Notes: generated by a model from the letters alone, not told the origin. Positions 1 through 64,000 are shown, numbered from the stretch's first letter. The stretch: DNA of 64,000 bases from an uncultured Desulfosarcina sp. (GCA_963674945.2 CAXXWQ010000003.1:160001-224000); one strand, 5' to 3'. Made by a program: numbers and translations.

Positions 1-612
1 CGACACTTCCGCGTCCGGCCGGTTTCGTAGAAAAAGTCCAGCCACCACGGCGATGCAAAGGGAGAAGATTCCGAGGATGCACCAATTGGTTCGCCATCCT
101 TCGGCCCCCAACAGCCCGTTGATATTGGGGATAAAAAACCCCGCGAACACGATGGCAAAACCGTTCCCCATGATCATGGTTCCCGCTGCCCTACCCCGCT
201 TGCTCCTGGGAAACCAGTGGGATACAAGCCCCATCATGGGAACATTGGCCAGACCAGAGCCCAGACCGGTTGCCGTGTAGAGAAGAAGGACATGGAAAAA
301 TCCGGTGGCCATGCCGATAAGGGCCATGGAGGCGCCCACCAGCAAGAGGCCGATAAAGATGGTCCACCTTTCTCCGATCGTCCTTGCCATCATCCCGGCC
401 ATAATAACGGCGACCATGTACCCCACGAAATTACCGGTGCCGATCAGTCCCATCTGCGAGTAGTTCAACGACAGGGAGAGCCCCATGGAGGGAAGCAGCA
501 TGCCAAGTGAAAAACGCCCAATCCCCAGACAGGAGAAAAGTACGGCAACCCCTGTAAGGGCAATGACCCAGCCATAGTGGGCCATATCTTTTCTCTTCAA
601 TGGATTCGGCAT
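1..612 (-). CDS. MFS transporter (YbfB/YjiJ-like), N-terminal part; runs off the window start
   Basis: Manual translation from ATG 612: MPNPLKRKDMAHYGWVIALTGVAVLFSCLGIGRFSLGMLLPSMG...SHWFPRSKRGRAAG. Multiple TM helices and MFS motifs. Absent from the ORF track because it has no stop in the window. Confidence 0.85.
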   Translation of the reverse strand, partial: MPNPLKRKDMAHYGWVIALTGVAVLFSCLGIGRFSLGMLLPSMGLSLSLNYSQMGLIGTGNFVGYMVAVIMAGMMARTIGERWTIFIGLLLVGASMALIGMATGFFHVLLLYTATGLGSGLANVPMMGLVSHWFPRSKRGRAAGTMIMGNGFAIVFAGFFIPNINGLLGAEGWRTNWCILGIFSLCIAVVAGLFLRNRPDAEVS

Positions 613-643
613 TCTCCATGACGAGGACATAAGGATAGGGGAA

Positions 644-1708
644 TTACATCTTCTCGTACAATTGGATTATCTTTTGAGGCGTGAGTATTTTCTTGAAATC
701 CGGTCCCAGGGTGCTGATCAGGTCCCGTTCCAACATATAGGCCAACTCCACCATCTTCTCCAATTGCTGCGATGTCAAACCTTTCGTGACGCCTTCTGGC
801 ATCTGAATACCTTGTTTTTCAACCATCTTTTGAAACGTTACGACATCCTCACCATAGTATTCTTCCAGGTGTTTGAAGACGATGCTGTTGGCAATGCCAT
901 GTCGATACCCCAGGATGTATGCAATACCGTAAGAGAGGGCATGGCAGATGCCCACCGATGAGTTGGCGATGGAACATCCCCCAAGGAAGGAGGCGACCAT
1001 GTAATCATCGTACTTTTTTTCCTTGAGAAAAAAGTCCTCGACTACAGATTTGGCCTGCATGGCAAAGGGTCTTCCCAAGGCATTCATGGCACTGCCGTGG
1101 GAGGCCTCCACACAGTGAATGAAGTTGTCCATTCCCGTGTAAAATTCCTGCTCCACCGGTACGGTACGAAGCAGCTCCGGGTCGAGCAAAATCGCATCAT
1201 AGATGCTGTATTCGCTGTTAATGCCGAGCTTTTTCACCGGTCCGGTCAAAACTGCCGTACGGGTGGCTTCCGCCCCTGTTCCCGCCAGGGTTGGCACGGC
1301 AATCTTCGGTAATGCTCTGTTTTTCACCAGATCCCACCCTTGATAGTCCACAGCCGATCCAGGGTTGGTCAGCAAAATGGACACCGCCTTGGCCACATCC
1401 ATCACACTGCCCCCGCCTATGCCCACGACAACCCGTGGCAGCTGCGACCCTTTCTTTTCCACAATGGCGGCACAGATATCATCGATATCAGCTGTTTTGG
1501 GTTCCCGGTCAGAAGCGTCGAACGACAAGACCATGTCCCCATTCGCCGGTTGCAGGCGGTCAGAAAGACCTGTCGTTCGGTGTATGGCGTCGATAATATA
1601 GACCGTATAGGATGAACTTTCGGGAAAACACTGGTCGATGAATCCATTTAAGTCCGCAAAGCGTTTTTCACCAAAAAGAACCTTTGGAACAAATCGTGTG
1701 ATCTTCAT
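644..1708 (-). CDS. Iron-containing alcohol dehydrogenase family protein, KdnB-like (Kdo 8-oxidase-like)
   Basis: GIGGGSVMDVAK, YQGWDLVKN, PTLAGTGAEATRTAVL, GMDNFIHCVE and CHALSYG...HGIAN metal-binding His motifs. Confidence 0.8.
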   Translation of the reverse strand: MKITRFVPKVLFGEKRFADLNGFIDQCFPESSSYTVYIIDAIHRTTGLSDRLQPANGDMVLSFDASDREPKTADIDDICAAIVEKKGSQLPRVVVGIGGGSVMDVAKAVSILLTNPGSAVDYQGWDLVKNRALPKIAVPTLAGTGAEATRTAVLTGPVKKLGINSEYSIYDAILLDPELLRTVPVEQEFYTGMDNFIHCVEASHGSAMNALGRPFAMQAKSVVEDFFLKEKKYDDYMVASFLGGCSIANSSVGICHALSYGIAYILGYRHGIANSIVFKHLEEYYGEDVVTFQKMVEKQGIQMPEGVTKGLTSQQLEKMVELAYMLERDLISTLGPDFKKILTPQKIIQLYEKM

Positions 1709-1962
1709 TTTGTGCCTTGCATTTTCAGAAAAATGTTCACGTTACATGCCTTATAATGGATCGCATTGTACCTTAGGTTGAAAAGAAAAAAAAGGGGGTG
1801 TCGCCGATTGGTTGGAAAATCGTCATACGGACTCAAATTTCATGTCCGTGTGATCGATACGCAAAGCTATCCATCGCCATCAAGGTGACCTTGCTTTTGT
1901 CTCCAACCAAGAGTATATCGTACACGACCTCACACAAAAACGGAAGTGCAAGGCAAAAGAAT

Positions 1963-2376
1963 ATGAATCATCCATGGGAGATACGTTCCAAATTGTGGTT
2001 GGAATACGATGGGAAGCCGGTGATGGGAGAAGGCCGGAAAAATATGCTGCGATCCATTCATCGCAACGGCTCGATGAAGCTTGCCGCCAGCGAGACGGGA
2101 ATATCGTACCGACGACTCCGCGGTGCCATTCATGAGATGGAGGGTATCCTCGGCTATCCCCTCGTCATGATCCAAAGGGGAGGCGGCGGCGGTGGTGGAA
2201 GTGCAAGGCTAACCCAGAGAGCTCATAACCTATTGAAAACTTACGATAAGATAGCTTTCGGATTTCACAGAAAGGCAGATGTTCGCTTTGAAAAAATGAA
2301 GGATTTTTTTTCGACGTCGAATGGTAATTTCTACCACTCGGATCGTACGGGAGAGAACAACAATGAAGACGTTTGA
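1963..2376 (+). CDS. ModE-family winged-helix transcriptional regulator (DNA-binding domain only)
   Basis: IRSKLWLE..MGEGR..GSMKLAASETGISYRR..RGGGGGGGSARLT; no TOBE/molbindin domain. Start moved to ATG 1963. Confidence 0.8.
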   Translation: MNHPWEIRSKLWLEYDGKPVMGEGRKNMLRSIHRNGSMKLAASETGISYRRLRGAIHEMEGILGYPLVMIQRGGGGGGGSARLTQRAHNLLKTYDKIAFGFHRKADVRFEKMKDFFSTSNGNFYHSDRTGENNNEDV

Positions 2377-3001
2377 TCAATTATTGGAAGAATCGGTTGC
2401 ACGCCACGGCCATCTGTGCGCCGGCCAGGTAATCGGTGTTCGTATGGCAATGCTCGGTTGCAAGCTGGTGGGGATTGACGATCCCAATACGCCGGAAAAT
2501 AGAAAAAAGCTGATCACATACGTTGAGATTGATCGCTGCGCCACCGATGCCATCGAGAGCGTCACCGGTTGCAAACTGGGAAGACGCTCGCTGAAATTCA
2601 AAGATTTCGGCATCAACGCCGCCACATTCGTCAATCTGGAAACGCGTGAAGCCTACCGGATTGTATCCACGGAACATTCACGCCAGCGGGCCGCCGATTT
2701 CGCACCGGGTGCGTCCACGGTGAAAGCGCAGCAATTGGAGGGCTATAAAAATATGCCCGATGACCTTTTATTCGACATTCAACGTGTGGGCGTCCGCCTG
2801 CCGGAATGGGAAATGCCGGGTCCGCCACGCCGGCACGCCGTCTGCGATCGATGCGGGCAGGTGGTACGGGACGGAAGGGAAATACAATCCAATGGCAAGA
2901 CCCTTTGCCGCCCTTGTGGCGAAGAATGCTACTTTTATCGTAAGGAGGAATCGACATCGGATGACCAGCGCAAACGCTCTGCAGAGGAGGCATGGACATG
3001 A
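2363..3001 (+). CDS. FmdE/FwdE family protein with C-terminal zinc finger
   Basis: HGHLCAGQVIGVRMA, EIDRCATDAI, CDRCG...CRPC. Confidence 0.85.
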   Translation: MKTFDQLLEESVARHGHLCAGQVIGVRMAMLGCKLVGIDDPNTPENRKKLITYVEIDRCATDAIESVTGCKLGRRSLKFKDFGINAATFVNLETREAYRIVSTEHSRQRAADFAPGASTVKAQQLEGYKNMPDDLLFDIQRVGVRLPEWEMPGPPRRHAVCDRCGQVVRDGREIQSNGKTLCRPCGEECYFYRKEESTSDDQRKRSAEEAWT

Positions 3002-4026
3002 TCCAAGTCGTCGAAATCGAAAAAGCCGTGGGCTATCCACTGGCCCATGACATAACGGAAATCAGGCCCGGTGAGTTCAAAGGACCGGCCTTCCTAAAAG
3101 GATATATTCTGAAAGACAAGGATTTGGATCATCTGCGCCGTCTGGGAAAACAGCATCTTTACATAATCAAGCCGGAAATCGACGAAATGCATGAGGACGA
3201 AGCCGCCGTTGAACTCGCCAGTGCCTTGTGCGGCAGCGGCGTCGGCTGGAACGATGCGCCCCGGGAGGGGAAACTCAGCTTGCATGCCACGCGCGACGGG
3301 TTGTTGAAAGTGGACACGGAAGCCCTTTTCCGGTTCAACATGTTCGGAGAGGTGATGTGCGCCACCCGCCACACCAACACCATCGTACGAAAGGGCCAGC
3401 AGGTTGCCGCAACGCGGGCCATCCCGCTGCTGGTGCCCCGACACATCGTTTCTTGTGCCGTGAACGCCGCCAACACCGCAACATCGGGGGTACTTTCCGT
3501 CGTTCCCATGAAAAAGGCCAAGGCCGGCGTCATGATCACCGGAAACGAGGTGTATTATGGCCGTATCAAGGACAAATTTGAATCGATCGTTCGGAAAAAG
3601 ATCGCAGAAATGGATGGAGAGATCGTGGATGTGATTTTCCTTCCGGACGAGGATGATAAGATTGCCGGTGCCGCAAAAGAATTGGCGGGCAAAGGGATCA
3701 ACCTGCTCATCAGCACGGGGGGCATGTCCGTCGACCCGGATGACCGAAGCCGCCATGCCCTTGAAAAGGCGGGGGTCATAGACATGGTCTATGGCTCTCC
3801 CGTACTGCCCGGTGCCATGTTTATGGTGGCCTATCTGAATGAAATCCCGGTCCTTGGAATACCGGCATGCGGGATGTATGCGGCGCGCACCATATTGGAT
3901 TTGATTCTCCCCCGTGTACTGGCCGGCGAAAAAATCACAAGAAGGGAAATCGCGATGCTCGGTCACGGCGGATTGTGTCTGAACTGTACGACCTGCAATT
4001 TTCCCGTCTGCCCTTTAGGTAAATGA
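2992..4026 (+). CDS. Molybdopterin-binding protein (MoeA/MogA-like)
   Basis: LAHDITEIRPGEFKGPAF, TGNEVYYGRIKDKF, TGGMSVDPDD, PVLPGAM, terminal CxxCxxCxFPxC. Confidence 0.85.
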   Translation: MDMIQVVEIEKAVGYPLAHDITEIRPGEFKGPAFLKGYILKDKDLDHLRRLGKQHLYIIKPEIDEMHEDEAAVELASALCGSGVGWNDAPREGKLSLHATRDGLLKVDTEALFRFNMFGEVMCATRHTNTIVRKGQQVAATRAIPLLVPRHIVSCAVNAANTATSGVLSVVPMKKAKAGVMITGNEVYYGRIKDKFESIVRKKIAEMDGEIVDVIFLPDEDDKIAGAAKELAGKGINLLISTGGMSVDPDDRSRHALEKAGVIDMVYGSPVLPGAMFMVAYLNEIPVLGIPACGMYAARTILDLILPRVLAGEKITRREIAMLGHGGLCLNCTTCNFPVCPLGK

Positions 4027-4027
4027 T

Positions 4028-5272
4028 ATGGAGGAAAGTGAGATCACAACAAACATGAACAAAACGCTTTCGCTCGGCCTCGACCAGGCCTTGAAAATCA
4101 CCCTCGACAGGGTTCAACCATTGCCGACTGTTCGCGTCGAACTGCTCGACGGTCTTGGTCACGCACTTGCAGCGGATATCGTTGCAAAGGTTGATTCACC
4201 CTCCATCGATGCCTCCATGAAAGATGGATTTGCCGTGATTTCCGAAGAGATCGAGGCTGCAACCGCCAGTCGCCCCGTCCGGCTGAAACTGATCGATATG
4301 ATTTCAGCCGGAGAAGGCAGATCGATTCACGTGCTGCCGGGAACCGCCGTACGTGTCCTTACCGGCGCCAAAATTCCAATTGGTGCGGATGCGGTCGTTT
4401 CCGAGGAGTTTACCGAAACCGATGGCGATACACTCACGGTTTCCAACCATGCAAAACCGGGGAGAAACATTCTTCCCAAAGGAAGTGATGTCGCCACGGG
4501 CGAAATCGTTTGTACAAAAGGAAGCGTTTTGTCACCCGGTATCGTGGGGATGCTTGCCGCCGCCGGACATAGCCGGATCCCCGTCGTGAAACGACCGACC
4601 GTCGCCGTCGTGGCCACGGGAGATGAGGTCGTGGCACCGGGACAGTCGTTGCCGGAGGGAAAACTGTATGCCAGCAACATGACCACCCTTGGCGGTTGGT
4701 GCCGAAGATACGGTTTTCAAATTCAGTTGGACGTGGTGAAGGACAAGTACGAATCCATCTACGCCCTATTGAAAAGACATACAGAAACCGCCGATGCGAT
4801 CGTCACCTCCGGCGGTGCATGGACCGGTGACAGGGACCTGGTTGCCAAGGTACTGGATCGACTCGGCTGGCAAAAGGCATTTCACCGGATTCGGATCGGC
4901 CCCGGAAAGGCCGTGGGTTTCGGTGTGCTGCATGATAAACCGGTGTTCATTCTTCCCGGAGGTCCTCCATCCAATCTCATGGGCTTTCTTCAAATCGCCC
5001 TGCCAGGGCTGCTGAGACTGGCCGGTCACAAAAAAACGGACCTTCCCATCATCCACGCGCGAATGGCTACTGAACTCAACGGGCGGAATGCGGACTGGAC
5101 CCAGTTTATCTACGGGACCCTGGAAAACAACGGCGATACACCGGTGTTTCGATCGTTGAAGGAAAAAAGTCGCCTGCGCTCCATGGCCGAAGCCCAGGCC
5201 ATTGTGGCGATCCCGGAAGGGAAAACGAAAATCGAAGCAAATGCGATCGTCCCTGTTCAATGGCTGGAATAG
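4028..5272 (+). CDS. moeA: Molybdopterin molybdotransferase MoeA
   Basis: SMKDGFAV, TGAKIPIGADAVV, ATGDEV, TSGG, PGKAVGFG, LPGGP. Confidence 0.9.
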   Translation: MEESEITTNMNKTLSLGLDQALKITLDRVQPLPTVRVELLDGLGHALAADIVAKVDSPSIDASMKDGFAVISEEIEAATASRPVRLKLIDMISAGEGRSIHVLPGTAVRVLTGAKIPIGADAVVSEEFTETDGDTLTVSNHAKPGRNILPKGSDVATGEIVCTKGSVLSPGIVGMLAAAGHSRIPVVKRPTVAVVATGDEVVAPGQSLPEGKLYASNMTTLGGWCRRYGFQIQLDVVKDKYESIYALLKRHTETADAIVTSGGAWTGDRDLVAKVLDRLGWQKAFHRIRIGPGKAVGFGVLHDKPVFILPGGPPSNLMGFLQIALPGLLRLAGHKKTDLPIIHARMATELNGRNADWTQFIYGTLENNGDTPVFRSLKEKSRLRSMAEAQAIVAIPEGKTKIEANAIVPVQWLE

Positions 5273-5343
5273 CGCATATTCAAAAAGCCGACAGTTTTCT
5301 GGACGGACATTTCAACAAAAAAAACGACATTTTCTTCTCCTTT

Positions 5344-6237
5344 ATGACAGATCCGGCGTCTCATTCTCATCGGCAAACCGATTCGAAAAGATATGGATGG
5401 CTTGGATACATCGCCGTTTTCGCTTCGGCATTTTGTTTTTATTTCTCGACCGTCGTGATCCGATGGGCACAGACGTCCGTTTCCATTCACGCTTCCTACT
5501 TCACCTTCACCCGTTTTCTCCTCGGATTTTTCTTTGTTTGCGCCATCATGGTCCTTCGTCGGCAAGGTCTAAGGCCTTATCGGTACGATTTGCTCATTGG
5601 CCGGGCACTGTTTAATTGCATCGCCGTCTTTTGTTTCTATCAGGCCGTCCACTACACCTCCGTGGCCGAGGCCAATATTTTAAACATGACCTATCCGATC
5701 TTTCTGGCGATCCTCTCATGGTTTTTTCTTCGTCGGCAACGGGATCCGGTTGCCATGGCAATGGTAGTCGTGGCCGTTTTCGGCATATGGCTGATTCTGG
5801 AGCCGGGCCGGCTGGGACTTCGCCTCACATCCCTTTGGGGACTCACATCCGGTATAAGCGGCGCCGTAGCCTTGATGTACCTGAACCAGAGCCGGCAATA
5901 CCATGACGCAAATACGGTGCTGTTCTTCATGTTCGGTATCGGGGCCGTGCTGCTTTTTTCCTTTTCCCGTGAACATATTTTCTGGCCCAATATCATGGAG
6001 CTTTCCTACCTCTTGCTCTGCGGGGGGGCTGGCATTGCCGGGCAGTTCCTGCTCACCTTCGGGTTTCGCTATGTTACTGCCGTTGAGGGCGGCGTCATCT
6101 CCTCATCGCGGATATTGCTGGCGGCGATACTCGGCCCCTTTTTGGCATCGGATCCTGCATTGAGGACAGCCGGGTGGATCGGCGCGCTGATGATCTTCGT
6201 GGCGAACGTCGTTTTGGCAATGCGAAAGGGTCGTTGA
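5344..6237 (+). CDS. DMT/EamA family transporter
   Basis: About 10 hydrophobic helices in two EamA-like repeats; start uncertain. Confidence 0.8.
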   Translation: MTDPASHSHRQTDSKRYGWLGYIAVFASAFCFYFSTVVIRWAQTSVSIHASYFTFTRFLLGFFFVCAIMVLRRQGLRPYRYDLLIGRALFNCIAVFCFYQAVHYTSVAEANILNMTYPIFLAILSWFFLRRQRDPVAMAMVVVAVFGIWLILEPGRLGLRLTSLWGLTSGISGAVALMYLNQSRQYHDANTVLFFMFGIGAVLLFSFSREHIFWPNIMELSYLLLCGGAGIAGQFLLTFGFRYVTAVEGGVISSSRILLAAILGPFLASDPALRTAGWIGALMIFVANVVLAMRKGR

Positions 6238-6399
6238 GATAGCTTTAAAAAAAGCAACCCCCTGTTCTTGTGGCTTGTCCGGAAGACCAAGCAGAACGAC
6301 AAAAATCTGAAACCATTTTTCAACAATAAAATAAACATCCGCGATGAAGATGCCGATACTTTCGATTGAGGATGAATTTTTAGAAAAAAGGTTGCAGTT

Positions 6400-7473
6400 A
6401 TGCGTTTTTTATCTATCTGTCTTACCATGTCCATATTATTGCTCATGACGACCGGGAGCGTCGCCAAGATCTACAAATACCAAAAAGACGGCACCTGGTA
6501 TTTTACCGACTCCCCTCCCGACGACATGCCGACGGATCGCCAGGAGATTCCCGAGAGCAGTAAGGCAACAACACCGTCAGATAAGGAAAAGTCCCAGATC
6601 TTAAAGGATTATCCGGCACGCAATGCCATCGAAAGGGCTGCCCTTTCCACAGTGGCGATCCAAACCGCCCTGGGCTACGGCAGCGGTTTTTTCGTTTCCA
6701 ATGCCGGCCATATCATTACGAACAAGCATGTGATCCGGATACCGGAGCGGCAATCGGAACAGATCGACGATTATTTCGGACGAATGGATCATCGCGCAAA
6801 GGAAATACAAAAACGGTTCTCCGACGAAAAAAGGCGCATGGACGACTATAAACGCCGTCTGGACGAACTGAAAAAGATGGCCGAAAACGAAACGGATTCG
6901 TCACGGAAAGCGTCCTATGCGAAGGAATATCGATTTCGTGAACAAGAGTACGATCGTTGGCGCATGGATTTTAAAAAACGGGAACGGGAATTTCTGTCCC
7001 AATTCGATCAGTACGAGACGAATCGTCAGGATTTTCATTACGAACGCAGTGTCGCATCCCTTTCCCAAAGCTTTACGATCACGCTGGTAGACGACTCGGA
7101 GCACTATGCGTATCTGGTGGCCATTAGCGAAACCCATGATCTGGCACTCCTAAAGATTGACGCCCCGAAAACACCAATGCTGTATCCGGCCGACCTTTCT
7201 GCCCTCGCCCAGGGTGATCCCGTCTATGCCATCGGAAACCCCGCCCAATTGAGAAATACGGTCACCTCTGGTGTTTTTTCGGGATACGAAAAAAGTTATA
7301 TCCAGACCAATGCGCAGATCAGCCCAGGCAATAGTGGCGGCCCGTTAATCGATTCCGATGGCAGGGTAATCGGAGTAAACACGAAGAAGAAAATCGGCGG
7401 CGCCTTCGAAGGCCTTGGATTTGCCATTCCCATTGAGACGGCATTGGAAGAGTTTCGTTCTCACCTGCCGTAA
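6400..7473 (+). CDS. Secreted trypsin-like serine protease with DUF4124-like N-terminus and coiled-coil insertion
   Basis: Signal peptide; IYKYQKDGTWYFTDSPP; GSGFFV, TNKHV, HDLALLKI, PGNSGGPL; no PDZ domain. Confidence 0.85.
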   Translation: MRFLSICLTMSILLLMTTGSVAKIYKYQKDGTWYFTDSPPDDMPTDRQEIPESSKATTPSDKEKSQILKDYPARNAIERAALSTVAIQTALGYGSGFFVSNAGHIITNKHVIRIPERQSEQIDDYFGRMDHRAKEIQKRFSDEKRRMDDYKRRLDELKKMAENETDSSRKASYAKEYRFREQEYDRWRMDFKKREREFLSQFDQYETNRQDFHYERSVASLSQSFTITLVDDSEHYAYLVAISETHDLALLKIDAPKTPMLYPADLSALAQGDPVYAIGNPAQLRNTVTSGVFSGYEKSYIQTNAQISPGNSGGPLIDSDGRVIGVNTKKKIGGAFEGLGFAIPIETALEEFRSHLP

Positions 7474-7510
7474 TTCCAATGGCCAATTTGGCCGATATCT
7501 CCGCAGGGCA

Positions 7511-8209
7511 TCACATCGCAGGGCAACACGGTGTCAGTTCGATCAGGCACCGCTCGGCGTTGATGACAGGAAGGTGATATGTTTCCACACGTTGGGCAAA
7601 CGAAATCTTACCATATGCAATAATGGTCGCGGAGGGTAACGGCGCTTCATTTTCGGCATACGACCCTTTCATGGCCAAAAGGCGGCCGCCTTGGGCAAGA
7701 AACGGCATTCCCAAAAGGGCAAACTTTTCCACGGAAGAGAACGCCCGGCATACCACGAGATCGAATCCGCTCTGGTATGGAGGCGACTTTGCCAATTCCT
7801 CCAGCCGACCATGTACGGCTTCGATGTTGTCGAGCCCAAGGGTGCGTATGGCGTGTTTGAGAAACGTAACTTTCTTGCGGACGCTGTCCACCAGGGTCAA
7901 TGAAAGGTCGGGCCTCATGATTTTGAGGGGAAGGCCGGGAAATCCACCACCTGAACCTGCATCCAGAACCCGTTTCGCCTCACCGATGCGTGAAACCACG
8001 GCAAGTGTATCAACATAATGTTTTACCGCGACATCCATTGGATCAACGATCGCCGTCAGATTGGTGGTACGGTTCCAGAAAAGCAGTTCGGCCGCATGCC
8101 GACCCATGGCCCGCGCCTGTTTGTTGGTGACCGGCACCCCCAGGTCACGGGCGCCGTTGACCAATATTCGCCGCCACGATTCAGATTCGATTTTCACGCC
8201 ATTTCTCAC
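7511..8209 (-). CDS. rsmG: 16S rRNA m7G527 methyltransferase
   Basis: WNRTTNLTAI, KHYVDTL, LDAGSGGGFPGLPL, DSVRKKVTFL, VCRAF. Confidence 0.92.
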   Translation of the reverse strand: MRNGVKIESESWRRILVNGARDLGVPVTNKQARAMGRHAAELLFWNRTTNLTAIVDPMDVAVKHYVDTLAVVSRIGEAKRVLDAGSGGGFPGLPLKIMRPDLSLTLVDSVRKKVTFLKHAIRTLGLDNIEAVHGRLEELAKSPPYQSGFDLVVCRAFSSVEKFALLGMPFLAQGGRLLAMKGSYAENEAPLPSATIIAYGKISFAQRVETYHLPVINAERCLIELTPCCPAM

Positions 8210-8442
8210 TCACGATGATCCTTTCCCGTTGGAAGGGTCGCCCAGAATGATTCATGCCGGTTTGAAACCAACGAATCGATACGGTTGATCTCGACCAAAC
8301 CGGCCCTTGGGAGCATTTGGCCAAACTCTTTGTTGGTAAATAATCCCCGCGACCTTGTCAACAAGCATCGTCCACTTAAATCTAAATCCCCGTTTTTAAA
8401 CCGCTTGCAAACGATAGTGCTTTTTTGCTAATAGCAAAACCA

Positions 8443-10884
8443 ATGAATCGTTATCGCATCCTATTTGAACAATCCCCCAACGCCGTCTTGTACATTACAC
8501 CCGAAGGCGGCATCACCGACTTCAACCCGGCGGCGTTGGAATTTTTCGCTATTTCACAGCCCGAACTCGAAGCTGCAAGCATCGAGAACCTTTTCGCCAA
8601 CCGCTCCGATTTTTCCCAACTGATCGAACGGGCAGAGGTCACCGGAATTGTCCGCAACGACCCAATTCTCTTTATTGACCGTTTAGACCGGATCAAACAT
8701 GGTCAGGTATCCATAATAGGATTGGATCGTCCCGATGAAGGTGGTGGAGGATACCTCGTTCTCATTCAGGATATCACCGAGCACCGGCAGGCGGAAAAAG
8801 AATTGTATTGTCAAAAAAACTATGCCGAACAACTTATCGAATTAGCACCGGAAGCCATCGTCATTATCGACCTTAACGGCCGGCTGCTCCGGACAAACCA
8901 GGAGTTCCTCCGTCTTTTCCAACTTACCTTGGAGACCTGCACGGGAAACTCCATCCAAGAACTGATCGTACCGGAAGACTACCTTGCGGAGAGCATATCG
9001 CTCATGGCACAGGTGTTCGGCGGAGGCAACGTCGAGGTGGAAACAATCCGCAAAAAAAGAGACGGTACACTGGTGGACGTTTCCATCTTGGCGGCGCCGA
9101 TCTCAACAGCAGAGGACGAACCGGCTATTTTCGTCATCTTCCGCGATATCACCAAGCGCAAACAGGCCGAAAAGGCGTTGATCCAAAGTGAAACACGGCA
9201 TCGAACCGTGTTGGAGGCGGCACCGGATCCGGTAATCGTCCGGGACATGGACATGCGGGTCATCTATCTGAACCCGGCTTTTACCCGCGTATTCGGTTGG
9301 CACCTGTCCGAAATCATGAACCAAAGGATCGACTTCATACCCGAAGAAAGCGTCCCCGAAACCCAAGAGTTCATGGAGCAGATTCGAAAGGGCTTCGCCT
9401 TTTCGGGAGTAGAGACCAAACGCCTTTCAAAAACAGGGCGCACGGTAGATGTCTCCATCAGCGGTGCCGTTTTCCTTGATACCGAAGGCAAGCCGGAAGG
9501 CTTTATCAACACCCTCCAGGATATCAGCGAACGACGCAAGAAGGACGAAGAGCTCCGTTACGTGGCTTACCATGACACTCTCACAGGCTTGCCCAACCGG
9601 AAATCCTTCTACATGCGGATGGACGATCTCCTCCACCATTCCAGTCGCCGCGATTCGGATCGTGCCTGGGCACTGATGCTGATAGACCTGGATAAATTCA
9701 AACAGGTCAACGATACACTGGGACACGATACCGGTGACCAACTGCTAAAAGGTGTGGCCGACCGCCTCAAGTCGTGTATTCGGGAATCGGACCACCTGTT
9801 TCGCCTCGGTGGAGATGAATTCACCATTATTCTCACTCAGCTGAACAGAGATATCGACGTTACCCGCGTGGCCCGAAAAGTATTGGATGCGATTGGCCGG
9901 CCCTTTCGGTGCAATGGCAACGAAATCTTCACCTCCACCAGTATCGGCATCTCCATATTTCCCAATGACGGATGGGACGCAGCGGGTCTATTGAAAAATG
10001 CGGACATGGCCATGTATTCCGCAAAAGAGAGTGGTGGAAGGGGCTTCCAATTCTTTACCAAAGAGATGAACCAAAAGGCCTTGCACCGCATGAAGATGGA
10101 AAGCAGTTTGCGAAAGGCGTTGGAACGTGATGAACTTCTTCTCTATTATCAACCCTTGGTGAACGGTTCCCATCGTATCGTGGGAATGGAAGCCCTGCTT
10201 CGATGGCGTCACCCGGAGTATGGGTTGGTTCTTCCTGCCGATTTCATTCGTATCACCGAAGAGACCGGCATCATCGTCTCCATGGGCCAATGGGTACTGG
10301 AAACGGCGGCCACGCAGGTCAAACAACTGCATGAAATGGGATTTTCGGATCTCGTCGTCTCGGTCAACGTGGCCGCGAGACAACTTCAGGAACCGGATTT
10401 TGAACAACTTGTTATGCAAACCCTCGAAAAAATGGAGGTTACCCCGAAGTGTATGCGTCTTGAAGTTACCGAAAGCAGCGTGATTCAGAACCTGGATGTG
10501 GTCATCCCCAAGATGAAAAACTTGAGGAAAAAGGGGATCACCTTTTCCATCGACGATTTCGGTACCGGATACTCCTCACTGAGCTATCTGAAACGATTTC
10601 CCATCGATGTTTTGAAGATCGACCGTTCATTTATTGTGGATGCGATGAAGAGCACGGGGGATCAAGAGATTATCAAAACCATCATCTCCATGGCGCGCAA
10701 CCTTAACCTCGATACCGTTGCCGAAGGCGTCGAAACCCTGGAACAAAAATCGTTTTTGATCCGTAACGGCTGCGGCAGCATGCAGGGTTTTCTCTTTTCC
10801 CCCCCTGTTTCCATGGATCAGTTCAAGGCGCTTCTCTCGCGTGACAACCCATATGCTTCTCTTGAGAATGACATCTTCCAGTAA
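8443..10884 (+). CDS. Diguanylate cyclase/phosphodiesterase with three PAS domains, GGDEF and EAL
   Basis: Three PAS/PAC repeats, YHDTLTGLPNR, RESD I-site then RLGGDEF, EALLRW, DDFGTGYSSL. Confidence 0.93.
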   Translation: MNRYRILFEQSPNAVLYITPEGGITDFNPAALEFFAISQPELEAASIENLFANRSDFSQLIERAEVTGIVRNDPILFIDRLDRIKHGQVSIIGLDRPDEGGGGYLVLIQDITEHRQAEKELYCQKNYAEQLIELAPEAIVIIDLNGRLLRTNQEFLRLFQLTLETCTGNSIQELIVPEDYLAESISLMAQVFGGGNVEVETIRKKRDGTLVDVSILAAPISTAEDEPAIFVIFRDITKRKQAEKALIQSETRHRTVLEAAPDPVIVRDMDMRVIYLNPAFTRVFGWHLSEIMNQRIDFIPEESVPETQEFMEQIRKGFAFSGVETKRLSKTGRTVDVSISGAVFLDTEGKPEGFINTLQDISERRKKDEELRYVAYHDTLTGLPNRKSFYMRMDDLLHHSSRRDSDRAWALMLIDLDKFKQVNDTLGHDTGDQLLKGVADRLKSCIRESDHLFRLGGDEFTIILTQLNRDIDVTRVARKVLDAIGRPFRCNGNEIFTSTSIGISIFPNDGWDAAGLLKNADMAMYSAKESGGRGFQFFTKEMNQKALHRMKMESSLRKALERDELLLYYQPLVNGSHRIVGMEALLRWRHPEYGLVLPADFIRITEETGIIVSMGQWVLETAATQVKQLHEMGFSDLVVSVNVAARQLQEPDFEQLVMQTLEKMEVTPKCMRLEVTESSVIQNLDVVIPKMKNLRKKGITFSIDDFGTGYSSLSYLKRFPIDVLKIDRSFIVDAMKSTGDQEIIKTIISMARNLNLDTVAEGVETLEQKSFLIRNGCGSMQGFLFSPPVSMDQFKALLSRDNPYASLENDIFQ

Positions 10885-10925
10885 CGTCCTTTTGCCCTAT
10901 CGCTGTTACCATCATAGGAGCCATC

Positions 10926-11696
10926 ATGCGTTTTCGCCCATGTATCGATCTACACGACGGCGTGGTCAAACAGATCGTCGGGTCGACATTGACAGACAAA
11001 GGCACAAGCTCTCCGGAGACCAACTTTTGCACAGAGAAACCGGCAAGCTGGTTTGCCGACCGATACCGTCAGGACAACCTTACCGGCGGACATGTGATCC
11101 AATTGGGCAAGGGTAACGAATCTGCGGCCCGTTCCGCCCTGTCCCGATGGCCGGGCGGCATGCAGATCGGAGGTGGAATCAACCTCGAGAACGCCGAATC
11201 CTGGCTGGCCGCAGGCGCAAGCCACGTAATCGTCACCTCATGGGTGTTTCATGACGGTCGCATCCACATGGCCCGCTTAGAGAACCTGGTCAGGCGAATC
11301 GGAAAATCGCGACTGGTATTGGATTTGAGCTGCCGAAAACGCGGGGACGATTATATGGTGGCCACCGATCGCTGGCAGACCTTCACCGAGGAAGCCGTCA
11401 ATTCCCATCTGATGGACCGCCTCTCCGACTATTGCGACGAATTTCTCATTCATGCCGTGGATGTGGAGGGGCGTTGCGGCGGTATCGAGACCGACCTGGT
11501 GGCCCTCCTGGGCAATTGGGACGGCGTTCCCATCACTTACGCGGGTGGGATATCCAGTCAGGCCGATATCGATACCATCGAAACGTTGGGTAACGGAAAG
11601 ATCGATTTCACCGTTGGCAGTGCCCTGAACATTTTCGGCGGCACCGGGTTTCGGTATGCGGACTTGGCACGGCGGTATGGACCGCGTAAACAGTAA
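10926..11696 (+). CDS. hisA: ProFAR isomerase, eukaryotic HIS6-like type
   Basis: MRFRPCIDLHDGVVKQIVGSTL, QIGGGI, LDLSCR, EFLIHAVDVEG, TYAGG, TVGSAL. Confidence 0.88.
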   Translation: MRFRPCIDLHDGVVKQIVGSTLTDKGTSSPETNFCTEKPASWFADRYRQDNLTGGHVIQLGKGNESAARSALSRWPGGMQIGGGINLENAESWLAAGASHVIVTSWVFHDGRIHMARLENLVRRIGKSRLVLDLSCRKRGDDYMVATDRWQTFTEEAVNSHLMDRLSDYCDEFLIHAVDVEGRCGGIETDLVALLGNWDGVPITYAGGISSQADIDTIETLGNGKIDFTVGSALNIFGGTGFRYADLARRYGPRKQ

Positions 11697-11755
11697 TGAG
11701 TGATGCGTTATGCGTGATCGGTAACCGAGAACTGAGATCCGTGAACTGTGAACTA
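11693..11755. repeat. Degenerate 7-bp-periodic tandem repeat between convergent genes
   Basis: gtaatga gtgatgc gttatgc gtgatcg gtaaccg agaactg agatccg tgaactg tgaacta. Confidence 0.6.
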
Positions 11756-11760
11756 AGCTG

Positions 11761-12927
11761 TCATGGCCGGTATTTTTCGGGCAGTACCGCCTTTTCCCCC
11801 CACCCTTTCGGGATTTTCTGATTCCGGGTTTCACCCAATTTTGCCTTGCGTTTGGAAAGTCCCGGCCGGGCGAATTTCATATGGCCCTCTCTGAGCGTCC
11901 GGCCGTTGATGATCGCCTCGCTACGCAGTCGCTGACCGGCGGTTCGCTCCAACTGCCGGCCCAATCGCAGTACGCGGTCCACGTCATAACCGTGTTCGAT
12001 TCCCATCTCGTCGATCTGTACCAGCATGTCTTCGAAGCAGGTCAATCCCACGTACCGCGGATCCTCGTAGTAGTAATCTCCGGTTCCCGGGACCGGACAA
12101 TCATCCAGGAAGTTTGCGGGCTGGCCGCCGAGCCCTCCCAAGGTCCCCTCGAAGTGACAGATCCCCGCCTGAAGTGCCGCCAGAACCGATGCCGATGCCA
12201 CCCGTTTCGTCTCATGGAAATGGGCAATATGTACCGACGTATCGGGAATCGCATCCAAAATCATGGAGAAATAGCGATATACTTCGGGCGCCGATGCACT
12301 CCCGTCGTGGTCGGCATGTTCGATGTCCGATGCACCGATTTCCAGCCACCGTTTGGTAAACTCCACCGCATCGGCAAGGTCGGTGGCACCGGCAATGGGA
12401 CTGCCCCAGATGGTGCTCACGGTGCCGCACATCGCAAGACCTGCGTCCCGGCATTTTTGGATGGCACGTTCACACTCTTTCCAATAATCGGGCAAGGTAG
12501 TACCGGAATTGGCGAAGTGGTGCTCCTCTTCTGTGGAAACCATCATTAAACAACGGTCCGGTCCCACGCCCCGTCTGGCCAGTTCAATGGCACGATCCAC
12601 CGAAGGTTCCCGTATGGTCACGGCTGTGATGGTGAGGTCGTCGGTTTCGACACCCTTCTTCTCGCACCTGGCCTTGAAGCGATCGCTTCGAAGGTACGCC
12701 AGGACCTCTTCTGCGTCTGAAAATTGAGGCATAAGATAGGGGTTGCCGAGGTTTGTGACTTCGATATTCCTGCATCCGGCGAAAATCATCTCCTCGGCAT
12801 AGTAAATCTTGGCACGTGTGGAGATAAACTTCTCCAGATGCTGAAATCCGTCGCGAACAGTGATGTCCCCGAGGGTCACCTTTCGAGGCATTCGAGGAAA
12901 TATTTTCCAGTAATCGTATTCCGTCAT
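11761..12927 (-). CDS. HMG-CoA lyase-like DRE-TIM metallolyase (pyruvate carboxyltransferase domain)
   Basis: ITVRDGFQ, HFHET, GGLGGQP. Confidence 0.8.
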   Translation of the reverse strand: MTEYDYWKIFPRMPRKVTLGDITVRDGFQHLEKFISTRAKIYYAEEMIFAGCRNIEVTNLGNPYLMPQFSDAEEVLAYLRSDRFKARCEKKGVETDDLTITAVTIREPSVDRAIELARRGVGPDRCLMMVSTEEEHHFANSGTTLPDYWKECERAIQKCRDAGLAMCGTVSTIWGSPIAGATDLADAVEFTKRWLEIGASDIEHADHDGSASAPEVYRYFSMILDAIPDTSVHIAHFHETKRVASASVLAALQAGICHFEGTLGGLGGQPANFLDDCPVPGTGDYYYEDPRYVGLTCFEDMLVQIDEMGIEHGYDVDRVLRLGRQLERTAGQRLRSEAIINGRTLREGHMKFARPGLSKRKAKLGETRNQKIPKGWGEKAVLPEKYRP

Positions 12928-12928
12928 T

Positions 12929-13711
12929 TTATTCTCCCCGGTAAATCGGTTTTCTCTTCTCTTTGAAGGCCGCCAAGCCCTCCAGTCTGTCCTTGGTGGG
13001 GATGGTCACCCAATAGGCACTGGATTCGATGGCCAGCCCTGTGTGAAGGTCCGTCTCCATTCCGTAGTTGATGGCATATTTTGCCTGTTCGATAGCAATG
13101 GGACCGGTTTCACAAATTTCGGCGGCCATTTCCATGCACGCATCCATGAGGGATGCAGCTTCACAGACTTTATTGACCAATCCCATGGACAAAGCCTCTT
13201 GGGCAGCAACGCGCCTTCCCGTAAAAATTAGCTCCTTGGCCTTTCCCTTGCCGACGAGTCTCGGAAGACGCTGGGTACCACCGGCACCGGGAATGATGGC
13301 AAGGCGTGTTTCCGTAAGGCCCATGGTCGCATTTTCCGCGGCAATACGAATATCGCTGGCCAAAGCGAGTTCGGTACCGCCCCCCAAAGCAACACCATTG
13401 ACCGCCGAAATCACCGGTTTGTTTAACTGCTCGATGGAAGTAAAAAGATTTCGAATGGTGAAAATAAACTCCTTGACCTTGGGGGGAGGCAAGGTGGTTC
13501 GCTCTTTCAGATCGGCACCGGCGCAAAACGCCTTTACCCCGGCACCGGTGATGATGACCACCCGAACCGCAGCGTCGAAACGTATCGCCTCGATGGCGTC
13601 TTTCAGCGCAAACAACAAAGAAAAATTAAATGCATTCATCACCGAGGGGCGATTGAGGGTGAGAACTGCGGTCTGACCCTTCCTTTCCACTAACAATTCC
13701 TTCTCGTTCAT
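12929..13711 (-). CDS. Enoyl-CoA hydratase (methylglutaconyl-CoA hydratase-like)
   Basis: AFCAGADLKER, ALGGGTELALASD, GLTETRLAIIPGAGGTQRL. Confidence 0.9.
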   Translation of the reverse strand: MNEKELLVERKGQTAVLTLNRPSVMNAFNFSLLFALKDAIEAIRFDAAVRVVIITGAGVKAFCAGADLKERTTLPPPKVKEFIFTIRNLFTSIEQLNKPVISAVNGVALGGGTELALASDIRIAAENATMGLTETRLAIIPGAGGTQRLPRLVGKGKAKELIFTGRRVAAQEALSMGLVNKVCEAASLMDACMEMAAEICETGPIAIEQAKYAINYGMETDLHTGLAIESSAYWVTIPTKDRLEGLAAFKEKRKPIYRGE

Positions 13712-13777
13712 TGCTCCCCCAAATTCTTCGTAGATATCGATTTAGCAATCAGCTAAAGGCGAACCGCCCACCTTGGG

Positions 13778-15067
13778 TTATACGCGTTCGAGAACCAGTG
13801 CCATTCCCTGCCCGCCACCGATGCACAAGGTAGCAAGGCCGAGGCTGTGATGGCCTTTTTTCATCTGCATGGCCAGACCATAGGTGATGCGAGCACCGGT
13901 GCAACCGATGGGATGTCCGATGGAGATGCCGCTTCCGTTCAAGTTGCACATGGCCGGATCGATGTTCAACTCCCGCATGCAGGCGATGGCCTGGCAGGCG
14001 AAAGCCTCGTTGAGTTCGATACAATCCATGTCGGCGGTGGTCAAATTCAGCCTATTCAAGGTCTTACGAGTTGCCGGAATGGGACCCAATCCCATATATG
14101 CCGGGTCCACACCGCCCGATGCGAAACCCTTGATGCGGGCAAGGGGTTCGCATCCCAACGATTTCGCCTTTTCGGCACTCATCAGCAGCACTGCACATGC
14201 GCCGTCGTTAATGCCGGATGCATTGCCGGCCGTTACCGAACCGTTTTTATCGAAGACCGGCCGGAGTTTGGCGAGTTTTTCCATGGAGGTCTCCATGGGC
14301 CGCTCGTCCACTTCGAAGGCCATGGGGTCCTTTTTTCGCTGGGGAATCATCACCGGTACGATTTCATCCGCGATCCTGCCGGATTCGATGGCATCACGCG
14401 CCCGTTGATGGCTGGTCAGGCTCAGTTCGTCCTGCTCTGTCCTTGATATCTGATATCGTTTGGCGATGTTTTCCGCCGTCATGCCCATGTGATACTGGTT
14501 GAAGATTTCATACAGACCATCATGGACCATCAGGTCAATGGTCCTGCCAAAGGGCATGTTCATGCGCGCCCCCCATCTTTCGTCGTCCAGGGCGTAGGGT
14601 ACGTTGCTCATGTTCTCCATGCCGCCGGCCACCACGATCTGCGCGTCGCCTGTCATGATGGACTGGGCAGCGAGGACGATGGCCTTCATTCCGGAGGCAC
14701 ATACCTTATTGATGGTAAAGGCATTGGTCTCTTCCGGCAAGCCCCCATAAATGGAGGCCTGACGAGCCGGATTTTGTCCCTGGCCGGCCTGAAGCACGTT
14801 GCCCATGATGCACTCATCCACATAAACCGGCGTGAGATCGTCTGAATAATCATAATGGGCCTCGTTGATCTTCGTCATCTGAAAATCACCGAAGGTATCC
14901 GGACGGCAACTCTTGATGAATTCGCTGACACGGGGGCGCAGTCCCGCTCTTTTCAGGGATTCCTTGATGACCAGGGCACCCATGTCGACACATTTGACGC
15001 CTTTTAACGACCCACCGAAGCTTCCGACGGCCGTCCTTGCACCGCTTACGATAACGACATCTTTCAT
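13778..15067 (-). CDS. Acetyl-CoA C-acetyltransferase (thiolase)
   Basis: NKVCASG, NEAFA, GHPIGCTG, CIGGGQG. Confidence 0.93.
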   Translation of the reverse strand: MKDVVIVSGARTAVGSFGGSLKGVKCVDMGALVIKESLKRAGLRPRVSEFIKSCRPDTFGDFQMTKINEAHYDYSDDLTPVYVDECIMGNVLQAGQGQNPARQASIYGGLPEETNAFTINKVCASGMKAIVLAAQSIMTGDAQIVVAGGMENMSNVPYALDDERWGARMNMPFGRTIDLMVHDGLYEIFNQYHMGMTAENIAKRYQISRTEQDELSLTSHQRARDAIESGRIADEIVPVMIPQRKKDPMAFEVDERPMETSMEKLAKLRPVFDKNGSVTAGNASGINDGACAVLLMSAEKAKSLGCEPLARIKGFASGGVDPAYMGLGPIPATRKTLNRLNLTTADMDCIELNEAFACQAIACMRELNIDPAMCNLNGSGISIGHPIGCTGARITYGLAMQMKKGHHSLGLATLCIGGGQGMALVLERV

Positions 15068-15399
15068 AGTCAAATCCTATTTTCTTGCCATTGATTGGGT
15101 TAAAAACAATCTGACATCTGGTTTGTTAAGAAACGTCGTGTTCGTACTTTTCTGCGGACCGTTCACACTCGGCGTTTCGGATCCATGGGACGGATCGCTT
15201 CTTATTTGGAACCATACTATAAACGCCCCGATGGCCCCGGTCAATGTAGTAATCATTATGTTTTTCGATTCACCCTATTTTTAAAAAATCTTGAATTGAC
15301 AGAAATACGGATATAGATTGTTTGCCGTATCGGGCTGTTGAAACGAAAGGCCCCCAGCGCGCTGTCGTTCAACCATAGGTAGAAAGCGAGGATAGCTAT

Positions 15400-15930
15400 A
15401 TGCCCCCCCCAGTGATTTCCATTGTTGCCAAAAGTGGAACCGGTAAAACCACCCTCTTGGAAAAACTGATCGCCGAATTGAAACGTCGCGGCTACCGGGT
15501 CGGTGTGGTGAAGCATGATGCACACAGATTCGAAATCGACCATGAGGGAAAAGACTCCTGGCGACTGACCCAGGCCGGCGCCGACACCATGGTGATCAGT
15601 TCCCGTGAAAAATTGGCGATGGTAAAAATCAATCCCAAAGAAGACGAGCCGCACGTAACCGAGTTGATCGACACCTATTTTTCGGATGTGGATATCGTAT
15701 TGACGGAAGGATTCAAGAAAAACGCATTTCCGAAAATCGAGGTCAACCGGAAAGAACGCAGCAGGGTCCTGTTGTGCCGCGGTGAAGGATATGATCCAGA
15801 CTTGATTGCCGTTGCATCCGATGATCGTCTCGACCTGGATGTTCCCGTTCATGATATTAACGACGATCATGGATTATGCGACAGAATCGAAGCCTATTGC
15901 CTCACCCCCGATCCTTCGAGAGAAACGTGA
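15400..15930 (+). CDS. mobB: Molybdopterin-guanine dinucleotide biosynthesis protein B
   Basis: KSGTGKTTLLEKL, VKHDAHRFEIDHEGKDSWR, LTEGFK. Confidence 0.92.
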   Translation: MPPPVISIVAKSGTGKTTLLEKLIAELKRRGYRVGVVKHDAHRFEIDHEGKDSWRLTQAGADTMVISSREKLAMVKINPKEDEPHVTELIDTYFSDVDIVLTEGFKKNAFPKIEVNRKERSRVLLCRGEGYDPDLIAVASDDRLDLDVPVHDINDDHGLCDRIEAYCLTPDPSRET

Positions 15931-16670
15931 ACGGGAAAGAAGGTTCCATCCAATTTACGGCCCAAGGACTTCGACTGTCGGGTGTCCTGCACCTGCCCGA
16001 TAAATCGCCGAAGGCTGTGGTCATCGGATGCCATGGCCTGCTCGCCGACAAAAACTCTCCCAAACAGATCGCGCTGGCCCGCGCCGTAAACGCCATCGAC
16101 ATGGCCTATTTTCGTTTCGATCACAGGGGGCGTGGAGAGAGCCAGGGGGACTTTGAAACCGTCACGACCGTGGGAAACCGGATGTGCGATCTATTGGCGG
16201 CCGTCGAAACGATGAAAAAGACCTTTGGCGCCATGATGCCCATCGGACTCTTCGGAAGCAGCCTGGGGGGGACAGTCTGTCTCACGACGGCTCGACACGT
16301 CTCGCCATTTTCCATCGTTACCCTGGCCGCACCGATTCGAAGCCGGACGATCCGACTCCCCGAGGGTTCTCCGGAGTCCTTGGTGAATGAAATCGATGCG
16401 AAACGGTTGACATTCGATGTAACCGCCCAACTGAATGCCATCGATCACCTGTTGATCATCCACGGCGGGGATGACGAAACGGTGCCTGTGGAGAACGCTC
16501 ATTTTCTTTTTCAAATGGCCATTGATCCGAAAAAAAAAATGATCCTGAACGGTGGAGATCACCGGATCAGCGATATTGACCAGCAAGAGATCTTCATCGC
16601 AGAGAGTGTGGATTGGTTCGAACGATGCTTCAAATCATTTTCTGATGCCAATTCCAGGCGGTTCGAATGA
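15927..16670 (+). CDS. Alpha/beta hydrolase
   Basis: CHGL, FDHRGRGES, GSSLGG, HGGDDETV, GDH; GTG start overlaps the mobB stop. Confidence 0.85.
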   Translation: MNGKEGSIQFTAQGLRLSGVLHLPDKSPKAVVIGCHGLLADKNSPKQIALARAVNAIDMAYFRFDHRGRGESQGDFETVTTVGNRMCDLLAAVETMKKTFGAMMPIGLFGSSLGGTVCLTTARHVSPFSIVTLAAPIRSRTIRLPEGSPESLVNEIDAKRLTFDVTAQLNAIDHLLIIHGGDDETVPVENAHFLFQMAIDPKKKMILNGGDHRISDIDQQEIFIAESVDWFERCFKSFSDANSRRFE

Positions 16671-17616
16671 TCTCTTGAAGCGTTTGATAGGCCGGCCTCC
16701 ATCCCAATACTTCTTTGATCCGATCGGAACTGGCAATCAGGGTTGCAGGGTCACCTGTCCTGCGCGGGGCTTCCAACACCGGTATTTTTCTCCCGGTCAC
16801 GGATTCGGCGATATCGATCACCTCTTTTACCGAAAATCCGTTGCTGCTGCCGAGGTTGTATACGGTGCTGTCGCCGCCGTCAAGCAACGCTCCCAACGCC
16901 AGCATGTGTGCCTGTGCCAGATCGTTGACATGAATATAGTCACGGACACAGGTGCCGTCAGGGGTGGGATAATCGGTCCCGAATATTTGAATATGTTCGA
17001 TCCTGCCAACGGCGGCAGAGAGAACGATGGGGATGAGATGGGTTTCGGGATCGTGCATCTCCCCGATCTCGCCACTTTCGTCGGCACCGGCGGCGTTGAA
17101 GTAGCGAAGGGTGGTGTAACGTAAGCCGTATGCTGCATCGCAATCGGCCAGCATGCGCTCCACGCCCAACTTTGTATTGCCATAGGGATTGGTTGGCAGG
17201 CATGGATGTCTTTCGGTAATGGGCGTCTGCAAAGGTTCGCCGTACACGGCAGCCGTCGATGAAAAAATGAATCGTTTGACGCCATGACGGATCATGGCCT
17301 CGAGCAAGACCATGGTTTCGGAAAGGTTGTTTCGATAATAGTCCAACGGGCGACGCACGGATTCTCCCACTTGGGAGAACGCGGCAAAGTGCATCACCGC
17401 ATCGAACCGATGTTCTTGAAAGAGCCGGTCCAGTAGCCGGACATCCCCGAGGCTGCCGACAACCAACTCACCGTTCTTGACAAGCGTTCGATTTCCGGTG
17501 GAAAGATTGTCCAGGATCACCACCCGGTACCCTTCATCGACGAGCGTTCGAACCATGTGAGACCCGATGTATCCGGCCCCTCCCACGACAAGGATTTTGT
17601 TTTCTGTCTCGTTCAT
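16630..17616 (-). CDS. galE: UDP-glucose 4-epimerase
   Basis: GGAGYIGSH, HFAAFSQVGES, YGNTK, LRYFNAAGA, TCVRDYIHV. Confidence 0.95.
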   Translation of the reverse strand: MNETENKILVVGGAGYIGSHMVRTLVDEGYRVVILDNLSTGNRTLVKNGELVVGSLGDVRLLDRLFQEHRFDAVMHFAAFSQVGESVRRPLDYYRNNLSETMVLLEAMIRHGVKRFIFSSTAAVYGEPLQTPITERHPCLPTNPYGNTKLGVERMLADCDAAYGLRYTTLRYFNAAGADESGEIGEMHDPETHLIPIVLSAAVGRIEHIQIFGTDYPTPDGTCVRDYIHVNDLAQAHMLALGALLDGGDSTVYNLGSSNGFSVKEVIDIAESVTGRKIPVLEAPRRTGDPATLIASSDRIKEVLGWRPAYQTLQEIIRTAWNWHQKMI

Positions 17617-17698
17617 GGGCTCTTTTCAGCTCAACTTTCGGAATTCATCCCAAGGCATCATTACACGATTCTGTTCCGCAAAAACCAACCGGTACCTG

Positions 17699-19459
17699 TC
17701 AGATGAACCGCTTTTGCCCCAAGTAGATGAGTATCTCCTGGGCCGCTTCATCGGGGCTCTTTCCCGTCGTGTCCACCCGTACTTCCGGTGACTCGGGAAT
17801 CTCGTAGGGATCGTCGATGCCGGTGTATCCTTTGATGAGCCCGGCCCTGGCCTTGGCATACATCCCTTTCCGATCCCGCTTTTCACAAACATCCAGCGGC
17901 GTTGCCACATGGACCTCCACGAACCCGCCCAAGGCTTCGATGTTGGATCGTATCTCCGCTCGTGTGGCCGCATAGGGGGCGATGGGTGCGCAGATGGCAA
18001 CGCCCCGATTTTTCGTGATTTCGCTGGCCACGAAACCGATTCGCCGGACGTTGATGTCGCGGTGCTCTTTGGAAAAAGAGAGTTCGTTGGAAAGATTCTG
18101 CCGGACGATATCCCCATCCAAGAGCGTGACCGGCCGTTTTCCAATTTCGAGCATCTTTGCGTAAAGCACCCGGGCAATGGTCGATTTGCCGGCACCGGAA
18201 AGACCGGTGAAAAAAATCGTAAACCCCTGTCTGGAGGGCGGCGGGTAGGCCTTTTTCAGCTCCGCCACCACCTCCGGAAATGTGGCCCACCGGGGAATCT
18301 GCCTGCCGCTTCGGATCCGTTCCCGAATGTCCAGGCTGGACAGGGTAATGGTCTCGACGCCGGATGGGACCTCTGCCTTCGGAAAGAATTGGTCCTCAAA
18401 TGGGACATAGACCAACGCATCAAAGGGGATATCCACGATACCGATATCGCTTGCAAATTCCTGGACGAAGGCTTGCGTGTCGTCACTGTCATAAAATGGT
18501 GCACTTCCATTTTGACAGGCCGGATCGGCGTGTCGGTGGCCGATGATGAAATGGGTGCACCCGTAATTTTTCCCGATAATGCACTGAAGCAGTGCCTCCC
18601 TCGGACCTGCCATTCTCATGGAGATGGGCAAAAGGCTGATGATGGCCGACTCCGGCGGGAAATACCCCACAACGTGACGGTAACACCGGACCCGCGTATA
18701 GTAGTCGAAATCTCCTGGACCGGTGACGCCCACCCCGGGAAGCAGCAGCAGGTTGGCCTGCCCTTTCTGCATGGCCCGGATGGCCATCTCGAATTCCGGT
18801 TTGTGGATGGTGTTCGTGGTGTGGAACCCGACGATGCGGCTCCACCCCAATTTTCGGATCAATCCCCTTACTTCGGGAGGCGTCATGCGAAGCTGCTTGA
18901 AGTCGAAATGAAGCGGAAGATTCAGCACCTCCAGCGAACCGCCGACATAGTAATCACCACAATCCTGAAACAGACTACCGACCCCGGGGTGGGATTTGTC
19001 CGTCGTTCCGTAAAGCAGCTGTGCCTCCCTCTCCTTGTCCGGTTTCCAGATATCCTCCACATGCATTATGGCAAGAAGAAAGCCTTCCGGGTCCCGAAGA
19101 ACTACGGATTGCCCCGCCTCCAGCGGCCTGGCGGCTGTTTCGGAGACATCCAGACAGATGGGAACAGGCCAGAGTGTGCCGTCCTGAAGTTTCATCCGAT
19201 CCAGTACGGATTCGTAGTTACTGCGATTCATGAACCCGCTCAGCGGGGAGTAGGCGCCGGTTGTCAATAGTTCGAAATCACAAAGCAAACGATCATCTAA
19301 GGTAACACTGGGAAGATCGGTGGAAATTTTCTTGAGCAGTCTGGCGCGTTCGGGTGCCACAAGCAAATTGACATATTTCCCGCCATGGTAGTCCGCGTCT
19401 CGAGTTCCCTTTTCGGCCATTTTCCCATGATCCTTTGTGGTACACGATTTGTCTTTCAT
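17699..19459 (-). CDS. Sulfate adenylyltransferase/APS kinase fusion; sulfurylase motifs degenerate
   Basis: N-terminal Sat fold (CDFELLTTGAYSPLSGFM, MRMAGPREA, KNYGCTHFI); C-terminal CysC (GLSGAGKST, LDGDIVR, RDRKGMY). Confidence 0.9.
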   Translation of the reverse strand: MKDKSCTTKDHGKMAEKGTRDADYHGGKYVNLLVAPERARLLKKISTDLPSVTLDDRLLCDFELLTTGAYSPLSGFMNRSNYESVLDRMKLQDGTLWPVPICLDVSETAARPLEAGQSVVLRDPEGFLLAIMHVEDIWKPDKEREAQLLYGTTDKSHPGVGSLFQDCGDYYVGGSLEVLNLPLHFDFKQLRMTPPEVRGLIRKLGWSRIVGFHTTNTIHKPEFEMAIRAMQKGQANLLLLPGVGVTGPGDFDYYTRVRCYRHVVGYFPPESAIISLLPISMRMAGPREALLQCIIGKNYGCTHFIIGHRHADPACQNGSAPFYDSDDTQAFVQEFASDIGIVDIPFDALVYVPFEDQFFPKAEVPSGVETITLSSLDIRERIRSGRQIPRWATFPEVVAELKKAYPPPSRQGFTIFFTGLSGAGKSTIARVLYAKMLEIGKRPVTLLDGDIVRQNLSNELSFSKEHRDINVRRIGFVASEITKNRGVAICAPIAPYAATRAEIRSNIEALGGFVEVHVATPLDVCEKRDRKGMYAKARAGLIKGYTGIDDPYEIPESPEVRVDTTGKSPDEAAQEILIYLGQKRFI

Positions 19460-20058
19460 CAGAAACGGAGTTTGAGTCCGAAACGGAATTCATTGTCGTA
19501 CAGTTCCCAATCCCCGGGACCTGACGTCATGTCCATGTCGTAGGCATTGTACTCTGCGACGATGGCCGCATTCTGAACGATGTAGAGGGCCAGGCCGAAC
19601 GTATAGGTAAATACGTTTTCCGTATCGCGAAACGACAGGATCTCAGGAGCATATGCCAGGCCACCATATATTTCGATGGGAATGAACGTCATTTCCCGGT
19701 AAAATGTGTACGACACCCTTGCGGCAAAGGCCAGAGCACCCACATTACTGGATACAAAGGTTTTTTCGGCTTCTCCAAAAAAACCTTTAAACCCCACCTC
19801 TATGCCCATTCCTGGCACCAGGGTCTCGGATCCGACGGCGAAATCCATGTCCAGCCATTTATATTCCATGTTATCTTTATCCACGTAAAGAGCGGCGCCT
19901 CCTGCTTTCCAATAGCCGTTCATCGTATGCTTTTTGTATTGCAGACCGCCATCGATGGAGTGTTCCCCGACCGTCAGTCCCACTTCATATTCGCTGGCGA
20001 CACACCAGCCGACCATGGTGAATTCAAACACCAACAAAAACAGCAGAATCTTTCGCAT
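19459..20058 (-). CDS. YfaZ-like outer-membrane beta-barrel protein
   Basis: Signal peptide, alternating aromatic strands, YAPEILSF, C-terminal FGLKLRF. Confidence 0.7.
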   Translation of the reverse strand: MRKILLFLLVFEFTMVGWCVASEYEVGLTVGEHSIDGGLQYKKHTMNGYWKAGGAALYVDKDNMEYKWLDMDFAVGSETLVPGMGIEVGFKGFFGEAEKTFVSSNVGALAFAARVSYTFYREMTFIPIEIYGGLAYAPEILSFRDTENVFTYTFGLALYIVQNAAIVAEYNAYDMDMTSGPGDWELYDNEFRFGLKLRF

Positions 20059-20243
20059 CTTTTCTCCTTTACGTCCGGATATACCATTGTTGAAGAAACT
20101 GGATCTGTTGAATCTTTGTTGCCCTTTCCATCGTAGGCTATACAACACCTGCGGTAAAAAATTCAATGCCATTAGCATTGCAGTGTCTTACGGAAAGTGA
20201 AGGCGGTCAACCAATTTTTCCGATTTTCCGGATGAACGCTGAT

Positions 20244-21005
20244 CTATGTGCGCATCTTGTATCCAATACGCAAAATGCCGAGACAAACAATGCTCACGAC
20301 AATGAAAAAGAGAATAGAGATGGAAATGCTCAGATGGACGGGTTTGTCCGATACGCCCAGAAAACCGAAACGAAACCCGTCGATCAGATAGAAAAAAGGA
20401 TTGAAGAGGCTGACGTTTTCCCAAAATGGGGGAAGTTTGTTGATGGAATAGAAAACACCGGACAGAAAGGAGAGAGGGAGGACCACAAAATTTTGGAACG
20501 CCGCAATATGGTCCCATTTCTCCGCCAAAATGGCGGAAATCAGACCCAATCCCCCCAAAATTCCCCCTCCGACCATGGTGAAAAGAACCACCATGTCCAC
20601 ACGGGTCACCGGCAAGGTGGTAAAGATCAAACTGGCTGCCCATACGCCGATGCCCACACTCATCCCCCGTATGATGGATGCGCCCACGTAAGCGATGTAG
20701 ATTTCCAACTCGGATAACGGCGACAGAAGCATGAAAATCACGTTACCGGTCATTTTGGATTGAAACAGGCTCGAAGAGCTGTTGGCAAAGGCATTCTGCA
20801 GCACGGCCATCATCATCAGTCCAGGCACAAGAAATACGAGGTACGGCACGTTGGCATAGACCGTCACGTGCTTGCTCAGCACGGATCCGAAAACCAGCAG
20901 GTAAAGCAGCACCGTCACCACCGGTGTAAGGATTGTCTGTATGGCAACCTTCATGAATCGCAACACCTCTTTCACAAAAAGTGTGTACATGCCATGCCAG
21001 TTCAC
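20244..21005 (-). CDS. ABC-2 transporter permease (YadH-like)
   Basis: KEVLRF, PGLMMM, NAFANSSSS, FLSGVFYSI, NPFFYLIDGFR. Confidence 0.9.
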   Translation of the reverse strand: MNWHGMYTLFVKEVLRFMKVAIQTILTPVVTVLLYLLVFGSVLSKHVTVYANVPYLVFLVPGLMMMAVLQNAFANSSSSLFQSKMTGNVIFMLLSPLSELEIYIAYVGASIIRGMSVGIGVWAASLIFTTLPVTRVDMVVLFTMVGGGILGGLGLISAILAEKWDHIAAFQNFVVLPLSFLSGVFYSINKLPPFWENVSLFNPFFYLIDGFRFGFLGVSDKPVHLSISISILFFIVVSIVCLGILRIGYKMRT

Positions 21006-21919
21006 GGTGCGTTTCCTCTCGTCAAAGATAAAAAGACTTCTTCCAGTCCCGGCTCGTGGATGCGCAAGTCGGCAATCCGGCCCCCAGCCGCATTGAGCGC
21101 CCCCAACACGGCACCGATCTGATCGTGTCGTCGATCCAGTCTGAGAATGAACTGCCGGTCGGATTGGGAAATCACCAGTTTCTTCATCTTTTCCGGCAAG
21201 TCAGCGGGCGGTCGAACCATCTCCAATGTCAAGATACGATACGGGCATAGGTTCATTAAATTGGATTTGCTGTCCATGGCGATCAACTGTCCCCGGTCGA
21301 GGATCGCGATTTGCTCACAAAGGGCTTCGGCCTCCTCCAGGTAGTGGGTCGTCAGAACGATCGTATGCCCTTGTTGGTGCAATCGTCGAATAAAGCGCCA
21401 TAGAATCTGTCGCAGTTCCACATCGACCCCGGCGGTGGGTTCATCCAAGACGACGACACGGGGTTTGTGAACCAGGGCCTGGGCAATCAACGCGCGACGT
21501 TTCATCCCGCCGGAAAGGTGATTCATGGTGGTCTTGGCTTTGTCACCGAGGCTGAGAATATCCATCAGTTCTTCGATCCATGTGTCGTTTTGGCGCCCGA
21601 GACCGAAATACCCCGATTGTAGCCGCAACATCTCCCGAACGGTGAAAAACGGATCGAATGCCAGTTCCTGTGGAACGATTCCCAACGCCAGCCGTGCCTG
21701 ACGCCAATGTTTGCGGACATCGTGTCCCATGACGGCAATGGTTCCCCCATCGGCACGACTGAGGCCGGCCATCGTGTTGATCAGCGTCGATTTTCCGGCA
21801 CCGTTGGGACCCAGCAGTCCAAAAAATTTGCCTGTCTCAATGGACAGGCTGACATCATTCAGCGCATTTACGGCCCCGAACGATTTACATACATGATCCA
21901 CCGCTACTGCCACTGACAT
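21002..21919 (-). CDS. ABC transporter ATP-binding protein (YadG-like)
   Basis: GPNGAGKST, LSGGMKRR, LDEPTAGVD, TTHYLEEAE. Confidence 0.93.
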   Translation of the reverse strand: MSVAVAVDHVCKSFGAVNALNDVSLSIETGKFFGLLGPNGAGKSTLINTMAGLSRADGGTIAVMGHDVRKHWRQARLALGIVPQELAFDPFFTVREMLRLQSGYFGLGRQNDTWIEELMDILSLGDKAKTTMNHLSGGMKRRALIAQALVHKPRVVVLDEPTAGVDVELRQILWRFIRRLHQQGHTIVLTTHYLEEAEALCEQIAILDRGQLIAMDSKSNLMNLCPYRILTLEMVRPPADLPEKMKKLVISQSDRQFILRLDRRHDQIGAVLGALNAAGGRIADLRIHEPGLEEVFLSLTRGNAP

Positions 21920-22206
21920 GACAACACCCCCTACCGGTCCCGGGATCGAAATCCGAATGGACTCGAGAAAAGTTGGATTTGGATCCGTTTTTCACAACTC
22001 GCGAAACCGAAACATGACAAGTAAGGCGTCGTCGCGACAATGTCAACGCCGTGGGAAGACAGGGGACTTTTTATTTGGGCTTTTGTATCGGGTGTGGTAT
22101 TCTGTTGAATTAGTATATCTTATTGGAAAATTCATGTTTTCGTCGATAACTCCATGCAAGCTTCGCAAGCTTGGGAACCGTGACCGCATTCGCAAAGGTA
22201 TTTCTC

Positions 22207-23220
22207 ATGGCGACAGACGCACAAGCAATCGCACTACAGATATTACAATCGAATATCCAATTGCCACCGGTTCCAACCGTTGGTGTGCAATTGCTATCCT
22301 TAAACCGTCAACCCATCGAAGAGATCAATCTGTCCAATTTTATCCAATTGGTCGAGACCGATCCAAGCCTTGTCACCCGTCTCCTCCAAATGGCCAACTC
22401 CGCCTATTTCGGTTCCGCCGTTAAAATATCCAGTCTACGGCAGGCCGTCGTCCACATCGGTTTAGAAGAGGCCTTAAGCGCAGTAAGCTGGTATTTTTTC
22501 CAAACAGCCCTGCCAAAATTTCCAAAACTGGAGGGTTTCTCGGGAAAAGACTATTGGTCTCATTCCTGGGCATGTGCGGTTGCCAACCGCATGCTGGGCC
22601 GCCAGGATCTGAACATCGATTGTCTGCCCGGAGAACTCTATATTGCCGGGCTACTGCACGGTGTGGGCAAATTGATACTGGCCCTGCATCGCCCTGCGGA
22701 CTTTCTCCAATGCCTGGAGAATGCAGGAATGTACAACCTGCCCCTTTTTCAGGCGGAGTTGGACATTTTGGGGACAACGGATACGGATATTGCCTATGAG
22801 ATCCTCAAGACCTGGGAATTTCCGGAAAATATCTGCATTGGCGTCAAACACTTCAGCAATCCCGATGCCGCCCCCTTGCAATTTCGACAATTTGCCCAGG
22901 TAACCCAATTTGCCTACTATATCGCCAACACCTCCGGCGTGGGCAATAACGGAGACCTTTTCAGCTTTGATTTGGGAGATACGGTGTTAGGGAAAAATAG
23001 CGATTCACCGCTCTCGGATGAGAACACCAGAAACCGCGTCGTCAAAGATATCTATGATACCATTCGAAAAAAACATGCCGCCCTTTCCGATAAGGAAAGC
23101 GACACGGCGCCACCCTCACCTTCGACGAAAACCGTAAATCGGAATAGTGGTTCGACGAAACGAAAAAAGGCCCAAAAAAAAGTCGGTTGGCTGTCACGAC
23201 TGCTTCAAATTTTCAAATAA
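22207..23220 (+). CDS. HDOD domain protein
   Basis: LPPVP, DPSLVTRLLQMANSAYFG, YWSHS, AGLLHGVGKL, WEFPE. Confidence 0.88.
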   Translation: MATDAQAIALQILQSNIQLPPVPTVGVQLLSLNRQPIEEINLSNFIQLVETDPSLVTRLLQMANSAYFGSAVKISSLRQAVVHIGLEEALSAVSWYFFQTALPKFPKLEGFSGKDYWSHSWACAVANRMLGRQDLNIDCLPGELYIAGLLHGVGKLILALHRPADFLQCLENAGMYNLPLFQAELDILGTTDTDIAYEILKTWEFPENICIGVKHFSNPDAAPLQFRQFAQVTQFAYYIANTSGVGNNGDLFSFDLGDTVLGKNSDSPLSDENTRNRVVKDIYDTIRKKHAALSDKESDTAPPSPSTKTVNRNSGSTKRKKAQKKVGWLSRLLQIFK

Positions 23221-23329
23221 TGCGGTTTGTTTCTCCTTGAAAATCCAGTTTGCTTGCTTACATTTATCCCTCATTTATTCCGATGTCTGGTGCTTCAACG
23301 TTCCATCGAAAAATAAGGAATTGAACTGC

Positions 23330-25228
23330 GTGTGTGGTATACACGGAATCTTTTCGACCCATCTTGACCACCGACGGTTGCGGCGGCGCCTGATCGAAAT
23401 GGGCCGGCGTCAAAAACATCGCGGTCCGGATGATGAAGGACAGCGCATATACGAAGTTCCATACGGACTGCTGGGTTTCGGCTTCGTCCGTCTTTCCATT
23501 CTCGACCTGGAAACCGGTATGCAACCCATCGAACGGCCCGAGACAGGATCTTCCATCATCTGCAACGGTCAGATCTACAACTATGTCGAATTGCGGACCG
23601 AACTTGCCGGAACTCCCTTTTTGACGAAAGGAGACATCGAGACGGCGCTGGTGCTCTATGATCGCCACGGCGTCGATTTCCTTACGCGATTGAACGGAAT
23701 GTATGCCGGTGCCATATACGATAAGCGAAGAAAGCGACTTTTCCTGTTTCGGGATCGGTTCGGGATCAAACCCTTGTACTACACCCTTCACAATGGGCTC
23801 TTTGCGTTCTCTTCCGAGATCAAGCCGCTTTTTTCGTCAAGCAGGGCTCCCCGAAGGATTCGTACCCGTCGGTTGGCGACCTATTTCACCTACCGGTATG
23901 TGCCGGGTGAGCAGACGCTATTCGAGGGCATCAAACGACTTCCGCCCGGTTCGTACCTGGATTACGACTTGGCGACGAACACGTTTACGGTTCATCGTTA
24001 CTGGGACTACCGGCCACAACGAATCGATAGCGACATCGGCGTAGATGATGCCGCAGAGAATTTTTACCATCTGCTCACCGATGCGGTGCGGATACGACTC
24101 CGGTCTGATGTGGAGGTCGGCAGTTTGATCAGCAGCGGCATCGATTCATCCGCCGTGGCGGCATTGACATCGCAAAAAAAACCCGATGTGCAACTGTTCA
24201 CCATCGCCTTCGAAGAAAAAAAATACGACGAGCTTTCCCACGTAAGACGATTCATCCAGAGCGCACCAAGACGGTTTGCCCACACGCAACATCACGTGGA
24301 ACGATGCGGCAAACGGCATCTGGACGAACTTCCACAAATCGTCGCGGCCCTGGAGGAACCCTTGTGCCTCGGCGCGATACTGCCCACCGACCATGTGTGC
24401 CGGATGGCCGGAGAAAAACTTAAGGTGGTCCTCACCGGCGAAGGAGCCGATGAGATATTCGGTGGTTACCGAAAACACCTGATCGAAGCGGCCGCCTGCC
24501 TCTATCCACACTTGGGCGTGAGGGATCGAAAAAAGATGGACGAGCGGTTCCCGGAACTTCGCGATTACATGGCAGTACGCAAACCTGACCCGATGGCCCG
24601 CTATATTCAAAGTGAGCTGCTTTTTGGTGAAGAAGAGCTGGAAAGGCTGCTCGGGGTGTTTTCGGTCGATGATCTGACCCCGACCGAGGCCTATCCCGTA
24701 TTAGACGGCAGCGAACACCCGCTCAACGCCATGATCGCCATGGAGAGTCGTTTCAGACTTCCGGATTATGTCCTCTTGCGGCTGGATAAACTCTCCATGA
24801 GGCACTCTTTGGAGACCCGAACACCGTTCCTGGACTATCGCATCGCAGAGTTTGCCTCCTCATTGCCGGTATCCTACAAGGTAAATTTGGATCTTTTCCA
24901 GGAGAAGTATATCTGCCGGTACGCATTGGAAAAGTACGGCGTAGTCGATCCGCTTACGGCCCGACGGGGAAAACAGCCTTTTACCATCCCACTGGCCGAA
25001 TGGCTGTCGTCACCACGATCTTTGCCGGAGTACATGCAGGAGATCGTAGTCGGCGATCGGGTCGAAAAACAGGGAATCGTCGATGCAAAAATGTTTAAAG
25101 AACTGGTGCACAGCGTATCCACGCGAAACGTCGGTCCGCAAACCCTCGTCTCCAATGCGGACCGTGTTTTTTCCATTGTGATCTTTACCCTCTGGTACGA
25201 TGCTTTTTTTACAACAAGGAACGAATGA
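23330..25228 (+). CDS. Asparagine synthase (glutamine-hydrolysing) family amidotransferase
   Basis: GTG start giving M-C-G-I (Ntn Cys) after an AAGGAA RBS; HRGPDD, RLSILD, RDRFGIKPL, SSGIDSS, TGEGADEIFGGY, DKLSMRHSLETRTPFLD. Confidence 0.9.
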   Translation: MCGIHGIFSTHLDHRRLRRRLIEMGRRQKHRGPDDEGQRIYEVPYGLLGFGFVRLSILDLETGMQPIERPETGSSIICNGQIYNYVELRTELAGTPFLTKGDIETALVLYDRHGVDFLTRLNGMYAGAIYDKRRKRLFLFRDRFGIKPLYYTLHNGLFAFSSEIKPLFSSSRAPRRIRTRRLATYFTYRYVPGEQTLFEGIKRLPPGSYLDYDLATNTFTVHRYWDYRPQRIDSDIGVDDAAENFYHLLTDAVRIRLRSDVEVGSLISSGIDSSAVAALTSQKKPDVQLFTIAFEEKKYDELSHVRRFIQSAPRRFAHTQHHVERCGKRHLDELPQIVAALEEPLCLGAILPTDHVCRMAGEKLKVVLTGEGADEIFGGYRKHLIEAAACLYPHLGVRDRKKMDERFPELRDYMAVRKPDPMARYIQSELLFGEEELERLLGVFSVDDLTPTEAYPVLDGSEHPLNAMIAMESRFRLPDYVLLRLDKLSMRHSLETRTPFLDYRIAEFASSLPVSYKVNLDLFQEKYICRYALEKYGVVDPLTARRGKQPFTIPLAEWLSSPRSLPEYMQEIVVGDRVEKQGIVDAKMFKELVHSVSTRNVGPQTLVSNADRVFSIVIFTLWYDAFFTTRNE

Positions 25229-26149
25229 ATGGGAATCGTCGAAAACGAAGGATTGGTGGTCGACTATACGCGTGAGGTGATTCATCAATTGGAAAAAGGC
25301 ATTGGGGGGAATCGGCGATCTTACGGGTTCGAGTATGAATTTTTGCCCGCCGATACCCTCGGGCCGGAAGACATGGCAAGGATTCACGACCTCTTGCCGG
25401 AGATCGGGTATCGCCACACGAAAGAAGGGTTTTCCTCACCATTCGGATTGCAAGTGGTGTTCGAGCCCGGCGGCCAGATCGAGTTTTGCAGCATTCCCAT
25501 GGCAGGCTGGCAAAAAGAGTTGTTTCATTCGATGATGGAAACCATCGAAAAGACCCTTTCGGCCATCGAATCCCGATTGAATATCGTCTACTTGCCCGTA
25601 GGCTATCTGCCGGGCCGACAGGATGCGCCCCTTTGCCTTACCAGTGAACGGTACGTGAAGATGCACGCCCGGATGCCCAAATGCGGAACCCGTGGGCGGG
25701 AGATGATGAAGGCGACAGCCTCCATCCAGCTGCATGCCGGCATCGACGCCATGGACAAAATCGTTCCCATATTCGCTGCCATGCGAACATTGGCAGCGGG
25801 AGATCGGTTCGGATTCGGGCCGGATCGCAAGGACATCTGGGAAAACACCGACCCCAGCCGTTGCGGTGATCCCTTCGAGGGAAGGATCGACGATCTTTCC
25901 ACCCGCCAGTTGATCGAAACCTATGTACGTTTCGCGCTGAAGGCGGAAGATTTGGGAGAAAATATTCCTTTCGCAACTGTTCCGGATTCCGGTATTGCCC
26001 GTTTCTTCGAACACCTGACCACGATTTTCACCAACACCCGGTTGAATCTCAAAGGTCCGTCCATCGAGTTACGAACAATGGACAGTCTTCCCCTGGACCT
26101 CTTCGCCCGGCGATGGCGGGAATTCATCGACATCATGGATGGGATTTAA
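25229..26149 (+). CDS. Glutamate-cysteine ligase family (GCS2/GshA/EgtA-like) protein
   Basis: [41 protein letters not shown]. Confidence 0.8.
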
Positions 26150-27168
26150 GTGTAGTAGGAACGGTACCAGCTTACAAATTGTTCAATACCCGCCGAAAGG
26201 GATGTGGACGGCTTAAACGCCACATCCGCGATAAGATCATCCACATTTGCATAGGTGGCCGGTACGTCTCCCGGTTGAAGATCCATGAAATTCTTGATGG
26301 CCTTTTCGCCAAGGGCCTCTTCGATGGCCTTGATGAAATCCAGGAGTTCTACGGGATTGTTGTTACCGATATTGTAGATCTTGTACCTCGCGTAGGAGGA
26401 TCCCGGATCCGGGGCGTCACCGGACCAATGGGGATTTGGTTCGGGAACCGTCTCCATTACCCGGACGACCCCCTCGACGATGTCATCGATATAGGTGAAA
26501 TCGCGTTTCATCTTCCCGTGGTTGAAGACATCGACGGGCCTTTTTTCGAGTATGGCCTTGGTAAAGAGAAACAGGGCCATGTCCGGGCGTCCCCAGGGCC
26601 CATAAACAGTAAAAAATCTAAGCCCCGTGCATGGCAGATCGAAAAGATGGCTATAGGTATGGGCCATCAACTCGTTGGCTTTCTTGGAAGCCGCGTACAG
26701 TGATACCGGGTGATCCACATTGTGATGAACGGAAAACGGCATCTTCGTGTTGGCGCCGTAGACCGAACTGGACGAGGCAAAGACCAGGTGTTTTACCCCA
26801 TGATGCCTGCAGCATTCCAGTATGTTGACAAATCCTACCAGGTTGGATTGCACGTATGCATGAGGGTTCGTCAAGGAGTATCGAACCCCGGCCTGTGCGG
26901 CGAGATTGACAACGATTTCCGGATCATTTTCCTCGAAGATTCTTTCCAGTTCCTCTTTTTCGGCAAGATTCGTCTTGGAAAAAGTGAATCCGGGTTCGGA
27001 TTGCAGGACTTTGAGCCGATCATGCTTCAAGTTCGGATCGTAGTAATCATTGATATTGTCCACGCCGATGACGCGGCATCCGTTGTCGAGAAGCCGTTTG
27101 GCGAGATGAAATCCGATGAATCCGGCAGCACCCGTGACGAGGGCTTTTTGATATTGCAAACGCATCAT
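26146..27168 (-). CDS. NAD-dependent epimerase, UDP-glucuronate 4-epimerase type
   Basis: [47 protein letters not shown]; start moved to ATG after GAGGAAAAGG. Confidence 0.92.
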
Positions 27169-27491
27169 CCTTTTCCTCAGAATTGTTATTTTCGGTTTCG
27201 GCTGGAAGTTTGACAGACGATTCATTGAAGTAACCGGAAAAATGTAACATTGCAACGCCCGAAAAACTTCATTTTCGCAGATCGTAGCAGCGATCCCTGG
27301 GATATGCAATTGATCCGTCAGCCATTTTCCATCCATGGACAATTTTCTTATCGGCAAGTCAGAGAAGGACGTAATTCGGACCGATGACGAAAATTGTGTA
27401 AAAAACTTGCCATTTGCAACACATTCGTATATATCACTCAAAATATCCGATAATATCCTAATTATATCAATTTTATGCATAAGAGGCTGAA

Positions 27492-27863
27492 ATGAAAAAG
27501 CCTTTCAAGCTCTTGATCATCGATGATGCCGAAGAGATTCTCACTGCACTGACCAATTTTTTCACTCAGAAAGAGTATGACGTCACCGCAGCCGCAAATG
27601 GTCTTGAAGGGCTGAAACATATCGAGTCCGAAGATGCTCATTTCGATTTAATCATCACCGATCTCGTTTTGCCCAACATCAGCGGTGTCGCCATTATCTC
27701 CATCGTTAAGAAAAAACTTCCCCACACACCAATCATCGCCATCACCGGTTGGGGGGAACATCCGGAATCTCTGGCAAAAGAAGCCCATGCCGACTACGTT
27801 CTGGAAAAACCATTTAAACTGCCTGAGCTGGAAAAGCTCGTGGAAGAGCTATTGAATCGATGA
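27492..27863 (+). CDS. Single-domain response regulator
   Basis: [13 protein letters not shown] (phospho-Asp), AITGW, LEKPF. Confidence 0.9.
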
Positions 27864-28918
27864 GTACGAATTCCAAATCAATGATGGGGCCGCCTATAAT
27901 CGGTGTGAGCAAAAACATCGTTCGGGTACGTGAACTGATTGAACATGTTGCCAGCACCGGATTGAATACGGTGGTTTTTGGTGAAAGCGGTGTCGGCAAA
28001 GAAGTCGTTGCCCAAAACCTGTACCAGAAATCTCCCCGTGTGGGAAAGCCATTCATTAAGATCAATTGTGCCGCGCTTCCCGAGGGGCTATTGGAAAGCG
28101 AATTGTTCGGTTACGAACGCGGTGCCTTTACCGGAGCGGAACAAAAGAAGAAGGGCAAATTCCAGCTCGCCCACAGCGGTGTTTTGCTGTTGGATGAAAT
28201 CGGCGACATGTCCCTTCCCCTTCAGGCGAAACTGCTCCATGTGCTTCAAAGTGGAGGAGAATTCTCACCTTTGGGTTCCGAAAAAGAGGTCAGGGCGGAT
28301 ACATGGGTAATTGCCGCCACCAATCACGACCTGAAAAAAGACATCGACGAAGGACGTTTTCGCGAAGATCTCTATTATCGGCTCAATATCATCAAGATCC
28401 ATCTGGCTCCTCTTCGGGAACGGCCGGAAGACATCCCCCCCTTGATCGATTACTACATCAATGAGTATGCGACCATGCTCAAGAACAGGCCCATCGAAAA
28501 ACCGAGCCCCACTGTAATCAATCGGTTGTGCGCCTACCGATGGCCGGGAAATGTTCGGGAATTACAGAACGTCCTCAAGCAGATGCTGGTACTCGGTGAT
28601 TGCAATCAGATCGTCGACGAGCTCTTGGCCGATGAAAACAGCCTTTCCCCTGCGAAGACGGATTTGGCGGGAAAAGGACATGGCGCCTCTTTGACTCGTC
28701 TTCTCGACCTGGACGGAAAAAATTCGCCGGACAGCCCCACCTTCTCGCTCAAATCCGCCAAGAAGGAAGCGGTAGAAATGGTAGAACGGGAAATTATCTC
28801 GCACGTTCTCTCAAAAACCGATTGGAACAGAAGCAAAGCATCAAAAATACTCAAAATAAGCTACAAGACGCTTCTTTACAAAATCAGTGATCTTGGAATC
28901 GAACCACCGGAAAAATAG
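27860..28918 (+). CDS. Sigma-54-dependent activator (AAA+ and HTH, no N-terminal regulatory domain)
   Basis: GESGVGKE, ESELFGYERGAFTGA, LLDEIG, FREDLYYRLN, WPGNVREL, Fis-type HTH. Confidence 0.92.
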   Translation: MSTNSKSMMGPPIIGVSKNIVRVRELIEHVASTGLNTVVFGESGVGKEVVAQNLYQKSPRVGKPFIKINCAALPEGLLESELFGYERGAFTGAEQKKKGKFQLAHSGVLLLDEIGDMSLPLQAKLLHVLQSGGEFSPLGSEKEVRADTWVIAATNHDLKKDIDEGRFREDLYYRLNIIKIHLAPLRERPEDIPPLIDYYINEYATMLKNRPIEKPSPTVINRLCAYRWPGNVRELQNVLKQMLVLGDCNQIVDELLADENSLSPAKTDLAGKGHGASLTRLLDLDGKNSPDSPTFSLKSAKKEAVEMVEREIISHVLSKTDWNRSKASKILKISYKTLLYKISDLGIEPPEK

Positions 28919-28919
28919 T

Positions 28920-30149
28920 TCAGCCGTTCACCTTCATTATCAATCGGAATCCCAGTGCCGGCCCAAATAGCTCCGGATCGAAACGAAATCGGCGGGTGCA
29001 CCGCACACTCCAGGCATCCAGATGCCAGCTTCCCCCTCGAATCACACGATCCTGTCCGTCCCGGGTACATACGGGATCGATCTTTTCGTGGTATTGATAG
29101 GCCTGCTCCCGATAGTAATCACGGCACCACTCCCACACATTCCCGCTCATGTCGAAAAGTCCCAAACCGTTTGGCGTCTTTGCGGCCACCGGTGAAGTTC
29201 CGCCGGCACTGTTCTCCCTATACCACGCCACGGCATCGACATCGTCTCCACCGGCATACCGCTGTTTTTTTCCTGCACTGCGCGCGGCGTATTCCCACTG
29301 GGCCTCCGAGGGAAGACCGAATGATATGCCCGGAGGCGAAGCCGCGTTGAGCCTTTCGATGAAGCGCATCGCGTCGGAAAAGGTTACCTGTTCGACGGGA
29401 TGGTCTCCACCGATGAAATTGGATGGATTCTCCTCCATAAGGCGAAGCCATTGGGCCTGGGTCACCGGGCAGGTCGCCATGTAAAAGGGGGAAAGCTGTA
29501 TCTCATGCACCGGTTGTTCATCCGCTATTCCCTCTTCGAAGCCGTCTCCCATGAAAAAGGTGCCGCCGGGAACATGTACGAAGCAAATACCCGTGGTCGT
29601 CTCTGTAAATGGTTTACCATCTTCTCGTAGGAAAGCGGTCCTTTTTTTTTCATCGGTGCATCGGCCACTGTCCTTTACCACCGGTTCAGAATTGATGGTT
29701 CCGGTGGATTCTGCGACGAGCCGCAGCCAAGCGTATGCAAAGGCAAATGAACTTCTGGTACGTTGCCCCCCCTTCTCCCCTTCACGGAACCATTTTTTTA
29801 GGAGATCGAAATTGACAGCCGAAGCGAGTCCAAGAGATTTTCCGAATTCCTCTTCAAACAGGCCGAAGACCTCACCACGGACGAAAAGTTCGATGATTTT
29901 TTCGCAATCAAAGGTTTTAAAATCCGCATCTTCGCCGCCGATGGCAATCTCTAACGCCACCAGTCTCGTTACAATCGAAGGTGCGACCGCCCCCCGCACC
30001 CTGGTATAAATCGCCTGGAGAACTGCGGATAAAGCCGCTTTCAGGGATGATTCCATGCGGTTCGTATCATCGCAGCACAGGCGATCTTCGACCTCGGCCA
30101 AAAGGTCCTGTATGGATTTCGATCTCGTGGTCACACCAGCTTCCCCCAA
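28920..30149 (-). CDS. FGE-sulfatase/SUMF1 domain protein with unrecognised N-terminal domain
   Basis: GGTFFMG, PVTQAQW, LPSEAQWEYAAR, GLFDMSGNVWEWC, RVIRGGSW, GFRL. Confidence 0.85.
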   Translation of the reverse strand: MGEAGVTTRSKSIQDLLAEVEDRLCCDDTNRMESSLKAALSAVLQAIYTRVRGAVAPSIVTRLVALEIAIGGEDADFKTFDCEKIIELFVRGEVFGLFEEEFGKSLGLASAVNFDLLKKWFREGEKGGQRTRSSFAFAYAWLRLVAESTGTINSEPVVKDSGRCTDEKKRTAFLREDGKPFTETTTGICFVHVPGGTFFMGDGFEEGIADEQPVHEIQLSPFYMATCPVTQAQWLRLMEENPSNFIGGDHPVEQVTFSDAMRFIERLNAASPPGISFGLPSEAQWEYAARSAGKKQRYAGGDDVDAVAWYRENSAGGTSPVAAKTPNGLGLFDMSGNVWEWCRDYYREQAYQYHEKIDPVCTRDGQDRVIRGGSWHLDAWSVRCTRRFRFDPELFGPALGFRLIMKVNG

Positions 30150-31462
30150 GGCACAACACCCCTTGAAAGTCTTTCAATCCGAACCGATTGAAAAGAGTTG
30201 CAAAGTTCATCGTCCCCGTGGAAATGGACGGGGATGTAATTTTCCGTCAACCCCTTCAGACAGCCGCTTGGCCGAACCCTCGTTGTTTCCACCAGTACCT
30301 TTACCGAGGATCCGACCCGATCCTCGTAAAACCGCTTTCTTTTTTCCGTTCCCAACCGTCGCATATGTTGACAACGGTCCTTGATTACCGGAGGCGGCAA
30401 TTGATCGGAAAAAGAAAAGGCCGGCGTTCCCTCACGGGCCGAGAAGGGAAACACATGCAGGTAGGCCACCGGGAGGGAGCGGATCAGCTCATAGGTTTGA
30501 ACAAAGGCTTCGTCCGTTTCTCCGGGAAAGCCGATGAGTGTGTCCACACCAATGGCGGCATCCGGCAACCGGTGGGCGATGGTCTGCACCAGACTGTAAA
30601 AATATGTGCGGTCATAGGGGCGGTGCATCCGCTTGAGAACTGTGTCGTCACCGCTTTGAAGCGGAATGTGAAAGTGGGGGCAAAGCCGTCCGGGGACATC
30701 CCCGTTAGCATCTGCAAGACCAATGATATCCTTTGATAATTCCCCGGGCTCTATGGAACTGACACGAATGCGGTCGACGGAACCGGCTTCGCGAATCCGG
30801 CACAACAGATCGTACAGATTCGTGGCCGGTGTCAGGTCCTGGCCATAGCAGCCGATGTGAATGCCCGTAAGAACGACTTCCCGGTAGCCGCGCACCCCCA
30901 ATTGCGCAATCTGCGCCAACACCTGCTTTTCGGGCAGGCTGCGGCTCCTTCCCCTGGCATAGGGGACGATGCAATAGGTGCAAAAGGCATCGCATCCATC
31001 CTGGATCTTCAAGAAAGGACGGGTTCGTCCACCGTGGGCGATGGATGGCATCGGTTCGAAACGACGACTGTCTTTCACTGCCGACGGCGTAACAGGTACC
31101 GGCGGTGCGAAATCCTGATCGAGAAGGGCCAGGATCGTTTGGGGGATGCGATGTTTGTCCACGTTGGCGACGACAAGGTCCACGCCTTTGATGGCCGCGA
31201 TCTCTTCAGAGGCGGTCTGGGCATGGCAGCCGGTGACCACGACGCGTGCCTTCGAATGATTTCGAATCACCTGCCGAATGACCTGGCGACTCTGCATGGC
31301 AGCCTTGCGAGTCACCGTGCAGGTATTGACAATCACCACGTCGGCCTCGTCATTTTCGTTGGCAATCTCCCCCTTTTTCGATTCCAACAGTGCGGTCTGG
31401 ATGGCTTCGGACTCGCACTGATTGACCTTGCAGCCCAGAGTTTTGATAAGAATCTTTTTCAT
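30131..31462 (-). CDS. mtaB: tRNA t6A37 methylthiotransferase
   Basis: TLGCKVNQCES, NTCTVT, KIQDGCDAFCTYC radical SAM motif, TRAM domain. Confidence 0.9.
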   Translation of the reverse strand: MKKILIKTLGCKVNQCESEAIQTALLESKKGEIANENDEADVVIVNTCTVTRKAAMQSRQVIRQVIRNHSKARVVVTGCHAQTASEEIAAIKGVDLVVANVDKHRIPQTILALLDQDFAPPVPVTPSAVKDSRRFEPMPSIAHGGRTRPFLKIQDGCDAFCTYCIVPYARGRSRSLPEKQVLAQIAQLGVRGYREVVLTGIHIGCYGQDLTPATNLYDLLCRIREAGSVDRIRVSSIEPGELSKDIIGLADANGDVPGRLCPHFHIPLQSGDDTVLKRMHRPYDRTYFYSLVQTIAHRLPDAAIGVDTLIGFPGETDEAFVQTYELIRSLPVAYLHVFPFSAREGTPAFSFSDQLPPPVIKDRCQHMRRLGTEKRKRFYEDRVGSSVKVLVETTRVRPSGCLKGLTENYIPVHFHGDDELCNSFQSVRIERLSRGVVPWGKLV

Positions 31463-31472
31463 TTCATAATTT

Positions 31473-31515
31473 GACGGCTTCGTAAAAAGCCCGATATCGG
31501 CGCTACGCTTCATCC
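31473..31515 (+). repeat. Truncated copy of the ~125 bp palindromic repeat (MITE/REP-like)
   Basis: gacggcttcgtaaaaagcccgatatcggcgctacgcttcatcc matches the left part of the 48505 copy. Confidence 0.85.
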
Positions 31516-31553
31516 AACTCTTTAGGAGTTTATCAAAATGTAGCGAAACCGGG

Positions 31554-31695
31554 GTAACGATGCATAGATGGTAGATTGTGGTTCAGGCCAAGGCCGTAGA
31601 CTTTTTCAACCGGAGGCGTAGCGACAACTACGTTGAGGATTGAAAAAGTCGAGAACGACGGCCTGGGCCGTAAGATGCCGTCTCTGCATCGTCAC
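31554..31695. repeat. ~140 bp imperfect palindromic element of a second family
   Basis: Nested arms gtaacgatgcatagatgg/ccgtctctgcatcgtcac, caggcc/ggcctg, gactttttcaa/ttgaaaaagtc, cgtag/ctacg. Confidence 0.75.
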
Positions 31696-32735
31696 ATTGA
31701 GGCAATCCAGCCGCCACCGACGACTTCATCCCCCCGATAAAAAACAGCCCCCTGCCCCGGCGTCACGGCGGCCTGGGGATCATGGAAGCGAACCGTTGCC
31801 TCTGTTGCCCCCACCACCGTCACCGTGGAGGCCACCGCCTTGTGACGGTATCGAATTCGGAGATCGAGCACTGCCTGGCCGGCAGGGCGATCGCCGATCC
31901 AGTTTATATCGGTAATCCGGCATCCGATGGCGTACAATTGATTCTTTTGTCCCACCACCAGACGGTTTCTCTCCGGATCGATGGCAAGCACGTAATATGC
32001 TTCTTTGGCAGGACAATTGATGCCACGACGCTGACCGATGGTATACCGGTGCAGCCCCTTGTGGGTGCCGATGCGGTTTCCGGCAGCATCGGTGATCTCT
32101 CCCGGTTGGGGAAGAACCGCACCGCTTTCCACGAGAAAATCGATATACCGCCGACCTTTTATAAAACATACGTCTTGACTCTCTTTTTGGACAGCCGGCT
32201 GCAAACCGTTTTTTTTCGCATAGCGCAAGACCGCCGCCTTTGTCCATTCCCCCAAGGGAAACCGCGCCCGTGCCAGTTGGTCCTGGGAAAGTCGGGATAA
32301 AAAATAGGATTGGTCTTTTTTCTCGTCCATACCTTTTTTAAGACGAAACCGGCCGTCCGGTCCCGGCACCACACGGGCATAATGCCCGGTCGCCAGGAAA
32401 GTGGCGCCCAACTGCCTTACCGTCTCGAACAAAACACCGAACTTGATGGTCGGGTTGCATATCAAACAGGGACTGGGGGTCCTTCCCTCGTGGTAGGCCT
32501 TCGTGAAATAGTCAACCACGAGGGATGAAAACGGTTTTGCCAGATTGATGATGCGGACGGGTACGCCGATCTTTTTAAAAAGCTGTCGTATCCGTCTGAC
32601 CGACGGATCCCCGGAATTTTCAAACCCGGTGAGAAAGTGCACCCCCCAGATATCGTGCCCCCGTTTTTGCAAAAGGTGGGCACAAACCAATGAATCGATG
32701 CCGCCGGAAACGGCAATGGCAACGGGGTCGGTCAT
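31692..32735 (-). CDS. mnmA: tRNA-specific 2-thiouridylase
   Basis: SGGIDS, TPSPCLICNPTIKFG, ATGHYAR, KDQSYFL, ESQDVCF, YTIGQRRG, TPGQGAVFY. Confidence 0.93.
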   Translation of the reverse strand: MTDPVAIAVSGGIDSLVCAHLLQKRGHDIWGVHFLTGFENSGDPSVRRIRQLFKKIGVPVRIINLAKPFSSLVVDYFTKAYHEGRTPSPCLICNPTIKFGVLFETVRQLGATFLATGHYARVVPGPDGRFRLKKGMDEKKDQSYFLSRLSQDQLARARFPLGEWTKAAVLRYAKKNGLQPAVQKESQDVCFIKGRRYIDFLVESGAVLPQPGEITDAAGNRIGTHKGLHRYTIGQRRGINCPAKEAYYVLAIDPERNRLVVGQKNQLYAIGCRITDINWIGDRPAGQAVLDLRIRYRHKAVASTVTVVGATEATVRFHDPQAAVTPGQGAVFYRGDEVVGGGWIASM

Positions 32736-33160
32736 GAAAAGAAGAGTGTGTCGGTTGGCCGCACCTGCATCGCCCGGGGCGGACAGGCAGTGATGCATAG
32801 TTCGCAGACAATGCATTTTTTCTGATCGAACTCCACTTCCATCTCTGGACGTTTGATGGAAAGGGCGCCGGTAGGACAAACCGCAGTACACGATCCGCAA
32901 TGGGTGCACTGCTTTTCAATCCGCTTCATCTCCTGGGATGCGTTTTGAACATCCACACCCTGTCGTTTCAGGTAGTCAACACCCGCCTTGAAGTTTCTTC
33001 TGGTACCGGAAACTTCCAGTACCATGAATCCCTCCTTGCGCGGGTAGATACCGGCATTTAGAACATTGAACGTCAGATCGTATTCCCGGGCAAGGTTACA
33101 GACCAACGGTTTATGAACTTCCGTTACGGGAAATCGAAGTTTTAGTATTTTCTGGTACAC
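32732..33160 (-). CDS. NIL domain plus 2x[4Fe-4S] ferredoxin protein
   Basis: N-terminal NIL-like domain (FNVLNA), CTHCGSCTAVCP and CIVCELCITACP. Confidence 0.88.
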   Translation of the reverse strand: MYQKILKLRFPVTEVHKPLVCNLAREYDLTFNVLNAGIYPRKEGFMVLEVSGTRRNFKAGVDYLKRQGVDVQNASQEMKRIEKQCTHCGSCTAVCPTGALSIKRPEMEVEFDQKKCIVCELCITACPPRAMQVRPTDTLFFS

Positions 33161-33472
33161 CTGTCGTCTCCATCCCTATGCAAAATTATTTCATCGAGGA
33201 TCTGTGCCATGAGCCATCTTCGGTATAAAGGGGCAATTTTCTTTACTTTCCCCATGGGAAATGTAACCTAATGGCTTCGAGAAATACTGTCAACCGATAA
33301 CTGGTAACCATCGGGAAATGACAAATTTGCTCGATATCTTTGTTGATTTTGGAAAGAAAAATTCATTAAAAAGGATGCATCCGCCGATTAAACATTAGAA
33401 TACGGTGAGTTGAAAGCCGTTGCGCCAGCTGCCGAAACCGAGGACACCGCTACCAACACCACATTGTAAAAA

Positions 33473-35767
33473 ATGAATCAATTCGCCTATCTCACAACAG
33501 GACTGGCCATCAAGACCCTATCCGGTCTCACCCGTGCCCGGGTGAAGATTCACGGCCAGGAGAAGCTTCCATCGGGCCCCACTATTTTCGTTGTCAATCA
33601 CTTTACCCGTATTGAGACCTTCCTGCTTCCCTATCACCTTTATCGGTTGCTGAAGACGCCGGTCTGGTCCCTGGCGGCGGCCGAGTTGTTTGTCGGCAAA
33701 TTCGGTAGCTACCTGGAGCAGGTTGGCGCCGTTTCAACCCGGGCACCGGATCGGGACAAGTTGATGGTAAAGACCCTCCTGACGGCAGAGGCCGCATGGA
33801 TCGTATTCCCCGAAGGCCGCATGGTAAAAAACAAGAAGATCATAGATAAGGGGCGTTTCATGATTACCGCCGCCAGCGGAAAACATCCTCCCCATACCGG
33901 TGCCGCCACGTTGGCCCTTCGGACTGAATTCTACCGGCAGCGCCTTTTGCAGCTTCGTAGCTGCGCACCGGATGGCGCAAGACAACTGGCGGAAAGGTTC
34001 GATCTGCGCTCACTGGATCTGGTAAGCCAGCAGCCCACCACCATCGTTCCGGTGAACCTCACCTACTATCCCTTGCGGGCAAGGGAAAACGCATTGAGCC
34101 GGCTGGCAGAACGAATCGTGGAGGATCTTCCAGAGCGCGTCGCCGAAGAGATCATGACCGAGGGCGCCATGCTTCTCTCGGGCGTGGATATCGACCTTCG
34201 ATTCGGTACGCCCATCGAAATTTCCCATCGTCTCTCCAGTCGCCCCATTCAGTACGATATCTGTTCGGCAAAGGATATCGGCTTCGACGATCCCATCCCT
34301 TCGCGCAAACGCATGCGAAAAGAGGCGATCAGGATCATGGAGCGATACATGTCCGCCATCTATCAGATGACAACGGTAAATCACGATCATCTGTTCGCCG
34401 CCTGCCTGAAGAAAACACCCATGGCACGCATGAAGAAAGAAAACCTGAAACGACGCGTCTTTTTAACCTGCCAGCGGGATAAGGAAAGCCTGGGGGTCCA
34501 TTTTCACAATAGTTTCGATCAGGACCAGGTTCACCTTCTCACCGATGATCGGTATAAAAAATTCAGTGAGTTCATCGATTTTGCCCAAGAAAAGAAGGTA
34601 GTCTCGGTCATGGGAGAAATGTTGGAAAAAGATACGCACCGCCTCTCCCCGATTCTGGATTTCCACCGTTCCCGGATCGATAATCCCATCGCGGTAATCG
34701 CCAATGAAGTGGAACCGTTGACACGGTTGCAGCGGCGCATCTTCCGCCTCTGCTGGCAACCCGAATTCTGGCTGAGACGCAGGATCGCGCGATACCTGTT
34801 GAAAAGGGCGGTAAAAAACTTCGATCAAGATTATCAAACTTTTGCCCACCTGGGTGTTTCCAAACCCAAGGATGTGGGACGGCCGTTTCTCATCAGAGGT
34901 GACCGGCGGCGAATCGGCGTTCTGCTGGCCCACGGTTATATGGCGGCACCGGCAGAGGTAAGGGGCCTTGCCGAAAATTTGGGGAAAAAGGGGTACTGGG
35001 TCTATGTCCCTAGAATGAAGGGCCATGGAACCGCACCGGAGGATCTGGCCGGCCGCACGTATCACGATTGGACCGACGACATGGATGTCGGCTATGGCAT
35101 CATCAGCAACCTTTGCCGACGCGTGGTGGTGGGTGGATTTTCAACTGGCGCCGGCCTGGCGTTGGACCTCGCCGAAAGGGTTCGTTCCGTCTGCGGCGTC
35201 TTTGCCGTCTCCACTCCTTTGCGGCTCCAGGACATGGCGTCCCGCTTCGTTCCTGCGGTGAATGCATGGAACCGATTCATGGCCCGATTTCACCTCGACG
35301 AAGCCCAGAAGACATTCGTTGACAACCATCCGGAGAACCCGCACATCAACTATCATAAGAATCCCATCTCCGGAATTCGTGAATTGGAACGACTCATGTC
35401 CTCCTTAGAACCAAGGTTGTCCCGGATTACGACACCGGCTCTGGTGATCCAATCCAAAGAAGATCCCGTTGTAAACCCCAAAGGTTCTGAAAAAATCTTC
35501 AAACTATTGGGCTCGACAGACAAACAGATGGTCTTGTTCAACTTCGATCGTCACGGTATCTTACTGGGCCGGGGCGCAGAGCGGGTCTACCGAACCATTG
35601 GTGATTTTATCGATCACATCGGCAAATACCCGGCGCGGGCATCGCAATCGGAAGATGAAGTCCCAACGGCATCATCGAAAAATAGGACTTCACACGAAAA
35701 AGAAGATGACCGGGGCGGACAAACCTTCGATGAACACGAACAGACGACTCCATCTGAAAGGCAGTAG
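33473..35767 (+). CDS. PlsC-like acyltransferase fused to a C-terminal alpha/beta-hydrolase (carboxylesterase)
   Basis: NHFTRIE and FPEG acyltransferase blocks; HGYMAAP, GFSTG, EDPVV, RHGIL hydrolase triad. Confidence 0.8.
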   Translation: MNQFAYLTTGLAIKTLSGLTRARVKIHGQEKLPSGPTIFVVNHFTRIETFLLPYHLYRLLKTPVWSLAAAELFVGKFGSYLEQVGAVSTRAPDRDKLMVKTLLTAEAAWIVFPEGRMVKNKKIIDKGRFMITAASGKHPPHTGAATLALRTEFYRQRLLQLRSCAPDGARQLAERFDLRSLDLVSQQPTTIVPVNLTYYPLRARENALSRLAERIVEDLPERVAEEIMTEGAMLLSGVDIDLRFGTPIEISHRLSSRPIQYDICSAKDIGFDDPIPSRKRMRKEAIRIMERYMSAIYQMTTVNHDHLFAACLKKTPMARMKKENLKRRVFLTCQRDKESLGVHFHNSFDQDQVHLLTDDRYKKFSEFIDFAQEKKVVSVMGEMLEKDTHRLSPILDFHRSRIDNPIAVIANEVEPLTRLQRRIFRLCWQPEFWLRRRIARYLLKRAVKNFDQDYQTFAHLGVSKPKDVGRPFLIRGDRRRIGVLLAHGYMAAPAEVRGLAENLGKKGYWVYVPRMKGHGTAPEDLAGRTYHDWTDDMDVGYGIISNLCRRVVVGGFSTGAGLALDLAERVRSVCGVFAVSTPLRLQDMASRFVPAVNAWNRFMARFHLDEAQKTFVDNHPENPHINYHKNPISGIRELERLMSSLEPRLSRITTPALVIQSKEDPVVNPKGSEKIFKLLGSTDKQMVLFNFDRHGILLGRGAERVYRTIGDFIDHIGKYPARASQSEDEVPTASSKNRTSHEKEDDRGGQTFDEHEQTTPSERQ

Positions 35768-35779
35768 GCAAAACCAACG

Positions 35780-37024
35780 ATGACCCTGACAACCAACTGG
35801 ATTTTTTTGACGATCCTCTTCTTTCTGCTGGCCCACTATCTTCTTCACCGCTTGGCCGACCGGATGAATCTTTCCGCCTTGTCCGATGAAATACCAAAGC
35901 CGTTCAAAGATGTTTTTGATCCCCAAAAATACAAAATATCCCAACGATATCTGCGTGTTAATACACGTTTCGGTCGGGTCACCGCCTCCGTGGATCTTGG
36001 TCTGCTCCTTCTCTTCTGGTTCTTTGGCGGATTTGCCTATGTGGATACCCTGACGCGCGGTTTTGGCTGGGGGCCATTGCCTACCGGACTTGCTTATATC
36101 GCCATCCTGGCCGCACTCAAGGCCATCGCCGGCATACCATTTGACCTTTGGTCCACGTTTGTCATCGAGCAGCGGTTCGGTTTCAACAAAACCACACCGA
36201 CCACCTGGATCATGGATCGCGTGAAGGGACTGATGCTGGCAATCGTGTTGGGTGCCCCCCTTGCGGCAGGCGTTCTGGCGTTTTTCCATTACACCGGTCC
36301 CACGGCCTGGATCTGGTGCTGGATGATGATCGTCGCCTTCGCCATCGTGATTCAGTTTCTGGCTCCCACATACATCATGCCCATGTTCAACCGTTTCGAA
36401 CCATTGGAAGAGGGGGAATTGAAGGGTGCTATCATGGATTACGCCCGAACCATCGGTTTTTCCCTTGACAACATCTACGTTATGGATGGATCCAAACGAT
36501 CGTCGAAATCCAATGCCTTTTTCACGGGATTCGGTCGTCATCGCCGCATCGCTCTCTTTGACACCCTCATCGATCAGCACACCATCGAGGAATTGGTGGC
36601 GATCCTGGGTCATGAAATGGGCCACTATCAAATGCGGCATCTGTTCAAGATGATGTTGGTGGGCATACTACAGGCCGGTGCGTTGCTCTATCTCATGTCC
36701 CTGATGATCACACAGCCGGCATTGTTTGAGGCGTTCTATGTCACGAATCCATCCGTTCATGCCGGACTCGTATTTTTCGGGATGCTTTTCGCGCCGGTGG
36801 ACTTTTTTTTGGGCCTCGCCGCACAATACATCTCGCGGCGGCACGAATTCGCCGCCGATCGCTTCGCCGCATCCACCACAGGCAAAATCCGTCCTATGAT
36901 CGACGCATTGAAAAAACTCAGCGTCAACAACCTATCCAACCTGTCCCCCCACCCGCTGTACGTCTTTTTGAACTACTCCCACCCGCCTGTATGTCAACGG
37001 ATTGAAGCACTGGAAAGAGTTTGA
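35780..37024 (+). CDS. M48 family (Ste24-like) membrane metallopeptidase
   Basis: IEQRFGFNKTT, DGSKRSSKSNAFFTG, HEMGH, EFAADRF, YSHPP. Confidence 0.92.
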   Translation: MTLTTNWIFLTILFFLLAHYLLHRLADRMNLSALSDEIPKPFKDVFDPQKYKISQRYLRVNTRFGRVTASVDLGLLLLFWFFGGFAYVDTLTRGFGWGPLPTGLAYIAILAALKAIAGIPFDLWSTFVIEQRFGFNKTTPTTWIMDRVKGLMLAIVLGAPLAAGVLAFFHYTGPTAWIWCWMMIVAFAIVIQFLAPTYIMPMFNRFEPLEEGELKGAIMDYARTIGFSLDNIYVMDGSKRSSKSNAFFTGFGRHRRIALFDTLIDQHTIEELVAILGHEMGHYQMRHLFKMMLVGILQAGALLYLMSLMITQPALFEAFYVTNPSVHAGLVFFGMLFAPVDFFLGLAAQYISRRHEFAADRFAASTTGKIRPMIDALKKLSVNNLSNLSPHPLYVFLNYSHPPVCQRIEALERV

Positions 37025-37085
37025 TCCGTATATTGCGGTGCAGGCAATTTGGTTCTCTGGAATAGATCAGGGTTCATTGCGTTTA

Positions 37086-37787
37086 CTAGCTCACGTCCTG
37101 AATGAGCATGGTGGATGGATCTAAAAGCTGCGCATTGGCCTGCGACCCTTGGGGCCCGCCTTTAAGGCATTGGATATGGATGCGCTTTCCTTCCGGTTGA
37201 AGCTGAATGATGGCATCGAACAGGTCCTGAAAGGACTGCATCTGTACGGGCATCCCATCCGGTCCCGGTGCCTCGTGGCGATGGGTGGTTACGGTGAACC
37301 AGAGGTGAAGCCGGTGGTTGTAAGAAAAGGTTTTAAAGCCCTCCAAGGGGGATCGGAGGCGTTCGTCGAAAGGAAGACCGTCGATGATGACCATGTGGGG
37401 ATTGAAAATCTTCTGTTCCGTCAGATCCGTGACCCGCTCTTCCAGTTTCGGAACACTGAATCCCTCCACCTTGAAGGTCATGATGAATCGATGTATCTGA
37501 ATGGCTTCCCACAACTCCTTGATCTGGCGCACATGATACTGGTTGGCAAAGCTGCTGAGCACCTGTTTGTACCATAGCTTCACTTTATCCACAGGGTCAT
37601 TGAGGCTCACATGAAGAACGTTTTTTTGCTGCAGCATGCTGTTAAGCGCCACTTGGACGATCAATGCGGTTTTCCCCACACCGGCACGGGCCAACACCGC
37701 GCCGAAACCACCTTCGGGAACGATCGCTTCGTTTTCGTGTCCCATCAATCGGAGCGGATTTCTTATAATGAGGTCGTTTCGTAGCAT
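37086..37787 (-). CDS. RecA/KaiC-like P-loop ATPase, function unknown
   Basis: ARAGVGKTA Walker A, VIIDG Walker B; start moved to ATG 37787. Confidence 0.7.
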   Translation of the reverse strand: MLRNDLIIRNPLRLMGHENEAIVPEGGFGAVLARAGVGKTALIVQVALNSMLQQKNVLHVSLNDPVDKVKLWYKQVLSSFANQYHVRQIKELWEAIQIHRFIMTFKVEGFSVPKLEERVTDLTEQKIFNPHMVIIDGLPFDERLRSPLEGFKTFSYNHRLHLWFTVTTHRHEAPGPDGMPVQMQSFQDLFDAIIQLQPEGKRIHIQCLKGGPQGSQANAQLLDPSTMLIQDVS

Positions 37788-38019
37788 GGTAAGGTTCCTC
37801 TCCTTCAGATTAATTACGCTGCCCCCCTGGTGGTAAACACCGCAGCGAGTCTTCCTTTTTCTACTCGAAAAAAGTTCGTCGTCGGTAAAAAGCAGACGAT
37901 TATTTTTTCTGACGCGCTTTCGAAGGTTTTCCAATTCCCCGACACGTTGTCCGGCATCTTGATTGATCAATGGCCCCACAATACTCCTTTTCATTCAAAT
38001 GAAGAAAAAGCATTTCCCC

Positions 38020-40104
38020 TTAGGCGACGTTCTTCTCTTCCTGACGCTTTTTGGCGATCTCCTCTGAAATGCTTTGGGGGACCTGTCTGTACGTGGCAAA
38101 CTCCATGGTAAACTGGGCCTTTCCCTGTGTCAGGGAGCGGAGCACCGTCGAATACCCGAACATCTCGGACAATGGCACCTGGGCTTCGATGACACACATG
38201 GGTCCCTCTTCCTGGGACCCTACGATCATTCCACGCCGCTGGTTCAATGATCCCATGACACTGCCCTGGAATTCGTTCGGGGTCTCTACGGCCACCTTCA
38301 TGATCGGCTCGTGAATCACCGGTGCGGCTTTTTGATATCCCTCCCGAAAGGCCCCGCGGGCCGCGGCCTGAAATGCCATATCCGATGAGTCCACACTGTG
38401 GGCGGCGCCGTCGTTGATCACCACTTTGACACCCGTGACCGGGAACTCCATTTTCGGCCCCTTGGCCATACAACGTTGAAATCCCTTTTCACAGGCTGGT
38501 ATGAACTGCGTTGGAATGGCGCCCCCGGTAATTTCGTTGACAAAGAGAAAATCTTGACCGTCTACAGGCTCCATGTAACCAGCGATCCGGCCGAACTGTC
38601 CCGACCCACCGGTCTGCTTTTTGTGAGTGTAATTGAATTCCGCCCTCTTCGTAATGGTTTCCCGATAGGCGACCTTTGGCGCCCCGGTGGTCACGATCGC
38701 TTTGTATTCCCGGCGCATGCGTTCCACATAGACTTCCAAATGGAGTTCTCCCATGCCGGATATGATCGTATCGCCGGTTTCATCACTCACATATGCGCGG
38801 AATGTGGGATCCTCTTTGGCAAAACGGTTCAAGGCCTTGGACATGTTGATTTCCGCCTTGTTGTCCTTGGGAACGATGGCCAGGGAAATCACGGGCTCCG
38901 GCACGAACATGGAAGTCATGGTCAAGTTGACCGACGGATCGGTAAAGGTATCACCCGACGCGCAATCGACACCGAAAAGGGCTCCGATGTATCCGGCACG
39001 GATCTCGGAAATATCCTCCATTTGGTTCGCGTGCATGCGCACAAGGCGCCCGATCTTGACCTTGCGGCCGGTTCGGACGTTCACCACGGTGTCTCCCTTG
39101 GTCAGTTTTCCTTGGTAAACACGGATATAAGTGAGCTGACCGTATTGGCCGTCCTCCAGCTTAAAAGCAAGGGCCACGGTAGGTTTCGTATCATCGGAAA
39201 TAAGGGCCACCTCGGCCTCGTCGGCACTTATGTCCAGCGCTTGGTTCTGCACATCCGACGGGCAGGGCAAAAGCCGGGTCACCCCATCCAAAAGGGGCTG
39301 CACACCCTTGTTCTTGTAAGCCGAACCCATGAATACGGGCGTGATCTGCCGGGAAAGAACGCCTGTTCGCAATGCTTCGATGAGCATTTCGTCGGTAATG
39401 GTCACCTCCTCCAATACGGCTTCGGTGAGTTCGTCGGAGAAAAGCGTTGCGGCATCGATGAGCACATCCCTTTTTTCCACGGCCAGATCGAGCAAGGATT
39501 CCGGGATCTCTTCCATGCGGATCGTCTGGCCACTGTCACCATCGAAGTAGATCGCCTTCATGGACACCAGATCGACGACGCCCTCGTGGTCTGCCTCCAA
39601 TCCGATGGGAATTTGCATGGCCACTGCATTGTGCCCCAATTTCTCCCTGAGTTGTTCGATGACGCGAAATGGATTGGCACCGCTTCGGTCACACTTGTTG
39701 ATAAAAGCGATGCAAGGAACCTTGTACCGTTTCATCTGTTGATCTACGGTGATGGACTGGCTCTGAACGCCACCCACCGAGCAGAGCACGAGGATGGCAC
39801 CGTCGAGAACACGAAGGCTGCGCTCAACTTCGATGGTAAAGTCCACATGGCCCGGTGTGTCGATGATGTTGATCTGATGTTTGTTCCACTCACAATAGGT
39901 AGCGGCGGAAGCGATGGTGATCCCCCGCTCCTTTTCCAGCTCCATGGAGTCCATGGTGGCCCCCACGCCGTCTTTTCCCTTGACGTCATGGATGGCATGG
40001 ATCCGATTCGTATAGAAAAGGATTCGTTCTGTGAGTGTGGTTTTTCCCGAATCGATATGGGCACTGATGCCGATATTTCTGATTCTGTCGATTTGCGATG
40101 CCAT
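38020..40104 (-). CDS. fusA: Elongation factor G (stand-alone copy)
   Basis: [47 protein letters not shown]. Confidence 0.96.
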
Positions 40105-40171
40105 GATTTTCCTCTGCCGTTAGCGCACTGTTTATCAGTCCTTTGCGCTCTTTTGTTTCGAATATGGTAAT

Positions 40172-40216
40172 AAAAAAAGATCCCGAATTTGGCAGTATTC
40201 GCACCAGATTGGGACC
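40172..40216 (-). terminator. Terminator-like hairpin plus U7 in the fusA 5' leader
   Basis: Minus strand GGUCCC-AAUCUGG...CCAAAUU-C-GGGAUC followed by UUUUUUU. Confidence 0.5.
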
Positions 40217-40246
40217 TTTGAACGTCGCTTCGCATTCTCGAGCGCT

Positions 40247-40274
40247 AATATAGTGTTGTTATAGAGGATGTCAA
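40247..40274 (-). promoter_or_regulatory. Sigma70-type promoter upstream of fusA
   Basis: Minus strand TTGACA-N16-TATATT. Confidence 0.55.
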
Positions 40275-40624
40275 CAACAATTCTGGCCAAAATCAAAATC
40301 TATCGGACCGCGCCGCCTTTTTCTATCCGGATTGTGTAAAATTCCCACGATCGAAATGCTCCCCTAAGAAAGACAGGGCTGATGAAGCGCATGCGCTGAT
40401 ATCGAACCTTTTTCGAAGACCGATAGGTTGTTTATCCCATCCCCTTATTGACGAAGGGGAGTCAACCGGTCTATGGATAGACGATGCCCATTGCGCACTT
40501 CGTTCCTGCTTCCGGAAGCCTTGTCGGCCTTCGCGGCACGTTCATGCTCTTTTTTGCATCGGTATCGGCACCGCCCCAAAACGTTCCAAATCAACGATAT
40601 GGCAAGTAATGCGGAAAACCCCCC

Positions 40625-42727
40625 ATGGACCCAATGGATGAAAACCAAGACATAAACACCCTTCGCATCGAAAATCAGCATCTTCGGGAGAAACTGCAGA
40701 ACCTGGAAGAGGAAAAGGAAGCGCTTCGAAAAACAAAGTTCATCGCCAACGTGGCCGATCAACTGCTCACCATGATTGATCGCAACTATGTTTATGAAAG
40801 CGTCAATCAAGCCTATTGCCGTGCGAGGGGACAACGGCAAGAAGATCTGGTGGGAAAAAGCGTCGCCGAAGTTTGGGGAAAAGCAGAATTCGATGGGATC
40901 ATCCGCCCGAAACTGGACAGTTGTTTCGACGGCATTGTAACCAGCTCCGAAGATTGGTTCAAGTTCGACGGCAAGGATGTAAGATGCTACCAGGTCACGT
41001 ACAATCCATACCTGGACGACCAGGGCCGTGTCACGCATGCCGTCGTTGTCACCCACGACATCACCGACCGAAAAAACGCGGAAGCCGGGATGGAAAAGGC
41101 GAAAGAACGCCTGGAAAAGCGGGTCCGGCTTCGTACGGCGGAATTGGAAACCGCGAACGAGGAATTGCGGCGTCAGATTGAAGAGAGAAAACGGGTGGAA
41201 AAGGCGCTGCGGGAGAGCGAGTATCGATATCGATCCGTTTCCCGGGACATGCCGGCCATGGTATGCCGTTTTCTACCCGATGGTTCGCTGACCTTCGCCA
41301 ACCTCCGCTTTAAAAATCATTTTTCCATTTCCGGCGATTCCCTTCTGGACACAAATATTTTCGCGTTCTTCTCCAAAAAAGAACAGCAACGGATGAAAAA
41401 CAGGCTGTTTCACCTCAGCCCGGAAAAGCCCATGGAGACGTACGAACAACACACGGTGGATGAAACCGGAGAGATTCGGTGGTGGCAATGGACCGATCGT
41501 GCATTGTTCGACGAGGGCGACGCGCCCATGGAGTATCAGAGCGTCAGCATCGACATTACCGAAAAAAAGAGCGTGGAAGGAAAACTCCAGCAGGCACAGA
41601 AGATGGAGGCCGTCGGAACGCTTGCCGGTGGCATCGCCCACGATTTCAACAATCTGCTCATGGGGATCCAGGGGAACCTGTCACTCATGTTTCTGGATGT
41701 AGACAAACATCATCCACTATACGAAAACATCCGCAGTATAGAGCAACTGGTGGAAAGCGGTGCGAACCTGACCCGCCAGCTACTGGGATTCGCCCGGGGT
41801 GGAAAGTATGTGGTGAAGGCGGTGAACATCAACGATGTGGTATCGGAAACGGCCTCCCTGTTCGGAAGAACGCGCAAATCCATTCGTATTCATGAAACAT
41901 ATGAACCGAATATCCATATGATCGCAGCCGACCGAGGGCAGATCGAACAGGTGTTGATCAATCTCTACTTGAACGCATGGCAGGCCATGTCGGAAAAAGG
42001 AGACCTTTATCTAAGGACCGAGAATGTCACCATCGATGAAAAGTTCGTGAAACCATTTGAAATCCAGTATGGCCAATATGTACGGGTATCAGTGACCGAT
42101 ACGGGGAAAGGAATCGACCCGGAAATCGCCCACCGGATCTTCGACCCGTTTTTTACCACCAAGGATTTCGGTTGCGGGTCCGGCTTGGGATTGGCCTCGG
42201 TGTTTGGAATCGTGAAAAATCATGGCGGTATCGTCGACTTTGAAAGCCATCAAGGCCGCGGCACGACCTTTTCCGTATACCTTCCCCTCACCGATGAGTC
42301 CGGCGGTACACCGAGGCCCAAACAAAAAAAAATACTAAAGGGACCGGAGACCGTCCTGCTCGTGGACGACGAGCCGTATGTGTTGCAGGTTGGCGAGAAA
42401 ATGCTGGAAAAAATGGGGTACACCGTCCTTACGGCATGTTGCGGGAAAGAAGCGGTTCGTATTTTCGCCGACACCTACCACCGTATCGACCTGGTGATTC
42501 TGGACATGATCATGCCGGACATTGGTGGCGAAGAGGTTTTCGATCGTATGCGCAAGATAAAAAAGGACATAAAGGTGCTCTTGGCCTCCGGATATAGTAT
42601 GGGTGACGCTGCAAATATCATCGAAAGGGGCTGTGAGGGATTTATCCAGAAACCCTTTGGCATGGAACAATTTTCCCATGCCGTCCGGAAGGTTATCGAC
42701 AAGAAGCATCGAAAATCGGCGATCTGA
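40625..42727 (+). CDS. Hybrid sensor histidine kinase (2 PAS, HisKA, HATPase, receiver)
   Basis: AGGIAHDFNNLL, NLYLNA, DTGKGI, FDPFFTTK, GLGL, ILDMIMP. Confidence 0.93.
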   Translation: MDPMDENQDINTLRIENQHLREKLQNLEEEKEALRKTKFIANVADQLLTMIDRNYVYESVNQAYCRARGQRQEDLVGKSVAEVWGKAEFDGIIRPKLDSCFDGIVTSSEDWFKFDGKDVRCYQVTYNPYLDDQGRVTHAVVVTHDITDRKNAEAGMEKAKERLEKRVRLRTAELETANEELRRQIEERKRVEKALRESEYRYRSVSRDMPAMVCRFLPDGSLTFANLRFKNHFSISGDSLLDTNIFAFFSKKEQQRMKNRLFHLSPEKPMETYEQHTVDETGEIRWWQWTDRALFDEGDAPMEYQSVSIDITEKKSVEGKLQQAQKMEAVGTLAGGIAHDFNNLLMGIQGNLSLMFLDVDKHHPLYENIRSIEQLVESGANLTRQLLGFARGGKYVVKAVNINDVVSETASLFGRTRKSIRIHETYEPNIHMIAADRGQIEQVLINLYLNAWQAMSEKGDLYLRTENVTIDEKFVKPFEIQYGQYVRVSVTDTGKGIDPEIAHRIFDPFFTTKDFGCGSGLGLASVFGIVKNHGGIVDFESHQGRGTTFSVYLPLTDESGGTPRPKQKKILKGPETVLLVDDEPYVLQVGEKMLEKMGYTVLTACCGKEAVRIFADTYHRIDLVILDMIMPDIGGEEVFDRMRKIKKDIKVLLASGYSMGDAANIIERGCEGFIQKPFGMEQFSHAVRKVIDKKHRKSAI

Positions 42728-42733
42728 ATATTC

Positions 42734-43144
42734 TCAAAGCAGCTTGAGACTGATCTTCCCGTCACTTGCGGCCAGGAGTTGAAACAGATGATCTCCCATG
42801 CGAAATCCGTCCCGGGCCTTGCGGGCCTCGATTCGATGGGGATAGCCGTATTGCGGATCCAATGCAAGAATGTACAGTTCCAGTAAAAGGGCGCCATCGT
42901 CACTACCGCGATACACGATCCGATCATTGCCGATCTGTCTGCTTCGGTTTTTTGTCAACAGGATTCGCTTTTCCGTCGTCGGGTGGCCCAGCGTCCCTGA
43001 TGAGGCCTGCTCCGATTCCTTTTGCCAATGGTATTCGGGATTTTTCATACCGATCCAAAGATACCAGACACAACCTAAGAAAAAGAGACCACAGACGGAA
43101 AAAAAGACGACGGGTGGCCATTTGGGTTCATTATCATCATTCAC
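42734..43144 (-). CDS. Hypothetical membrane-anchored protein
   Basis: 136 aa ORF with one N-terminal TM helix, filling the intergenic space. Confidence 0.6.
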   Translation of the reverse strand: MNDDNEPKWPPVVFFSVCGLFFLGCVWYLWIGMKNPEYHWQKESEQASSGTLGHPTTEKRILLTKNRSRQIGNDRIVYRGSDDGALLLELYILALDPQYGYPHRIEARKARDGFRMGDHLFQLLAASDGKISLKLL

Positions 43145-43314
43145 GAGAAAATCCTGCCGTTACGAGTTCCAGCGTCAAAGGGAAACGAAAAAGAGAATAA
43201 ATATCGATCTTACACTCTTTTTTCAAGCTGAAATTCCTTTTCCATAACAGGAACGTAGAAATCGATGCTACGCGTATTCCAATCCGAAATTTTAAATTTA
43301 ATAGAGGCGCAATC

Positions 43315-43620
43315 ATGAATGTCATCGCAGACCTGTGTATCGTTCCCTTAGGTGTCGGCGTATCGGTATCTCCCTACGTTGCAGCCTGTCATCGAATTCT
43401 TCAAGGGGCCGGCCTCGATCCCCATTTACACGCCTACGGAACCAATATCGAGGGCGATTGGGAGACCGTTTTTACGGCCATTCGCCGTTGTCATGAAGAG
43501 ATCCACCGAATGGGGGCACCGAGAATCACCACTACGCTGAAGTTCGGGACCCGAACGGACAGAGAGCAGCACATGGCCGACAAGGTGAAAAGTGTACAGG
43601 AGAAACTTGAAGACGTGTAA
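43315..43620 (+). CDS. MTH1187/YkoF family thiamine-binding protein
   Basis: DLCIVPLGVGVSVSPYV, HAYGTNIEGDW, GAPRI, RTDR. Confidence 0.88.
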   Translation: MNVIADLCIVPLGVGVSVSPYVAACHRILQGAGLDPHLHAYGTNIEGDWETVFTAIRRCHEEIHRMGAPRITTTLKFGTRTDREQHMADKVKSVQEKLEDV

Positions 43621-43630
43621 AACGTCAGAT

Positions 43631-43757
43631 TTCGGACGGCTTCGTAAAAAGCCCGCGATCAAGGATTGCGAACCCTGAGGAATGAGGCGTATGGTTGAAT
43701 ACGTCGCAGTGACGAGGGGTGAAGCGTAACGCCGATATCGGACTTTTTACGAAGTCG
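43631..43757 (-). repeat. ~125 bp palindromic dispersed repeat with terminal inverted repeats (MITE/REP-like)
   Basis: Ends acggcttcgtaaaaag ... ctttttacgaag; it is the reverse complement of the 48505-48631 copy. Confidence 0.85.
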
Positions 43758-43953
43758 GAGGATCCTTTTCGACGAATCTGCGATTATTGGGATATCCAAG
43801 TACCAGTCGAAGACGCCGGTCGTATCCGCTTCTTCGCTCCCAGTTCGTTCGCCGATCCCCTTCAAAGGGTATCGAAACGAGAAACCGCCGATCCCGACGC
43901 CGACGTCTGCCCCCATTGTCCGTAACGATACCGGATATTAGCGACTCTTTCAC
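43747..43953 (-). CDS. Small Arg-rich protein with repeated (D/E)RR motifs
   Basis: GGAGGT SD just upstream of GTG 43953; DNGGRRRRRDRR...GDRRTNWERRSGYDRR. Confidence 0.6.
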   Translation of the reverse strand: MKESLISGIVTDNGGRRRRRDRRFLVSIPFEGDRRTNWERRSGYDRRLRLVLGYPNNRRFVEKDPPTS

Positions 43954-44191
43954 GAAGCACCTCCCATCTGGGTGTTTGCTGGATCGCAATTCATGGCTGT
44001 CGAATCAATGCAGACGGAGAGAAACAAGAAAATGCGATACAACGTACGAAGAGTGATCAAGGGGCGCTCGAAAATGCCATGCGATCATTGCGACCCAATC
44101 GGTCGCGGATTTCTTTTTTATATTATCCGCAGTGCGTTTGGCTGTCAAAACGATTTTTACCAGGAAAACCGGTGGTAATAGGAGAGCGTGT

Positions 44192-45391
44192 ATGAACATC
44201 CAGGATTATCTCGATTTGGAAAACAAGTTTGGTGCCCACAATTACAAACCCCTGGACGTCGTCCTGACAAAGGGAAAAGGCGTATGGGTGTGGGATATAA
44301 ACGGGAAGAAATACCTGGATTGTCTGGCCGCTTACAGTGCCGTCAACCAGGGACATTGCCACCCGAAGATTCTTTCAGCCATGGTGGAACAGGCACGCAA
44401 CCTGACCCTCACCTCCCGGGCATTTCGCAACGACCAATTGGGTCTTTTTTACAAGGAGATTTGCGAATTGACCCGTTCCCACAAAGTGTTGCCCATGAAT
44501 AGCGGAGCCGAGGCAGTGGAGACGGTTATCAAGGCGGTTCGAAAATGGGGTTACACAGTCAAGGGGATCCCCGAGAATCGATCTGAGATCATCGTTTGTG
44601 CCAATAATTTTCACGGCCGTACCATCACCATCGTGGGATTTTCCACCGATCCGACGGCGAGAAGCGGTTTCGGTCCCTTCACGCCGGGATTTACGATCAT
44701 TCCCTTCGGCGATGCCGACGCCCTGGAGGCGGCCATCACGGAAAATACCGCCGGTTTTCTCGTGGAACCCATCCAGGGAGAGGCCGGCGTAATCATTCCA
44801 CCGGACGGCTACCTCAGGGCCGTCCGTGAAATCTGCACCCGTCGTAACGTCGTGTTGATTTTAGACGAGATTCAGACCGGTCTGGGGCGAACCGGTCGTC
44901 TGCTGGCCGAGGCCCACGAAGGTATCGAAGCCGACCTCACCCTGGTGGGAAAGGCTCTGTCCGGCGGCTTCTATCCCATATCCGCGGTCCTGTCCAACAA
45001 GGAGGTAATGGACGTCCTTCAACCGGGTGAACACGGGTCCACGTTTGGCGGCAATCCTCTGGCGTGCGCCATCGCCAGGACCGCCATGCGGGTCCTCATA
45101 GAAGAAAAGATGGTTGAAAATGCGAAAAAAATGGGCGACTATTTTCTCGCGGGTTTCCGCCGTATCCAAAGCCCGCATATTAAAGAGGTACGCGGCAAAG
45201 GACTGATGATCGCCATGGAGCTTGCCCCCGAAGCCGGCGGAGCCCGTCCTTTTTGCCTCAAACTTGCCCAAAAGGGATTGCTTTGCAAAGAGACCCATGA
45301 ACACACTATCCGGTTCGCGCCGCCGCTGGTCATCGATAAAAATGAGGTGGATTGGGCCCTTGAACGAATCGGTAAGGTAATGGCAAATTAG
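44192..45391 (+). CDS. rocD: Ornithine--oxo-acid aminotransferase
   Basis: [66 protein letters not shown]. Confidence 0.93.
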
Positions 45392-46348
<957 letters not shown>

Positions 46349-46353
46349 CGGCG

Positions 46354-47295
46354 ATGAAACGCCACGACAACCCGATCCTGCTGGTCGCACTGGGTGGCAA
46401 TGCCTTGATCCGGAAGGGACAGGCCGGAACCGTACAGGAGCAGTTTGCCAACCTGAAGGTTCCCATGACCCAGATTGCCCGTCTATCGAAATCATACCGG
46501 ATCATTATCACCCACGGCAACGGCCCCCAGGTTGGCGATCTGCTGCTGCAACAAGAGTATTGCGAAACCGCTGTCCGTTTGCCATTGGAGATCCTCGTCG
46601 CCCAGACCCAGGGTCAAATCGGCTATATGATCGAATCGACCCTGGATGAAGCCCTCATGGCACAAGGTATCGACGACCAACCCCTTGTCAGCCTCATCAG
46701 TTACGTGGTCGTGGACCGGTCAGATGAAGCGTTTCGATCGCCTTCGAAACCGGTGGGACCGGTTTTTTCAAAGGAAAAGGCCGCCACCCTGCCCTATCCC
46801 ACGATCCGGACGCCCAAGGGGTATCGAAGGGTCGTGGTCTCCCCAAAACCGGTGACCATCGTGGAAAAACGGGAGATCAAGACCCTGATCGACACGGGTT
46901 TCATCGTGATCTGCTGCGGCGGCGGCGGTATTCCCGTGGTACGTTCCGGGCGCACATTCGACGGGGTGGATGCCGTCATCGACAAGGATCTGGCCAGTGC
47001 TCGCCTGGCAGAAGAGGTGGGTGTGGATCTTTTCGTGATCGCCACCGATGTGGATGGCGTGGCCCTTGATTTTAAAAAGCCCGGCGAGCGGTACCTGAAA
47101 CGTCTGAATCTGGTGTCCGCTGCCAAGTTCGCCGCCGCGGGCCAATTCTCCCCCGGTGCCATGCTTCCGAAAGTGGAAGCGGCAATGCAGTTTGTGGCCT
47201 ATGGCGGCAAACGGGCCGTCATTACCCGTGTGGATCGTATCGCTGATGCGGTGGCGGGAAAATCCGGCACCACGATCGTATCGGAAAACGGATGA
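46354..47295 (+). CDS. arcC: Carbamate kinase
   Basis: ALGGNAL, THGNGPQVG, KPVGP, GGGGIPV, AVIDKD, MLPKVEAA. Confidence 0.93.
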   Translation: MKRHDNPILLVALGGNALIRKGQAGTVQEQFANLKVPMTQIARLSKSYRIIITHGNGPQVGDLLLQQEYCETAVRLPLEILVAQTQGQIGYMIESTLDEALMAQGIDDQPLVSLISYVVVDRSDEAFRSPSKPVGPVFSKEKAATLPYPTIRTPKGYRRVVVSPKPVTIVEKREIKTLIDTGFIVICCGGGGIPVVRSGRTFDGVDAVIDKDLASARLAEEVGVDLFVIATDVDGVALDFKKPGERYLKRLNLVSAAKFAAAGQFSPGAMLPKVEAAMQFVAYGGKRAVITRVDRIADAVAGKSGTTIVSENG

Positions 47296-47556
47296 TCCCA
47301 ACGATTTCGAGGCATACACCGGGCCACGACGAGGAAATTCCCAACCAGAATAAAAGTCAGCTACTGGCTTTTCGCAATTCGCCATTAGCATTGATGTGTT
47401 GGCCATTTATCAGTATTTCAATTACCACCCATTGAATTGTGTACAGACCTTCGGTAATTTTATGCAATCATTCTGCAAATCGCTAACAGCTAACGGCTAA
47501 GAACGCAATTTAGACAAAAATAAAAATCATTAACCTTTCTATACAAAGGAGGCACG

Positions 47557-48492
47557 ATGACCCCTTTTCCACTGTCCCACGTAATCGAATCCCAGCAGTT
47601 CGACCGGGAGTTGCTGGAAGTCGTTTTTGCAACCGCAGACCGGATGAAGGAAGATCTTCAAGGTGAACGCCGTCTGGCGAAAAGTCTGGAGGGAAAGATC
47701 ATGGCCTCCATGTTTTACGAACCCTCCACCCGGACTCGATTCTCATTCGAAAGTGCCATGCTGCGGCTGGGCGGATCGGTCATCACCACGGAAAACGCCC
47801 GTGAATTCTCCAGCGCCGCCAAGGGGGAGAGTCTTTCCGACTCCACCCGTATCTTGAACGGCTACGCCGATGTGATTGTCATGCGTCACAACGAGGCGGG
47901 AAGTGCGGCGCGGGCGGCGGAAATCTCCCGCGTACCGGTAATCAACGCAGGGGACGGCGCCGGCCAACATCCCACCCAGGCCCTTTTGGACACCTACACC
48001 ATCGTGGACGCATTCCCGGACATGGACAACCTGAAGATTGCCATGGTCGGCGACCTGCGGTACGGTCGAACGGTACGCTCTTTGTCCTACCTGCTCACCA
48101 AGTATGAAAATGTCCAAATCATCTTCGTCTCACCGCCGGTTTGCAAGATGGAGGGAGACATCAAGGCATACCTGGACAAATACGCGGTATCCTGGCGTGA
48201 GGAGAGTGATTTGGATAGCGTCGCGTCGGAAGTGGACTGCATCTATATGACCCGTATCCAGAAGGAACGGTTTCATAGCCCCGAAGATTACCAGGAAGCC
48301 GCCGGGAAATATATTCTGACGCTCGAGCGGGTCCAGGCCATGAAACCGAATGCCATCATCATGCACCCCTTGCCGCGGGTGGACGAGATTCCCATGGATG
48401 TGGACGCGGATCCCCGCGCCCGGTATTTTCAGCAGGCCCAAAACGGCCTTTTCATTCGTATGGCCTTGCTATATCTGCTGTTGACAAGGTAA
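47557..48492 (+). CDS. pyrB: Aspartate carbamoyltransferase catalytic subunit
   Basis: FYEPSTRT, SSAAKGE, HPTQALLD, GDLRYGRTV, RIQKERF, MHPLPR. Confidence 0.94.
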   Translation: MTPFPLSHVIESQQFDRELLEVVFATADRMKEDLQGERRLAKSLEGKIMASMFYEPSTRTRFSFESAMLRLGGSVITTENAREFSSAAKGESLSDSTRILNGYADVIVMRHNEAGSAARAAEISRVPVINAGDGAGQHPTQALLDTYTIVDAFPDMDNLKIAMVGDLRYGRTVRSLSYLLTKYENVQIIFVSPPVCKMEGDIKAYLDKYAVSWREESDLDSVASEVDCIYMTRIQKERFHSPEDYQEAAGKYILTLERVQAMKPNAIIMHPLPRVDEIPMDVDADPRARYFQQAQNGLFIRMALLYLLLTR

Positions 48493-48504
48493 GCGATAGC
48501 ATTA

Positions 48505-48631
48505 ACGGCTTCGTAAAACGTCCGATATCGGCGTTACGCTTCATCCTTCGTCATTGCAGCGTACGATAGGTACGCCTCATTCCTCAGGACTCGCAATCCT
48601 TGATCTCGGGCTTTTTACGAAGCCGTCCGAA
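48505..48631 (+). repeat. ~125 bp palindromic dispersed repeat with terminal inverted repeats (MITE/REP-like)
   Basis: acggcttcgtaaaa ... tttttacgaagccgt; internal gcgtac-gatag-gtacgc hairpin. Confidence 0.88.
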
Positions 48632-48659
48632 CAGTGAATTTTTTATCAGACCATCAGCC

Positions 48660-48797
48660 TTTAGCGATCAGCTGTTAGCCCCTATTTGTTGAGCGTTGAT
48701 CAATAGCTCAATGTTCAACGATTGGATTATACGCATAATTTCAGCAATTCTGTAAATTATGCTGCTAATTCCGAAAAGCTAACGGCGAATCGCTAAA
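48660..48797. repeat. Imperfect inverted-repeat element
   Basis: tttagcgatcagctgttagc / gctaacggcgaatcgctaaa arms with inner gcataattt...aaattatgc. Confidence 0.6.
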
Positions 48798-49042
48798 TGC
48801 AGGACTCGTTCAGATTGCCGGCGCTCCACTCGGACACACCATATGTAGTATCACAATCCGACAAACTACCCCCCAAATTGTGCTTTCCCCTTTACAACCA
48901 CAGACAATGATGGTATGAAAAACGTAATTTTCGATCCAATCGGAAAAGGGCGATCGCACTTCATCGATGTTCTTCACGCCCATGATCATCATTCGTTGAT
49001 ACAATAGATTGTTTCGTATGCGCCAGGTAGGAGCAGGCAAAG

Positions 49043-52000
49043 ATGAAACTGAAAAAACTGGATATCGTCGGTTTCAAGTCCTTTTTTGAAAAAGCCACCA
49101 TCGCCTTTCCGCCGGGTATCTGTGCGGTAGTCGGGCCCAATGGATGCGGAAAAAGCAACGTTGTGGATGCCCTTCGCTGGGTGATGGGCGAGCAGAGCCT
49201 CAAACAACTTCGGGGAAAAAACAAGGAAGACATCATTTTCTCCGGTGCCAACGGTAAGCCGCCGTTGAATATGGCCGAAGTCTCCGTCACCCTGGTCAAC
49301 GATAACGGATCCATGCCCGACGAGTACCGCGATTTCAGCGAAATCATGGTGACCCGACGCCTCTTTCGCAGCGGGGAAACCGCCTACCTGATCAACAAAC
49401 GGCCCTGCCGTCTCAAGGATATCCATAATATTTTCATGGGCAGCGGGGTGGGTGCCCGCACCTACGCCGTCATCCAACAGGGAAATATCGGCGCCATCAC
49501 CGATGCCGGTCCCGAAGAGCGTCGGGTATTCATCGAAGAGGCGGCCGGTGTCACACGCTATAAAATGCGCAAGACCGAAGCATTGCGAAAGGTAGCTGCC
49601 ACCAATCAGAACCTTTTGCGGGTCAAGGACATCATCATCGAGATCGACAGACAGATGAACGGTCTGAAACGCCAGGCCCGAAAAGCCGAACGGTTCAAAC
49701 GACTCAAGGAAAAGGCGCGGCAACTGGACATTCGGCTGATCCGCCACCACGACACCGAATTGCACCGGCAGGAGACCGAAGCAAACGCACTGCTTACATC
49801 CTTGAAAGACGAGGAGATCGGCTACACGACGAACTTGAAAAAAATCGATGCGGCCATCGAGGCGATCAAACTTCGAAAACAACAAAAAGACAAGGATATT
49901 TCCCAGCGCAAATCGCGACAATTCGAGATCCAGCGCAAGATCGATCGCATGGAGGCCGAGCTTGCCCACATGAAAACGGACCGGGAACGCCTGGTGGGCG
50001 AGGTCGGCGAGCTCAAGACGATGCGATGCGACCTTGAGGCGAAAAACGTCTCCATTATATCGGAAATCGATTCGGTCCAGGCACAGCACGAAACGCTGCA
50101 AAGCCAGATTGACCGGATCAAAGCAGCCATCGAGCAGGAGAATCAAAACTCCACCGGTATTCGGGAACAGATTGCGGCTCTCAACCGAACGCTGGAAAGC
50201 GGAAAAAATGACCTGATGAAGATCGTTGCCGAAGAGGCTCGCATCAAAAACACACACCAAAACACCGCCAGCAACCGTGAAAGCCTTGTGCGAAGACGCA
50301 AACGGGCCGACGAGGAGGCGGTGCTAGCCGAAAAAAACGTACGGGAAGCGTCGGACCGAAAGGCGGTGGTTGAAGCCGAACTGCAGCAGGTAAAAAAGGT
50401 GATCCGGGATCTGGACAATCAAATCGAACAGTCGAAAACGGAATTGGACGGCGCCATCGCCGATCTCTCCGCCCAGGTCAAGACCACCCAGACGCTGGAA
50501 ATGGAGCGCAGCAAGGCACACAGCAGCCTCGCCGCATTAAAAAAGATGGAGGCGAACCTGGACTGGTACAAAGACGGTGTCAAGGCCGTCTTGTCGGCAG
50601 CCGGCAAGCAGACGGATTCCCTTTGCGGCATCGTCGGACTTCTGGCCGATGTGATCGAGCCGGCACCCACCTATGACACGGCCGTGGAAGCGGCCCTGGG
50701 CGAATCCCTCCAGTACATTCTGGTAGCGGATCAATCGTCCGGTGCCGGTGCCATTGGCTATTTACAGCAAAACGACGGGGGGCGTTGCGGATTTATCCCC
50801 GTGGGAACCGTACGCAGCGTGGATGACCGCCCGGAAAAACGGCCGGAAGCAGACCATCGCCTGTTGAATCATGTTCATGTCAAGGAAGGATTCGGATCTG
50901 TGGCCGAAGCCCTTTTGGGACACGTGGCCGTGGTCGACACCCTGGAAGATGCACGGGAACGGTTCAACCGCAACGGCCGGGTTCAGACAATCGTTACCCG
51001 CGATGGAGACCTGCTTTCCCACCAGGGACTGATGGTCGGCGGGAGCCCGGACAAGCTCTCGGGCATCTTGGCGAAAAAACAGGAAATCAAGTCCCTGGCA
51101 GAACAGTGCCAACGACTGGAGGACCAGCTGGTGGCTGCCCACGACACCCAGAAGGAGATGGAAAGCAGGGTGCGCGGTCTTGAAAAACGGCTGCAAGAGA
51201 CCATTGCCGAAAAAAACGATTCGGCACAGGAGGCGGTGGAAGCGGAAAAAACCCTCTACCGATCCGAAGAAGATCTGAAGAACGCGAAGCGCCACCTGGA
51301 AATCGCCCGGCTCGAACAGGATCAGCTCATGGGCGAGGAGATGGATCTGGACGAAGAGCTGCAACGCTACAACACCCTTTTGCAAACCGTCGCAGGTGAA
51401 GTTGCCGAGGCGCAGGAACGGGTAGCCCAGACAGCTGCCGAAATCGACGCGACGTCATCGAAACTGGAATCTTTCAACCAGAAAATGATGGACCTGAAAC
51501 TCGAACTCACCTCCGCCACCGCCAACCAGGAAAACTGCAGAGGCACCCTTCGTCGCCTGAAAGATTTTCAGTCGGATGGCATCCGGCGGTTGGAACAATT
51601 GTCCCGGGACATTACCACAAAATCGGAAAAGATCGAAGGAACCGGAAAGCGAGATGAAATCATCAATCGGGACCTTGCCACCCATTACGACGCCTTGCAG
51701 GAACTTTCCGCCCGCTTGCAGACCGACGAAAAAGAGTTTGTAGACATCGATACCCGGCTCAAGGAAAGCGATTCCCAGGTTTCCCAAATTCAAAGCCAAC
51801 GGGAGGCGCTTTTTCAGAAGATTCGTCTGATAGAGACGGATTTGGCAGAAAAACGAATCAAACGGGAAAACCTGGAAAATCGCTGTCAGGAATACTACCA
51901 TTGCACCATCGCGGAACTAAAAAAACCGGCGTCGGGTCAAGAAGAAGGCAATATCGGTGAGCAAGCTCCGGAAATGATAGAAAAGTCTCTCTTTGCCCTT

Positions 52001-52645
52001 CGCAAGAAGATTTCCGCCATCGGCGACGTCAATCTGGAAGCCATCGGCGAATATGAGGCACAAAAGGAGCGATACGACTTCCTTTGCGAGCAGCGGGACG
52101 ATCTGGTCAAGGCCATAGAGGGGCTGCAAAAGGTCATTCGCAAGATCAACCGCATCACCCAGGAACGGTTCCTTGACACCTTCAACCGCATCAACGAAAA
52201 GCTTGCGGAAGTATTTCCGCGCCTGTTCGAAGGCGGCACCGCGAGGCTGGAACTGACCAACCCTCAGGAACCACTGGAAACCGGTGTGGAGTTCATGGTC
52301 CATCCACCCGGAAAGAAACTGACCCGTATGAGTCTGCTCTCCGGTGGAGAGAAGGCCCTTTCGGCCATCAGCTTCATCTTCTCCATCTTCCTGCTCAAGC
52401 CGGCGTCCTTCTGCCTGATGGACGAGATCGATGCCCCCTTGGACGACGCCAACGTCATGCGATTCAACAATTTGATGAAAGTGATCGGAGAAAAGTCCCA
52501 GATCATCATGGTCACCCACAACAAAAACTCCATGGAATTCGCCGATACCTTGTTCGGCATCACCATGGAGCAAAAAGGACTTTCCAAGGTGGTGTCGGTG
52601 GACCTGAACCGCAGGCAAAATACCCCGGAACTGACTGCCGCGTGA
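49043..52645 (+). CDS. smc: Chromosome segregation protein SMC
   Basis: GFKSF, GPNGCGKSN, hinge domain, coiled coils, LSGGEKAL, MDEIDAPLD. Confidence 0.96.
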   Translation: MKLKKLDIVGFKSFFEKATIAFPPGICAVVGPNGCGKSNVVDALRWVMGEQSLKQLRGKNKEDIIFSGANGKPPLNMAEVSVTLVNDNGSMPDEYRDFSEIMVTRRLFRSGETAYLINKRPCRLKDIHNIFMGSGVGARTYAVIQQGNIGAITDAGPEERRVFIEEAAGVTRYKMRKTEALRKVAATNQNLLRVKDIIIEIDRQMNGLKRQARKAERFKRLKEKARQLDIRLIRHHDTELHRQETEANALLTSLKDEEIGYTTNLKKIDAAIEAIKLRKQQKDKDISQRKSRQFEIQRKIDRMEAELAHMKTDRERLVGEVGELKTMRCDLEAKNVSIISEIDSVQAQHETLQSQIDRIKAAIEQENQNSTGIREQIAALNRTLESGKNDLMKIVAEEARIKNTHQNTASNRESLVRRRKRADEEAVLAEKNVREASDRKAVVEAELQQVKKVIRDLDNQIEQSKTELDGAIADLSAQVKTTQTLEMERSKAHSSLAALKKMEANLDWYKDGVKAVLSAAGKQTDSLCGIVGLLADVIEPAPTYDTAVEAALGESLQYILVADQSSGAGAIGYLQQNDGGRCGFIPVGTVRSVDDRPEKRPEADHRLLNHVHVKEGFGSVAEALLGHVAVVDTLEDARERFNRNGRVQTIVTRDGDLLSHQGLMVGGSPDKLSGILAKKQEIKSLAEQCQRLEDQLVAAHDTQKEMESRVRGLEKRLQETIAEKNDSAQEAVEAEKTLYRSEEDLKNAKRHLEIARLEQDQLMGEEMDLDEELQRYNTLLQTVAGEVAEAQERVAQTAAEIDATSSKLESFNQKMMDLKLELTSATANQENCRGTLRRLKDFQSDGIRRLEQLSRDITTKSEKIEGTGKRDEIINRDLATHYDALQELSARLQTDEKEFVDIDTRLKESDSQVSQIQSQREALFQKIRLIETDLAEKRIKRENLENRCQEYYHCTIAELKKPASGQEEGNIGEQAPEMIEKSLFALRKKISAIGDVNLEAIGEYEAQKERYDFLCEQRDDLVKAIEGLQKVIRKINRITQERFLDTFNRINEKLAEVFPRLFEGGTARLELTNPQEPLETGVEFMVHPPGKKLTRMSLLSGGEKALSAISFIFSIFLLKPASFCLMDEIDAPLDDANVMRFNNLMKVIGEKSQIIMVTHNKNSMEFADTLFGITMEQKGLSKVVSVDLNRRQNTPELTAA

Positions 52646-52907
52646 GCGATCCTATCCAACAGTTATCAAATCCCAAGGTAAGTATAGCAATTGTCTGTCA
52701 GCATCCGTACATTGGACGTTTATCGGTATTTTATCTGCTAGTCGCTACCAGTTAAGGGCGAATCCCTCAATTTAAGCCAATCACAAATACATCATGACTA
52801 TATTCAAAATATTCGGTATAACCGGATGCTGAAATGATGCGACGATCTCATTGACAAAGGCCCTGAGCGATTGTCGAGCTTGCCGCAGATGTAAGGAAAG
52901 GATTGCC

Positions 52908-54011
52908 ATGGCACTGAACTGGTTCAAAAAGAAAAAAGACAAGCAGACTCCGGAGACGCCCGACGAAGAAACGGCGGTCGAACAATCCATTGATGCACCA
53001 CCGGAAAGCGAACCGGTATCCTCTCTTGCCGCGGAAGAAAACGACGATCACGGCGTTGCGGAAACCGAAGCCCAGGCAGCAGACGATCCTCCTATGGAAA
53101 AAAAACGCCGCGGCATGTTTTCCCGATTGAAATCCGGTCTTTCCAAGACCCGGGAAATTCTCACAACGGACATCGACGAACTGTTTCTCGGCAAGAAGCT
53201 GGTGGATGACGACATGCTGGAAGAGTTGGAGGAACGGCTGATTACGGCGGACATGGGTGTTGCCACCACCATGGAAATCATAGAGAAGGTCGGCAACAAA
53301 CGATCGCGTATCGGAGGCGCAAAGGAACTCAAACGGGTGCTGCAGGAAGAGATTCTCACTTACTTTGCGACGACCGCTGAAACACCCGCCGAAGAATCCA
53401 CCGCTCCCCGTGTGGTCATGGTGGTCGGCGTCAACGGCGTGGGGAAAACCACCACTATCGGTAAGCTGGCAGCCCATGAATCGGAAAAGGGAAACAAGGT
53501 ATTGGTGGCCGCCGCCGATACCTTCCGGGCCGCCGCCATCGAACAGATTGCCATATGGGCCGAACGCGCCGGTGCGGACATCGTCCGTCACAAGGACAAC
53601 GCCGATCCGGCGGCCGTGGCCTATGACGGTCTCGATGCCGCCATTGCAAGAAAAATGGATGTGGTATTCGTGGATACCGCCGGCCGGCTCCACACCAAGG
53701 TCAACCTCATGGAGGAGATCAAGAAGATCCAGCGCACCCTGAATAAACGCCTGCCCGGTGCGCCACACGAAGTCCTGCTGGTGCTGGACGCCACAACAGG
53801 ACAAAACGCCCTGTCCCAGGCCAAGATGTTCGACGAAGCGTTGGGCGTCACCGGCATTGCACTGACCAAGCTGGACGGTACGGCCAAGGGAGGGATCGTC
53901 GTCAGCATCTGCAAAGAGCTTTCCATTCCACTGCGATACATCGGCGTGGGTGAGGATGTCCAGGATCTTCAGGTATTCGATCCGCAGCGTTTTGTGGAGG
54001 CGTTGTTTTAG
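52908..54011 (+). CDS. ftsY: SRP receptor
   Basis: GVNGVGKTTT, DTFRAAA, DTAGR, TKLDGTAKGG; acidic N-terminus. Confidence 0.96.
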   Translation: MALNWFKKKKDKQTPETPDEETAVEQSIDAPPESEPVSSLAAEENDDHGVAETEAQAADDPPMEKKRRGMFSRLKSGLSKTREILTTDIDELFLGKKLVDDDMLEELEERLITADMGVATTMEIIEKVGNKRSRIGGAKELKRVLQEEILTYFATTAETPAEESTAPRVVMVVGVNGVGKTTTIGKLAAHESEKGNKVLVAAADTFRAAAIEQIAIWAERAGADIVRHKDNADPAAVAYDGLDAAIARKMDVVFVDTAGRLHTKVNLMEEIKKIQRTLNKRLPGAPHEVLLVLDATTGQNALSQAKMFDEALGVTGIALTKLDGTAKGGIVVSICKELSIPLRYIGVGEDVQDLQVFDPQRFVEALF

Positions 54012-54152
54012 GAAGGGTTTGAGGGGCCGAGGGGTCAGGTGTGTTTTCCCAAAACCGGCATCGTCGACATCCCACAGCTCCCGCCCCTCCGGGAGACGAG
54101 CATTCCCCTCCAAGCACAGGATTCGCCGGTGCAACGTAACGCACCACTCGTT

Positions 54153-54725
54153 TTACAAAGCCATCAGCCTCCCGGTCTTACGGTAAAAGTGAAGGCCGAT
54201 CAGTCCTGACTTTTTGATCTGGTTGGCCGCTTCGAAGGATTCGATGGATTTGATCTCATCGTCATGGAAGCCGGGAACGGCTACCACCGGAGAGATGTAT
54301 TGTTCGGGAGGATTTTTTAATTCGGCACAGTGAAGATCCGTCGTCGTCAGAATGCCGAGCAGGGTATAGCGGCTGGGAGCTTCGGCCAAAAGGGCCATGA
54401 TCGACGGATCACATCGAAGCTTGTTTAGGAAAAGATCCAAGGGATTGCGTGTCCAGCGGATGGAAAAAATCCAGCGGCTCAGTTTCTCGGAATATCCGGT
54501 AAGTTGCCATTTTTCGATCCGCCGGTTGTTGATAACCGCCACGGCGGAAAACTCACAGGACCGCCCCTTGGAAATGGTAGTGTTGCGATTGTAACTCAGA
54601 TACTTCAGATTTTGGGTCTTTTCCGGCATACCGCCGATTACCAGCACGTCCTTTAACAACACGACATTTGGCGTCACCACCCGGTGAACCGCTTGAATAA
54701 GATCATCAATGTAATTGTTGCCCAT
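54153..54725 (-). CDS. Hypothetical protein
   Basis: 190 aa ORF with a GGAGG SD upstream; no recognised motif. Confidence 0.65.
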   Translation of the reverse strand: MGNNYIDDLIQAVHRVVTPNVVLLKDVLVIGGMPEKTQNLKYLSYNRNTTISKGRSCEFSAVAVINNRRIEKWQLTGYSEKLSRWIFSIRWTRNPLDLFLNKLRCDPSIMALLAEAPSRYTLLGILTTTDLHCAELKNPPEQYISPVVAVPGFHDDEIKSIESFEAANQIKKSGLIGLHFYRKTGRLMAL

Positions 54726-54953
54726 CCCGGCATCCTCCCCGACGCGACCCGTTTCACGTTTGATTCTATTTTCAAGCAGGTTATGACGATGCTTTCGGTG
54801 TAGCCAAGAGAGGGGAGCGTTCGTATAATTCGGCCACAGGCACGGGACACACAGCAGTCCGAAGACATGATCAAACGCCTACACACCTTACTTGACATTT
54901 CATCCCGCCATTCGTCAACCGCTTTTTTCAGGGGCGAAAACCGTGGGTAAAAA

Positions 54954-55742
54954 CTATATTTCCAGGATTACCCCCACCGGACAATGATCCGACCCGAATA
55001 TGTCATTATCGATCAGCGCCTGCTTCACACACCCATTTTGGACGATATCATCGGAAACGAAAAAGTAGTCGATACGCCAGCCGGCGTTGTTCTTCCGGGC
55101 GTTGAAACGATAGGACCACCAGGAGTATTTGACCGTATCGGGATAGAGGTGGCGAAAGGTATCCACATATCCCATGTCGACGATTCGGTCGAGCCATTTT
55201 CGTTCGACGGGCAAGAAACCGGAGCGTTTTGAATTGGGTCCGGGATTCTTCAGATCGATCTCGTTGTGAGCCGTATTGAAATCACCGGAGATCACCAGGC
55301 TTTTTCCCTGCTTGCGCAAATTTTCGGCATAATCGAAAAATGCCCGATAAAAATCCAACTTGTACTGGAGACGTTCGTCGCTCATCTGACCATTGGGGAA
55401 GTAGACGACAAACAAGGTGAAGGCGTCGAATTCCATCTCGATGATTCGGCCCTCGTCGTCAAACCGGGAAATGCCGATGCCGTGGCGTACCGCCCTGGGA
55501 GTCAGTCGCGAATAGGCGGCCACCCCGCTGTAGCCCTTTTTCACCGATGCGAAGGAAAAGGCGGACGTGTAATCATCAATGGTCTTCATGGCGTCAGTCA
55601 GCTGATTCTCCTGAAGCTTTGTTTCCTGAAGTCCAACGATATCCGCATCCAACCGGCGGATGGATGCCAGAAAATCTTTTTTCATGACGGCGCGGTAACC
55701 ATTGACATTCCAGGAGATCAGCTTGATGGTCTGTTTGGGCAT
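54954..55742 (-). CDS. xth: Exodeoxyribonuclease III / AP endonuclease
   Basis: SWNVNG, LQETK, YFPNG, GDFNTAH, WWSYR, GWRIDY, SDHCP. Confidence 0.95.
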   Translation of the reverse strand: MPKQTIKLISWNVNGYRAVMKKDFLASIRRLDADIVGLQETKLQENQLTDAMKTIDDYTSAFSFASVKKGYSGVAAYSRLTPRAVRHGIGISRFDDEGRIIEMEFDAFTLFVVYFPNGQMSDERLQYKLDFYRAFFDYAENLRKQGKSLVISGDFNTAHNEIDLKNPGPNSKRSGFLPVERKWLDRIVDMGYVDTFRHLYPDTVKYSWWSYRFNARKNNAGWRIDYFFVSDDIVQNGCVKQALIDNDIFGSDHCPVGVILEI

Positions 55743-55774
55743 CTTTGATTACTCCTTGTGCGTTTGCACTGCTG

Positions 55775-56446
55775 TCATCGATGACGTTCCACCCCTATTT
55801 TCGGACACATATCGGCCACCGGACAACGGCTGCAAAATGGGGAGATGGGGCGACACAGCACCTGGCCGAAAGCCACGAGCAGTTCATTGTATCGTACCCA
55901 GTGTCGCTCGGGCAGTTTTTTCCGAAGGGCCATTTCCGTCTTGTCCGGCGTCTTCGTCTTCACATAGCCGATGCGGTTGCTGATCCGATGGACATGGGTA
56001 TCCACGCAGATCGCCGGAATCTTGAATCCCTCCACGAGGACCAGGTTGGCGGTTTTCCGCCCCACGCCGGGCAGGGCCGTGAGTTCTTCCATGGTATGGG
56101 GCACCCGACCGTCATATTGATCCAACAATATGTGGCAAATTTCCAGCAGCCGCTTGGCCTTGGTGGGGTAAAATCCCACCGGATAGATCAATTTTTCGAT
56201 TTTCCCGGGCGAAAGTTTCACCATTTCTTCCGGGGTGCAGGCGACGGAGAGCAGCCGTCGGGCCGCCACGCTGGTCACTTCGTCCTTGGTGCGCAGCGAC
56301 AATATGGTGGAAACCAGCACCTCGAAGGGGGTCGCCCCACGGTTGGCGATGAAGGTGATGATGGGCGGGTTCCACTTCCGGTAGTTTGCTTCGATGGCGG
56401 CAACGAAGCGGTCGATATCGAGGGTACACTTTTTGGGCATGGGCAT
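55775..56446 (-). CDS. nth: Endonuclease III (HhH-GPD glycosylase/AP lyase)
   Basis: LPGVGRKTAN, VDTHVHR, CRPISPFCSRCPVADMC Fe-S motif. Confidence 0.93.
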   Translation of the reverse strand: MPMPKKCTLDIDRFVAAIEANYRKWNPPIITFIANRGATPFEVLVSTILSLRTKDEVTSVAARRLLSVACTPEEMVKLSPGKIEKLIYPVGFYPTKAKRLLEICHILLDQYDGRVPHTMEELTALPGVGRKTANLVLVEGFKIPAICVDTHVHRISNRIGYVKTKTPDKTEMALRKKLPERHWVRYNELLVAFGQVLCRPISPFCSRCPVADMCPKIGVERHR

Positions 56447-56536
56447 CGGATTCCGTTATTTTCTCCACTTTCAATCGATGGTTTCATACACCGGCTGGCG
56501 GTTCGGGTAAATGATTCTTTTCATCCCATATCGATT

Positions 56537-56568
56537 TGTAAAGTTATAAAAAAATATAAAACTTTACA
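56537..56568. promoter_or_regulatory. Candidate LexA operator palindrome
   Basis: TGTAAAGTT-N14-AACTTTACA, abutting the -35 box. Confidence 0.55.
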
Positions 56569-56596
56569 TTGACATTTACATTATAGCTTCTATAAT
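56569..56596 (+). promoter_or_regulatory. Consensus sigma70 promoter of the lexA cassette
   Basis: TTGACA-N16-TATAAT, 40 bp upstream of the lexA ATG. Confidence 0.8.
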
Positions 56597-56635
56597 AAAA
56601 AATACGCTTGTGATTTTTGAAGGAAGAAAGATTTT

Positions 56636-57256
56636 ATGTCCACCCGACTGACACCCGGACAGCGGCGACTCTTCGACTATTTCAAGACCGCCGTCGAACG
56701 GACCGGAAGCATTCCCACCTTACGCCAGGCGGCGAGTGATTTGGGCGTCAGCCACGCGGCCGTGTCTCAGGGGTTGAAGCTCTTGGAGCAAAAGGGAGCG
56801 GTCAAGCGCCAGGGGCGATACAGCCGCACCCTTCACCTGCTCACCCCGGTCGGCGAAACGCTGGCGGCCCAAAGGTGGGTGGAAGTCCCGGTGGTAGGCC
56901 GGGTCACGGCGGGGCTCCCCCTATATGCCCAGCAGGAGTGGGAAGGCAGCCTGGTAATCGATGGCAACCTGTACCACGGTCAGAATTTGTTCGCCCTTCG
57001 GGTGAAGGGAGACTCCATGAAAGGGGCCGGCATCCTGGACGGCGACATGGCCGTGTGCACGCCCCGTCAGTACGCCGAAAACGGAGAAATCGTCGTGGTA
57101 CTGATCAACGAAGAAGAAGCCACGGTGAAACGATTCTTTCTCCACGGCGACCATGTGGAATTGCGACCCGAAAACCCCGATTACCCGGTCATGCGGTACG
57201 GCTTCGACGAGGTGTTGGTGCAGGGGCGGGTCATCGGAATCCAACGGGTACTGTAA
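56636..57256 (+). CDS. lexA: LexA repressor (cassette-associated)
   Basis: N-terminal wHTH, VTAG cleavage site, GDSM catalytic Ser, ATVKR catalytic Lys. Confidence 0.9.
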   Translation: MSTRLTPGQRRLFDYFKTAVERTGSIPTLRQAASDLGVSHAAVSQGLKLLEQKGAVKRQGRYSRTLHLLTPVGETLAAQRWVEVPVVGRVTAGLPLYAQQEWEGSLVIDGNLYHGQNLFALRVKGDSMKGAGILDGDMAVCTPRQYAENGEIVVVLINEEEATVKRFFLHGDHVELRPENPDYPVMRYGFDEVLVQGRVIGIQRVL

Positions 57257-57358
57257 ATTTCCCGACAATGCCTGTGGACTGCGTTATCGGTCGTCGCGGT
57301 ATAACCACATACAGCTTCCTCCCTCTGGCCTTGCCACAGACATTGCCGGGAAATTTAC
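57253..57358. repeat. 106 bp element with 25-bp imperfect terminal inverted repeats
   Basis: gtaaatttcccgacaatgcctgtgg / ccacagacattgccgggaaatttac. Confidence 0.75.
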
Positions 57359-57495
57359 CGGATGAAACGAATGAATGTCTCCCGCAAGCGAACGGGAGAT
57401 TAGATTCAAAACTGTGCAGTCAGCAAATGACATTTAGCTAAAAGCGAATTGCGAATCGCTATTCCCAGGAAACACTACCGCAACCGATAAGAACC

Positions 57496-58335
57496 ATGAC
57501 AACCACGGACAACAACGATCACAACCCCCGAATATTGGTAGGAACCTGCGGATATGCCTACAGCGAATGGGTGGATGCCGGCTTCTATCCGCCGGGGACA
57601 GGTACCGCCCGGATGCTGGCACACTATGCCCGAGTCTTTCCGGTCACCGAAATCAACTACACCTGGTACCAGATGCCCAAGGCGACGGCCATGGATCGCA
57701 TGCGCCGCCGGGCACCGGAAGGATTTCGCTTTGCCACCAAACTCACCCGCACCCTGACCCACGAGGTGGATCCCGGCGGATGGCCCTCCCAGGCCACCCG
57801 CTACCGGGAAGGCATCGCCCCCTTGATGCAATCCGGCCAGCTGTTGGCCGTGCTGATTCAACTCCCCCCCTCTTTCCGACGCAGTCCCGAAAACCGGCGG
57901 TACCTGGCACGCCTCCTGGATGCCCTGGACAGCCTGCCCCTGGCCGTCGAATTTCGACACGCATCCTGGGCCGTAGATAAGGTGTTCGAGGGCCTTCGGC
58001 AGCGCCGTGTCGCCCTGGCCTGTGTAGACGCGCCGGACCTGCCGGACCTGTTCCCGTCCCTGGACGTAGTCACCTGCCCGGATCTGTTCTACATTCGCTT
58101 TCACGGCCGCAATACCAAAGGATGGCGGTCTGGCAGCATGCAGCATCAGTTCGACTACGATTACAATTACGAGGAATTGGCCCAATGGTCCCGATCGCGC
58201 ATTCCCCGCATGGCCGAAGAGGCGAATACCGGCATCATCTTTTTCAACAACCACGTCCGGGGCCAGGCGCCGAAGAATGCACGGATGTTGGTGGAACAGT
58301 TAACCGAAGGACGAAAGACGAGGGATGAGGGATGA
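57496..58335 (+). CDS. DUF72 (YecE-like) domain protein
   Basis: VGTCGYAYSEW, EINYTWY, LIQLPPSF, AVEFRH, YIRFHGRN, YDY, FFNN. Confidence 0.9.
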   Translation: MTTTDNNDHNPRILVGTCGYAYSEWVDAGFYPPGTGTARMLAHYARVFPVTEINYTWYQMPKATAMDRMRRRAPEGFRFATKLTRTLTHEVDPGGWPSQATRYREGIAPLMQSGQLLAVLIQLPPSFRRSPENRRYLARLLDALDSLPLAVEFRHASWAVDKVFEGLRQRRVALACVDAPDLPDLFPSLDVVTCPDLFYIRFHGRNTKGWRSGSMQHQFDYDYNYEELAQWSRSRIPRMAEEANTGIIFFNNHVRGQAPKNARMLVEQLTEGRKTRDEG

Positions 58336-58358
58336 AATGAAAACTGATAAATCAATAT

Positions 58359-58430
58359 TTATCAGAATGTTAAGTGGTTACGTTGTAAGTGTTAAGTGAA
58401 TGAATTCTATCGATTGTAGCGGGTAGGAAC
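58359..58430 (+). repeat. Left arm of a ~70 bp inverted repeat pair (partner 60978-61049)
   Basis: 21-bp perfect core aatgaattctatcgattgtag at 58399-58419, plus ttaagtg heptamer-like units. Confidence 0.85.
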
Positions 58431-58531
58431 CCGACATTTGATCGCCCTACAGTCGAACCCCATCGGCTATAGGATATTGTTTTGAGGCTATGGGGAAAAA
58501 CTCAACTTCTGGGATTCATTCCAAACGGAGT

Positions 58532-58719
58532 GAGCAGGATGATTTGATGACGTTTTGCGCTGTCTGAGCCACTTCGGAGGCCGAGCATCAGCGCCTGGGA
58601 AAGTATATTGTTGATGATAATGTTCCTGAAAACGAAATTGTATCGTAAATGTTTGGACTGCGCTGATGTCCGGCATCCTTGGGGGCGAGTTCGCAAGTCG
58701 TCATCAAATTATTCTGTTC
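58532..58719. repeat. ~190 bp hairpin element
   Basis: gagcaggatgatttgatgacgttttgcg / cgcaagtcgtcatcaaattattctgttc arms; inner catcagcgc/gcgctgatg. Confidence 0.7.
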
Positions 58720-58765
58720 GCTGAAACACAAAAAACATTATCCTGAAATCACAACCACCAGAGAA

Positions 58766-59965
58766 ATGGACCGTGCCATCATTCACATCAACGTCGCCGA
58801 TTTCGCCGTGGCCGTGGAGCGGGTGCTGGACCGCCGCCTCGTGGACCGACCGGTGATCGTCGCCTCACGGGGAGCCGCCCGGGCCGCGGTCTACGACATG
58901 AGCGAGGAGGCCTTTCAAGCCGGCGTGAGAAAGAACATGCTCCTGGACCGGGCCCGGAGACGGTGCCGGGACGCCCGGGTGCTCACCCCCCGTCCGGATC
59001 GCTACGGCCAGGCCATGGTCCGGATGTGCAACGCCGCCCTGCCCTGCTCTCCCCTCGTGGAACCGGGAGACGGCGACGGGCACCTGTTCGTGGATGTAAC
59101 CGGCAGCAACCGTCTGCTGGGACCGCCGGTGGACGTTGCCTGGCGGCTGAGCCAACGGATTCGACAGGACCTGGGCTTTGCACCCATCTGGTCGGTGGCC
59201 ACCAGCAAATTGATCGCCAAGACCGCCACGCGCCTGGTCAAGCCCCTTGGCGAATACATCGTGGAACCCGGTGACGAGGCGGCCTTTCTGGCTCCCCTGC
59301 CCCTTTTTCTGGTGCCCGGTATCGAGCCGGCCGAACTGACACGACTAAAAGAATTCAACGTAACACGGGTGTCCCAGGCCACAATGCTGACGAATAACCA
59401 GATGCGGCTCCTCTTGGGGCCACGGGGGGCTTTTATCCACGATTGCCTTCGCGGAATCGATCCGTCACCCGTTCGCCCGGTCCATCGGCCGCCGCCGCGG
59501 ATCATCCAGCACCGGGAATTTGACACCGACACCAATGACCGCCCTCATGTGCTGGCAACCCTTTACCAATTGGTGGAGCAAGCCGGCCGTCGGTTGCGCC
59601 GGCAAGGCATGGCCGCCGGGCGAATCGCCCTGGTGGCGGAACACTCCGACGGCGTTCGAAGACCCCGCCAAGTCAAGGCGCAGCCGGCTATTGCCGACGA
59701 CACCACCCTTTTCGCCCATGCCCGTCGGGTGCTGGATCTGGCATGGACCCGGCGAACCCGAATCCGTCGCATTACCCTGACCCTCGACCGGCTGACCCGC
59801 CCACCGACCCAGCAACTCCTGTTCACCTCCGAACGCCGCCAGGCCATGCGGCAGGAACGGTTGATGGCGACCATGGATCGAATTCGCAACCGATTTGGCA
59901 ATACGGCCTTGAAAGTGGGCCGAACGATGTCCAATACAGAGGAAAAAGCAATGGTGAAATCATGA
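58766..59965 (+). CDS. Y-family polymerase homolog, probably catalytically inactive (ImuB/DinB-like)
   Basis: IIHINVADFAVAVE in place of the DMD motif, GDGHLFVD in place of SIDE, SKLIAKTA, QQLLF clamp motif, MDRIRNRFG tail. Confidence 0.85.
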   Translation: MDRAIIHINVADFAVAVERVLDRRLVDRPVIVASRGAARAAVYDMSEEAFQAGVRKNMLLDRARRRCRDARVLTPRPDRYGQAMVRMCNAALPCSPLVEPGDGDGHLFVDVTGSNRLLGPPVDVAWRLSQRIRQDLGFAPIWSVATSKLIAKTATRLVKPLGEYIVEPGDEAAFLAPLPLFLVPGIEPAELTRLKEFNVTRVSQATMLTNNQMRLLLGPRGAFIHDCLRGIDPSPVRPVHRPPPRIIQHREFDTDTNDRPHVLATLYQLVEQAGRRLRRQGMAAGRIALVAEHSDGVRRPRQVKAQPAIADDTTLFAHARRVLDLAWTRRTRIRRITLTLDRLTRPPTQQLLFTSERRQAMRQERLMATMDRIRNRFGNTALKVGRTMSNTEEKAMVKS

Positions 59966-60885
59966 ACACGGCAAGTCCCCAACACACGTATCGCCTGGGC
60001 ATCGACCTCGGCGGTACCAAGATCGAGACCATTTTGCTGGATCCCGCCGGCCATACCCTGCTGCGAGATCGCATGGCCACACCCCGCGATTCCCACGGTC
60101 CCATCGAATACGCGAACATCCGAGATGCCGTCGCCACATTGATACGGGACACACTGGAAAACGTATCCAAAAACGACACCTGTACCATCGGCGTGGGCAT
60201 CCCAGGCACCATCAACGACCGGACCGGTCGGGTCCAAAACGCCAACACCACCGGCCTCATCGGTCATCGGTTCCAAGAGGATCTGGAAAAGATCCTCCAT
60301 CGTCCCGTTGCCATGGAAAACGACGCCAACTGCTTTACCCTGGCCGAAGCCACGCAGGGTTCGGCCAAGGGGTATTATCTGGTGTTCGGCATCATCCTCG
60401 GCACCGGCTGTGGCGGCGGCATCAGCATCGGCGGCCGGATTCACACCGGCAGGCATCGCATCGGCGGTGAGTGGGGGCATTTTTCCGTGGATCCTGACGG
60501 TGCCCGTTGCTACTGCGGTAACCGGGGATGCGTGGAGACCAAGATCAGCGGTGGTGGTGTGGAGCGTTCCTTTTACGAGCGGACTGGTCGTCGGGTCTCC
60601 TTCAAGCAGATCCTCGACGGATATCACCACGGCGATTCCCTCTGCACCGCCGTTTTCGAACAATTTTTGGACGACTTCGGCCGCTGCCTGGGGGGACTGA
60701 TCTCCGTTCTGGATCCCGATGCGGTGGTGTTGGGAGGCGGGGTCTCGAACATCGACGAACTTTACACCCTCGGCATCGAACGGGTACGGCGCTACGCCTT
60801 TCACGAACGGGTGGAAACCCCCATCTTGCGACACCAGCTGGGCGACTCGGCCGGCGTCATCGGCGCCGCCTGGATCGGGAAATGA
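59962..60885 (+). CDS. ROK family sugar kinase (Mak/NagK-like, no HTH)
   Basis: GIDLGGTK, ENDANC, LGTGCGGG, GEWGH, CYCGNRGCVE, LGGGVSN; ATGA overlap with the upstream stop. Confidence 0.9.
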   Translation: MNTASPQHTYRLGIDLGGTKIETILLDPAGHTLLRDRMATPRDSHGPIEYANIRDAVATLIRDTLENVSKNDTCTIGVGIPGTINDRTGRVQNANTTGLIGHRFQEDLEKILHRPVAMENDANCFTLAEATQGSAKGYYLVFGIILGTGCGGGISIGGRIHTGRHRIGGEWGHFSVDPDGARCYCGNRGCVETKISGGGVERSFYERTGRRVSFKQILDGYHHGDSLCTAVFEQFLDDFGRCLGGLISVLDPDAVVLGGGVSNIDELYTLGIERVRRYAFHERVETPILRHQLGDSAGVIGAAWIGK

Positions 60886-60898
60886 GGATATGATGCAT

Positions 60899-60940
60899 GA
60901 ACGTCGAACATCGAACGTCCAACTTCGAACATCGAATATG
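60899..60940 (+). repeat. Heptamer tandem repeat (GAACRTC-like x6)
   Basis: gaacgtc gaacatc gaacgtc caacttc gaacatc gaatatg. Confidence 0.8.
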
Positions 60941-60977
60941 GAATATTATCAATCAGATGTTTATAAACGCATCATGA

Positions 60978-61049
60978 GTTCCCGTCCACTACAATCGATA
61001 GAATTCATTAACTTAACACTTAACGCTTAACCACTTAATACTTTGATAA
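60978..61049 (-). repeat. Right arm of a ~70 bp inverted repeat pair (partner 58359-58430)
   Basis: ctacaatcgatagaattcatt at 60989-61009 is the exact reverse complement of 58399-58419. Confidence 0.85.
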
Positions 61050-61079
61050 TATAGTTTTTTACTGTGCAACTAAACTACA

Positions 61080-64000
61080 ATGCGCAAAGCCCCCCCATTC
61101 GTCCCCCTCGCCGTAAGCTCCCACTACTCCCTCATGCGGGGCACGGACTCGCCGGCGGCCATCTGCCGGGCGGCCAAACAGATGGGATACGACCGCCTGG
61201 CCCTGACCGACACGGACAACATCTATGGTTTGTGGACGTTTCTGCATGCCTGTCGGGAGGAGGAACTCACCCCCATCGTCGGGGCGCGGATCACCGACCC
61301 GAAGAGAAAATACGATGCCGTCTGTCTCGTCAAAAATGATAGGGGATATGCCAACTTGTGCCGGTTGATCACCCGGCGGCACAGGGATCCGGCCTTCGAC
61401 CTGTCAAACACCCTACCCGGTCTGGCCGATGGCCTGCTGGTGCTCACCGCCGATGCCGGGCAGTTGAACCGATGGCGCCGTGCCGGCGTTCACACGGCGG
61501 CGGCCCTGCCCAGGCGCCCCCTATCGCCGTTTCACCCCCTGGTACAGACGGCCCGGCAGTTGAAAATCCCCCTGGTGGCCACCCCGGACAGCTTCTTTCT
61601 GGATTCGGACGGCTTCATTGTCCATCGCCTGTTGCGGGCCATCGCCGGCAACACGACCCTCTCCCGACTCGACGACCATGACACGGTCTCCCCGGACAGC
61701 AGACTGGCAACGCCCGACGAATATCGCCAACGATTCGCTCCATTTCCCGAAGCCGTGGCCAACACCTTCGCCATGGCCGACGAATTGGCCTTCACCGGAC
61801 CGGATTTCGGTCTGGTCATGCCGCCGTGGGAAGAAAAGCAGGGGTGCGACGCCGATGCCTGCCTGCGCCAGGCAGCCTATACCGGTGCACGGAAGCGATA
61901 TGGCCATGAACTGGGCGAGGCGGTGGTGCAGCGAATGGAGCATGAATTGTCCATCATCGCCCGCATGGGATTTTCCGCCTATTTTCTGGTGGTGCAACAG
62001 ATCGTTCGCAAGAGCCCGCGCACCTGCGGCCGGGGGTCGGCTGCCGCATCCCTGGTCGCCTATTGCCTGGGCATCACCAACGTCTGCCCCATCAAACACA
62101 ATCTCTATTTCGGCCGATTCCTCAACCCCGGACGAAGCGACCCGCCGGACATCGACGTGGATTTTGCCTGGGACGAGCGGGACGCGGTCATCGCCAGCGT
62201 ATTGAAACGCTTTGCCGGCCGCTGCGCCATGGTGGCCAGCCACATACTGCTCCAGCCGCGCATGGCCCTGCGGGAAACGGCCAAGGTTTTCGGCATGCCC
62301 GATGGCGAAATCGGCAAGATCACCCGGCGCCTGCCCTGGTTCTGGCGCCGGGGGGAACTGGACACGGGACTGCTGGACAGTCTGCGGCGCCGCCCGGAGA
62401 CCCGTCACCTGGATTTCGCCCATCCATGGCCCCGGATCATGGCCCTGGCACAGAAAATTATCGGCAACCCCCGCCACCTGTCCGTCCACCCCGGAGGCGT
62501 GGTGATCACCCCTTCGGCCATCGACGGATACGTTCCCCTGGAAGACGCGCCCAAGGAAGTGCCCATCATCCAATGGGACAAGGACGGAACCGAAGATGCC
62601 GGCCTGGTAAAGATCGATCTGTTGGGCAATCGCAGCATCGGGGTAATCCGGGACGCACTGGCCAACCTGCGGGCCAACGGACTTGCCATGGATGAGATCC
62701 ACTGGGAGCCCGAAGACGACCCGGAGACTCAGAAGGCCGTGGCACAGGGGCGCACCATGGGCTGTTTTTACATCGAGAGCCCTGCCATGCGGCTGCTTCA
62801 CCAGAAAGCCGGCAAGGGGGACTTCGATCACCTGATCATTCACTCTTCGATCATCCGGCCGGCGGCCAACGTCTACATCCAGGAGTACCTGCGCCGCCTC
62901 CACGGCGGTGGATGGGCCCCCATCCACCCGCTGCTGTCCGATGTCCTGGACGAAACCTTCGGCATCATGGTCTACCAGGAGGACGTCTCCCGGGCGGCCG
63001 TGGCCCTGGCCGGTTTCTCCGATGCCGAGGCCGACGGCCTGCGAAAGATCATCGCCAAGAAGGACAGAAGGCGGCAGCTGGCCGACTATCACGACCGGTT
63101 TCTGGCCGGCACGGCAGAGCGGGGCGTCTTGCCGGATCAGGCCCATGCCGTGTGGCAGATGATGACGAGCTTTTCCGGATACTCCTTTTGCAAGCCCCAC
63201 AGCGCATCCTACGCCCGGGTCTCCTTCCAGGCGGCCTATCTGAAAACCCACCATCCGGCCGAATTCATGGCCGGGGTAATCAGCAACCGGGGCGGATTCT
63301 ATTCCACCTTCGCCTATGTTTCCGAGGCGCGGCGAATGGGGCTCTCCATCGATCCGCCGGACGTGAACGCCAGTACGATCCGTTGGACGGGAAAGGGACG
63401 GCGGCTTCGGGTGGGCCTTTCGGCAGTGGGTGGACTTTCCGGCGGCACCATGGAGAAAATCATCGAGGAACGAAAAGCAGGCTTTTTTACCGGCATCAAC
63501 GATTTTTTGGATCGGGTGGGCCCTGACGAAGACGAGGCGCGCGCCCTGATCCTTTGCGGGGCGTTGGATGCCAAGGACAAACGCCGATCACGCACCCGGA
63601 TGCTGTGGACCCTGGCCCGGTGGCAGGCCGATCCGAGGCGGACCAGAAGACAGGAATCTTTGTTCGTCGACCCGCTTTTCGATACGGACGAGATGTCGTC
63701 CCCCTTTTTCCCGCCGGCCGATGCCACCGAACGCCTCCGCCGGGAGTTCTCCGTCCTGGGTTTTCTATGTGATCGACATCCCATCACCCTGTTTGCCGAG
63801 GCCATCCGATCCGGAAAGACCGTGAAGGTCCATCGCCTCTCCAACCTGGTGGGAAGGCGGGTGCGCGTCGCCGCCTGGCTGGTCACCGGAAAGACCGTTC
63901 ACACCCGAAAGGGCGACCCCATGGAATTTCTCACCTTCGAGGACGAGACCGGCATCGTGGAGACCACATTCTTTCCGGAGGCGTACCGGCGCTTTTGCCA
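61080..64000 (+). CDS. dnaE2: Error-prone DNA polymerase III alpha subunit (DnaE2-like); runs off the window end
   Basis: Manual translation: MRKAPPFVPLAVSSHYSLMRG..LALTDTDNIYG, GRGSAAASLV, PPDIDVDF, KIDLLG, YSFCKPHS, FLTFEDETG. Frame checked at several points through to 64000. Confidence 0.9.
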   Translation, partial: MRKAPPFVPLAVSSHYSLMRGTDSPAAICRAAKQMGYDRLALTDTDNIYGLWTFLHACREEELTPIVGARITDPKRKYDAVCLVKNDRGYANLCRLITRRHRDPAFDLSNTLPGLADGLLVLTADAGQLNRWRRAGVHTAAALPRRPLSPFHPLVQTARQLKIPLVATPDSFFLDSDGFIVHRLLRAIAGNTTLSRLDDHDTVSPDSRLATPDEYRQRFAPFPEAVANTFAMADELAFTGPDFGLVMPPWEEKQGCDADACLRQAAYTGARKRYGHELGEAVVQRMEHELSIIARMGFSAYFLVVQQIVRKSPRTCGRGSAAASLVAYCLGITNVCPIKHNLYFGRFLNPGRSDPPDIDVDFAWDERDAVIASVLKRFAGRCAMVASHILLQPRMALRETAKVFGMPDGEIGKITRRLPWFWRRGELDTGLLDSLRRRPETRHLDFAHPWPRIMALAQKIIGNPRHLSVHPGGVVITPSAIDGYVPLEDAPKEVPIIQWDKDGTEDAGLVKIDLLGNRSIGVIRDALANLRANGLAMDEIHWEPEDDPETQKAVAQGRTMGCFYIESPAMRLLHQKAGKGDFDHLIIHSSIIRPAANVYIQEYLRRLHGGGWAPIHPLLSDVLDETFGIMVYQEDVSRAAVALAGFSDAEADGLRKIIAKKDRRRQLADYHDRFLAGTAERGVLPDQAHAVWQMMTSFSGYSFCKPHSASYARVSFQAAYLKTHHPAEFMAGVISNRGGFYSTFAYVSEARRMGLSIDPPDVNASTIRWTGKGRRLRVGLSAVGGLSGGTMEKIIEERKAGFFTGINDFLDRVGPDEDEARALILCGALDAKDKRRSRTRMLWTLARWQADPRRTRRQESLFVDPLFDTDEMSSPFFPPADATERLRREFSVLGFLCDRHPITLFAEAIRSGKTVKVHRLSNLVGRRVRVAAWLVTGKTVHTRKGDPMEFLTFEDETGIVETTFFPEAYRRFC

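Follow-up and report, generated by a model that had tools for sequence, protein, structure and literature searches.

A lexA–DUF72–iPolY–dnaE2 cassette without a detected ImuA in Desulfosarcina, with DUF72 as a likely accessory subunit predicted to dock on the palm of an inactive polymerase

The locus lies at the end of a 64,000-nucleotide stretch of DNA (the window) from an uncultured Desulfosarcina sp. It consists of five genes on the (+) strand, namely lexA, DUF72, an inactive Y-family polymerase (iPolY), a ROK-family kinase, and dnaE2, separated by 239, 430, −4, and 194 bp in this order. The features, in window positions, are the following:

56563..56581, + strand, likely LexA operator, by conservation: direct repeat TTTACAT-N5-TT(T/G)ACAT, period 12, around the −35 hexamer
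56569..56596, + strand, candidate sigma-70-type promoter (12/12 consensus match, 16-bp spacer)
56636..57256, + strand, lexA, cleavable repressor (TIGR00498, 160.7 bits, cut-off 110.95)
57253..57358, no strand, dispersed hairpin repeat in the lexA–DUF72 spacer, not a cassette feature
57496..58335, + strand, DUF72 TIM-barrel protein of a cassette-specific subfamily (PF01904, 1.5e-59, 202 bits, cut-off 25.3)
58529..58722, no strand, dispersed nested inverted repeat in the DUF72–iPolY spacer, not a cassette feature
58766..59965, + strand, iPolY (IMS and IMS_C matches; clamp motif 349–353; RecA-NT-like tail ~362–385; no ImuB-C)
59962..60885, + strand, ROK-family sugar kinase, likely a passenger (PF00480, 6.9e-69; motifs intact)
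60897..60944, no strand, dispersed short tandem repeat in the ROK–dnaE2 spacer, not a cassette feature
61080..64000 and on for 97 bases past the window, + strand, dnaE2-type C-family polymerase (1005 aa, ending after the OB domain)

The initial annotation had described these genes as a co-oriented cassette behind one strong promoter, and all five are genuine. The promoter upstream of lexA is kept across Desulfosarcina loci, and two weak promoter-like sites (9/12 each) precede dnaE2; one transcript for all five genes is plausible. Beyond the window, dnaE2 is followed by an opposite-strand oxidoreductase gene and not by imuA. On the other side, nth is located head to head with lexA in Desulfosarcina loci, mostly together with xth. 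The repeats of the three long spacers were ruled out as cassette elements, each having 12–46 more blastn matches dispersed through the same genome.

LexA is cleavable, as annotated, with A92-G93, S127, and K165 invariant in 71/71 aligned LexAs. The direct repeat is found with at most one mismatch in 49 of the 53 lexA upstream regions from outside the Desulfobulbales (shuffled control: mean 0.03 of 69). In a second, metagenome set, it is present in 46/51 loci within a 400-bp window, being absent in 5/51 as opposed to 19/51 with a 170-bp window. This repeat with its 12-bp period over the lexA −35 element is likely the LexA operator. A sister clade with an identical LexA recognition helix carries a palindrome in its place, creating a matched LexA pair for the question of how one recognition helix reads direct versus inverted repeats. 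A genome-wide SOS regulon acting via the direct repeat was rejected: the genome has 14 sites at up to one mismatch, and recA, dinB, and its second lexA all lack one upstream. Direct-repeat operators are also described in the available text on the LexA boxes of Balneolaeota (EMSA-validated, with a similar TTACA half-site word; PMC7739468) and of alphaproteobacteria (GTTC-N7-GTTC; PMC8565304). The present one differs by its period of 12, its presence at the cassette and not at these three other genes of the genome, and the palindrome of the sister clade. No earlier account of this cassette or its operator was found in the literature listings covered; a 2006 NAR paper on mutagenesis cassettes may hold one.

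The C-family polymerase has intact catalytic Asps (D357, D359, and D513, invariant in 64/64) and an eroded PHP domain with its HxH motif replaced, both as first noted. A separate replicative DnaE1 is also encoded in the genome. Its score against the NCBIfam dnaE2 model, 547 bits, falls short of the cut-off of 939, so that it is called DnaE2 on account of its context and motifs. The Y-family protein had been taken to lack the catalytic acids, which is true of two of the three: the first Asp is replaced by Asn in 80/82 and the Glu by Gly-His in 82/82, but the middle Asp (D104) is retained in 72/82. Its QQLLF clamp motif, Q349-x-x-L352-F353, is kept (Q 81/82, L 81/82, F 82/82). The designation as ImuB-like does not hold. 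The protein is 399 residues long and closes in a helical tail, ~14 residues past a RecA-N-terminal-like motif, and has no ImuB-C domain. A stand-alone DUF6504 (PF20114), which we take to be ImuB-C-like, was not found in the genome (Caulobacter control positive). The tail, with conserved residues D371, I373, R374, F377, G378, and G385, aligns to RecA residues 7–28 with an hhalign E of 0.008 at a probability of only 4.8%, and in a search with the tail profile RecA lay outside the top 12 of 23,033 frames. Against DUF4113 it reaches 20.9 bits (E 3.6e-4), below the cut-off of 24. Weak scores are customary for the RecA-NT motif according to the available text of PMC6511836.

The initial annotation had further proposed that the cassette works without ImuA. 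A RecA-family search of the genome (98.7% complete) returned RecA, RadA, and a second RecA-like gene situated in a prophage, in a phage-type replication cluster. The model NF033429 matched only recA here and stayed under its cut-off in 31/31 genomes of the genus as well as in the Caulobacter control, so that a very divergent ImuA could escape this model. No SulA-family protein was found in the genome. An imuA directly downstream, or one elsewhere that is not very divergent, can be rejected on these grounds, and a self-regulated, ImuA-less mutasome variant is supported.

DUF72 adopts a TIM-barrel fold whose nearest structures are 1vpq (Z 32.5, rmsd 1.9, 252 aligned residues) and 1vpy (Z 31.1). 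Beyond its own family follow MbnB (Z 15.4), sugar epimerases and isomerases (Z 13–14), amid the epimerases endonuclease IV (Z 13.4, rmsd 3.7, 222 aligned), and the UV-damage endonuclease UVDE (Z 12.1, rmsd 4.2, 227 aligned); nucleases and sugar epimerases are equally close. The family is large (6,515 representatives at E 1e-10), and the literature found on it holds no demonstrated activity for any member, despite solved structures since 2004. Likewise, no literature was found on DUF72 with this lexA–iPolY–dnaE2 system, and the main text of PMC3765255 does not mention the family. Cassette DUF72 shares with Tm1631 (PDB 1vpq) the fold and the predicted phosphate-binding residues, retaining the equivalents of Asn44, Lys72, Gln114, Arg145, and Arg191. 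Compared with the Tm1631/YecE family, the cassette subfamily has a conserved surface of its own.

Among 80 cassette loci surveyed, DUF72 is full-length in 63, cut by a contig end in three, a remnant in one, and missing in eight, with five loci too short. It lies ahead of iPolY in 66/75 evaluable loci, overlapping it in three (L010, L011, and L068). With DUF72 as anchor in the metagenome set, iPolY comes next in 69/70 evaluable loci and lexA before in 71/71. Roughly every second genome sampled from this major sulfate-reducer order carries the cassette, iPolY being present in 191/401 and cassette-type DUF72 in 179. Sister cassettes of the same phylum have DUF72 in 0/15 loci.

Complex prediction for DUF72 and iPolY gave a score of 0.84 in three runs, which agree on 92% or more of their contacts, with a pLDDT of 92 or higher for the partners; the best of three controls reached 0.00. 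This mark is attained by 116/157 solved complexes versus 2/215 mismatched pairs, counts that are only approximate because own alignments were used. Of the possible pairs of cassette proteins, the prediction covers this one. A sequence search for solved DUF72 relatives yielded just 1vpq and 1vpy/1ztv; hence, no similar complex was found that the predictor could recall. The model places DUF72 on the palm of iPolY, away from the RecA-type tail, with predicted contacts through residues 21–24, 27, 34, 36–38, 55, 58–59, 64–65, 68–69, 215–216, and 254–255. The contact of lowest predicted error is formed by iPolY Trp126 (codon at 59141) and DUF72 Tyr58; the equivalent tyrosines of Tm1631, Tyr47/Tyr48, were instead modelled wedged into DNA (PMC3828134, available text). 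On the DUF72 side, 7/20 residues of the predicted interface show conservation of 95% or more among 131 cassette DUF72s and occur in no more than one-third of 118 other DUF72s, as against 18/238 other positions (p=0.001). This enrichment is not fully independent of the model because predictors favour conserved exposed patches.

Position 126 of iPolY is W, L, or F in 107/108 DUF72-bearing iPolYs; the DUF72-bearing locus L079 has W126R together with Y164A. Of 132 conserved columns, that of Trp126 has the most lineage-private change where DUF72 is lost. It is changed in 3/6 loss events (four, if the lone changed member of a five-member clade counts) versus 1/75 non-redundant DUF72-bearing sequences. 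L049 and L076, whose genomes still carry a cassette-type DUF72, and the remnant L073 were left out of the loss set. Out of sample, and as predicted beforehand, R or K stands at 126 in 10/20 new DUF72-less iPolYs versus 1/108 DUF72-bearing ones; Glu163 is changed in 3/20 versus 0/108, and the control Trp142 is unchanged in 20/20. These 20 were taken from 25 loci, leaving out a duplicate (L254), a contig edge (L263), and three with DUF72 pieces (L260, L264, and L266). With the tree read by eye, Trp126 is changed in 3/9 new independent losses (p=0.003) and in ~6/15 overall (p=5e-5), W or L being retained in 9/15 loss lineages. The four DUF72-less rows in the predictor's alignment all retain Trp126; thus, the loss pattern was absent from its input. 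Taken over the whole predicted iPolY interface, 5/72 versus 29/720 residues are changed (p=0.19; column permutation p=0.24), and a comparison with nearest relatives gives p=0.033, due wholly to Trp126. A test of 'radical changes' (10/156 versus 6/1560) was rejected since its rule was post hoc and kin were counted as independent. Because scaffold binding is predicted and the contact residue decays repeatedly without its partner, DUF72, which had been listed as one of two uncharacterised components, is likely a new accessory subunit of an error-prone replication machine.

In the best-surviving alternative, DUF72 would be a repair enzyme that shares the regulation of the cassette but acts on its own and does not bind iPolY, the decay of Trp126 stemming from another cause correlated with DUF72 loss. 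The ~15 independent losses that leave the rest of the cassette intact, the DUF72-less sister tier, and the nonsignificant whole-interface test would all fit this, as would the enrichment of DUF72 near polB2, for which a link to damage-inducible polymerase operons had been noted earlier (PMC11791011, available text). One genome (G672) has lexA–DUF72–dnaE2 without iPolY on one contig and lexA–iPolY–dnaE2 without DUF72 on another, a layout that fits binding in trans and also a role apart from iPolY. We nonetheless consider a free-standing enzyme unlikely in view of the complex score against its controls and benchmark, and since the one position that the model picks out also leads all others in convergent loss.

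The ROK gene, correctly recognized as such in the initial annotation, does not hold as the second uncharacterised component, being confined to part of one genus. Its nucleotide-binding and Cys-rich motifs are present (of six motifs, four are kept in 13/13 and two in 12/13) and an N-terminal DNA-binding domain is absent. The best NCBIfam match is a Mak-type fructokinase, below cut-off like every named kinase model. ROK occurs at 7/80 cassette loci, all Desulfosarcina; in 22 other genomes of the genus with iPolY, it is adjacent in 10, elsewhere in one, and not found in 11 (one at a contig end). In an iPolY+DnaE2 tree of 64 loci it is scattered in one genus clade, as a single gain followed by several losses would produce, although support for the inner branches is weak; the losses leave gaps of −2 to 227 bp. 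Orthologues in other genera adjoin the cassette at 0/11 loci and have unrelated neighbours, three of them adjoining an ABC ATPase read as sugar-transport type. Translational coupling to iPolY was ruled out, the start–stop overlap being peculiar to this genome (gap of 72–932 bp in 10/10 relatives listed). In four contig sets compared, one contig, possibly from the source sample, spans iPolY–ROK without differences, and no ROK-skipping joint was seen among the joints listed. ROK is likely an inserted passenger at genus level and not a mutasome component.

A second alternative would make DUF72 and ROK a pair handling a sugar or sugar phosphate, for instance the abasic-site sugar released by the divergent Nth/Xth, with ROK recruited. 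The proximity of DUF72 to sugar epimerases and isomerases, level with endonuclease IV, agrees with it, as do the nth and xth neighbours and the purifying selection on ROK (dN/dS 0.09–0.18 in six pairs). A non-cassette DUF72–(ROK)–phosphohexomutase cluster in another family of the phylum has ROK adjacent in 16/25 loci, but its ROK is only 31% identical to that of the cassette and the cluster is one clade, 1/10 non-cassette DUF72 loci examined. As ROK also outlives DUF72 (G015) and the cassette itself (G006), and no match exists at 73/80 loci (including five with too little downstream sequence for a call), we hold such a pair to be rather improbable. A strong form of the initial annotation's proposal would have DUF72 replace ImuA, binding an ImuB-like protein at its C-terminal tail and being indispensable to mutagenesis by DnaE2. 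The gene position and the failure to find an ImuA agree with this, yet it is very improbable: DUF72 is a TIM barrel and not a RecA fold, is lost in ~15 lineages, is absent from published ImuA-less types as far as the available text of PMC6511836 and PMC12926913 goes (supplement rows ahead of DnaE2), and does not fill ImuA's slot because it is predicted to dock on the palm, away from a tail that is itself RecA-NT-like, if with weak scores.

The preferred reading, to which we assign a probability of about 0.6, is an ImuA-less lexA–DUF72–iPolY–dnaE2 cassette in which DUF72 is an optional subunit bound to the palm, RecA likely sits on the iPolY tail, and ROK is likely a passenger. LexA would repress its own promoter via the direct repeat over the −35 element and, by analogy with established LexA biology, be cleaved upon RecA activation. 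Following the architecture in PMC12926913 (available text), iPolY would bind the beta clamp by its QxxLF motif and RecA by its tail, and recruit DnaE2 as the sole active polymerase. The active-site rim of DUF72 (Tyr58, Gln59, and Arg68) is predicted to dock on iPolY Trp126 and Glu163-Tyr164-Ile165, which the convergent loss supports. Docked in this way, its conserved pocket for phosphate binding would come to lie at the end of the stalled primer, where DUF72 would most likely process damaged or abasic DNA. The fuller proposal, a new mutasome type (DnaE2–iPolY–RecA–DUF72) with an enzymatic, lesion-processing TIM barrel carried on a dead polymerase palm to the stalled fork, plus a LexA switch between direct repeat and palindrome with one recognition helix, we put at slightly less than even odds. 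New herein are the predicted docking on a PolY palm and the decay of Trp126 without DUF72. If true, these would give the DUF72 family its first physical partner and pathway and bring a further class of subunit to the 11 types of mutasome given in the available text of PMC12926913. The named contact pair and the natural loss variants make the role of DUF72 testable with two small soluble proteins.

Compared with known systems, the core belongs to a published type, lexA–inactive PolY–dnaE2 without ImuA and ImuB-C and with expected RecA use (PMC6511836, PMC12926913; available text). As in the putative DnaE2B-iPolY-RecA mutasomes (gbDinB2, scDinB2) described there, the Y-family protein is inactive, bears the clamp motif, and lacks ImuB-C, lexA and dnaE2 are linked, and no imuA was found in the genome; the RecA-NT-like tail is a candidate shared feature. 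As far as the available text goes, it differs from them by the widespread DUF72 gene, the predicted DUF72–iPolY interface, and the ROK insertion in one genus. With ImuA-ImuB-DnaE2 of Caulobacter, Pseudomonas, and Mycobacterium it shares LexA control, a dead Y-family scaffold with clamp motif, and a catalytic DnaE2, but no ImuA was found, the ImuB-C β-barrel is missing, and the extra subunit has a TIM-barrel fold and is predicted to lie on the palm. Pol V and the YqjW-YqjX-RecA mutasomes likewise combine PolY, RecA, and an accessory subunit (PMC12926913, available text). In these, PolY is active and the accessory is a small β-barrel with an arm inserted between the palm and the little finger, whereas here an enzyme fold of ~270 residues is predicted on a dead PolY.

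The cassette consists of five co-oriented genes, all of which were found where the initial annotation had described them, preceded by a candidate operator:

56563–56581: candidate LexA operator, a direct repeat with a period of 12 lying over the −35 element, recognized by conservation upstream of lexA
56636–57256, + strand: lexA, over the TIGR00498 cut-off
57496–58335, + strand: DUF72
58766–59965, + strand: Y-family gene (iPolY, inactive Y-family polymerase homolog)
59962–60885, + strand: ROK kinase
61080 to 97 bases past the window end, + strand: dnaE

The gene after dnaE is located on the opposite strand. The description of LexA as cleavable holds, as the protein exceeds the family cut-off and its cleavage site and Ser-Lys dyad are kept in 71/71 relatives, and the strong promoter that had been claimed is present as a perfect sigma-70 match ahead of the cassette. 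The loss of catalytic acids reported for the Y-family protein is confirmed for two of the three residues; the middle Asp is kept in 72/82. Because the ImuB-C domain is absent, the protein is classed as an inactive PolY rather than ImuB, and the earlier label of imuB-like gene is hence abandoned. Purifying selection acts on each of the five genes (dN/dS 0.09–0.28). A single transcript for the whole cassette is an assumption, since the spacers are long and occupied by dispersed repeats.

ImuA is likely absent from the genome, in line with the ImuA-less cassette that had been described: searches of the genome for RecA-family proteins, ImuA, and SulA returned no ImuA, their matches being recA, radA, and one RecA-like gene that lies within a phage-type cluster. 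This absence is likely rather than certain because the ImuA model picks up distant ImuA poorly, with the Caulobacter control also staying below the cut-off. The core cassette type is already published. PMC6511836 and PMC12926913 describe DnaE2B–iPolY systems without ImuA, in which RecA is expected on the RecA-NT motif of the PolY tail. The iPolY tail of the window shows a RecA-NT-like pattern with weak scores; a tail-profile search did not support the assignment. The DUF72-bearing form is a variant on this type.

New here is the view of DUF72 as an apparent bound subunit of the mutasome, with a specific contact. The predicted complex of DUF72 and iPolY scored 0.84 in three runs, the best control reaching 0.00; the score mark was met by 116/157 solved complexes and 2/215 mismatched pairs, these rates being approximate as custom alignments were supplied. 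Contact agreement between runs was at least 92% and the partner pLDDT at least 92, and the prediction supports binding of iPolY by DUF72. The predicted interface is formed by the iPolY palm (residues 113–126 and 163–173) and by DUF72 loops on that protein's active-site face, with the iPolY tail (about 362–385) lying outside; the pair with the lowest predicted error is Trp126 of iPolY and Tyr58 of DUF72. A sequence search found no solved DUF72–polymerase complex.

Lineages that kept the cassette and lost DUF72 provide a natural test of this interface. Residue 126 of iPolY is W, L, or F in 107/108 DUF72-bearing sequences. In a first set of six independent loss lineages, defined as genomes without detected cassette-type DUF72, three lineages carry Arg at this position and a fourth has Gln in a single member, and Trp126 ranks first among 132 conserved columns. 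A second set comprised 25 further loci fetched after the prediction had been recorded, 20 of them evaluable. Here, 10/20 iPolYs have Arg or Lys at position 126, six of the ten belonging to a clade already counted; Glu163 is altered in 3/20 versus 0/108 sequences with DUF72, and the control residue Trp142 is intact in 20/20. Counted as tree events, which were judged by eye, residue 126 changed in 3/9 new losses and 6/15 overall versus 1/75 in a non-redundant set of sequences with DUF72 (p=0.003 for the new losses and 5e-5 for all). Counter to this, testing the interface as a whole yielded p=0.19 and p=0.033, and nine loss lineages retained W or L at this position. The single DUF72-bearing locus with W126R (L079) also carries Y164A in iPolY, as well as R68K and R255A in its DUF72, so that its interface is either lost or remodelled. 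On the DUF72 side, 7/20 residues at the interface are cassette-subfamily-specific versus 18/238 other positions (p=0.001); with fewer outgroup sequences, the count is 5/20 (p=0.027). The predicted phosphate pocket is common to the whole family.

Among 80 loci found with iPolY as query, DUF72 precedes iPolY in 66/75 evaluable ones; in a set of 80 metagenome loci retrieved with DUF72 instead, iPolY lies after DUF72 in 69/70 evaluable loci and lexA before it in 71/71. Within the order, iPolY occurs in 191/401 genomes and cassette-type DUF72 in 179/401, and 15 loci from more distant parts of the phylum (12 with an inactive-type and three with an active-type PolY) contain no DUF72. From these counts, DUF72 joined the cassette in one clade and was lost many times afterwards. 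It is an optional member of the cassette and does not stand in for ImuA. One genome carries a duplicated cassette with reciprocal loss: lexA–DUF72–dnaE2 without iPolY (L249, G672:C28) and lexA–iPolY–dnaE2 without DUF72 (L076). In two more distant cassettes of the phylum (L117 and L121), a four-helix-bundle gene, read as IVS-type, lies between lexA and iPolY.

The likeliest role of DUF72 would be to process DNA that is damaged or abasic at a stalled primer. Structurally, the protein is a DUF72 barrel (Z 32.5 to 1vpq); beyond this family, sugar epimerases (Z 13–14), endonuclease IV (13.4), and UV-damage endonuclease (12.1) lie close together. On the basis of modelling, PMC3828134 proposes an endonuclease activity specific for lesions; PMC11791011 notes DUF72 near the damage-inducible polB2. 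A sugar-phosphate role shared by DUF72 and ROK has low odds; it is favored by a conserved cluster in another family (that of G593; L223–L248), a non-SOS setting in which a non-cassette DUF72 and a phosphohexomutase flank a different, glucokinase-like ROK in 16/25 loci. The ROK of the cassette had been taken for a mutasome component, which its distribution does not support. It is found at 7/80 loci, every one in the genus of the window, which includes Desulfosarcina alkanivorans, and in 3/41 evaluable metagenome loci, all three with an iPolY at least 67% identical to that of the window. In 22 other genomes of the genus with iPolY, ROK is adjacent in ten, elsewhere in one, and not found in 11. 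It persists in G015, which has lost DUF72, and in G006, where the entire cassette is deleted and ROK alone remains behind nth at the same site (L090, G006:C91). Orthologues in other genera have varying neighbors, with the cassette adjoining 0/11 examined. Hence, ROK is likely a passenger.

The direct repeat of the candidate operator is present in 49/53 loci outside Desulfobulbales (a simple two-letter token shuffle gave a mean of 0.03 of 69) and in 46/51 metagenome loci. In the Desulfobulbales-type clade of 16 loci, the same kind of half-site forms a palindrome in 15 (L018, L052, L055, L056, L062, L064, L067–L069, L072, L073, L075–L077, and L081); the period-12 spacing was not seen in this clade, nor is the palindromic spacing among those listed for the other 53 loci. 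Both LexA groups have the recognition-helix residues S39, H40, A42, and Q45 in common and differ in residue 61 and the linker 67–81. A link between operator geometry and the LexA linker is thus a lead, as it is based on one split only. The nearest published box is the EMSA-validated direct repeat of Balneolaeota (PMC7739468). Within the genome, the repeat was not found ahead of recA, dinB, or the second lexA, a distribution that fits a self-contained cassette. This second lexA (L087, G000:C3:2206227–2208652) directly follows a gene read as integron-integrase-like and precedes a NUDIX-like gene.

Head to head with lexA, 189 bp away, lie nth (endonuclease III, 55775–56446) and xth (exonuclease III, 54954–55742) on the − strand. 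The position of nth is held in Desulfosarcina loci and not in other genera. As a −35-like hexamer for nth and the candidate operator are only about 20 bp apart, co-regulation with lexA is possible. Between ftsY and nth, a 190-aa ORF (54153–54725, − strand) is 65–72% conserved in Desulfosarcina and has no Pfam or NCBIfam match. Elsewhere in the genome, a phage-type replication cluster (L085, G000:C3:938001–956000) encodes a DnaE whose C-terminus carries a fused family-4 uracil-DNA-glycosylase-like domain, together with a RecA-like gene and genes read as Mre11/Rad50-like.
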